A DNA stretch of 64,000 nt, from contig MCFH01000024.1 in NCBI GenBank assembly GCA_002104945.1, positions 186,001 to 250,000 on the forward strand, given 5' to 3'. The notes beneath the pieces were generated by a model. That model saw only the letters and a program-made list of their open reading frames with translations, was not told the DNA's origin and did not search any database. Position numbers and translations under genes: made by a program. The stretch comes from Piromyces finnis finn. Taxonomy: Eukaryota; Fungi; Neocallimastigomycota. Below are positions 1 through 64,000 of this stretch, one piece after another; position 1 is the first letter of the stretch; every line of letters starts with the position of its first letter.

Positions 1-88
1 TTATAATTTAAAGAGTGTTAATAAATGTTTTTTTTTCTTATAAAATTATATGAGATAATTTTTTTTCTTTATTATTTGAAATCCCTAC

Positions 89-1165
89 ATAAAATTCATG
101 TAAAAATCTTTATTTCTGTCGTCGATTTTAATTTCACTATCGAATATTTTGGTTAATCTTTCTCTAACTTCTTGTTCTTCTTTTGATCTTAAAAATGGAA
201 TACCTTTAATAAAAATATAGTTATTGGTGTATAAATATGTATAAATATCTAACCATAAAATAATGTATATATACCATATTTTTATATTTTAAATACCTTT
301 TTTAATCCATTCATTGAAATTAAAACCATTTTGAATTAAAAATTCTAAACTTTTTCCTTCACAAAGAAAGTATGGTGAAATGTTTAATTCTCTAGATCCT
401 GTTGCTGGGAAACAATAGAAATTAAAGGCTTTAGCTTTGTATTTCTTATTTTCTTCATCCCAATAAAAGGTACAAAGACCACATTGAGGGACGGCAAATG
501 ATTTTGCAGAATTTCTTGCTTTTTCATAACGATCTTGAAGGGTATCATAATAGAAATTTCCTTGATCATCAGACTTTTTTAAACCTGTGAAATGTCATTT
601 CAGTTTTATTATTATACATAATTTATTAGAATTAATTAAAAAAATGTTTTTTTTTATATGAATCATTAATAAAGTGACAAGAAATGTATTCGTTTTTTTT
701 ATTTTAAAGAAACGTTTATTTTATTTTATTCCTTCTTAATAAATAAATTTGAATTTTAAATGTGCATTTATAAATTATTATTATATAATTGATTTATATT
801 TTTATGAAAATAAAAATATATGTATATATTTGGTAATTTCAATAAGAATAATAATGTCAATAATGTTTAATATAATAAAACTATAAAAATATTTTAATAT
901 TATTATAATTTTTATATATTTAAACATTATATTTTATATTGAATTGAATAATTGGAAAAATTTTAAATTAATTAAATTGAAATTCCTTTCTCTCCTCCCT
1001 CTTTTTTTTTTTTTATTATATTTTATTTATTATTTTTTTAAGGCTATTTAAATATAATATATATGTACCAGTAAATTCAAAATCAATAGAAACAAATTGA
1101 CTTTCGTCAATAGCTTCTTTAATTGTTGGTAATAAAAGTTCAAAGTTGCGTTTATTAATTTCCAT
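89..1165 (-). CDS. PARN: CAF1-family poly(A)-specific ribonuclease (PARN-like), 5' three exons; gene continues off the left edge
   Basis: Spliced minus-strand exons 1165-1069, 584-297 and 203-~89 translate to MEINKRNFELLLPTIKEAIDESQFVSIDFEFTG/LKKSDD...DTLQDRYEKARNSAKSFAVPQCGLCTF...KAFNFYCFP...SLEFLIQNGFNFNEWIKKG/IPFLRSKEEQEVRERL. This shows the DEDD 'IDxEFTG' motif and PARN-like 'FNFYxFP' and 'FLxxxGFxFNxWIxxGIP'. GT-AG phases are consistent. The ORF-track ORF 384..569 is a wrong-frame overlap. Confidence 0.88.
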
Positions 1166-2083
1166 TATTTCTTTTTTTTCTTTTTTTCTTTTTTTTTTTT
1201 ACTTCTTTTTCTCTTTTTACCCTTAATTTTACTATTAAAAAAAAAAAAAAAAGAATATAAAGAATTAATCTTTTATTATTATTATTAAGTAATTTGAATT
1301 GATTTTTTATTTTTTTATTATGAATAATGTATGTAAATGTAATAAAATCAATTTTATAATCCAATCATATATTTACATTATATTTAATGTATGGTTAAAC
1401 AATATAAATGTAAAAAAAATTTAAAGGTAATTTTTTTTTTGAGGTAACACAAAAAAAAAATAAACATTATCAATTAAAATTTTATATTAATTAAATAAAC
1501 CACTTAAAATTATTTATTTTATATTAAAAAAATTTAAAATTTTTAAAAAACGTTTTAAATTAATGGTAGTTTGTAGTAGAAATAAGAGAAAGAAGAAGTA
1601 AAAAGGCCATAAGCATTAGTAAATATAATAATAAATTATTTTTTAAAACTAATGATAGAGAAAATAATATTATTATGATTATGCTCAGTAGAAAGATTTA
1701 TTTTTATTATAAATTAATAATTTAATATCAATAAAAGTTACCTATAATAAATAAGTAGTCATAAGAATGAAATTTGTTTAAGAAAAGGTAAGCAAAAAAA
1801 AAAGAAAGAATACTCAATACATTTTATAAATAATGTTTTAATCTCTAATTATTATAAGGAAAAATTATCATATCTTTCCCATTTTGGGATGTTAAAATAA
1901 AGCACAAAATAATAATAATAATAATTAAAATTTTAATAGTTTTTAATTTTCCTATTATTTTTTTTTTCATTTGATTTGTTTTTATTTATTCCGTAATAAT
2001 TTTATTATAAATATATATAATCGTAAATGATATAAGTATATAAAATAAAAATTCAGTATTTTATTAACAGATAATTATAGGAA

Positions 2084-2174
2084 CAGTAGTAATAACATGT
2101 ATGTCTAATATTTGAAAATATAAGAGGCTATGTTATTACTACTGCCCTCTCTTATCTTCAAATATTAGATATAC
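2084..2174. repeat. Interleaved pair of inverted repeats (A-B-A'-B')
   Basis: cagtagtaataacat (2084-2098) pairs with atgttattactactg (2130-2144). gtatgtctaatatttgaa.. (2099-2127) pairs with ..ttcaaatattagatatac (2146-2174). Confidence 0.8.
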
Positions 2175-4190
2175 AAGAGTAAATTTAAAAATATATTTTC
2201 ATTTTTAATTAAAAAACTTTATCAAAACTTTATTACATATTTATTATATATAAAACATTTATTTTTATGATATTCTTTTAATTGCTACTTTATACAGTTG
2301 CTTTATTAATTATAAAAACTATTCAATTAATTCTAATATATAACAATAAAATTTATCAATTAATATTAATATATAATAATAAAAAAGTTTTTTTTTATAT
2401 TTTATTAGTAATACAATTGATTTATCAATTATAAAAACTATTCAATTAATACCAATATACCAATATATAACAATTAAAAAAAGTTTTTTTATATTGTATT
2501 AGTAATAATACCAGTAATAAAAAAAAACCAAAAATAAAAACAAATTATCATTATTTTTTAATATAGAAAACCTTCATTTTTATTAAATATTATATAATAT
2601 TAATGTTTAATTTTTAAATTATTTTTTTAAAATAAAAATAATTTAAAATATAACTTAAAAAAGAAAAAAAAACTTTTATAGATAATAGGTGTTTATATTA
2701 AATTTTAATAAAATAATAATTATTAATTGCCATGAAAATAAATATAAAGTCGAAAAAAAAGTTTAAAAATAGTTTTGAATTAAAATCTCTAATTTTATTT
2801 TATTTTTAAAAGAATAAAAAAATAGAAATACTAATTCAAGATTCTATTATTATCTATTATAATAGAAATCTTTATTAAAAAATTAAAATTAATGATGATT
2901 TGTTTTTAATAATAATAGTATTATTAGTATTAATATAATAAAAGAATATTACCAGCTACTATCTATTTTTTCAATTATTCATTGTTATTCTCATTTCATT
3001 TTGTTATTAATTTATAAAAATAAAAAAATGCCGTCACACAACTTTTTATTAATTAAAAATAGCGGCCTATACAAAATCAATTTAATTAATTTTTTTTAAT
3101 TATAAATTTTCTATTTTGGTTGACATTTAAAATAAATCAATTTAATTATTTTTTTAAATAGTAATTTTCTAATTTTGATTATTATTAAATTAATTAAATT
3201 TTATTATTTTTAGTTTTATATTTACTCTATGATTTTATAATTATTTTTATAATTACTTTTATTATACTTGATATTTTTAACTTTTAATAATAGTTTATAT
3301 ATTATATGTACTTTTATAATTACATTTAACTATTAATAATAATTTATACATAATAATAATTTTTATATAACAATTACTAAACTATCATTAATTGAAAGCG
3401 TAGTGGTTTAAAAATTTTATAATTCATTATTTTTTTTATTAATTGTTCAGTTGTTATATTAAATTCTTTCTATTATTTTATTTATAAATATTTATTTATA
3501 TTAAATGTGAAATTAAGGAATAATAAAATATATCAATTTAATAATATTTAAAATTTAAAAGTAATAATAAAAGTTTAAAAATAAAGTAATAATAATGCGT
3601 ATAATTATATTTATTTAGGAAAAAGTATATAAAGTGTCAATTTTCTTTTTTAACTGTTTTTTATCATCAAACAATTGTAATATATTTTATAAATTATCTT
3701 TTCTTTTTTTAATAAAAAAGCGATTTTTGTAAATTTTTATAAAAACCTTTATAACTTTTTTTTTTTAATAAACTTATTGTATATATATTTAATAGTTTAA
3801 TAAAAAAATTTATATTTGTATATATATTTTTCTTTAATTATAAATATTTTTAAAAGAAATCTTTAAAATTTTTTTATAAAAAAAAAGGAATAAAACTATA
3901 TAAAAAGAAACGTCTAATTGGTGACAAACGGAAACCATTTTTTTTATATTAATAAAATATTTTATTTATTGCTTTCGCTGTAATATATAATTCATTATAT
4001 ATTTGCAATAAATAAAATAAAAATATTAATATTATTTAAAACTAAATAACTGCTGAACATAAAAAAAAAAAGATCTAATCTATTTGAATTAATTTTATTT
4101 AATCATTAAAACCTTATTTTTTTTTAAAATAAAACTTTATTCAATCGAAACTTTACTTTTTTAAAAGTTAAAAAAAAAAAAAAAACGAAA

Positions 4191-5330
4191 ATGAAATTCT
4201 TCACTTTAATTCCAGTTGCTATTGTTGCCTTAACCTCATGCCTTCCAGCTGTTAATGCTTACTGGAAGCCAAAGCCAGGATTAAAATGGAATTGGGCCTT
4301 AGGTACTAAGGTTAGTGAAATTCCAATTGAAAACACTGATTATGAAGTTATTGATATTGATTTATACGGTGCTACTAAGGAAATCATAAATAAAATGCAC
4401 AGTAACAACAAAAAGGTTATTTGTTACTTCTCCGCTGGTACTTATGAAAAAAGTAGAGAAGAAGCTCAAGGTATGCTTAAAGTTAATGGTCTTGTTAGAA
4501 ACAAGATGGAAGAATGGGATGAATACTGGCTTGATTTCAGACTTGATGAAGTTAAGTCTTTTATGATTGAACGTTTAGAACTTGCCAAGAGTAAGGGTTG
4601 TGATGGTATTGAATTTGATAATGTTGATACTTTCACTAATGTTGACTGGGATGATGCTATTACCGTTGAAGATCAATTAAAGTATGATAAATGGTTAGCT
4701 ACTGAAGCCCATAACCGTAATATGGCTGCCGGTTTCAAGAACAGTATTGAACTTCTTGATGATTTAAAGGACATTTTTGATTTCGCTATTAATGAAGAAT
4801 GTAACGAATACAATGAATGTGATGATTATAGCGTCTTTTTAAACAAAAACATTGCTGTCTTTGTTGCTCTTTACGGTTATCCAACCGATAAAACTTTCAT
4901 GAATGGTATTTGTAGTCAAGTTAAGGGATTAAATTTAAGTATTATTATTAAGGATCCAAGTGAAAGTCTTACTTATGATTACACTGCTTTTGAATATGAA
5001 AAATTCTGTGGTTCTTCTTCTACTACTAAGAAGACTACTACCACCACTAAGAAGACTACTACTACTACTACCGCCAAGAAAACTACTACTACTACTCCAG
5101 TTAAGAAGACTACTACTTCTACTAAAAAGACTACTACTGCCACTAAAAAGACTACTACTACTACTAAGAAGGCTACTACTACTATCAAGAAGACTACTAC
5201 TAAGAAGACAACAACCAAGAAGTCTACTACTTCAACTAAGAAGTCTTCCACTACCAAGAAAACTACTAAAACTTCCGCTGCTACTAAGAAGTGCTCTATT
5301 GTTGTTTCCACTGTTACCAAGTGTGATTAA
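4191..5330 (+). CDS. Secreted GH114-family glycoside hydrolase (endo-alpha-1,4-polygalactosaminidase-like) with Thr/Lys-rich C-terminal tail
   Basis: Intronless 379-aa ORF with a signal peptide. GH114 motifs: 'YWKP..GLKWNW.L', 'VIDIDL', 'KKVICYFSAGTYE', 'WDEYWLD', 'RLELAKSKGCDGIEFDNVD', 'GFKN', 'DFAINEEC'. The tail is ~100 aa of KKTTTT repeats. Confidence 0.9.
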   Translation: MKFFTLIPVAIVALTSCLPAVNAYWKPKPGLKWNWALGTKVSEIPIENTDYEVIDIDLYGATKEIINKMHSNNKKVICYFSAGTYEKSREEAQGMLKVNGLVRNKMEEWDEYWLDFRLDEVKSFMIERLELAKSKGCDGIEFDNVDTFTNVDWDDAITVEDQLKYDKWLATEAHNRNMAAGFKNSIELLDDLKDIFDFAINEECNEYNECDDYSVFLNKNIAVFVALYGYPTDKTFMNGICSQVKGLNLSIIIKDPSESLTYDYTAFEYEKFCGSSSTTKKTTTTTKKTTTTTTAKKTTTTTPVKKTTTSTKKTTTATKKTTTTTKKATTTIKKTTTKKTTTKKSTTSTKKSSTTKKTTKTSAATKKCSIVVSTVTKCD

Positions 5331-5803
5331 ATTATAACAGAATTTTAAAAATATTTAATCGGGAAAAAATATTTTAAAAAATTACTTTTTTTTTTTTTTT
5401 TTTTTATAAATAACACTATTTATTATGTATATAATTAATTTATTTAATTTATTAGAATAACGTGAAACAATGTTTTTTTAAAAACAAAATGAAAAAAAAA
5501 AAAAAAAAATAGAAAAAAAGGAGAAAAGAAAAAAAAGTAAAAAAAAAAGTGAAAAAAGAATTGAATAAAAAATATAATATAAAAAATGAAAAATGATATT
5601 AGCTTTGTAATATTTAATTCGAGTGTGTTTTTTTTTATATATAATATTTATGATTATAATTTATTAATTTTTAAATAATTATTATATATTTTACTTTTAT
5701 CATTTAAAAATGTTACATACATATCATTAATTGATTATTTTGGTTTTTAATATATTAAGGCAATTTTTTTTTTAAAGCGAAGCATATATACTTAATATGA
5801 TTT

Positions 5804-6297
5804 TATGTAATTTTAGTTAATTATAAAAGTATACCTCTTTAAAAAGTTTATCTTGATGATGAATTAAATAAAACTAACTTTACCGTTCAAAAAGATGTTT
5901 ATATTTTTTTTAGTATCATAGATTAAATTATATAAAAGGTTAGATTTAAATATTTAATTTGTTTTAGTATGTAATTTTAGTTAATTATAAAAGTATACCT
6001 CTTTAAAAAGTTTATCTTGATGAATGAATTAAATAAAACTAACTTTACCGTTCAAAAAGATGTTTATATTTTTTTTAGTATCATAGATTAAATTATATAA
6101 AAGGTTAGATTTAAATATTTAATTTGTTTTAGTATGTAATTTTAGTTAATTATAAAAGTATACCTCTTTAAAAAGTTTATCTTGATGAATGAATTAAATA
6201 AAACTAACTTTACCGTTCAAAAAGATGTTTATATTTTTTTTAGTATCATAGATTAAATTACATAAAAGGTTAGATTTAAATATTTAATTTGTTTTAG
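5804..6297. repeat. Three near-identical head-to-tail copies of a 164-165 bp unit
   Basis: The unit beginning tatgtaattttagttaattataaaagtatacctc restarts at 5804, 5968 and 6133, with only 1-2 differences between copies. Confidence 0.95.
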
Positions 6298-7400
6298 AAA
6301 AGTTTGATTAATTTGTATTAATTATCTGTAATTTTTTTTTATTGAATGTATGTATATCATTTATCTTTTTAATTAATTTTTTTTTTTTTTATTTTCATAA
6401 TTTCAAATATTGAATATTGTGCTAATAAAATATAATAGTTTCTAATAATTTAAAAATAATTAAATATATTTAAACATAATAATTTTATATTAAAAATTTA
6501 GTATTCATCATATATCTTTATAATGATAGTAAAGAAAAAAGACATATAAAATTTTAAATCTTTTGTTACAGTAACTACAATCCTTTTTATTAAAAAAAAA
6601 AAAAAGGAAATTAAATTTTTTTTATATTAAATTTTTAATTAAATAAATATTTCCATATATATTAGTATTAATCTATCTTTAATTTCCATAATTGGATAGT
6701 CAAATTTTTTTTTTTTTTTTTATATTTCAATTAATTAAAAAAGGAAATTGATTTTTAGTAAAAAAAAAAAAAGAATAAAAAAGATATTTTTTCCCATTCT
6801 TTCTTTTTTTAACTATAAATAAAAAGATATTAATTCTTTTTATTTTTTTCCTTTTTAAAAATATAATATAATAGTTTATTTATTAGGATTATTACTTTAA
6901 TAATATATAAAGAATATAAAATTCAATATTCTTTTAAAAAAAATACATATTATTTCTTTTGAATAATGAATAAATAATAAATTAAATAAAAAATGAAAAA
7001 TAGTTGCTGTAATTCTTTAACTAATTAAAATAATAATTATATTAAAAAATTTATATATTTCAATACAAATTTTAGATTAATAAGGTTATTTTTTAGATTT
7101 ATTATAAAAAACATTGAGGGGGAATAGTTTATATTTCATTTTTTTAAAAGATCTATCGAAAAATCATTAATTAAATTATATATCAAAATTGAATATTTTT
7201 TTTAAAAAAAATATTGAAACTATAATATCATTATTTCCTTATATAAAAGAAATTCTTTTAAAAACTAGAAAATCATTGATACCTATAATAATATCATTAT
7301 TTCATTATAAAATTTTTTTTTAAAATATAAAAAATAATTACTACTTAAAAGTGACGGCAATAACAACATATATATTAAGGATACGTCTTATTTAATTTCT

Positions 7401-9743
7401 ATGTCAAGAAAATCTTTTAGCGAAATCCAGTCATATATTAATGAAAGTATTGTATCATTAATTGAGAGGTAAGAACGGTCATAATTACTTTAATAATTGA
7501 TTAATATTTATTGATTTTTTTTTTGTTTTCTATATATATATATCTAAATGCATTTTTATTAAAATTTTCGATGATTATAGAAACAGTTCTTTTGCAACAT
7601 GGTTGGATTCAGATCAATATCAAATTAATATAACTATTTCATACAAACATTTACCTCATTATAAACAAATTGGTCCAACGTAATTATATCTATCTATTTA
7701 TCTAGGATTATTAATCGTTATTGATATATGATTTTCATTTTTTTTTTTTTTTTTGAGTATCTAGAATTAAAATAAAAATAATATATCTATATATAAAAAT
7801 GAATGATAGATGTGGATTGACGGCCTTGTTAATGATAAAAGATTATTATAATAAATATGAAAATTACCATAAAACATTAAATAATTCAGAAAGTATATAT
7901 ATATTCCTTATTATTATTTTTTTATATGATCCTTTAATTAGGAATAACATTGAAATATTATTAAAATAAATGAATGTATAATTATATATATACAATGAAT
8001 GTTAATATTTTATTATAATTATAATTATAATTATTTCCCCCCGTTAGATCAAAAGGAATTTAGTGAAAGATTAAATGAATTATTAAATATAGCCATTAAA
8101 AAACAATTTACCAATAAAGGTGAAATGTTTTGGTCAAAAGGAATGGCTCTTCTTCTTAAAAATTATTGTGGATTAAAATGTAAGGTTTTAAAATTTCACG
8201 ATGAACACAAGAACTCAAAGAAATCAACTAAGAATACAACATTCCCTGTTTTTTCAAAAAACGCTAATAATCAGGCTAATGCTATAAAAAATTATAGTGG
8301 AAAAGATCAATATAATTTTTCATTATTAAATAATAATCCCAATAATGAGACATCGATAAATAAATTTCAAAAAATTAATCAAACAATTATAAGAAACTTG
8401 TTAAAAGTATTTATTTTCCTTCTTTATTTATCTATCTATCTATCTATCTAAATAATATTTAAAGAAATTAAAAAAAAATTAATAAATAAATCATGCGAAT
8501 TAAATATTAAATTTATTTATACTATTTCACTTAACAAATTTTTAGGATAATCTTTGCTTAATACCTTATGATAAAGATGTAAGTTATTATCATTAGATAC
8601 AATTAAATTATAGATAATATAATTATATTATTAAATGACTTATTTAAATGTAACAACTATAACAAACATAACAAACTATTTATATATTTATTAGGGTAAT
8701 AATGAACCCTGTTTTAAACAAGGACATAAAGCTCATTGGTAATAAAACTATTTAATATTATTAATAATAAAAACAACAGTTTGTGAAAATTAATAAGAAA
8801 AAAGGGTTTATTAATAAAAAATATTTTTATTAACTAAAAATAAAATTAGGTGTATTATTAATGGCTTTATAATTGTAGAGCCGTTGAAACTGGAACAAAG
8901 CTGTGAATCAAATAAGGTTTCAAAATTTAATATAGTTTGGAAGGATACAAGTAATTTGAATAGCCATTTGGATATAATCATTTATATTATTATTATCTTA
9001 AAAATATTTTTACAATGAATATTAATTAAGTAATATATATATATTTCCTATTTTTCATTATTAATTATTATAATTATTGTGTATAATTATTAGAGGAGGT
9101 TTCCAATAATTCAAATTTAAAATTAGAAAATCGTTTAAACAATCTTTATTATATTTGTACTCATAGTGGTTCTAGCTATCCAGGATTATTTAAAGCAGAT
9201 CAATTATTACAAAGTAATTCTCAGCTTACTGAAGTTGCACCGGCAGTAATCAAAGAAACTAAGGAAACAATATATCATGATATCTATAATTCAATTAAAA
9301 ATGTTCATATGACCAATTCTACAACAATCTTTAATAATGATATACGAAATTCAAAGGCATTATCACTTCTCCTACCTCCTCCACCTCCTCCACCTCAAGC
9401 ATTAAACAATGATAATAATAATATAACAAATCTTAAATCCCATATAACTTTTTCTCAATTTAATTCATCTAAACTAAATAATAATTCATCTCTAAATTCA
9501 TGCCAAAAAACTCAAATAGATCGAAAAGGTTATATCATACCAAATTTCTATTCCTTTCCAAAGAAAAATATTTATCATTGGGAACAATATCAAGTTAATT
9601 TAAGAAAAGATTTATTTTCAAATAAGAAAAACAAAAATCTTAAAACTAATCCTGTTATAAATTATCAAGGTCATTCACTTAAAGAAACATTATGTTCTTC
9701 TTTAATATTGGTTGGAAAGAAGGATTACTCATTTCCGAATTGA
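7401..9743 (+). CDS. ACTMAP: Actin maturation protease ACTMAP (C19orf54/UPF0692)-like papain-fold cysteine protease, ~8 exons
   Basis: Spliced exons give ...LPHYKQIGPT/CGLTALLM..., 'AIKKQFTNKGEMF', 'DNLCLIPYDKD/GNNEPCFKQGHKAHW/CIING' and 'YYICTHSGSSYPGLFKADQLLQSNSQL'. These parallel the ACTMAP motifs QxGPxCGL, GEMF, LIPYDxDxNxEPCxxxGHKAHW and QxxxSNxQL as recalled. The last exon is in frame with ORF 9309..9743. Confidence 0.82.
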
Positions 9744-9950
9744 ATTATAAAATTAAATATAGCAATAGAAAAAAATAGTTTTTTTTTTTATGATAATAAA
9801 TAAAATTCATTTATACCATCTATCTTTTTTTTATATATCAATTTTTAATTCATTATATCAAAAAATCATTATCATTTGTTAATATAGTAAATATTCTCTT
9901 AACGTTATTAAGATTCTTTCAATGAAATAATAAAATATAATATAATAGAC

Positions 9951-10097
9951 ATAATAATAATAAACATAATAATAATAAACATAATAAACATAATAATAGT
10001 AATAAACATAATAAACATAATAATAGTAATAAACATAATAAACATAATAATAGTAATAAACATAATAAACATAATAATAGTAATAAACATAATAAAC

Positions 10098-10141
<44 letters not shown>
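9951..10141. repeat. Compound micro/minisatellite (24-bp ataataaacataataatagtaata units then (AAT)n)
   Basis: Directly visible; it explains the spurious ORFs 9908..10099 and 9919..10194. Confidence 0.9.
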
Positions 10142-10142
<1 letters not shown>

Positions 10143-11438
10143 TAACAGTATATAAAAGATATATTTTAACTTTTAAAAAAAAATATGTCTTCATAGTGAT
10201 TCTTCCAAAAGTAAATTTTTTTTTGATATTTTAAAGGCATATGAATTGTTTTTAATAATATTTTTTGAAAGAAATAAATAATCCTATGTAATATTTATAT
10301 ATAACTATATATAATCAATCTATTTTTAACGATTAATGTAAAGATGTGAAAATTTTATAAATGTTATTTAATTTTATTTTATTTTTTCTTTTTAGTATAT
10401 TATACGAATGAATAGTTTTAAAATGAACTTTTTTTTTCCTAATGAAATATATTTTAGGTCCATTACAACTTTTTTTAATGATTGAATATAAATTTATGAT
10501 GGATGGTTTTATTTAATTATCATATAATTTAATGTTATCTTTTTTCTTTCTTTTTTTTTATTTTATATTATTTATACTTTTTTTTTAATTAAATAATAGA
10601 TATTTAATGACTTTATATATTTGTAAAAATAACATTATTTAATATTAAATTTTTAAATTAAAGTATAATTATAATTTATTAGTATTATTAATGTTCATAG
10701 GAAGTTGAATTTAAATAATTATATAAGAATGGTAATGTTGTATTAATTACAATTTATAATATTATAGAATGAAATACTTTGAGTTTTTTTAATACAATAT
10801 ATATATAATTTTTGAATAGAAATGCTAATTATTTAATTATATATTAATAATGCTTTCATGTTTTATAAAAAAGTTTTATAGAATGTTTTTTTTTTTTTAT
10901 ATATATATAAATTGATAATTAAAAAATTTAAAATTTTAATTTTATAATTTAAACAAAAAAAAAAAAAAAAAAGTGAAAATAAATTAAAAAAAAAAATATT
11001 AATTAAAAAACTTTTCCTTATATATAATAAAAAGTAGATTTTAAACTTTCATAGGAGTTAAAATTATCTATTTTACTATAGAATAATAACATTACATTTT
11101 ATAGTTTAATGATATAATAACATATGCATTTATATTAAAGAATTTTGTAAAATTATTCATTGTTTATATATATATATTTTTTTTTAATTTAGATACAATT
11201 TTAAAAAAGTTAATATTTTAATTATTTTTCTTTCTTTCTTTTTATTTTTTCTAATACTAATTTCCACCTTTTTTTCCCAATAAATAGTTTCATTTAATTG
11301 TAAGGATTTTTATTTTTAATAATAATACCATATAATTTGAATTAATTATATTTAATAAATTGTAAAAAAAAAAATTGTAAAATTTTTTTATGATACTAAT
11401 ATTTTCTAATCAATTTTAAAGCTAGATAAAGGTACGCC

Positions 11439-13328
11439 ATGGATCTTTCTATTCATCATAGTAGAACTCTTCTTTATACTAAACCAATTAAAAATGAACC
11501 AGTCAAATTAAGAGAAGTTAAAATACTTCATGGACGTTGGTTACATATTATTATTAGTGTTTTAAATATTGCTTTTGAAAAAGAAGTTGGTGCCAGACTT
11601 TTATATAGAAATTTAAGTGGTAAGGGCATTATGGCCCATCTTAAAGCTTCCTATGTTAAATCTGAAAAGAATAATGAAGGTAAAAAAAATATTAATAACA
11701 TCTATTTGAGAATATAATACAAAATTATTTATAAAGTAATATCAATCAATGTTTAATGTATCATAAATGTGACTATAAAAAATTAAATTGATGATTTTTT
11801 AAATAATATAATACTATAAAAAAGTCAAACCTATTAAAGTGTTTAAAGAAATAATTATTAAATAGACATTTAAAACAACATTATTCATATGTTGAATATT
11901 TTTATTATTTATTCTAAATAATAATTTATATAACAATATAATGGTTTTTTATTTTATAAATTGATAATATTTATTAAGAGTGAATTAATGAATAGATCCA
12001 TAAAAATTTTCAATTAATTAGTATAATAATATAACAAGTTCTTAAATAAATAAATACCATAAATATTATTATGAAAAAAAAACATAATGAAAAAAAACTA
12101 TTTAAAACAACAACATTATCAAAAAAGAATTAAAATCAATAATTATAAATTCTATAAATATATTTATTAATATACTTTTTTTTTTTTTAACAATTTTTTT
12201 TCTTTATCTCTTCAATATCATTTTTACTAAATAAAAATTATAATTATGGGGATTTTATTACAAAAATATAAATATATACCCTATATTATTACAATATGAA
12301 ATAATTAATACATACTAGGTCAACCAGATATTGATATTTTTGAAGTTAAATATGATATGACTAAGAATAGATCCAACAGAGCTCCATGGTCACCAATTGT
12401 AAATTTAGTTCCATATTATAGAGTTAAAGGAGAATACTATGAAGATAATCCAAATGGTATCTATTATAGTTTAATATTTTAATTTAACTTATTAAAAGCA
12501 AAAAAAAAATATATATAATAAATTATATTTTATATGTATACTAATTTAAAATGGTGATGATTAAATAATTTTATTTAAATAGATAGAAATGAAACCTATA
12601 GGGTTGCTGAAGATAGTATAGTACGTGTTATTTGTAAAAAAGGATATGTATTTAAATCACCAATTGTTTCTAAATTCGAAAGTGATTTAGCATGGGAAAT
12701 TTTTGAAAAGGAAGCTGGTATAGATAAGGCTAATGAAGCCAAAATGAATTTAATGACTAATAATTCTGAAACTAATGATTTCATTTCCAAAGACAATAAA
12801 GTTTTCTGGGAAGTTAATTTCAAGGAAGCTCTTTTCAGTTGCAGTGGTAATTCAAGTAAGAAAGCATGGAAATATTTCTGTCATAAAACTTCATGTGTTC
12901 CAGATTCCACAACAGAAGGTAGTAAAAGAAATAATTCCGGTACATTAGATGATTATGATTATTGTGAAGAAGTTAAAGGATGGAAGTCTAGAGTAGCTAA
13001 AAATTCTACATCTCAAAATAAGGATTCATGGAAGATTCCAGGATGTGAAGAATTCTATAAACAAGAATTATTCCAAAATCCATTTGCTTTCGTTGATCAA
13101 AAAGAAGTTAGTAGTGATGATGATGAAGTAGAAGAAGAAAAAGTTACTAGACCAAAGACCAAAAGAAATACTAATACTGAAAAGAAATCCAACAAAAGTA
13201 AGAATACTACTGTTGTTTCTAATAAGAAGTTAAATAAATCTAAAGTTACAGATGAAACTACCGCAAAGATGAATCCAAAAACTATTGGTAATAAAGCCAA
13301 TAATAAAGCGGCTAAAATTATGAATTAA
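11439..13328 (+). CDS. Three-exon protein with N-terminal CBM21-like carbohydrate-binding module, uncharacterised Cys/Trp-rich middle domain and basic tail
   Basis: Exons 11439-11679, 12319-12456 and 12583-13328 splice in frame. 'ISVLNIAFEKEVGARL' and 'YYRVKGEYYEDNPN' resemble the CBM21 motifs 'VxNxAFEKxVxVR' and 'YxVxGxxYWDNN'. Confidence 0.6.
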
Positions 13329-16300
13329 TTCTTTTTTTTTTTTTTTATAGAACAAAGAAAGAAAGAGAAGAAAAAAAAAAGACTATGAAAAAAGGGAATA
13401 ATCGTCATCTTTATGTCTTTATAAAAAATTTTTTTTTTCAATTTTTTTTTAATTCATATTATAATTATTCATTTATATATATATATATTAGTAATTATAA
13501 TTTAGTTTTTTTTTATTATTATAATTAGTAAAATAAGTAAATTTAATTAAACGTTTATTTCATGATATATAATTATTATTGTTTTATTATTGATTCAAAT
13601 TATCAAAATAAAAAAAAATATATATATATAAAAATGTAAATTTCCAATTACTATATTAAAGTTATTAAAAAAAAAAATAAAAATGTATAAATAATAAATA
13701 AATATTTATCTATATAGGCATTATAAATGTTTTTTTTTTATAGTTATAAATGTTAAATGTTGAAAGTATTCTTTTTGGCTAATTTTTTATGAAATTTTCA
13801 TTTTTTTTATAATACTTAAATCATCCATTTTTGATGATGTTTTTTTTTGAGTTTTAAATTGTTTGTTTGTTGTAAAATAAACATTTACTTTACTTTTTAT
13901 TTCCAGTGTGTAACACTAAAATCATGATTTTTTTAAGGTTACACATTTTTTTATTATTTTCACACGTTTTTTTTTGTAGGTAAAAGAATAATAAATGTTT
14001 ATATCCTTTTTTTTCTTATTTCAGTATAATTAAATAATAAATAAATAAAAAAAATAATGATTATTGGAAATATGAATGTAATAGGAAAAACAACAACAAC
14101 AACAACAACAACAACATTCTTTATAATTAATTTTATAAATTATCTAGTAAATTTATTTTTTTTTGTTGTGTTAAACATTTCATTTCATGGTGTTAATAAT
14201 TGCATACATTATGTATACATAACAAATGTATTTGTACATATCCTATGTTTTAGTAAAAAGTCCAAGATTATTATTATTATCATAGAAAAATAAGGATTAA
14301 ATAATTAAATAAAGATGTGTAATAAATATAATCGTTAGTTTTATTTATTTATTTCAATTACTGCTTTTTTTTTATTTTATTTTCCTATGTATGATCTTTC
14401 TTTTAGAAGATACTTTTTTTATCTATGATACATGAAAATGTTTTGGAAATATAACCATTATCCACTTTGTAAATTTTTTTTCTCTCACTGTCTTTTAGTT
14501 TCTATTAAATTATAAGTTTAATAAATATTAATAGAAATAAAAGTCTTTTTATTTTTATTGTTATTGATTACATATATAGATTGAATAAGGTTCCTTTATT
14601 ATTCATAGTAATAATAAAAAGTTGAGTATTTGCTGTTTGTTTGCTGTTACTCTCTTCAATATCTCTTTTATTAATAACAAAATTTTATTTTTTTTTGGTA
14701 GAATTTTAGCCAATAAGTAATTGTTTCATTTATGATGTGTGTAACCTTTAAAATTCAATTAATATTTGTTTATAAACAAAAACAAAACATGTTTTTTTTA
14801 TATTATACAAAAGATTCATTTTTCTTTTTTTATTAAATAATCCACTCATCATTTTTTTTATAAAAAATATATATATATAGAGTATCATTAGCTATCTATT
14901 ATTTATTCAGTATTATGAATGATCTTTTTTTCTTTTATTGTACTTCTATTTTAACTTTGTGCGAACCATTTTATATATTTTTACTTGCCGCATCTAATTT
15001 AATCAATTACATTATTATACTCTAATGTATTGAAATGTATACAATGAAAAGAGGACCATTCATATGAAACTACAAATAATAATTTTTATATAAGGCATAA
15101 TTCGATAGAATTATATTAATAATATATAATTCAATGTACAATTTAAATTAAGGATTTTTTTTTTTTGAATATTATAAGCTAAGCCAAAGAGTAATAATAC
15201 TCTATTAATGAAATTTTATTATACAAAAAGAGGTAGATGTAGTGGATAATAAAGTTTATTTTTTAAAAAAAGAAAAAGGTCGAAATAATTAATACTTTTT
15301 TGTTTTAACGAGGTAGAGACCAACAACTTTTTCATCTTTTATTTTTTTTATTATGGTGTAACCTTTAAAAAAATCCACTTTTTCATCCATTACATTACAT
15401 GAATATATTATCACCATTTATGTAATGTAATGTAATAGGAAAGGAGGATTGTTTTTTTTGGAATGATAAGGTTTTTTGAAGTTCCATACTGAATTTAATT
15501 ATTCTTTATTTAATATTATATATTATAGTATATTCTAATATATTTATAATTTAAATTTCTACCATTATAATCTATTTTTTTTATCATTACACAAAAAAAA
15601 ATTTTTTAAATTAATATAATCCATCAGACAATTGAAATTAAATTGACTGTTCCATATATTATTCAAAGTCTAATTCATAATAATTAATATATTCATTATA
15701 TATTAAAACTTGTGTAATTTTTTTTGAAAAAGTTCATGTAAACTATAAATTTTCATTTAATATATTAAATTATATTCTAATAAATGAATTAGCCATATAT
15801 TAATATTCAATGATAGAAAAAAAAGAAACAACACATTACCCACTTGCAAAAAAAAAAAATCATCATCATTTATCTTTAATAATAATTATATAATAAATTT
15901 TGTGTAGTTTTATAGTGTTAAAAAAAAAAAGAAAAAAAGAAAAATTATCTATTCTTTTTGCCTTTTTTTTTTTTCTTAAACTTTGGTTAATTATTCTTTT
16001 TTCTTTTTTTATATTTTCTTTTTCGGATCGAGGGAAGAAAGAAAGAAAGAAAGAAAGAAAAAACGTTGTAAATCATATAGTATAATACTATATATATACT
16101 TTAAAAAAGAAAGAAATAAATAATAGAAAAGATAATTAACTAATTATTCATAAACAATAACAAATTAACAAATTATCAACAGTTACATTTCAAACCTTAA
16201 AAAACATTAATTAAAATATTTTATGAATAAAGAAAGAAAAAAAAAGTTATTATAAATACTAATAATTTAATATTATATTTTGTTTCAATACTTTCATAAA

Positions 16301-16767
16301 AAAAGAAAAACTATACGTAATATGATTGTCAAAAGGATACAACTAAAATTATCCTATCCTATGTCAATTTGTTAATAAAAATTTTTTTTAATTATAAGCA
16401 TTTTCTTGTCAATATTGTAAAAAAAACATTTAGAATATCCTATCTTTCATACTTTATTATACAACATCATATATTAATTATCTCCATAATTAAAATCATT
16501 TATTAAAATCTTTACAAACTTTTAAAATCAAAAGGAAAAAAAAAAGATATTATTAATCCATTCTCTTTCCCCCCATTTTTTTAATTGATAATACCAATAA
16601 TACCAAATTAATTATTTAATAAATTATATATCGTGCTGTAAATATTTATTATTTTGACATTTATAATATTTTTTTGTAATACTATAATATATTTAATAGT
16701 TAAATTGAATAAAAAAAATTAAATTAAATATATATTTGTATTAATTATTTAATAGTTATTAATAATA

Positions 16768-19700
16768 ATGGTTACTGAAATTTGTAATCCTCAAGATTCA
16801 ACAGTTGTTGATAAGAATTCAACAGAAGTAACTTCTTTTTCAAATTATTCAAGGTACTTATACCAAATAATGATTAATTGTTAATAATGTTTATAGGTTA
16901 ATAAAAGATTCAAATGTTATTTTTTTTTATAAATAGTCCACAAACAGATAATCAAGTACCTGGAGAGGAACAAAAGAATGATGAAGAAGGTTAGTTTATT
17001 CTTATTATCTTTTGAGAATTTAATATATTGACTTTGTTAAATCAATTGATGTTAATAATATAAATAAATTAATTTTTAAATCAATTGATGTTAATAATAT
17101 AAATAAATTAATTTTTAAATTAATTGATGCTAATAATATAAATAAATTAATTTTTAAATCAATTGATGCTAATAATATAAATAAATTATTTTAATAATAT
17201 ATTTAAACAAACAAACAAATTGAAAAAATAGTATATGAATGCAAAGTAAATGCAATTCAACCGGAGACTCGTATGTCTGATATAGTCTCAGATGAAGAAT
17301 TTAAAGAAGAGGTTGCTAAATATAGTGGACCTCCTTTTTCTGGTACTATACAAGTTTTACCAATATTCAATCTAGATAAGAGCAAAAGGTATAGATTATA
17401 GTATTAATATTTATTAAAAATAGTAAATAATATATTATATATATTAATGTAATACCTATATTTTTATACATAAATTATGATATGTTATGCAATGCTAAAA
17501 AAAATCATTTATAAAAAATAAATGGAAATTTAATAAAAAAAATATAGTTTTAAAATTGATTTACAGGCCAAGGTGGATAGAGGTTTTTTTTTAAATGAAG
17601 GAATATGGATTTGTTATCGTAGAAACTATTTTCAGGTTAAAACATTTTTCAATTTAATAGAACATAGAAAAAATATACCGGAGAGAAATGAACTACCACA
17701 TTCAATAAATAATATATATGTTGAATTGCCTGATCGAGGAATAAGTAAGGTCATTAATTTTTATGTTGGAATAGAAGCAATTATTACCAGATGTAATGGA
17801 AAAGTTGAAATTGTTCAACATACCGCAAAACGTGATAAAGCTTCACAAAAATCACCAGGATTGAGATTAATTTATCCAGGAGGAGATTTATCATCCTATA
17901 ATCATTCTTTAGAACAAAATACCATTGTATTATATGAACGTCTTCAATTTAGAAAAGCTACTAGTAATAATGGTAAACGTGCCACCTCACAACAATTCTA
18001 TTCAGTTGTTGTTAAACTTTATGGTCAGTTAGTAGATGGGGAAAACATTCCTATTGCTTATATTGAATCTTCTCCTATTGTCGTTCGTGGTAGAAGTCCT
18101 GGTCATTACGCTCAACAAACGAATTCACTTAATCGTTTTAAAATTTTAACTCCTAATAGAGCTCAAAAGCGTAGTAAGAAAACAAATTTTGATATAACAC
18201 CATCTTCTTCAACAAACTCTTCTCCAATATCTCAAATGCAACCTAAATATCAAAATATTAGTCCAGCACCATCCGTTCAAAATCCAGCTTATTATAACGG
18301 AAATATTAATTATAATCAAAACCAAGGTGTATATGATTCTTCTAATTCCAGACAAGATGAAATTAATTCAAATTCCGGTTACTTTTCCGAAAATAATAAT
18401 ATCATAAATGGTAATCCTCAACAACCAATATCCCCAATTTCACCAATGAATTATCATAGTAATTCTTCTTCTGTTCAAAATTCTCCAACTAATCCAACAA
18501 ATTTCACCTATAATAGTAATTCTAAACAAATCTATAATGCCTCCACTCCAAATTATTCTAATAGTGTCACTCATTATGATTCCAAGCAACAACCTTCCTC
18601 CTATGAATATTCCTATCCTAATAACAACAGAGAAATAAATCGAAATAATAACTATAATGGTAATAATTATCAAAATGGTAATTATAATAATAATTATAAT
18701 GGTCAATTTAATTATGAAGACAATAGAGGAATGACAACTAATAAGAATCAAAATGGTTTTCAAATAAATCCAATTCAAAATCAAAATAATGCGGGTTCAA
18801 CCTTTTATAATTCTCAAAATCAAAATCAAGGGGATTCTTATTCCTTAGGTCAACCACTCTATAATGGTCAACCTGGTTCAATTAATCAAACTAATCAAAC
18901 AGGATCTACAGTTTCTATTTTTAATAATAATGTTAATGTAGATCAACAAGGGAATTATAACGCCTATTCTTCAAATCAATACCAAAATTCACTTACCTCA
19001 TTATCTTCAATGCAACCTACTCAACCACAAGCTTATCAAATTCAATCTCCATATCAACAACCAACAAATTCTACTCAACAATTTTCACAAGCAAATATTA
19101 ATAATGGTAAGAAAAATACCCTTATGGCCTTTTTTTTTTTTTTTTTAAAAAAAAGTCTAATTAAATAATAAACCTTTTTAAAGGGATAGCATAGAAATAC
19201 TTTTTTTTTTATCCTATTTTCATTTAAATTTATAAAAAATATAAAGCATCTAATACATGTTAATGTAAACTTTTATTATTTTATTATATTTAAAATTTTT
19301 ATTTATTTAGAAATTCAACAATCCTATAAACCAATTCAAAATCAAGCCTACAATAATAATAACTATTCATTTTCTAATGGAAATCAAAGTAGTAATACTT
19401 ATTCTTCAAATGCAAATAATACAAGTGATAGCTATTATTATGCTAATCAAGCCTCCCAACAATCTAATCAAAGAAACAATACGCAACAAACCTACTCTTA
19501 CAACTATACTAATAATGGTATGAATATTACTTATCAAAATCGTGGTCAAACTCAAACCTCTGCTCAAAATTCCTCTCAAAATCAAAATACCATCATTTAT
19601 CAACAAGCTCAACCTCAACAAGTACAAGGATCTAATCAAGGAACTTCCATTGTTTATTCTCAACAACAAAATGGTCAAAATAATACAGCAGCAATCTTTT

Positions 19701-21076
19701 ACCAACAACAACAAAATAGTCCAGTTATGGTATATCGCCAAAACTCTACACAGCAACAAATGCAATCTTCCTTATATTCTAAACAATCTCAACCACAACA
19801 AACTGGTAATGTAGTCTATTCACCAAATGGTATTATTATTAGACAACAACAAGGAAATACAGTCGTTTATCAACAACAAACACCATTACCAACGTCAAAT
19901 ACCACTCCTCTCTATTCTAAACCTTCCACTACTCAACCATCCGTTCAATCACAACAACCTCAAACACAACAACCATCATCTACTTATAATCCTCAATTAA
20001 CTTCTCAATATTCATCTGTTCCACAAAATACCACATCTCAAATTACATCATCTATTCAAACTGTACCATTATCTCAAAAGGCTCCAATCAATCCAGCAAT
20101 ACAATCTACTCAAGTAAAGGTTGAATCTCAAACTGAACCATTATCTCAAACCTCATATAATTCAACAAAACCTTTAGTTAAATCTGAATCCCAAGAAAAA
20201 GACGATTCAACAAGTCCACAAGAACATAAAAATCCACCACTTTTTGCTAAATCGTTATATGAAACTGCTCTTAACAATATTAAAGCAGAAAATGTTGAAG
20301 AAGAGGGGGTTAATGAAATAAAGGATGATAAAGTAGAGCACGATGAAAAGGACAATGTTGAAAAGGAAGATGTTGAAGTGAAAAATGAAAAAATAAATGA
20401 TCAAGAGAATACTGCTGACTTGAGCGATACCAATAATAAATCAATGGAAAACATGAATACAGAAATATCTTCCAATAGTGTTGGAACAAAGGAAGAAAAA
20501 TCCGTTGAAAAACCAAGAGAAGGTAAATTGGTTGAAGAATCGAAACAAATTGAAGCGCCAAGTCAAGTCGATGAACCAAAGCAAGTTGAAGAATCAAAGC
20601 AAGTTGAAGCACCAAGTCAAGCTGATGAACAAATACAAGTTGATGAACCAAATGAAGAAACTACGGAAATAAAGCCAATTGAAAAAGAAAAGTCAATTAA
20701 GGAAGATAATAAGGTAATTGAAACAAACAGCTCTGTTGAAACACCTGTTCCAAAAGCAACTAATGATAATGACAATGGTGATGCCAATAAAGATCCAATG
20801 AATGAATTAAATCATGATACCAAAACTACTATTACTGATGTTACCATTTCTAATGAAGCGGCAGAGGAAACCGAACAACCAGATGAAAAGATAAATACTG
20901 CTACCCAAGCCTTATTAACCGATGAAGAAAAGGGTAAAACCGAAAAGGAAGAATCGTCCAAGGAAGCTTCTATTTCTTGTGAAAAGAGAAAATTCGATGA
21001 AAGCCAGGATAATGAGGATGAAGAAGATGAACAAGCCGAAAGTCATAAAAAGAGAAAGAGTTCAATTCATGAATAA
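16768..21076 (+). CDS. NDT80: NDT80/PhoG-family (p53-like fold) transcription factor with long N/Q-rich and acidic C-terminal region
   Basis: Short 5' exons from ATG 16768, then 'AKVDRGFF...WICYRRNYFQV', 'IVQHTAKRDK', 'YERLQFRKATSNNGKR...QQFYSVVVKL' and 'SSPIVVRGRSPGHY'. An intron at ~19108-19310 joins ORFs 17573..19168 and 19520..21076. Confidence 0.92.
17039..17192. repeat. 39-bp intronic tandem repeat, 4 copies
   Basis: aaatcaattgatgttaataatataaataaattaattttt is repeated with 39-bp periodicity inside an NDT80 intron. Confidence 0.9.
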
Positions 21077-22869
21077 ATTTAAAACTAATGCACCCACACC
21101 CACACCCACACCACTACCTCTTTACCTTGTCCAATAATAGATTTTTTTTTATTTTATAAAATTTTTAAACATTTCTTTTAATTTTTTATTTTTCTTTTTT
21201 TCATTTTTTTTTTTAAATATCTAACAACTTATCTAATTTCCAATAGAATAATTTTAATAATACTAATAATAATATTTAAATACTATTTTATTAATAATAA
21301 TCTTTATAATTTATATTTTTATTTTCTTTTCCAATTCTAATGAATAATTTAATTTTAATTTCTTTTTCAGATTTTAATTTTTAATTTTTTTTTTAAATGA
21401 ACATTTGCACACCCAAGGATAAAGTAGCAGCATTAAAATTATTAGAGAATGAAAAAAAAAAAAAAAAAAAAAAAAATTAAACTCATTCATGATTAAATTT
21501 AATTTATTATTTATTTATTATTATTATTATTATTATTTTTTTTTACTATTAACACTTTTTTTTATTCTTCATAATATTTTTTTTTCTCCTTCTTTTACTA
21601 CTAATTTATTTATTTAATGATATAAAGAACCCTTTTTTTTTTTTTTTACTAGAAAAAATTGTCATCATTTATTACAGAGTTGAAAAAAAAAAAAAAAAAA
21701 AAACATAATAAAAATTTTTGAATCTTTTATTATAACAAAAAAAAAAAAAGATTTTTTTTTTTTAATTATTTAAACACTATACATCAAAGGGATAATACAA
21801 AGTATATCTAATGTTATATTATTATTTTAATAATACTATTTTATTAAAAGTATTCAATTTTATAATTATTATCATTATTATTATTATTATTAATAAAATT
21901 TAGAAAGGAAAAATAAAATATTATTTATAGAATTAAGTATATTGAATATAGATAGATAGATATAAAATTGTATCCAAAAAAAAAAAAAAAGTTTTTATTT
22001 TATTGAAGGATATAAAAAAGATAAATTAGCAAAAACTTTAGTTTTTTTTTTTTTCCTTTTTCCTTTGTATATTGTCATTGAATAATTAAAGTTTTTTAAA
22101 TTTATTTTTTACATTTCTAATTCTATTTTATTTTATTTTATTTTTCTTCTTTTCATTGTCTTTTCATTTATTTATTTATATAAATAAATCTTAATCATTA
22201 GGAAAAAGTATTTTTCTAAAATCAATATACTTTTTTACAAAAGAAAAAAAAAAAAATTTAATACAAAGATAATTTAAAATAATAATAATAATAGTAATCT
22301 GTAATCTAAATGAATAATAATTATAATAATAAAATTCATTGTCTTTTTTTTTTTATATGTAAAAAAAGGAAAAATTATTAATTTTTTTTTTTTTAAAAAA
22401 AAAAAAACTATTTTATGTTAAATTATTATTTATTTATATTTTATTATATATATTTAGTTATTATAAATGCATATGAATGTTAAAAAAAAAGAAATTAAAA
22501 AAGAATAAAAAAAAAATATTATTATTAAAAGTTAACTAATTAATTATTCATATTGTTATGGTACTTATGTATGCTAATTTTTTTTTTTTTTTATGATAAT
22601 TAGTTTATTAAATATATTTCTTTGTGATGGTTATTTATTCGTTATAAATTTGAGAAAATTATTGAAATAAAGTATAATAAAATAATAATAAATATTTAAA
22701 TATATATTAATAATAATAATAAATGAAAAAAAAAAAAATAGGTTAAGAAACTAATAAGGAAAAAGTAAATAATAATATTAATAAAGTAAAAAGGAATATA
22801 AATAAAATAAAAAGGAATATATATATAAAAAGGAAATTTTTTAAGAAAAAAAAATTTTTTTTTTATGGA

Positions 22870-25544
22870 TTAATTTTCATCTTCTGATGCTGTTTGAACT
22901 TCAATGGCTGTTGATATTTTAGTTGGATTATCCGATTCAGATAGTGTACTTTCTACTTCAATTTCATCTTCATTTTCATCAAAGGTATCATCTGTTTCAA
23001 CATTTTCACTTTTTTTATCACTGTTACTTTTATCTTGTGAGGAGGAAATCTCTAGGACAGAAGAAGAATTCCCTTTTTTATGTTTATAATCTCCTTCTTC
23101 ACCACCACCACCTTCTTCTTCATCTTCTTCATCTTCTTCAATTTCATCCATTTCTTCATCCTCTTCTCCATCATGTGTTGTTTCTATTTCTTCTTGTGTA
23201 TTTTCTTGACTATCTTCAATCATTTCTTCGGTATCTTCAACATCTTCTTCTACTTCTTCTTTTGGTTTAGTTGGCTTACCTTCATCAATTAACATAGAAT
23301 TATTTTTTGATAGTTCTTCATCTTTTTCTTCTTTTCCTTTTTTTAATAATTCATTCTTTGCTGCTAATGTAGTTTTCTTTAATGAACGACCTGATGTTGT
23401 TTCAAACTTATTCATATATAGACATATATATATTTATATTTTTATTTAAATTTTATAAATAGAAATAAAAAAAAAAAAAAAATTCATTATAAATAATGAG
23501 TATAATTAGGATTATTGATCTCTAAATGTAAAAATATTTATTGAATCAATACTATTTCTTATTTTAAATTATTTATTATTAATTACCTTTTGCCATTTAT
23601 AATTTTTACATTTTTTAGCGTTTGGTAAATCTTGAATTAACTTTGCGATAGTAGAAGAAGTGAATCCAAAGTAATCTGGTCCAGAGGCACTATTACTATG
23701 ATCTTTATTTCTCATTTCATTGACAGCTAAAATGTTTTTTTTTTTTTTTTTTTTTTAAATATATATATTTATAATTTATTAAAATTTTATTTTTAAAAAT
23801 TGAATAAAATTGAAATGATTATATTAATTTTATGATACGTTATTAATGATTTAACTATAATGATTTTATTTTAAGTTAATATCTAACCTTTAACAATACT
23901 AATCCATGCTCCTGTAGGTGATGTCGCTGATGTTTTTTTATCGATAGCATCTTCTGGAGTAACTTCAAAAATAGGTGTATTTCCACCATCTTTAACAACA
24001 CATTTATAATTAACATAAATATCTGATTTTACCATACTGAAATAACGTCTATATTCATTATTGGATTAATTTATTTAATGAATAAATGATAAAAAAATTA
24101 AACATAATTATTAAATTTATTTAATATATATGTATTATGAATGTTTATCTATATCGATTGGTTTTATATTTATAGATTTATAATTTTATGAAAAATCTTT
24201 TTTATTATTACCTTGTCAGGGTATAACCAACAGGGAAAATATAACGTTCATTATGAAAACTATCACGATCATAAACTACAGTTCCTAGATTATGTAAGGT
24301 CATTACACCAAGACTAATAGGAAGAATAGCATTACCATTTTCATCTGTATCTACATGCTGAGCTCTTCTAATTGAATTACCACCACGCTTTCTCTTGGAA
24401 CGTCCTTTACGTTTTGATGAAGAAGAATACTCTGTTTGTTCATTTTTATTTTTATGATGATTTCTTTTTGATTCTACATAATAATAATTTATTATTTTAT
24501 TTTGTTTTGTTGATTTTTATTTTTATTATTGTTATTAATTTTAATATATATTTGACAAGAAAAGAAAAAAAAATAATTAATAAAATTTTACTAATAAATA
24601 AAATTTTAATTAATTTTATTTATTATTATATTATATTATATATAATATAATATAATATAATATATTTTATATTTTATTTTTATTTTTTCATTTTTTCATT
24701 TTTTTTTTATTTTTTCTGCTTTTAAAATAATAATAAAAAAGTACCATCTGATTCAACATCGGAACCATCTGATTTTTCTGAAATTTCTGATATTGATTCT
24801 GAATCTGATTCAAATTGTTGTATCTTTTCAATAAGAATACTTTAATAAAAAAATAATGTTAATCATTTTGTGAACATTGTTTTTTATTTTAAAATTTAAA
24901 ATATAAATTATATTATATATTTTGGTTAATTTCATTTATTATTTTTTTTTTTTAATAATTACTCTCTTTCATGTTTTAGATATCTTAGTCTTTTTTTATA
25001 ATGATCTATTTTTGTTTGAAGTTTCTCATTATTATATTTTAATTGATCATTTTCCTAAAAAAAAAAAAAAGCAAATATAGATAGAATAATAATATTAATA
25101 GTATTAGTAAACATTATATATTACATATATCTTTTTTTTTTTTTTTTTTTTTTTCCACTAAACCACTTTTAAAAATTAAAATAAGTAAATAATATTTTAT
25201 AATATTAAACTTTTTTAATATCATTTTAAAAATTAAGAAATTACATTATTAAACTATTTTAAAATTCAAAAACATTTCAAATGAAATATCAAAAAGTTTA
25301 ATACTCTAAATTTTACTGTAATTTTTAAAATTTAGAGTATTAAACTTTTAAAATAGATTTTTTTTTGAAATGGGTCAACCATTAATTTTTTTTTTTTTTT
25401 TTTTTTTTTCAAATTATATCATTATTAATGATAGATATATAAAATATTAAAACAGTATAGAATAATAATAATAAGACATACATTTAGAACTTTATTAAGA
25501 TTCTTCTTTAAACGTTTATACTTTTCTTCTGCTTTGGTATCCAT
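22870..25544 (-). CDS. TBRG1: TBRG1/NIAM-like protein (coiled coil + FYRN/FYRC domains, acidic tail), ~7 exons
   Basis: Starts MDTKAEEKYKRLKKNLNKVL/ENDQLK...ER. FYRN 'ILPISLGVMTLHNLGTVVYDRDSFHNERYIFPVGY', 'YKCVVKDGGNTPIFEVT', 'SPTGAW' and FYRC 'SGPDYFGFTSSTIAKLIQDLPNAKKCKNYKWQK' are followed by ORF 22870..23415. Confidence 0.82.
25292..25349. repeat. Perfect 24-bp inverted repeat with 10-nt loop in TBRG1 intron 1
   Basis: aaaagtttaatactctaaatttta (25292-25315) / taaaatttagagtattaaactttt (25326-25349). Confidence 0.9.
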
Positions 25545-26461
25545 TTCTTAATATATTTTATATGTAAAATGTCTTCTTTATCAATTTTTATATAGGTTTA
25601 CTTTTTTTTTTTATTTTACAATTAATCTTTGTAATAAGAGTATTTAAGACTTTTATTGTTTCTTTCTTTACCCTCTTTTTGTTTTTTTAAGGAAATTTTA
25701 AAACTTTTTTACTTTTCTTTTCTTCTCTTTTAAAAGTGGTAAATAAAATATAGGGTTTTTTTTTTTTAATTTTGATAATTTCAAATTTTATTTACAATTT
25801 AAATTGACAGTACATTAATAGTAATATTCTTAAATGGTATTCTTTAACATAATAGTAATAATATATGATAATTTCTATTTCTTTTTAAATAGTATTATTA
25901 TTTTGATATGGATAATGGTATAGATAGATAGTTTTTTTTTGTTGATAAATAAATATATGTATTATAATGGTTTAAATATAAATTTGGTAAATTATTTTTT
26001 CTTTAAAAAAAATAATTTATATATATATTTTTGAATTAAATTGGAAATTATGAATTTTTTGTTTTAGGTTTTTAGTTTTTAAATAAAAAACTTTTATTTT
26101 GAAAGGTTTTTTTTTTTTTTTTTTTTTATCTTTAATATTGAAATTATATAAAATGAGTTAATTGAAATAATTTAATTTAATTATTGACGAATTATTATAA
26201 TTTACCCTTTTATATATATTTGTTTTTAATATTTAAAGTGCATTTTATGTTGATATATAAATAATATGTATTGTAGAATTTATGTTGACAACTTTTATAT
26301 TAAGAATAGTATTTTATTTCCAAGGTAACTAACTTTGTTGAAATACTAGCCAAAAAGAATGTAATAAAAAGAAAAACCTTTTTATTATTATATATTTAGT
26401 AAAAATAATATAAATAAATATTTCAATAAGAATACTATAATAATAACAGTAATAATAATAG

Positions 26462-26495
<34 letters not shown>

Positions 26496-28063
26496 GAGTA
26501 AAAATAAAAAAAAAATATCAATTTATTAGAGAAGGAAAAAAAAAAAAATTTTTTTATATTAAAAAATCCTAATTTTTAATTTTTAATATATAGAAAGAAA
26601 GGATCTATTACTAATACAAAAAAAAAAAAAAAAAACACTTTATTAAAAAAAAAAAAAATTATTATTAAATGTCTATAAATATATTTTATTATTTTATTAT
26701 TATTTTAAAAAGTTTTTAAAGAAAAAAATAAATAAATAAAAAAGGAAAAAGAATGGTTTTTACCTTTTTTATTTAAAAAAATAATTAATTTGTTTTTAAT
26801 GAGAAAATATTAAATTAATTATAATAAATAAATTTATTAAAAAAAAAAGGGAAAAAAAAAGGTTTTATTCTTACAATCTACAATAATTAATACATTATTA
26901 AATAAATGGATGAATAAATAAAATTTTAAATTAATTAATTAATAAATAAATAAATGAATAAATTAAATAAATATTTAATCCTATTACAAAAAAATATTAT
27001 TTAATACCTTTTAATTTATATTTATATTATTATTATAATAATAATATTTATCTAATAATAATACACTTTATATTTATAATTATCCTTTTTCATCATCATC
27101 ATTATTATTATTTTTCCTTTAAAATTCTTAAAGTATCTCATCTCACTAAAAAAAAATTTTATTTTTTTTTTATCCTACTCTTTACACCTACCCTTTTTGA
27201 ATAAATATTTATTATTAATTTAGTATTAATTCTACATTAATTCATTCATTAATTACCTATTTATATATAGATGCATTAAAAAATAAAATAAATAAAAATC
27301 CACTTCTTTTTTTATATATAGAGTGAATAAAAAAAAAAAAAGCAAGAACTTAATTCCAAAAATATCAAAAACTTTAAAAATTGATTTTTGATACATTCCT
27401 TTCTTTTTAATAAATAATTTTATTTTTAATTTAATGTAAACTTTATTTATTATAAAAATGATGGTTTAGGTTTTTTTTTAAATTCATACTAAAAATCAAG
27501 GTTACTTTTTTTTTTAAATAAACCATTTAAAATATTATGAATTTCAATTTTATATTAACACATTGCATTCATTACATTATAAAGAAAGAAAAAAGGATTT
27601 TCATTCATGCATTTCAAAAAAAAAAAATAATAAAATTAATTATGATCATTTAAAGTTTATGTTATTCATGTTTGTTTTTATCATAATAATAATGATAAAG
27701 TAATTTAATAATAGATTTATTTTATATAAAAAATAAAGTAACATAATTATATAATTCAATTGACATAATTATACTTTTTGTATATATAATTAAATAATTT
27801 ATTGAACATGATTATACTTTTATATATTATTAAATGAATGTTACTAATAAAGATACCATTATCTTTGTGTTTTATTTTATTTTTTTCATAAAGATTATTT
27901 AGTATTTATTTTCAATTATTAAATGGACAAGTCAAAAATTCATTATTTTTATTATTTTTGGATGTTAACAATACATTTTAAATTACATACATTAAAAATG
28001 TGAATGAATTAAATTTGATGTATTTATAATGTATCTATAATGCATTTATATTTTATTTAAGTG

Positions 28064-28607
28064 ATAGATATAGGCTTCGTTCCAGTTTTTATCCTGGTTG
28101 TTAAGGCGTTTCCTTAGCATACATAAGGCTTCTGGTTCGACCCCGCAGATGTCAGTGCCTGTGGATTTTCCCACTGGGTTTGCCATGGGTTGGGTTATGA
28201 TATTCAGGTAAGTATAAATGAACTTTCTAATTTACTACTATGATAATAACACTCGTCTAGCCGGCCTGAGAGGGTCTAGTGTACATGGTACATTCCAAAT
28301 TAGAACTTAATAAGTGGTGACTTAGGCTATGCCAAAAACACATAATATTCCTTAATCAATTTAAGTGTAAACATTAGGGGGCGGTTGACACGTGATCAAA
28401 TTGACTATAAGAGGCTTAGCATCGTAGTTATGAAATATCGTACAACGACATGCATCTAATGTACATGGATTAAGTGAGCGTCGAAGCTGAAGAAACAGTA
28501 TGACAGACCAGGAGGGTCACAACCACCTAGCAATAGGAATGAGCCAACGTTTCTCTAAGAACCACCATTGGAGCTAACTCTGATCGATGGGAGAAATGCA
28601 CTCGGAA

Positions 28608-28653
<46 letters not shown>

Positions 28654-28658
28654 AGGCT
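28064..28658 (+). mobile_element. tRNA-derived SINE-like non-autonomous retroposon with poly(A) tail and 13-bp target-site duplication
   Basis: GC-richer ~535-bp body (28077-28610) and a ~35-nt A tail (28611-28645), flanked by the direct repeat atagatataggct (28064-28076 and 28646-28658). The head has the Pol III B-box GGTTCGACCCC (28134-28144) and an anticodon-like stem CCTTA/TAAGG with a 7-nt loop (28112-28128). Confidence 0.82.
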
Positions 28659-28983
28659 ATAGAATGTTATCTTTGAAATATTTATACAATTAATAGTATT
28701 ATATTATATTTAGCTTAATATTTAGTATTACTATTTTATTACTTTATTAACTGTATTTTTTTTATATTTATATTTGTTAATATTAAATATTTTTTTTTTT
28801 TCAATTCTTAATAATATTATATCATGTTTATAATGTTTATATTTTATTGTTATTTTATTATTATAATTATTAATATAGTGTAGATTAATATATCCATTTT
28901 AATTTTTTTTTTAATTTTTTTTATAAATTGAACAAATCCGTCTTTTTTCACGGACAGAGAGATGGAGGATAGAGAATTTATAA

Positions 28984-31900
28984 TTATTGTTGTCTATTGA
29001 GTTGTTCATAATGATCATTACATGAAAAAAGATTAACTTTATCACCATCGACTTCATAAATAAGTCTATATTGTTTATCTATTCTTCTTGAATACATATT
29101 TCTATTATGCCATTTTAGTTGTTCGGGTTGACCTATTCCTTTAAATGGATCCTTTTTTATGGCTTCAATTAACTTTTTAATTTTCTTATAAATATCAGGA
29201 CTATCTTTTTTCCATCTATTTATATCTTTATTACATTTATCAGTAGATACTCCCCATTCTTCATTATCTTCTGGTATATCTCTTTCCATTGAAAATATTT
29301 GCATTTTTGAAGAAGCTTCTTTTTTAGACTCATATCTTTTTAAAATATTTTCAATATCTTTTCTTTTTTTTATCAGTGAACTTTTTAATAATATCAAATA
29401 CTGTTTTATCATTTATGTCTTTTATAGATGTCTTTGCCCTTTTCTTGATTAATAATTTTACTATTCGAAGGAAATATTCCTCTGTTGATTCCATTAATGC
29501 AGTTCTTTTTTTCTTATTGGATGAATTGATTATTTTTTCATTTTTATTAAGTAATTCGACTGTAACGTCAAAATGACCATTTCTTGCTGCACGAATCAAG
29601 GCATTATCTCCATTGATTTTGTTTTTAAATGAAAGATCAGCATCATAAGATAATAATATTCTTACTAATTGATGATTATTATTATTGGAAGCGATTATTA
29701 ATGGGGTATCGCCAGATTTATTTGTTTTGTTTATATCGATGAGTAATTCTCCATCTTTATATTTACTTTCCATCAATGAATCTATTTTATCAATGTCACC
29801 ATTAGACACAGCTTCGAATAATTCATCATGAATATTTTTGATAAATTCAGGCGTGACTTCTTCTCTGGAGAACACGCTTGGTGTTGGTTCAACTTGTTCT
29901 TTGGATGGTTCTGTTGGTGTTGGTACAATTTCGGTTTCTTCTTTAGAAGGTTCAATTTGTTGTTCTTCTTTTTCTTCTTCTTCCTCTTCTGATTCTAATT
30001 CCGATTGAATTAAATTAATAATTTTCTTTCTATTTGTATTCTTGGCACAATCTAATACAGTTTCATCAAATTCGTTTTTCTCTTTAAGAACTTTGCTCTT
30101 GCTTGATTTATCCAATTTATTTAATTCTTCTAATATACGTTTAATTAATCGTACATCTCCACTTTCAATAGCATACATTAATGGGGTAAGACCGAAGAAA
30201 TCTACAGTACTGATGATATTAGCATGATGGCGTATTAACATATCAATAACATTCCTATGCCCTTGTGCCATAGCACACATTATTGCTGTGACACCATCAG
30301 CACTAGGCATATTAACATCAATTTTTGGGTGGTTTAATAACAATTCAACGATATCTTCGTATCCTTTCTCAGAAGCTAAAATCAATGCGGTATCTCCGTA
30401 ACAATTTATTGCATTGACATCAATTTTAGGATGTTTTAATAAAGATTCAACAATGTCTTTATATCCATATCTTGAGGCATAATTCAATGGAGTAATTTTA
30501 TTTTTATTTTTAATATTAACGTCGACTTTAGGATGATTGACTAACATCTCAACTATTGAGGCACGTTCATTTCTTGTAGCATACATTAATGCAGTGTAAT
30601 CTTCATCATCTTGTAGGTTCACGTCGATGTTTGGATGCTCTAATAACAATTCGACTTCTGATTCATTTCCTCTTTGAGCTGCATACATCAATGCAGTAAT
30701 ACTATAGATATCTTGAGCGTTGACATCGATTGTTGGTTGATTTAATAAAAGCTTTAATTCATTACTACATTTATTTCCAGCTGCATAAATCAATGCGGTG
30801 TATCCATTTTCAGCCTTCTTATTAATTTCGATTTCAGGGCGATTCAATAATAATTTTACGATTTCTCCATTACCGAGTTGTGAAGCAAACATTAATGCAG
30901 TGACACCTTCGTTATTACTTAAATTAATATTGATATCCTTATGTTTCAAAAACAATTCAGCTATTTCAGTTTTTCCAAAATATGCAGCAAACATTAATGG
31001 TGTATCACCGGTTTTAAATTTTGTATTCACATTAATGTCAAAATGATTCAAGAGATGTTTAACTTTTTCTATGTTTCCATTTTCAGTTGAATTAAAAATT
31101 GATAATGTTCTTAAATTTTCATTTAAATATTCTGCCAACATTTCAGCAATTTCATTATGTCCATATTGTATGGCAAGTAAAAATGCTTGAGCATATTGCA
31201 TTTCAGGATTGATAATGGGTTGATCCAATAATAATTTAACAATGTCTAAATGACCATTTGTAGCTGCAAACATCAATGCTGTTCCTCCTTCATTATTTTT
31301 GATATTTACATCAATTTTTGGATGATTTAATAAAAGTTTAACTATTTTTATATTTCCTTGTTGGGATGCACACATCAATGGTGTGTCACCATTATCCATT
31401 TTTGCATTAACATTGATATCAAAACGATTCAAAAGTTGTTAAACTTTTTCTATATTTTCACTTACAATGGATGTGAAGAATGATAATGTTCTTGAATCTT
31501 CATCTACATATTCTCCCAATAGTTGAATGATTTCACTATGTTCATATCTCATAGCAAGTGATAATGCATGTTTACCTTGTGTTTTAAGATCGATAGTGGG
31601 TTGATCCAACAATAATTTAACAATGTCTAAATGACCATTTGTAGCTGCAAGCATCAATGCTGTTCCTCCTTCATTATTTTTAATATTTACATCAATTTTT
31701 GGATGATTTAATAAGAGTTTAACGGTTTCTAAATTTCCTTTTTCAGCTGCGCACATTAATGGGGTAAAGAGTTGTGGCCTATCCTGAATATTAACATCGA
31801 TATTTGGTTGCTCCAACAATAATTTAACAATTTTTTCATAGTTTTTTTGTTCTGATGCGAAAATCAATGGAATGAATTCATTAATATTCGGATTATTTGA

Positions 31901-32297
31901 ATATTTTATTCTAACATTAATATCAACAGGATTCGTTTTAAGCATAAATTTTATTTTATTATAATTCCCATCAGTAATCATTTTATGGAAAAGATTATTA
32001 GCAATTTGAATATTGACATTAAGCATATCAATGCTTTGTTGAACTTCTATTGGTGCTTTATTCTTAGCTAACTGTATATTAGCACCATACTTTAATAATA
32101 ACAGAGTTTTTTCAAGACTTTTTTCTTGAAACGCTATAGTTAATGCAGTATATCCATTCTTATCTTGAGCATTAACTTCCACACACCTATCTCCTTTATC
32201 ATTTTTTATATCCAATACTTCTTTTATAATTTCACAGTTTGCATATTTTGTAGCATACATTAATAATGTACGTTTATCAGAGTTTTTAATGTTAAAA
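28984..32297 (-). pseudogene. Ankyrin-repeat (~25 repeats) protein with C-terminal YoeB/Txe toxin domain; interrupted by in-frame TAA (31439-31441) and a +1 A in an A8 run (~29364-29371)
   Basis: ORFs 31439..32260 and 29351..31432 are in the same frame, separated only by TAA; the paralogous repeat has AAA/Lys there. ORF 28984..29412 joins ORF2 if the A8 run is A7 (TDKKRKDIENIL). An acceptor-like site lies at 32298-32299 and no upstream exon was found. Confidence 0.8.
29008..29256 (-). CDS. yoeB: YoeB/Txe-family (RelE/ParE superfamily) ribosome-dependent mRNA interferase domain
   Basis: WKKDSPDIYKKIKKLIEAIKKDPFKGIGQPEQLKWHNRNMYSRRIDKQYRLIYEVDGDKVNLFSCNDHY aligns without major gaps to E. coli YoeB as recalled (WQETDKRIVKKINELIKDTRRTPFEGKGKPEPLKHNLSGFWSRRITEEHRLVYAVTDDSLLIAACRYHY). 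Confidence 0.93.
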
Positions 32298-32649
32298 CTA
32301 TAATAAAAGTAAGACTATATTTAGAATAATAGAATATTAATTCATTATTTATATAAAAATAACTATTTAAACAATATAAAATGAAAAACTCTTTTTTTTT
32401 TTTTTTAATATAAAATGTTTTAAACTTTGATAAAAAAAAATAAATAGAACATTATATTTTAAAATTTTAAAATGAATTATTTTTTATTTTTTTTTAAAGA
32501 TAGAATAGAATTGTAAAAAAAAAAAAAAATAAAGATAATCATATTCATTTTAGTTTAATTTTAATTATTATTATTATTATTATATGTGTATGTGTGCTAA
32601 TAAATAATTTTATTTCTATTTCGATTTCTATTTTTAATTATAGGTAGAA

Positions 32650-35168
32650 TCATTTAATAAAATTGGTATCTGGTGGTAATTCATAGACCAGGCAACGTTT
32701 TAAATTTTTTTCATCATTTTTTATACTAATGAGTTTTAAATAGTTAAAACAATGTTCTATTACCAATTTTCCTTTATTTGGAGGAATCTCTAATACCAAA
32801 TAGTTTGTTTTCTTTCTATCATAAATTAAATTTTTATCAATACATTTTTGGAGAAACTCGCTGATTTGTTCATAACAATGAATTCCCTTTTCACCACCAC
32901 CAAGTAGGGCTAATTGTGGTTCATATTGAATTGATTTACTAAAACTTTTAATCTCTTTTTCGGTCAAATAGGGTGGGTTACACACTACTACATCAAAATA
33001 GGTTGTTTCCCCTTCATCTTCAGAAATAAAAGAACGGTGTAATTCTTTATTCTCAGAAAGGGATGAAAAATCACCTTTAATAAATTTTGCATTATCTAAT
33101 AAATGAATTATAAAATAAATAAATAATGATGAACAATATATATATAATATATAATGTATAATAATTAGAAGAATTACATAATAACATAATATAATAATAA
33201 TAAAATAATTAAAATAATTATATTTTAAGTTCACTACCTTTTTGATCTCCTAATAAAGCTTCTTTATTTTTATTTGCTAATTCTAAAATTTCATCAGAAA
33301 GATCAATGCCGACACCCTGCGAATTATTTATATTTTTTAAACATGATAAAAGAATACAGCCACTACCCGTACCTAAATCCAAAATACGATGAGGTTTCAA
33401 ATCTATTGTAGCTTGAACTAAAACTTCAGTGGCTTTTCTTGGTATTAAGCAATTTTCATTAACGTAAAATAAATTTCCAAAGAATTCCTTTTTTTTTTTT
33501 TTTAACAATTTATTATTGCAACAATAATATATTAATTTATTAAAAAATAGTAATGTGAAAAAAAAAAAAAAAAAAAAAAAAGATAATAAGGATATATGAA
33601 ATTAATAAATATATAACTAAATAAATAATAATTTATAATAATTATAATAACAATAATATATATACTTTTCTTTTTTTCTGTTTTTTTTTTTTTTTTTTTT
33701 TTTTCTAAATTTTTACCTTTTCCCCTAAAATATATGGTGTAGGTCTTTGATCATTATGTATGTGATCAATTAAAAATTTATTATCCTGATCCGAATTTTC
33801 AAATGAATCCAATGCTTTTTCAAATAAAAGTAATTCTTCTTCTTGTTTTCTTTTCCAAAATTTTTCTTCCTTTGCTCGAATAGCATTAAATTTAGTTGGT
33901 TCTGGACTGGTAAAACTCATATTTTCTTTAGTTTTTGGATGTTGGAAATAGAGTGAGGTAAGGGTTAAATAAAGACCTTTATCTTTTGAATTTGCAATTT
34001 GTTTGGTATAACGGGTATTTCCAATGATCGGATGCCCTAGTTTAATCATATGTTTTCTAGGTTGAAATCTATTATAACCTTTTTTAGGTGTTATTAATAC
34101 AGTGGTAAGATATCCAGAACCATTACGAGTTTTTGAAATTTTTGATATGGCATATTCTGTGATACATTCTTCATTATCTATTACCGAGGAAATTATTTGT
34201 TTTTCATTTTCATTTCCTTCAATTCTTCCATGAACAATTCCCATATAGGTTTGAACTATACTATTTTTTTTTAAATCTTCAACAAGTACATTATAACTAG
34301 ATTCTGTTTTTGCTGCAATGACCTTTAATTTTTTTTTTTTTTTTTTTTTTTTGGAATTTAAAAATTAGATTTTATTTTTTTTTTTAAAAAAAAATACTAA
34401 GTAATTCAAATCTATTCAAGTATTCCATCAATATTAATTAATTAAATAGTTAAAAAAAAATAATGATATTTACAAATCCTGGGGTTGCTTTATCAAGTAA
34501 AGAAACACATTTTGGATTTTCTAATTTGTCATTGGAATTTGATGGTTTTAAATTGTATTTTAATGCAATTTCTAAAGTACTTGATAATTGATTATTTAAT
34601 GTTGTACCAGAAGGTTTCCTTTATTCATTTTATTTATTATTTTTTATATTTTTATATTTATATTTTTATTTTATGAACAACGAATTTTAAATTTTAAAAA
34701 ATAAAAATAATAATTTAATTATAAATTTAAAAATCTAATTTTTGAGTTTCTGTAATAAATTTAGATTTCAATAAATTTCAACTATATGCATAAAATGTAA
34801 CTTGTTAAAACTGTTATTATTATATACCATACAACAGCCATTTCATCATCTTCATAACGTATATCTACTTTAAAACCTTCCTTATATTTTAAAGTTTCTT
34901 CTATTTTACGGGTAACCTTTACAACATCACCAGCATTAAGAGTTTCAAAACCTCTTGCCGGTTTTCCATTAATTAATACTTGCCCTTGTTTACAAGCAAG
35001 GTGACTTTGACTTTTAGAAATAATTAAATGGGAAAAGTAATTACGAATAAAAGATCCAACTTTTTCACCTTCATTTTCTTTAGTAATGATGGTTGAATTT
35101 CTTTCATTGCTTTCTTCTAAAGTCTCTTTACTTACTTCAGTTAATCTTGGTTCACTTTTAACTTTCAT
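32650..35168 (-). CDS. prmC: Fusion protein: S4 + RluA-family pseudouridine synthase-like domain and HemK/PrmC release-factor glutamine methyltransferase, ~5 exons
   Basis: S4 'GQVLING', 'YEDDEMAVVW/KPSG', 'VSLLDKATPGF/VIAAK', 'TYMGIVHG', 'RKHMIKLGHPIIGNTRY' and 'LYFQHPKTKENMSFTSPEP', then PrmC 'PTPYILGEK/EFFGNLFYVNENCLIPRKATEVLV', 'LDLGTGSGCI', 'VVCNPPY' and 'EPQLALLGG'. The exons splice in frame. Confidence 0.88.
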
Positions 35169-35938
35169 TATTTTTACTTTGTCATTCTACAATAAGAATA
35201 TATTTAAAAAAAATAAATTTAAATAATAATTTTTATAATAAATGTATTTAACTATGATCTTTTAAATATTATAAAAAGTGAAGAAGAAGAAAAAAAATCA
35301 ACTTTTTTTAAATATAATAATTTTTATTATATATATAATATTTTCATTTATATAATTTATATAATAATACCAATACTAATAACAACAAATACTTTTATTA
35401 TTTATCTATTAATTATTTAGTTTCTTCAAACAACTGATATTTAAATAAATAAACCTCTTTTCTTTCTTTTCTTCTTATTATCTTTTATATATAATAAAAA
35501 AAAATCAAAGAAAGAACGAAAAAAAAAGGAATGCGACAGTTTTTTAATTCAAAAATAAAAAGAAATTAAATTTTTAAATATAAAATTTTATTTATTAATA
35601 AATTTTACATTCATTTAAATATAAAAACATTTACTTTATTACTTTCTTTTTAAATATTTCAATTTCTAACAAGACATTCCTTTATGAATCATTGATATCA
35701 AATTAGTTATTAGTTGTTATTTACAGTTTTTTTTTTTTTTTTTTTTTTTTTTGTTTTGTTTATTTCTCTTTTTCTCATTCTCTTGTTTTTTAAAGATGTA
35801 TTTGAAACATTTTTAATTTGTACTTAAATATTAAGAATTAAGGCTTTTATCTTTTTTTGTACTCGAATATAAAAATTTTTATATTTTAATAGAAAAAATA
35901 AAAGTTTGATTTTTTTTTTTTTCATCTATTTCCACTAG

Positions 35939-36841
35939 GATTTTCAAAAAAAGATAGTATTTTATTAAATGTTATATTTAATAAGGAAACTAGAACAAAT
36001 ATCATAAAATTAAGAGGAGAATGTGATGAAAATCAACTGATGTCAAATCTTATGGAAAATAGTGGTATTAGAAATATGGTTGTTAATGGAGAACTTACTG
36101 ATGATTGTGATGTAGTTAAACTTTTTAAAATTCTTAAAAATTATAATAAGTCTACTATTAGAAAAATTATTGAAAATCCAGAATTTTTAGATATGCCTAA
36201 TGATGGAGGATCAAATATAAATAATTATACATTTTTCAAAATGAATAGTACAAAAATAGTTAGTACATCCATAGAAGGAAGTATTACACAATTTACTAAA
36301 TCATTTGAAAAATATGGTGAGGAAACTATTAATAAAATATTAAATAACCCAAACACTATTTACATGATAAGCAGTAATGAATTAAATGATAGTATGCTTG
36401 AAGATTATAAATAATATTTATCGCGATTTATTTACACCAAATGAAAAAACTGGATATAGTGGTGAAGCATATATTTATGAATTATTAATGGATCTTTTAA
36501 GATCCGGTCAACTCAAGTCAGTTGAATGGAAAACATTAAGTAAAAATGGATGCGGAACTAAATTAGATTATCATGGAAAAACATATTATCTAGATCCAGA
36601 TGGTTCTCATTATGATATTGTTGTTGAAACTAATAATGATCGAAAAATATTAATTGAAGTTAAATCAACTAAACACGATTACAATGGAAATAAAGTTCCA
36701 TTTTTCCTCAGTCAAAAACAAATAAGCATGATGAATAATATTAAATATCCAAATGAATATATTTTAGCAATAGTTTTTGATGCACCTTGTAACCCTAAGC
36801 ATTTCTTTATGAGTTTAAGCAACAATGTGGTAGAAAATTAA
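35939..36841 (+). pseudogene. Frameshifted terminal-exon fragment encoding a DUF3883/NOV-C type PD-(D/E)XK nuclease-like domain
   Basis: 'TGYSGEAYIYELL', 'VEW', 'HYDIVV', 'ILIEVKST', 'FFLSQKQ' and 'YILAIV' match the DUF3883 pattern GxxGE..W..YDI..IEVKST..FxxSxxE..YxxxxV. ORFs 36040..36414 and 36386..36841 overlap out of frame at ~36405-36415. A polypyrimidine-ctag acceptor ends at 35938 and no upstream exon was found. Confidence 0.72.
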
Positions 36842-37863
36842 ATTTGCAATGATGAAAACCATAAATATATGATAAGGATGGAAAATAAATTTGAAGATGA
36901 TTATTTAACAAAAATTTTACAATAATTAAAAAGGAATAATGAAAGGATAAAGGTAAAAAGAAGGAAAATGAATATTACTTTTTAAATAATATTATTCTGC
37001 CTTTCATACATAAATTATAATTTTTATAGTTTTTATGGTTTTAATGATATTAAATTAATATATTGAACAATTTACTTTGATATATTCTATAATTTATTAA
37101 TTTATGTCTATTATTTAATATTTCCACATGTAAATTTTAATATTGAAAATATCCACATTTAAATAATTTCAAATTGAAAATGTTACACACCTTGCGTACT
37201 ATTAAAATTATAGTGGAAGGAAGGATGCGTGAAAATAAAAAGAAAAAGGTATTCAAAAGTACTCAAAAGAAAATAAATCAATTAAAAATTAATTATTTAA
37301 AAATATAATTGTTGAGTAAAATTAATAATATTAATAATTATAGAATGATAGATATATATACATTATGAGGATAAAAAAAGAAATGCTAATAATAGAGTAT
37401 GATGTTATAATAATGCATTTATCTGTTACAATTTAATACAATAGAATAATAGAAATATATTACATTCTATTACATAATTAATATAAAGTCCCTAGTTTTT
37501 TTAGATGTTAAAAAGAAAGATTTTTTATTGTATTCATTTATTTTTTTATTTTTAGTAAGTCTTTTTATATATATATAAAAACAATTTAAAATGAGCCAAT
37601 ATTATCTTTAAATATATTATTTTTATTTTTATGTTTCAATCATCCAATTCCTTCCCTTTTTTTCCACTATATTATTTAATTAATGTATCTCTTCTTAACA
37701 ACAATATTAATTATTAAATGAAACTAAATTCAATATATATTTGAAAATAAAAAAAAACTAATTTCATATGATATTTACAATTACTAAACTTATGAATAAG
37801 TATTAACAGATCAGATTCAGTTATTAAAATTCAGTTTTATTTCAAGTGTATTTTATAATTATT

Positions 37864-38005
37864 GTTTTTTTTTTTAAACATTATTAATTAATTATTCCTT
37901 TTTTCTAATATTAAGATAAACTTTTTTTACTCAAGTTTTTTTTTTTAAACATTATTAATTAATTATTCCTTTTTTCTAATATTAAGATAAACTTTTTTTA
38001 CTCAA
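37864..38005. repeat. Tandem duplication, 71-bp unit x2
   Basis: gttttttttttttaaacattattaattaattattcc...ctcaa restarts at 37864 and 37935. Confidence 0.85.
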
Positions 38006-38050
38006 AAGAGTAGCATTTAATTCATTAATACTCTTTCTTATTTCTATATT

Positions 38051-38330
38051 AAGATCATTCCATACATACACACCATTATTCTCATCATCATTATCTGTAA
38101 CATGACTTTTAAATTTTTTTTATAAAGAATAATATTTAAAGTTTTACCTAAAAAAGAATAACCGCCGTTTACTTTTCATATTTTTCAAGATCATTCCATA
38201 CATACACACCATCGACCTATTATTCTCATCATCATTATCTGTAACATGACTTTTAAATTTTTTTTATAAAGAATAATATTTAAAGTTTTACCTAAAAAAG
38301 AATAACCGCCGTTTACTTTTCATATTTTTC
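38051..38330. repeat. Tandem duplication, ~136-144-bp unit x2
   Basis: aagatcattccatacatacacacc...aaccgccgtttacttttcatatttttc starts at 38051 and 38187; the second copy carries a short insertion. Confidence 0.9.
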
Positions 38331-39242
38331 ATGTTTTATATTTAATAACATTAATAAAAGTAGCAAATACGCCTAATGAAACTATTGCTTTTTATCTTTG
38401 TTCTTTGGCTGCTGTCACTTCAAAGTCTTTTTTTTTAATAAAAAATTAAATTCTATTTAATTATTGGATTTCATTATTTAAATCATGACATATATTAATT
38501 AAATTAACTAAATATTATTTTAATATATTAGTTATTAATAAACTTTATTAAATAGAAAAAAGATGGTAGGATCATTTTTTCATTCATTCCTTCATTATAA
38601 ATTAAATAATAAGTGTCACATATATTAACTATAGTATTAATTTAATATAATAAATGAAAGATTCAATTAAATTTCTATTAGTATCATATATTCAATTGAA
38701 TTGTTAAAGGTCTATTGAAATGAATAAAGTATCCAATGATATGTTGAATTTTATTATAATATACCATAGATTAAAGTTAATTTATAATATATGGTGAATA
38801 TATATAAATATATTAAATTTTTAATGAATTAATAAAGCATCATAATATAAAAATTGTAATAAAAAACATAAAGAAATAACGAAATAATTTATAATTTATT
38901 TTCTAATCTTTTTTAATATATGAATATTAAATTTGTTTTATATTGAATAATTAAATGAAAATTAATTAAAAAAAAATAAAAATAAATTCATATATAAATA
39001 AAGAAAAAATAGTTTATTTTTTAAAAAAAAAATTTTTTTATAAAGGAAAAAAAAAGATATTTAGGTGAAATTTTTGCTTGTATAAAGAAAAAGAAACCAC
39101 AAACAACAAACCATCGAAATATTAAAATAATAGGGAAATACAATTAATATTTGAATCAATAAATTTTGAAATTATTTAATCTGTAATAGTAGTATATAAT
39201 AATAATAAAACTCTCTGACTGTTAAAAAAAAAAAAAAAGAAA

Positions 39243-40285
39243 ATGCAACAATCACTTGGAAGTAGATTAGAGATTTTAAAAAAAGGATACTTGGTTTATA
39301 AAAAAAGTCATAAAGTTTATGTTATGTTATGTGCTCCAGTATCCATTGCTGATGTAGCTACTGTTTATCACAGTTTATTCCCAGGAAAAGGTAAATATTT
39401 TTTTTAGAATTATAATACATTAATAATTTAGTATTTCAATTCATAATAAAATAAAAAAAATGTCTTGCTTTTATAATATGAAAATATATTTTATAATATT
39501 ATAATTGTAAATACATAATGTACTAATGTAATATTATATATTTTAAACCTTTAAAAAGAGGGTATACAAAACAGAGCTTCCATTTTAGGTAACATTGCCT
39601 ATGCTGCTATGGAAGGTATGTAAATTTAATGGATAAAAATTATATAAACTATTTAATAACTTTTATTTAAAAAAAAAAAAGCAAACATATTAATAATTTT
39701 ATATAATTAATTTATATCTATTATGTATAAATAGAAACCCCAGTTATGATTTTATTACAATCAGAAAAGAATGTTACCAGACCAAATTTCGTTCATTTTA
39801 TTGATGTTCTTTCTGTTGAAGATGAAGTTGATATAGGTGCTGCTTGTAGTATTAGAATTAATACTAAAGATCATGTTTTATACTTCTCTGCTCAAACTAG
39901 TACCGAATATCAAGGTTGGATAAATGCTTTCCAAGAAGCATATCGTCAAGCTCACAGTAATAATGATGGAACATCTGAAGATAATGAAGAAAGTAACAAT
40001 AATAATGTAGAATTTGATATTCCAGCCGAAATAACTAATAATACAACTAGTAGAGGTCTTTCACAAAGTTTCCCACGTAACTCTACATTCTCTTCAAGTT
40101 CATCCATGGGTAATAATCGTTTAAGTATATTTTCAGATATTTCTTCTACTCCATCGGAAGTTCATCGTAATGGATCAAAGAAAACTTCAGAACCATTATT
40201 CAGTAGAATATTTAGTGCTTGTAAAAACCCAGATCCAGATGAGATGTACAGAAGAAAAAATAGTAAGAGCCAAGAATCTATCTAA
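39243..40285 (+). CDS. PH-domain-containing protein, 3 exons
   Basis: MQQSLGSRLEILKKGYLVYKKSHKVYVMLC... spliced to ORF 39746..40285 with 'FSIRINTKDHVLYFSAQTSTEYQGWINAF'-type PH C-terminal strand/helix, then a Ser-rich tail. Confidence 0.72.
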
Positions 40286-42873
40286 AAAATTTATTTTATC
40301 TCAAAAAATCCCCAAAACAAAACTAAAATAAATATTTAGGGGAAAATATATAATAGAATTTATATATTATTTTTTTACTTTTTTTTTTTTTTATCAATTA
40401 ATTTAAGACTTTTTACCTTTTCATAATGAATTAAGAAAGAAAGGGAAAAAAAAAAAAACACCTTTTATACAATTTTGTAATGCAAAAAAAAAAAAAATTT
40501 TTTTAATAGACAATATATATATTGATAAGCAAACTCCATACAATAATATTATAATTATATATTTTTCCCAAAGACATTAAAAATTCAATCATTATTATTA
40601 TTATTATAAACTACTACTTTTTTTCTAAAAAAAAAAAAAATTATGCAAACCTCTCTAATTTAATTTAATTTTTACTTAACAGGATAATAAAAAAAAAAGA
40701 AAAAGAAATTATATTTTCTTTGATATATTTATCATTTTTTTTTTTACCTTTTTTAATATAATCCTTTTATCTTTTTTAATTTTTGACAAACTTTTTATAA
40801 AAGTAAATAAAAATTGAAATAAAATAATAAAAAAAAGTGCACTTTTAAATTTATTAATTAGTTTCTTTTATTTTGGTGGTTGGTTTCAAAGTCATGACAA
40901 AAGTGGAAAAAATAAAAAAGATACACAAAATTTAATTAAAATAAAATTTTAAAAACTTTTTTTTTTTTTTTTTAAACTTTAATTCTAAAAAAAAATATAA
41001 AGGTAATTCATTCCTTTTTATTCCTTTTAGGGAAAAGAATGATAAAGGCATTGATACTTTTTTTTTTTTTTTTTACATTAATATTCTTTACTATATAAAA
41101 TAAAAAGTAGGTCATTATTTCTCTAATACACATAACCATACTTTTTTTTTTTTTTTGTCAAGTGTATATATTATAATGAAATATAAAAATCTGTCCTTTA
41201 AAAAAAAATATGCCATGAAAATTTTATTGAAGTAACAAGTTTATAATAATAGATATATAATAATATAATATTAGTTAATTCTTTTTAATTATCCATATTT
41301 GAATTTGTTAAAATAATTAGATGAATAAACACAAGATGTGTGTGTGTATGTATCCGCTGCTGTATGTATCATCATAATAATTACATTTATTAAACTAATA
41401 TAATATTAATACAGGTAATGTGTTAAAAAGTAATTAAAAGATCATAAGATTTTTATAATTAAATTATTTTATGATACCATGATTCAACAGGATACACTTT
41501 TTTTTTAAAAAAAAAAATTATATTTATTAAAAGGAATGAAATATAAAAAAAAATAAAATAAAAATAATTTTTTAATACATATAATAAAAGGGTATATTCT
41601 TTAATAATTATTATATTCCTTTTATTTTTTTTTTTTAAAAAAAAGTGTCCTTTATATACACCAGAATATTTAGGGAGTATTTTGATATTTTGGTAGGATA
41701 AAGCAGGGTATTTTTAGTTTTATTTAATTAATTAAAAGACTAAATAATTATTGGTTCATAAAGAATTATTAAAAATTTAATTTAAATAAATTTATTTAAT
41801 TATAATAAATAATAATAAAAATATTTATTAATAATATTTATAATTAAATAGAATATTTATTATTTAAACTATTTAGTTTTTTTTTTTTTTAAAAAAAATA
41901 ATTTTTTTAAATTTTAAAATTATAAATAAATAGTATAAATAAATGAATATAAAATATTTGATAATAAAAATTTGATAATAATAAAAAAAAATATCGAAAA
42001 AAAAACCTTTTTTTTTTTTATAAAATTTTATAATACAAAAGAAGTAAAAAAAAAAAAAAAAAAGGCATTTTTATTCATCTTTACCTTTATAAAGAAAGAA
42101 TATATTGATATTATATAACATTATATTATATTGTAATTGTAAAAATTGATTCTAGATAAGAAATATTCATTGGTGATGAATAATAAATTTTGTTTTCCGT
42201 AAGATAAATAATTGTTTGATAGATAATTGATAGATAAATAAATATTATTACATTTTCATTTTCCTTCTTTCCCTTTTTTTCTCATTTCATTTTTATCAAG
42301 TGGTTCTCTTTAATTAAAAGAAAAAAAAAATAATTATTAAAGGTAGGTGTTATTATCAAGTATAAGTGGACATATACAAAAAATATATTTTTATTATAAA
42401 AATAGGTTTATTATTGTATTTAAAAAAAAAAAAACTTTTTTTTTTAAAAAGACGAATACTTTTTTTTTTTTCAATTTATGACCCTTCTTTATCTACACTT
42501 CTTTTTTTGTTCATATATTTATTAAATGTTTTTTTTTATGTAAATAAGAAAGTTTTATTTATATGAAAACTAAAAAAAGGAAATAATAATAGTAAAAAAA
42601 AAGTTTTATGTCAAATTTGAAATTAAGCTTTAAAAAAAAAACTTTTATTTTATGTAATATATGCTAAAATTACAAATAATAAAAGTTATATACTACAAAA
42701 ATAATAACTTTTTTTTTTTTTTAATTTATATTTTAACAGGATTCTTTATTTTTTTTTTTTCTGTAACAATAAGAATATATATATATATCAATATTTAATG
42801 CTTAATTTATTACGAAAACTATAACAACCCGTTTCATATTTTAAATAATATTCAAACTAAAAAAAAAAAAAAA

Positions 42874-45834
<2,961 letters not shown>

Positions 45835-46967
45835 AAAGTCAAAGGTACAAAAAAAATTTTTTTTATAAAAACCTTATGGATAAATCATCCCATTAACAAA
45901 AAATAAATAATGAATAAATAGAAAATAGATATTATCTATCCTTACAACTAATTCTATATCATGCCATACCATGTCAAAAAAAAAAAAAAATTAAATAAAT
46001 AAATAAAAATAGCATTATAACATAAAAACAATAAAAAAAAAAAAAAAAAAAAACGACAACAAACCAGAAAGAGCCTAAAACAAAGAAAAAAAAATGAATC
46101 TATTATACTCTCTTTCTATAAATATAAATTCTCTTTTTTTTTTTTTTTTTTTAATTATTAATTTTTTTCAATATTTATTTAAAATAATGTAACCTATAAA
46201 TATTATAACTATTGTAATTTTAAATATGAATGAATCTATCCCACCAAACAAATACTCTACAGAAATTTAGAAAATAATCAATAAAAAAAATATTATTTTA
46301 TAAAAAAAAAAAAAGGTATATAATAATTATTATGTACTAGAATAAAAGTATTACTATTATTATCATTGATATTATTATTAAAGAGGGAAAAAAAAAAAAA
46401 AAGTTTTATTATATGATAATATAGGAATAAACATGTATTTTTTTTTTTATTTTTTTTTATTTGTAAAAAGAAAAAGTTTTATTTTTTTAATTTTAAATTC
46501 CTGTTAAGCTTTAAAATATATTATTTTTAAACTAATAAAAGAAATATATATTTTTTTTATTTTTATTTTAACCTATCATAAAAGAAAAAAAAGTTTTTGA
46601 ACTTTTATTGTCAAAGAATGTTTTTGTTTAATATCATTTGTAGGATATTAAAAGAATATAATAGATGCCTTGATAGATTAATAAAAAAAATAGTGATAAT
46701 GTAGTGTGTAGGATATAATTCATATTTGTTTAAAACTTGGACGTAATACCTGTTCAATCTATTTTTAGAATATTTAGTATTTTTTTTTTTTTTAAACTTA
46801 TATTTTAGTTTATGATGTTTCACTGTAGACTTGAAAATATTTAAAATTTATATAAATAAAATATATCATATGTATATATATCTTTTTTTTTTTTTTTTAA
46901 TTATAATAGAGTATACAAATTCAATATTATTTATAAATAAATATTATTTTTTTTTTCATCAAATCTG

Positions 46968-47052
46968 TTTTATCAATAGAATCTAAATGTTAAACATGGT
47001 GGTGATGTTGTTACCATTTTAAAGAATTTAATTTATTAAATTCTTGAAAAGT
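46968..47052 (+). pseudogene. Degraded duplicate of the ATG18 last-exon 3' end
   Basis: ttttatcaatagaatctaaatgttaaacatggtggtgatgtt...aaagaatttaatttattaaattcttgaaaagt resembles 45757-45839 ttttatcaatatgatttaaatgttgaacaaggaggtgaatgtt...aaagaatttaatttattaaactcttgaaaagt. Confidence 0.8.
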
Positions 47053-47738
47053 TAAGTAAAAAAAAAAAATAAGCTTTTTTTTTATAGATATTTAAAATTT
47101 AACACACGAAGTTGTTAAAAAAAAAAATAAGCTTTTTTTTTTTGTCAATTTTTTTTTTACTTTTTCTTAAAAACTTTAATTTTTTTTTTTTTAAAAAAAT
47201 AACAATAGATAATATTTAATACTATTTAATAGTAAAAAAAAAAAGTTTATATATTTAAATATACTAATTTTACATGATTATATTTATTTTAATGGATAGA
47301 ATACCAATAATGAATTTGTTACATGACTCTTTTTTCTAACAATAAATAAACAATATTTTAATAAAACTATACATATCAAATTTCTCATACTATCCATTGT
47401 ATGAATTTTTTTTTTATTCTCTATCTTTTATACACTTGACAACACACCACACAAGATACCTGTTATAAATGGGTTAGGAATTTAATATGCTATTATAGTG
47501 CTAGTCTTTTGTGAAAATCATAAAGATGATAGGATTAAAAATAATTCAATAGCAAGTATTAAATTGTATTTATTATTTGAATACATAAAATAGGTTATTT
47601 AATACTATGACTAATATTTTTTTTTTTTTTAATTATTATCCTATTCAAAATACACAGTTCACAACAAATCAATTAAAAAAGTAGTGTTGATGCTTTTAAT
47701 GTAATATACCTAGATTCCTTTTTTTTTTTTTTTTTTTC

Positions 47739-47797
47739 AATAGAATGGCAGTTATTCTGGTATTTTGATTCATCCATAGAATAACTGCCATTTTATT
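47739..47797. repeat. 20-bp inverted repeat (1 mismatch) with 19-nt loop
   Basis: aatagaatggcagttattct / agaataactgccattttatt. Confidence 0.85.
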
Positions 47798-49169
47798 AAA
47801 ATTTTTAATTTTTTAAATAGACCCCATTGAAGCTAAATGGTTGTATAAAAATTTATAAATTATCGTTTTATTATATAAAATAATAGTCAATAATAATAAT
47901 GGCAATGTCAATTCTTATTATGGTTTCAATGGTTTCAATGGTTCCAAAGGTTGTTTGTTGTTTGTTGCCTGTTTCAGTTTTATTTTTTTTTTTCAATCTA
48001 TTAAAAAAAAAAATTTAAAGTTTTAAATTAATTAAAAAGTTTCAATTTAAAGATAAATTTTTTGATAATTTTATTTTTTTTAAAAAAAGTTAAAAAGTAA
48101 AGAAAAAAAAAAAAAAACTTTATAATTGAAAGTATTAAAAAAAAAAAAAAATATGTCATTATGGTGGATGCTTTTTAATTTCTTTTTATTGAAAAAAAAA
48201 AAAAAAGATTTTTCAATGATTGAATGAAATGTTATTTCAACATTTGTTCTTGTCCATATCAAAAACAAAATCAAATTATCATTCTAAAATAGGAATAATA
48301 ATAATAACAATAGTAATCAATAGCTATGACTACTACAAAGTCCCCCCCTTTTTTTTTTTTATAGTATATAATGTTAATAATGTATTATGGTATATATACC
48401 AATTCAATACTTTTATAATTCTATATATATCAATTATATAATATTATATTCATTATATTCATTATATTCATACCAATTTCTATAATTTTTTATATATACT
48501 AATAATACTATAATTTTATATATTCCAATGCTATAGATTAATTCTATAATAAATAATAAACATAATAATAAATAAATAATAATAATAATTGACATTTAAT
48601 TAATATTTTAATGGGTATAGACGAATATGGAATTATGATAAAAATAAATATTTAAAAAACTTTAAATAATATTTAAATGTAATGTAGATAAATGTAGTAA
48701 GGTTTATAAATATCAACCATTTAATATTATTATTTAAAAAGCAAATGATCTTTTTTCTTTATTTATTTACTTTCTATTTTTATCAAAAGTTGTTTATAAC
48801 AATTGACAACAAATGACACTTTGCATATGCATTCTACATGGTATACACGCATGTATTATACACCAAAAAATAAAAACAATCCTTTCTAGAAAAAAAAAAA
48901 AGTTTAATTAAAAAAGTTTAATTTATATAAAAATAAATTAAAAAAAAAAAAAAAGATTTAATTTTTAATTTTATAAAATTGAATATAAAATAGATAAAAA
49001 AAGGCCTTTTTTTTTACTTTTTTATCTATTCAATTTTTTTTTATTTTTCAAGAAAAAAGTAAAGAGGTTATTATTAATTGTTTTTTCTTTTTTAAAAAAA
49101 ACTATATAAATAAAAAAAAAAAATACCATTTTATTTAAAATTATCCAACAAATAAACAAACTAGAAAAA

Positions 49170-49898
49170 ATGAAGTTTTTATATTTTGGACTTTTATTCC
49201 TTGCTGCTAAGAATGTTTTTGCTCAAGATGATTTATCATCTGTTATGAACGGTTTAAGTGGTTATAGTGAAGAATGTACAAAGGAATTAGAAGGATATGA
49301 AGGATGTCTTGATCTTGAAAACCTTAGTATTGTTGAAAATTTAGATAAACCTGAATCCATTAAAAAATTCTGTTCTGAATTTGAATCTGATAAATGTTCC
49401 AAATACGTCAAGGATATCACCAAAACTGACTCTGTCTGTTTAAAAAAAGATAATGAAAACTTTATGGATATGATGGCTGGTTTAATTAACTATTCTCTAA
49501 AGGTAACTTATTTAGCCTACTGTGCTAAAGGTAGTGATGGAAAGCTTTGTCCATACTCTCAATATATTACCGATAATATTAAAACTATTGATTCTAATAA
49601 GAGCGATACAACTGAAATGACTGAAGAAGAAAAGAAAATTTTAAATGAAACTTGTAAAAATACTAAATGTATTGAAAATTTAGAAAGTATTAATAATATT
49701 GTTAAGGCTCTTAATGAAATGTCTAACGCCAATGATAATGTAAATACTTCTATAGATACTAACAAATTCAATTTATATTCTGATTTCAAATGTGAAAATG
49801 TTAATTCTTCAGATAATTCCTCAAGCGCTACTACTCTTTTGAAATTTACTTTCTCATGTGTTGCTTTAATGATCGCTTCTGCTTTCATGTTACTCTAA
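49170..49898 (+). CDS. Secreted Cys-rich, probably GPI-anchored cell-surface protein
   Basis: Intronless 242 aa with an N-terminal signal peptide, ~9 spaced Cys, Ser-rich omega-like region 'SSDNSSSA' and a hydrophobic C-terminus. Confidence 0.75.
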   Translation: MKFLYFGLLFLAAKNVFAQDDLSSVMNGLSGYSEECTKELEGYEGCLDLENLSIVENLDKPESIKKFCSEFESDKCSKYVKDITKTDSVCLKKDNENFMDMMAGLINYSLKVTYLAYCAKGSDGKLCPYSQYITDNIKTIDSNKSDTTEMTEEEKKILNETCKNTKCIENLESINNIVKALNEMSNANDNVNTSIDTNKFNLYSDFKCENVNSSDNSSSATTLLKFTFSCVALMIASAFMLL

Positions 49899-51267
49899 AT
49901 TATTTTTTCTTAATTACTATTTTTATTTATTTTATTACACATGCATACATACACACCATTTATATTGTAAATATATTTATATAGATAAAGGTGTAAATAA
50001 AATATATTATACTTTTTTTTTTTTTTTTAAAAAAAAAATGTAAACTTGAAAATTTTAGTATGTTGTCATTTTAATAACAACAACATCAAAAAAAAAAAAA
50101 GTAAATAAATGAAAAAAATTGTTTTTAAAATTTACTACTTTATAATATTCCTTTTTTTTTTTTTTATTAATATTTAGAAAATATAGAATTTAAGTGGTAT
50201 TTTTTTTTAGTTTATCTTTCTTTTTAATTTATTATGTTTAGTTTATAGGGAATGGGGAGAGTAAAAAAAATTATAAAATGTGTCTATTTTAAAATATTTA
50301 TATAAATAAGGAGATTATATATATAGATATCTTTTTTTTTTTTTTTTTGGAATAGAAAAAAATATGGGGTATATAGATTCTTTATTATTTATTTATAAAT
50401 AATAAATGTACTTTCTCTCAAAAGGAATAAACATTATTTTATAAGAAGGAATTATTATATGATTTAAATTTAATAATATACCTATAGCCATATTGTATTA
50501 TATTTGAATTTGTTCCAGGTCCTCTTTTCAAAATATTATTATTAAAATAATAATAATAATAAATAAACAAATGTCATTGAATTGCATCTAAGAAGATTCT
50601 TTTTTTTTTTTTTTAACTATCACAACAACAACAACAATAATAACATAGAATAATAAGAATAATCAAACATATCTATTATTACTTTTTATTATTATTAAAG
50701 ATTAGTTTAATTAAATAAGAATATAATATATTTATATTTCCATTCTACTATTTATTATTTGACATTTAATATATGATGCTATATAAATGTTCTAATCTTC
50801 AAATTTTTAATTATATATAAATGTAGTAATAATACTATTTTTTTTTTTTTTTTTCTTTAAAAAAAAATAAAAAAGAAAACCAAAAATATATATATATATA
50901 TATAAAAAAAAAAGAGAGTAAATTATACCTTTTTTTTTTTTTATTAATATAATACAAAAAATAATAATAACCACACAAACAATAATAATAAAAAAAATTA
51001 AAGTAAGTTGAAATGTTGAAAGAAAATTAGTATTATGATAATAAAAAAAGTAGTATAAACATAAATAGTAACAAATATAAAAAATGAATAATTAAAAAAA
51101 AAAAAAGCAACATAAATATATTACATTAAAAGGATAAAAAAAAACGTTTTTTTTTTTATTTTAAATAAAAACAATTTTATTTTAATTCAAAAAAAATTAA
51201 TTTTATATATTATATATTGTTTTTTTTTAAATAGGTTTTTTTTATTAAATAATTCATATTAAAAAAA

Positions 51268-52194
51268 ATGTTTGATATGTATGATAGTGATTCTGGAGGT
51301 AGTGACTGTAGTTACTCAAGTCCAGGAAGTGTTAGTAATGCTAGTAGCATAAGTCGTAGTAATAGTAGCTGTAGCAGTCGTAGTAACAGTAGTAACAGTA
51401 GTAGAAGCAGCAGTAGTAGCAGTAGTAGTAGTAGTAGTAGCAGCAGCAGCAGTAGTGGTAGCGGTAGTTCTTGCTCAGCCCATTATAGTAGTGGATTTGG
51501 TCATGGTTTTGGTCATCACAGTCATCATCATGGTGGAGGTTTTGGTAAGAAACTTTTAGCTGGTGGTGGTATAGCTGCAGCTGCCATTTATGCTAAGAAA
51601 AAGTTTGGAAAAAAGGATAAAAAAGATAAAAAGGATAAAAAAGATAAAAAGAATAAGGAAGAATCAAACGAAGAAAATAAACAACAACAACAACAACAAC
51701 AACATCCATATGGTCAGCAATTATACGGTCAACAACCATATGGCCAACAACCATATGGACAACAACCTTATGGACAACAACCATATGGACAACAACCTTA
51801 TGGACAACAACCATATGGACAACAACCTTACGGCCAACAACCATATGGACAACAGCCATACGGTCAACAACCATATGGACAATATGGACAACAACCATAC
51901 GGTCCAAGAGATACTTCCAAGCCTGAAGAAGAAAAAAAGGATGAAAATAAGAATGAACCCTACCCACCTGCTTCTCCATATGGTCAACCACCACAACCTT
52001 ACGGCTATGGACAACCACAACCACCCTATGGACAACCACCCTATGGACAACCACCACAACCTTATGGTTACGGACAACCACCTTATGGACAACCACCACA
52101 ACCATATGGTTATGGACAACCACCTTATGGACAACCACCACAACCTTATGGCTATGGTCAACCACAACCACCATATAGTGAACATAAAGAATAA
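51268..52194 (+). CDS. Low-complexity protein: Ser-rich, Gly/His, KKD repeats, (GQQPY)n and (GQPPQPYGY)n repeats
   Basis: Intronless 308-aa ORF with synonymous-site variation between repeat units (cca/cct, tat/tac, gga/ggt/ggc), which indicates protein-level conservation. Confidence 0.75.
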
Positions 52195-52675
52195 AAGTAA
52201 AAAAAAAATACAATTTTTTTTTATAATTAACTAAAGTCATTTTCCTTAACACTATTTTTTTTTTTTAAATCCAATCTATGAAATTAGTAAAAACAAAAAA
52301 CAAAAAAAAAAAAAAAGCGTTAAAACATCATTAAAGGATATAAATAATTATTTATTCTATTTATATATTATTAAAAAAAAAATATATATATATATATCTT
52401 ATCGACTTCAATGATTAATATTTTCTATCATCTATCAAACTAACATTATACTTTTATTTTTTTCCTTTAAAAAAAAGTATAAAAAATTTCATATATATTA
52501 ATATCTATTATCAATTTTTTTTTAATTCCATTATTAATCTAATTCAATTCAATAATAAAAAATTATTTTTTTTTTTAAACTTTTGAATTGTAGAGTTGTA
52601 TATCCTATATGAAATAAATTGTTATAATAATGGAATAAAGAAGAGGGATAAAAAAAAAAAAACAATAATAATAAT

Positions 52676-52709
<34 letters not shown>

Positions 52710-52903
52710 TTCAACTCTATTTTAATTACAAAAAAAAGAAATTAATAAAATAATAAAAATAAAATAAAATAAAATAAAATTAAATAAAAAAGTTTTGAAA
52801 TAAAGAATTCTTTTTATTATTATTAATATATATGTATCTACTACTGCATATTTTATCAAAATAATTGGATAACTTTAAAAATAATATAAAACCATCAATA
52901 CTA

Positions 52904-52951
<48 letters not shown>

Positions 52952-53207
52952 TTTAATATATGTTTAAGAAATAAAAGGATTATTATTATTCTTAACCTTT
53001 ATTATTATTTATATTCTTTGGAGGATTACACTATTTTTTTTTTTATATAATTTATAGATATCTTAGAGATGAATAACATCATTAATTTTTATTTTTATAT
53101 ATAATTTATGATTTGTTGGTTGGTTGGTTGGTCGGTCGGTCGGTCGATTGATTGTTGGTATTTCTTATCTGTCTATTAAGTTATCCTTTTCTTTCTCTAT
53201 GAATGAA

Positions 53208-54944
53208 TTAATTTCTACAGTAAACATAATATTTAAATTTATGAATCGTCGGATCAGGTTCTTCTTTGGTATTATCTTCTTCTATTTCTTTTTCAAAGTT
53301 AACACGTTCTTCTTCTTCTTCTATATCTTCCAAGGCTTCTTCTTTTTCCTTTTCATTTCTCAATACTTCTTCATATAATATTTTAAAATGTTGATCCCTC
53401 ATATTTTTTTCAAATTCCGGTATTTCATTTTCAAATCGATAACGAACAGGTACTACCACAAAAACAATAGGATTTCTATAAAACCATGGATTACTTTTAA
53501 CTTTTTCGGCATCTTTTGCCTTTTCTTCTGGACTAGCTGTATCTTTTTCTAAAAAGTAATTTATGACTTTTGGAACCATATAGGCATGTTTAAAATCATA
53601 AAGAACATCAGCGGCAATAACAGTATTAAAGGTATAGGGTGGATAGATTCTTCTTTGTTTATACATAAATTTACCATCTTCATCAAATTCGACTGTATGC
53701 TCTTTTAGATAGTCTTCAACTTCTTTTGGTTCTATATCCATATAATCATTCCAATCTACTTGATAGGTAGACATATTATGGGAACTTTCATTAATTTCAA
53801 TATTTTTTTTGGCATTTTCAATGACAACTTCATCAAAATCGGAAAGAACAACCTGTTTTGGATTAAGTTTTGCACACATTAAACCGGATAATCCTGTACC
53901 ACAACCTAATTCTAAAATATTTGAATTTGAATTCATTACAATTTTACCTTTATCAATTAAACTGTTTTATTTCATGCCCCCCAACACGAAAAAAAAAAAA
54001 AAAATACAGGTATTAAAAAAGGGTGGGTTTATTTTTTATTATTTTTTATTTTTTATTTTAAAATGATGTTAAATATTTTTATTTTATTTATTAAAAAAAA
54101 AAAATAGTTTTTTAATAACCACATTATACTTTTATTATTTTTTTTATTATTATTAATAAACCTTTTAAACTAACCTTGCAAAAACAACACTTGAATTCCA
54201 AATCATACCACCAATGCCACCTTTAGAAGAATCTTCTACAATTTTTATAGTTGCTGTATTAAATTTCCATTCTTTTTCACTCGGCTTTGAAGCTAATAAT
54301 GAGGAGGAGGAGGAGGAGGAAATAATGATAATTTAAAAAATAAATATTTATTGAGATATAAAAATTAAATTAAAAAATAAATATTCATTTTGAAATTTCA
54401 AAGCATAAAATGATTGTATATTATTGTATATTAGAATGATGTATTTTATAATTTCTATTTACTTCCAAAACCATTAATTTCAGATATTAATTCGGATATA
54501 GCATCGATTTCTTCTTCTCCATTTTCCAAAAACATTACTTTATTAATTTGATTAACTAACCATGGTATACAATGTTTTTGAAAATCTTTTCTTCTTTCAA
54601 AAGCTAATACATTTTCTCTTGATTTGAATTTAATATATACATCATATAAATTTTTTATTGTCTGAAATATTTCTTTTCGCTAATAGTAGACCCATTAATT
54701 TTCATAATTTAAAAAATTTAAATAGATAAAAGGGTGTTATTGTGTATGATATATATATATAAAATTAAAAAGGATATAAAAAAGTATTTAATACATTGGT
54801 CATTTTTGATATTTAAATAAAAAAAAAATAAATAAATAAATGGTATTTTTTATCATTGTCTTTTTAACATATTTTATACTAATGAAATAATAATAAATTA
54901 TTCAAAAAGTATTTTGAAAAGTTTTTTTTTGGAGGGAGGTAAAA

Positions 54945-54981
<37 letters not shown>

Positions 54982-55142
54982 ATTATTATTTCGTGAGAGA
55001 ATTGAATTTTAGCTATTATATTGAGCATAAATAAAAATTTTTTAAAAATTACTTTTTCTGGACTGTTGATATATATTTGACTTAATAAAGAATCGAATTC
55101 ATCTTGATACGAACTATTTTTATTTTGACTATCCCTTTCCAT
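53208..55142 (-). CDS. Family-16 (METTL21/EFM2/Rrg1-like) SAM-dependent protein-lysine methyltransferase, ~4 exons
   Basis: 'KIVEDSSKGGIGGMIWNSSVVFAR', 'ILELGCGTGLSG', 'VVLSDFDEVVIENAKKNIEIN', 'VDWND' and 'VIAADVLYD'. The exons splice in frame from ATG 55142. Confidence 0.85.
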
Positions 55143-56390
55143 TTTCTTTTTTTTTTTTTTTGAAATTTCAATTTCCTATACATGGAAAATAAAAAAAAAA
55201 TTTTTTTGAAAAAACAATTTGATCAATCATGTGCTATTATATAACTTCATATGATTACATATATTTATTATAAAAATACATTGATTAATTTTTTATTTTC
55301 ATTGATTAAATTATCATTCATCCTTTTTATATTTATTAAAGTTTTTTGATAATTAATCTTGTAAACTTTTAAAGTTTTTATATATATATTTTTTTTTCTA
55401 TATAACACTACTACAATGTATTTTAAATGAATTGTAAAAAAAAAACTTTTGATTATTTATTTTCATACTACATTAGATTATAAAATTATTTTACTACCAC
55501 CCACCATCCATCATGTATCTTGAAATACTTTTGTGGTGGTTTGACATGATCTTTAAAATTATCTTTTGCTACTGGTTAAATAAACCAATAAAATTTCATT
55601 TTTAATCATTATACCACTTTTTTATATTATTTAAACTTTTTTTAATCATTAAAAATTTAAATAGTTAAATGGAATAAATTTTTTAATTTAATGTCATTAA
55701 TTACTTAATTATAAAAAAAATTTAGTATTAAATTTTTATTTATCTTAAAAAGTGGGAAAAAAGGAAACTTTTCTTCATTGTACCTTTTATTGTTCTTGAG
55801 GAAAGGAAAGGGTTATTTAAATAGAATATTTTATTTTAAATACTTGTCTATTTATCGAAAAAAAAATAAAAGTAATTTACAAAAGAATTAAAAAATAAAT
55901 ATATAAAAAAAAAAAAGTTTGAAACTATCAACAAAAGAAGAAGAGAAAAAAAAAAAAAGCAAAGAAAATAAAGTATTTTTTTTTTTCTTTTTATTAACAA
56001 TCAATTAAAAAAAGTTTTATTTTCTTTTTTACTAAACTTTTAAAGCAATATTAAACGATTCAAAAAAAAAAACTTTAAATTATAAAACTTGAACAACAAT
56101 TTCATTATTACTTTTTTTTTTAAACAAAAAAGAGAGAGAGAGAGGAAGAAATAATTAATATATTTGTAGTGTATAATAATAAAAATTTTTGGAAAAGAAA
56201 AAAGAATTAATGTATTAGTCAACAACAGCAATAATAACAATAGCAATAGTAATGCAAATAATTTTTTCAAAATATTTATAAATATTTTCTAGTATAATAT
56301 AGCATTTTTTATTATTTTGAAACCAATACTATTTTGAGTTAAAAAAAAAAAAAAACAAATAATATTTTAAATTAAAAATATAATTCAATA

Positions 56391-59260
<2,870 letters not shown>

Positions 59261-60090
59261 TGATAATTTGTAAAATACTATAATTACCCATCCCTATTAT
59301 TATGATGTATTATGATGTATTATATAACAAAAGAAGAATATATTACTATATAATATTAATAATACTTTTAGATAAAAAAAAAATAGAATTATAGATTTTT
59401 AATTACTATCATTATTAAAATAAAATAAAATAAAAACATAATATATATTATTTTTATATACTTTTAATTTTTATTATTATTATTTTTCAAAATGCATCCA
59501 TATTACTATTTAAGTTCAAAAGGTAAGACTTTTGATACTTGATAAAAAACACCCCATTTCCATTGGGTTTTAGGGGTTTGATAAGCCTCTAATTTTTTTT
59601 TCTCTGTAAAATAACATTCACTTTAATTATTTTAAAACGAATTTTGTTTTTTGTTTTTTTTGGTTTGCTTGTATAGTTACATTTATTTTATTGATATCAA
59701 GGAAAAAGAACAAAAATTAAATTGAATATTGTTTCTTTTTTTTTATTATTTATTTAAAAAAAAAGTTTTCTTTTGAAAATGTTTTTTTTTTTTAATTTAC
59801 TTTTATCAAAAAAAAAAAAAATTGTCTCCAAACATTAAAACCATAAAATATTTTTAGTTTCAAAATAAAAAACAAAAAAAAAAAAAAAGCAAATTAAGCA
59901 TAGAAACGAATTCTTTTTCTTTTTTCTTTTTTTTCAATATCAAATTTACTTTTTTTTTTTTTTTTCTTACTTATTATCATTCAAAAATTGATTGATATTT
60001 ACAAATTTCAAAAAAAAAAAAAAAATTTAAAAGTGCGGCAATAATTCTGTATTTCATTCCTTCCCTCTTTTCATAATTATAATTCTAAAC

Positions 60091-60122
<32 letters not shown>

Positions 60123-62268
60123 TGATTTCATTTAGATGGTATAAAGTATTGAATGTATTATAAAATATAACAACAATACTATTTTTGTTTTTTAATGATT
60201 AAAAAAAAGTGCTTTCTAGATTGAATCATTCAAGTTTATAAAATTATCAATAATGTATTAAATAAAATTAATGTATTTGATGTATTATCCAAATTTAAAT
60301 AGTATAATTGAAAAATGGTTTTAAATCCTTTCTTATAAAAAAAAAAGTAGATAATAATAGTTTAATTGATAGTTCCGTTGAATAAGTTGTTGAAGGAAAG
60401 CAATGAAAACCCTTTTCATTCTTTAGCCTTTTTTCTTTTTTATATAAAACCTTTATATAAAATTTTTTTTTCTTCAATATATCATCTTAAGAGGAGAATT
60501 AAAAGTTTAAATTCTATATTTAAATATTAGAAAGAAAGAAAGAAAAAAAAAGGATTGTTTATCTGTTTCGTATAAAGAGTTACTTTGAATAGTTTTTTTT
60601 ATATAATCTATAAACCCTAGTATGCCTTCCTTCTTTTTACTATTACTCCCATACTCTAAATTGTATCCTCTTTTTTTTTTTTTTTTTTAATCACAAACTT
60701 GTCATTTTAATATATTACAAAAATATATTAAAATAAGATAAAAAATATAATATATTATGTTTTGAATGGATAAAATAAATAAATTGTTTTGGGTCAATTT
60801 ATTTATTTATTTATTTATTTATCTATTTATTTAGTTATTTATTTATCTATTTATTTATTTATTTAGTTATTTATTTATCTATTTATTTATTTATTTTAAT
60901 TATATGTAACATATTACAAATTTATTTAGAGTATATTGTACATATATTAATAAATATAATAATTGTATTTTTAATTAAATCAGTAAATTTATAATAAAAA
61001 AAAATTTATTAATAAATAATAAATATTATTAATTATTAATATAATAATAATAAAAATAATAAATATTTATAATTATTATTATTAATTATTTTTTGGTAAT
61101 ATTATATAATATTCCATTTTAATATTATATAAATAATAAATAATTATTTATTTATTGACAACTAATTAAAAAAAAATATTATTATTTATAAATATATTTT
61201 TTTTTTTTCCTAACACATTCAAGTTAAATAGAGGGAAAAAAAAACAACCAAATTTAAAAACAAACAAACAAAATACAAGGAAAAAAAAGCAAATAATTAA
61301 CCTTTAATTTATTTATATATATATAACATATAAAACTAAAGTAAATATATAAAAGAAAAAAAATAAATTATGAAAAAGAATTATTTATATTATAATTATT
61401 ATAATATTTTCTTTTAAGGAAACTGTTGATTTCTTTCCAAAATATTTGTTTACTGTGTTTATTTTTTTTTTTTTAAAAAAAAAAAAAAAGGACAATAATT
61501 CAATTATTTATAGTTTGGTAGAAGAAAAAGAAAAGAAAAAAGGGATACGAACATTTAAATAAAATTTTAATATTTATATCAATACTATTTTACTATACCC
61601 ACAATGAAAAAAAAAAAAAAGTACATTCCATCACATGGAACTTTACCAAATTTTAATAATAATTCAATAGTAAATATAAATAGAAAATGAATTTCTTTAT
61701 ATATAAATGAATAACCAATAATAATAAGCATATTACAAGAATAAATATATATACAATAATTCAATTTGATAAAGAAAAAAAAAAAAGTTATCATCAGTTT
61801 GTAAAATGAAATATTCAACAATTGCGAAGCATCATAAATATTAAAATGCTATAAAAAAATTCAAAACATCAAAAAAAAATAATGTTATAATTAAATGTTT
61901 GCTTGTTTTTTTTTATTATTATTATTATTTTTATTATTTTTTTTTCATCAAATAAGATATACAATCATAATATCATCCAATAAAAAAAAAAGAATAATTC
62001 ATTTTTAAAAATAATGATGATCTTTTAAATAATAATAATTATTTTAAAGTTATAACTGATGGAGGGAGAAAATATAATTTTAATGAATTTAAAAAGAGAA
62101 AAAATATAAAGTAAACAAGTAAAAGATTTATTGGAATTGAAATGTGAAAACAGCTTAAAAAATATAAAAATTTAGATAGTTTTTAAAAATATTTAAAAAA
62201 TCAACTAATTGTTTATATATATATATATATAAATAAATTTATTATAAAAAAAAATAAAAAAAAAAAGA

Positions 62269-62771
62269 ATGGGTCAAACTTTATCTGAACCAATTACCGA
62301 AAAGGAAACTACTCTCGGTGAAGATTCTAGAATGTTATTTGGTGCCAGTTGTATGCAAGGCTGGAGAATAAGTAATATATATATAAAAAATAGTATCATT
62401 TAAAAAAAAAAACTTTAAATAATTGTATTAAACATCATATAATAAATTAAATTTTAAAAATGAAGCTATGGAAGATGCTCACACTAGTATTTTAAGATTA
62501 AATTCTCGTTTCAATACTACCGATCTTAAGAAATTAGAAGAAGAACTTAACAAGGAACCACCAAAGGATGAATTACATTACTCATTCTTTGCAGTATTTG
62601 ATGGACATGGTGGATCATCTGTAGCAAAATACTCTGGTGAACATTTACACTGGAGATTATTAGAAGAAGAAGCTTTTAAACAAAAAGATTTTAAAAAGGC
62701 TTTAAAATCTGCCTACTTAAATATGGATAAGGAAATGTTAAATGGTATGTCTTCGTTATTCATTTTAAATC

Positions 62772-62804
<33 letters not shown>

Positions 62805-64000
62805 TATTATTTACAGATAAATGATTTTTGTCATACAATAAATAATAATTCTATATATCTAACAAATTATTAAAATAAAAAAAAAAAGAACCAAGCATTA
62901 TTCGAAATCCAGCTGGTTGTACAGCCGTTTCAGCTTTAATTACTGACGATAACATGTTATATATTGCCAACTCTGGTGATTCAAGAGCCATCATATCGGT
63001 TGATGGTGTATCAAATGATATTACCGAAGATCACAAACCAACTAAACCAGGTATTTTTATTAATAATAATAGTAGTAATAGTAGTAACTGTTGTTGTTGC
63101 GATAGTAGTAATAATAATAGTAGTAGTAGTAGTAATAGAATTATTTTTTTTAATACATATGGTCCTTTTCATATAGTAGTAACTGTTGTTGTTGCGATAG
63201 TAGTAATAATAATAGTAGTAGTAGTAGTAATAGTAGTAGCTGTTGTTGTTGCGATAGTAGTAATAGAATTATTTTTTTTAATACATATGGTCCTTTTCAT
63301 ATAGTATACCTTTTTTTTTAAATTTGTTATGAAAAATGATAAAAAAATTATTTTTATTAAGAACTTTAAAAAGAAATAATCAAATGAATGAATGATGCTT
63401 AATTCCTTTTTTTTTTTTTTTAATATAATTACCTATATCAATAATAGATGAACGTGATAGAATTATAAATGCTGGTGGTTATGTTGAATGTGGTCGTGTT
63501 AATGGTAACTTAGCTCTTTCACGTGCCTTAGGTGACTTTGAATTCAAACAAAACAGTGATCTTCCAGCTGAACAACAAATTGTTACTGCTGATCCAGATC
63601 TTTTTGAAAGAAAAATTGGTGAAAATGATGAATTCATCGTTTTAGCTTGTGATGGTATATAAATTTTTATTTATTAAATTTCTATTTCGATATGCAGTAT
63701 TCAAATCAATATATCCTATGAATATTGTCATGCCAATGATTGTTTTAAAATTCTTGTAAAGATTTTAATGACTAATTAACTCCAAATAAATTGAAATCTA
63801 TTTTTTTTAATATTAAACTAAATAACAAAGGTATCTGGGATGTCCTTACCAATCAAGAAGTTGTTGATATAATTAGATTCGGTATTGCCCGTGATAAGGA
63901 CTTAGGTAGTATAGCAGAAGATGTTATGAATGCTAGTCTTGCTAAGGATAGAATTTCCTTTGATTATGGAGGTGTTGGTTGTGATAACATGACCATAGTT
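62269..64000 (+). CDS. PTC2: PP2C protein phosphatase (PTC2/PTC3, PPM1G-like), truncated at window end
   Basis: '[12 protein letters not shown]', '[16 protein letters not shown]', '[11 protein letters not shown]', 'AGCTAV', '[10 protein letters not shown]', 'DHKP', '[18 protein letters not shown]', '[13 protein letters not shown]' and 'GCDNMT'. Confidence 0.93.
63061..63306. repeat. Low-complexity internal duplication in PP2C intron
   Basis: Blocks 'gtaactgttgttgttgcgatagtagtaata' and 'gaattattttttttaatacatatggtccttttcatatagta' each recur. Confidence 0.8.

Follow-up and report, generated by a model that had tools for sequence, protein, structure and literature searches.

YoeB is a small bacterial addiction toxin that depends on its antitoxin; in the YefM–YoeB (Axe–Txe) module of E. 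coli (2a6q, 4v8x) it is a stand-alone protein of ~85 aa. Host-associated bacteria possess ankyrin effectors that end in an enzymatic 'warhead', such as Spiroplasma Spaid and the ankyrin toxins of Rickettsia and Wolbachia. Gene transfers from bacteria to fungi have been reported many times in Neocallimastigomycota, where ankyrin families are also reported to be expanded (PMC8778642). YoeB itself is reported to occur widely among the bacterial phyla but not in archaea (PMC11980606). The same survey (Gerdes 2025) covers RelE/ParE (BECR-fold) multidomain toxins and contains a few eukaryotic cases, among them BrnT–BrnA in fungi and two YefM–YoeB fusions in eukaryotes (PMC11980606). Multidomain proteins without an identifiable antitoxin were excluded from it, and neither ankyrin nor any genus of anaerobic fungi is mentioned in its text and supplements (PMC11980606). 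Our literature search retrieved no paper describing an ankyrin–YoeB fusion and none joining YoeB to Neocallimastigomycota.

The locus described here lies on the minus strand of positions 28984–32297 of the window, which is the whole stretch of DNA analysed (64,000 nt of Piromyces finnis finn contig MCFH01000024.1). As the initial annotation had proposed, it encodes ankyrin repeats and a C-terminal YoeB domain (Table 1). Pfam Ank_2 matches the 693-aa piece with an E-value of 1.7e-109 and the 273-aa piece with 4.4e-39. Canonical repeats, mostly spaced by 34 residues, number 16 by a crude motif count, so the ~25 repeats estimated earlier are plausible only when degenerate units are included. The C-terminal domain scores 83.3 bits against YoeB_toxin PF06769 (cut-off 27; profile positions 4–80 of 80 matched) and 83.4 bits against TIGR02116 Txe/YoeB (cut-off 51.8). 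With phmmer it aligns without a gap to residues 12–84 of E. coli YoeB 2a6q, and equivalents of E46, K49, R59, R65, H83 and Y84 are all present, as had been claimed. By family profile and by its catalytic and RNA-binding residues, the domain thus belongs to the YoeB/Txe family. The comparison with E. coli YoeB ends there: the fused domain sits at the C-terminus of ankyrin proteins of 870–1740 aa, belongs to a clade of its own and, at this locus, is found in a eukaryote. It is the sole PF06769 match in the 56 Mb genome of Piromyces finnis, which holds no paralogue. No YefM-type antitoxin ORF was seen near the locus and YefM/Phd (PF02604) has no match across the whole genome, which bears out the suspected lack of a partner. 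Having neither an adjacent antitoxin nor a stand-alone toxin of ~85–95 aa, the locus is not a type II YefM–YoeB module.

Table 1. Features of the ankyrin–YoeB locus (positions in the window)
Feature	Position	Strand	Remarks
Piece 1, ankyrin repeats	31442..32296	-	Family homology from 32287; stops in frame just upstream of the ATG
First ATG of piece 1	32260	-	Conserved internal Met of a repeat; opens a 273-aa ORF (32260-31442)
In-frame TAA interrupting the ankyrin array	31439..31441	-	Lys in a paralogous repeat; present in X1 and X2 contigs
Piece 2: ankyrin array, variable acidic linker and conserved C-terminal module of 4-5 repeats	29354..31438	-	Same frame as piece 1
Acidic/Pro-rich low-complexity linker between long array and C-terminal ankyrin module	29876..29995	-	Unconserved in relatives
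+1 frame-change zone, from A8 run (29371-29364) to the TGA (29353-29351) ending piece 2	29351..29371	-	
Piece 3, +1 frame: end of last ankyrin cap helix, poorly conserved linker of ~30 residues, YoeB	28987..29350	-	
142-aa YoeB ORF as an open frame	29412-28984	-	Lies in the +1 frame
YoeB/Txe-type RNase domain	29008..29238	-	Residues 59-135 of the 142-aa piece; PF06769, TIGR02116 and 2a6q alignment
Stop codon (28986-28984) and probable 3' untranslated stretch	28828..28986	-	Contig of run X2, probably RNA, stops at 28828

The fusion had been called intact. It is, however, not contained in one open frame: a TAA interrupts the ankyrin array, a +1 shift occurs near 29353 and the N-terminus is missing. 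In an alignment to seven members the pieces are colinear with intact relatives and the junction falls exactly at the break, where a conserved family Tyr is read in the upstream frame just 5' of the TGA and Glu-x-Ile in the downstream frame just 3' of it. When seven N-termini were used as tblastn queries, no counterpart of the ~70-residue N-terminal leader of the relatives turned up upstream of 32287, in agreement with the signal peptide having been noted as absent. A weak 'MNMIIFI…' ORF at ~32545 bears only a loose likeness to the bacterial leader.

Two features of the site invite an artefactual explanation, in which homopolymer assembly errors produced the breaks or a chimera with bacterial DNA produced the fusion: the A8 run adjoins the frame change, and the assembly is of the long-contig type that is prone to homopolymer errors. 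Such an origin is exceedingly improbable. Short-read contigs of X1, X2, X3 and X5 (four runs from four studies; the RNA status of X2, X3 and X5 is a tool's guess) cover the frame-shift site with 0 gaps and are identical to it base for base, and contigs of two runs, X1 and X2, bridge the TAA. Since contigs of independent runs carry both breaks, these are not assembly errors, and a homopolymer error at the frame shift is rejected. Similarly, the gene lies inside a contig of >250 kb with flanks of 11–20% GC and has fungal-type codon usage (GC3 0.13–0.21), while other fungal and bacterial contigs hold intact fusions, so the chimeric assembly that the initial annotation had reckoned with did not materialise. 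An intron removing the TAA was also considered and rejected. Although a GTAAGT is present 20 nt upstream, the introns it would allow measure only 16–22 nt; further, the region corresponds to a paralogous repeat residue for residue and the contigs are colinear.

With the breaks being real, the gene could still function provided that a programmed +1 shift at UAU-UGA-A joins the frames and thereby throttles the toxin, with translation starting 3' of the TAA or reading through it. Stop-codon sites such as UAU UGA A are of the kind where programmed +1 shifts occur in other genes, and here the frame change coincides with the stop codon and is directly flanked by the conserved residues. The frames are also remarkably open (273, 693 and 142 codons, against a stop about every tenth codon in the flanks), and the frame-shift site is free of gaps in a strain with 0.5% divergence. 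The YoeB domain is pristine, its Pfam score of 83 bits exceeding the 63 and 74 bits of two fungal relatives whose genes are intact. However, of the about 25 long, intact proteins among the listed or aligned relatives, none needs a shift at this position. Further, the TAA is a second, independent lesion 2 kb upstream in the same frame, and the first ATG of the probable transcript precedes it. The strain-level differences, scored in X5, are mostly nonsynonymous (3 vs 1 synonymous). A functional gene is therefore very unlikely; the long open pieces and the high YoeB score indicate that any decay is very recent or that some selection persists on the domain.

Alternatively, the pieces might act separately, with the 273-aa or 682-aa ankyrin fragment at work or a free YoeB toxin translated from an internal Met. 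The 273-aa piece does begin at the first ATG of the probable transcript, and piece 3 has in-frame Met codons 5' of the YoeB domain. We nonetheless regard this as unlikely, if somewhat less so than a programmed shift. A free YoeB should be harmful if translated in a genome that has no antitoxin, translation of downstream ORFs is rare on eukaryotic mRNA, and the relatives contain nothing conserved that corresponds to the truncated ankyrin fragments. Nor is there any sign of separate transcripts, as a single contig spans 28828 to 31259.

The locus is probably a young pseudogene, likely to be transcribed still, of a conserved family of ankyrin–YoeB fusions that had not been described before. The Piromyces finnis copy would have acquired a nonsense codon and a shift of frame by +1 in addition to its missing N-terminus. 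What could be translated from the first ATG is at most an ankyrin fragment of 273 residues, and presumably no ankyrin–YoeB protein is produced. If the locus is such a young pseudogene, genome annotations that 'reconstruct' the gene would over-call a toxin.

Uninterrupted members of the family, 870–1740 aa long, are present on AT-rich fungal contigs and in Alphaproteobacteria genomes of ~1 Mb, which supports the initial annotation as regards bacterial kin and the existence of ankyrins joined to the YoeB frame in other genomes. Recovering them took a long query and an exhaustive search. Clustering at 50% identity gives about 25 clusters of longer proteins that end in a YoeB domain, most of which run to hundreds of residues; Ank and PF06769 occur together in ten hits, and a metagenome scan added just 5 further loci. 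The family layout consists of a long ankyrin array, a variable linker, a module of 4–5 repeats, a flexible linker of ~30 residues and a complete YoeB/Txe-type domain. The conserved C-terminal module carries an NGDNALIRAA motif in its repeats and a cap helix, Y-x-x-I-K-x-x-L-E, ahead of the linker and YoeB. Judged by this colinear module and by its place in the clade of fused domains, the locus copy belongs to the family.

Divergent lineages of anaerobic gut fungi, at least four or five of them, possess intact copies, and these have flanks of 13–18% GC. One of these copies lies on a 1.29 Mb contig beside a Peptidase_M3 gene model in which 4.7 kb encode a 683-aa product, which points to introns there; the fusion copies examined in fungi are all intronless single ORFs. 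GC3 is 0.13–0.26 in the fungal copies vs 0.31–0.35 in the bacterial ones, a lowering that we read from codon usage as amelioration. Pfam detected no domains other than the Ank families and YoeB in the locus pieces or in intact fungal members, and NACHT, NB-ARC and HET are accordingly absent from both. The analogy once drawn with fungal NLR/HET proteins is thus left without domain support. The shared principle is a repeat array combined with a potentially lethal effector domain, but the order here is repeat then effector rather than effector–NOD–repeat, and the bacterial counterparts carry a secretion leader.

On the bacterial side, the fusion occurs in at least 4 of 58 genomes of the carrier order, perhaps the GTDB order Rs-D84. 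The carrier genomes are ~1 Mb in size and hold many ankyrin genes. Around the bacterial fusions, at 35–39% GC, lie the rplKAJL operon, MlaC, BamD, MiaB and YbeY. The ribosomal protein L1 encoded beside one fusion is 93% identical to the L1 of a fusion-carrying Alphaproteobacteria MAG; identity is 41–59% in five ankyrin-rich genomes outside the listed order of G001 (three Alphaproteobacteria MAGs, including Rickettsiales and Rickettsiaceae, one alphaproteobacterial genome of 0.56 Mb and a Dependentiae MAG). Among four carriers YefM was detected only in G001, in one instance beside a stand-alone YoeB match, and none was found in G170, G171 or G174. No small downstream immunity gene is conserved either: the six bacterial loci differ in this position (flavodoxin, AAA_14/DUF4143, Fic, unknown). 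Nine bacterial-type members begin with an M-K/R-K leader followed by a hydrophobic stretch of ~15 residues, signal-peptide-like by eye, which is missing from the locus copy and from the fungal members.

The 33 fused YoeB domains all group together in a single clade (100/94), with 92 stand-alone YoeBs falling outside it. The ankyrin–YoeB fusion thus appears to have arisen once. Further, the single clade means that the whole fusion moved between domains of life and not the toxin alone, which corrects the earlier suggestion that a toxin domain had been acquired from rumen bacteria: the entire fusion is common to Alphaproteobacteria and fungi. A single fungal clade is compatible with the data (AU p 0.46). 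The window copy has a terminal branch of 0.97–0.99, among the longest of the family, and close to the 1.0–1.08 of its sister P0135. Its branch length, the excess of nonsynonymous strain differences and its being the only YoeB copy in the genome are in keeping with relaxed constraint.

The transfer probably ran from bacterium to fungus, although the family trees are star-like and do not discriminate between the directions. The fusion would have originated in bacteria, as an ankyrin effector exported against eukaryotes and armed with an RNase warhead, and the whole gene would then have passed into an ancestor of the anaerobic gut fungi, where the leader was presumably lost and codon usage drifted to that of the fungi. 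The reverse history would have the fusion built in anaerobic fungi, from a captured YoeB and a native ankyrin array, with gut Alphaproteobacteria acquiring it and adding the leader. The reported ankyrin expansion in Neocallimastigomycota (PMC8778642) favours this course, as do the longer and more diverse fungal branches and the polytomous backbone, on which the fungal pair of the window copy and P0135 occupies one side of the midpoint root. It is nonetheless doubtful, because YoeB is a bacterial family by its reported distribution (PMC11980606), the carriers own stand-alone YoeB–YefM pairs as well as many ankyrin genes, and the fungal copies lack introns.

A bacterial origin would fit the pattern of earlier transfers into Neocallimastigomycota in that an intronless gene of bacterial type resides on an AT-rich fungal chromosome with ameliorated codon usage. 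The usual partners are fibrolytic Firmicutes or Bacteroidota, whereas here an Alphaproteobacterium with a small genome would be involved; the cargo, too, is unlike a metabolic or CAZyme gene, being a fused toxin domain. By gene exchange, the family would tie anaerobic fungi to an unexpected bacterial partner lineage.

Of the described proteins, the ankyrin 'warhead' effectors resemble the bacterial members in their secretion-type leader, long ankyrin array, C-terminal toxic enzyme domain and ankyrin-rich genomes of ~1 Mb; the difference is that the warhead here is a YoeB-type RNase. With the multidomain RelE/ParE toxins the fusions share a BECR-fold mRNase domain within a larger protein, whereas in the fusions surveyed by Gerdes the toxin is joined to its own antitoxin or to defence modules (PMC11980606). 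Export as effectors and RNase activity on ribosomes are putative roles of the family members. If the domain is active, the family would be a natural example of a bacterial, ribosome-dependent mRNase that works in eukaryotic cells or is directed at them. It would also allow study of how such a toxin is kept in check when no antitoxin is present.

A bolder reading makes the ankyrin–YoeB proteins a novel class of translational toxins that work without an antitoxin. They would be exported, to cut mRNA on the eukaryotic ribosome, by gut Alphaproteobacteria with reduced genomes that may live as symbionts or parasites of gut eukaryotes. Anaerobic fungi would keep captured, intact copies as an ankyrin-gated self-defence or cell-death RNase in which the ankyrin module, in place of YefM, restrains the nuclease, the window copy being a recently lost allele. 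We hold this scheme to be speculative and on balance rather unlikely. The acidic linker had also been proposed as an antitoxin in cis. It does not lead into YoeB, as had been thought, but lies ~215 residues upstream, before 4–5 further ankyrin repeats; the idea is weakened because the linker is both unconserved in relatives and far from YoeB. The AlphaFold model (pLDDT 89, pTM 0.86) has a disordered linker at 157–166, and a fold search with it matched only designed ankyrin proteins, with nothing on YoeB or on contacts between the modules. In many members the terminal His-Tyr of the YoeB domain is followed by a basic tail.

The domain calls and catalytic residues of the initial annotation are borne out at the ankyrin–YoeB locus. 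Both long upstream pieces match Pfam Ank_2, and the C-terminal piece matches YoeB_toxin (PF06769; 83.3 bits, cut-off 27, covering positions 4-80 of the 80 in the profile) and NCBIfam Txe/YoeB (TIGR02116; 83.4 bits, cut-off 51.8). Against solved structures, this domain aligns without gaps to residues 12-84 of E. coli YoeB (2a6q), with E46, K49, R59, R65, H83 and Y84 all present. GC content is 28-31% over the gene and ~20% across the window.

The description of the fusion as intact has to be given up, as the reading frame carries an in-frame TAA, changes to +1 at a TGA and lacks its N-terminus. Where the TAA stands, a paralogous repeat located further downstream in this gene has Lys; the codon lies where the 5'-most unit of a tandem repeat ends. 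Rescue by an intron using a nearby GTAAGT was rejected, since the candidate introns would measure no more than 16-22 nt and the alignment clearly shows the stretch to be coding. At the TGA, pieces 2 and 3 are colinear with intact relatives and join at the break: the family's conserved Tyr is read directly before the stop and its conserved Glu-x-Ile directly after, in the next frame. The sequence has an A8 run 11 bases before this break. Similarity to relatives starts only at 32287, with in-frame stops just upstream, and seven N-terminal queries from relatives gave no match to the ~70-residue leader.

Features of the locus (window positions) and of contigs carrying relatives (L numbers)
Feature	Position	Strand	Description
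Piece 1, ankyrin	32260-31442	minus	273-aa open piece; Pfam Ank_2, E 4.4e-39
In-frame TAA	31441-31439	minus	separates pieces 1 and 2, both in one frame
Piece 2, ankyrin	31432-29354	minus	693-aa open piece; Pfam Ank_2, E 1.7e-109
TGA ending piece 2	29353-29351	minus	YoeB piece then in +1 frame
Piece 3, YoeB	29412-28987	minus	142-aa open piece; PF06769 and TIGR02116 matches
Tandem repeat in ankyrin array	30841-31766		three copies at ~70% identity; period 381 nt (~127 aa)
Methyltransferase gene	32650-33508	minus	upstream neighbour; Methyltransf_25/MTS, NPPY-type motif
P0005	L006:2225-5233		ankyrin–YoeB relative
P0008	L009:531-3695		fungal-type
P0011			fungal-type; in 19 metagenome contigs
Longest member seen	L101:393-5624		fungal-type metagenome contig; uninterrupted 1744-codon ankyrin–YoeB frame
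P0135	L121 (7383-8000: open frame upstream of annotated start)		fungal-type; 1.29 Mb contig of NCBI assembly, between PP2C and Peptidase_M3 genes
AAA_14/DUF4143 ATPase genes	L104:3846-5051; L105:3621-4817		adjoin bacterial fusions
Gp49-like toxin ORF	L012:1919-2278		HigB-type, PF05973, 75 bits; 1.2 kb downstream of the MAG's ankyrin–YoeB gene

Artefact is ruled out for these breaks: in public sequencing runs of the same fungus, contigs match the window at the frame change in four studies and at the TAA in two, and the chimeric assembly considered by the initial annotation is likewise contradicted by this agreement. The X1 (DNA) contigs cover 28930-31258 and 31304-31640 with zero differences; those of X2, from a different study, match exactly over 28828-31259, 31304-31640 and 31685-32330, as does X3 over 29040-29421. 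The X5 contigs come from a 2022 study and span 28932-29726 with zero gaps and four substitutions, three nonsynonymous and one synonymous, a tiny sample in keeping with relaxed constraint. If X2 is RNA, as the run's size makes probable, the locus yields a single unspliced transcript, in which the first ATG is that of the 273-aa piece. The upstream methyltransferase gene, split by an apparent short AT-rich intron, confirms that the locus has a eukaryotic setting. At 32723, X2 and X5 contigs depart from the window with an identical 30 letters, which may reflect a splice junction or a paralogue of this neighbouring gene.

Two independent lesions and a missing N-terminus point to a pseudogene, as do the lack of any paralogue found in the same genome, a long branch and strain differences that are mostly nonsynonymous. 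Programmed +1 shifting would account for a frame change located at a stop codon, but it has only a small probability given the TAA upstream and relatives that show no shift. The pseudogene must be young, because its three frames run on for 273, 693 and 142 codons although the flanks have a stop every ~10 codons, and because its YoeB piece scores above those of intact fungal relatives.

The ankyrin–YoeB fusion itself is a real, conserved family, and intact members join ankyrins to the YoeB frame on fungal and bacterial contigs, as the initial annotation had asked. In an exhaustive HMMER search with the 142-aa query, ~25 clusters at 50% identity were longer proteins, of as much as 1220 aa, with YoeB as their last domain, and they outranked almost all ~85-aa bacterial YoeBs; a search using the C-terminal part of piece 2 gave ten proteins with both Ank and PF06769. 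Fungal-type contigs have almost ORF-free flanks of 13-18% GC. The Peptidase_M3 gene beside P0135 has a 4.7 kb model for a 683-aa product, pointing to introns; the P0135 frame is open for 206 codons upstream of its annotated start, without a signal-peptide-like leader. Bacterial fusion contigs are densely packed with genes at 35-39% GC, one fusion adjoining rplK-rplA-rplJ-rplL and another MlaC, dUTPase, BamD, MiaB, YbeY and CorC. A scan of species-representative genomes gave one complete ankyrin and YoeB match, in a ~1.0 Mb Alphaproteobacteria MAG (G001). The L1 protein encoded beside a metagenomic fusion shares 93% identity with L1 of G001, whereas its identity to the L1 proteins of 120 other Alphaproteobacteria does not exceed 68%. 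The order of G001 comprises 58 species-level genomes of 0.5-2.2 Mb, at least four of which carry fusions. G001 has many further ankyrin genes; genomes near it gave 19-52 first-look candidates. This profile is typical of eukaryote-associated bacteria.

In a tree of 125 YoeB domains, all 33 fused domains, bacterial and fungal, form one clade (100/94), and the 92 stand-alone YoeBs, including those from the same bacterial order, fall outside it; the fusion therefore has a single origin, and the complete gene passed between domains of life. The toxin domain was thus not acquired alone from rumen bacteria, as had been proposed. Transfer from bacterium to fungus is favoured on three grounds: YoeB is a bacterial family (PMC11980606), the carrier bacteria have both stand-alone YoeB–YefM pairs and ankyrin genes in large numbers, and the fungal copies are intronless and ameliorated (GC3 0.13-0.26; bacterial 0.31-0.35). 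Trees of the C-terminal module (262-266 columns) are star-like; the window pairs with fungal P0135 (95/91) and has a long branch of ~1.0, and one fungal clade is compatible with the data (AU p 0.46).

No paper linking YoeB with Neocallimastigomycota was found in the literature searched, and the six listed of seven papers naming both YoeB and ankyrin are, by their titles and abstracts, genome descriptions. A 2025 survey of multidomain RelE/ParE toxins includes eukaryotic toxin–antitoxin fusions (PMC11980606), with neither an ankyrin fusion nor an anaerobic fungus in its text or supplements; the fusion is likewise absent from a 2026 preprint on BECR classification. An expansion of ankyrins has been reported for anaerobic fungi, with no function assigned (PMC8778642).

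As to mechanism, the initial annotation was right that no YefM-like ORF lies nearby: no Phd/YefM gene was found in the whole fungal genome, nor in three of four carrier bacteria, and the genes downstream of bacterial fusions differ at every locus. Its suggestion of the acidic linker as a cis antitoxin leading into YoeB is weakened. This linker lies between the long array and a C-terminal ankyrin module, ~215 residues before YoeB, and is unconserved; the actual ankyrin-to-YoeB linker is ~30 residues, poorly conserved and predicted disordered in an otherwise confident AlphaFold model (pLDDT 89), all of which speaks against a conserved antitoxin-like peptide in cis. The ankyrin module may restrain YoeB sterically. 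By eye, nine bacterial-type members start with M-K/R-K and a ~15-residue hydrophobic stretch resembling a Sec signal; no such leader is present in the window or in fungal members, in keeping with the annotated lack of a signal peptide.

Judging from their sequences, not every member need be an active nuclease: in the otherwise intact P0008, Glu occupies the R59-equivalent position (…YSREI…), and P0005, also otherwise intact, is three residues short in the G-R-P-E loop, with Met where R58 would stand. The ATPase genes adjoining two bacterial fusions, with a Fic/DUF4172 gene directly downstream at L105, hint at a mobile or defence-island setting. A Gp49-like toxin ORF lies near the fusion of the MAG.
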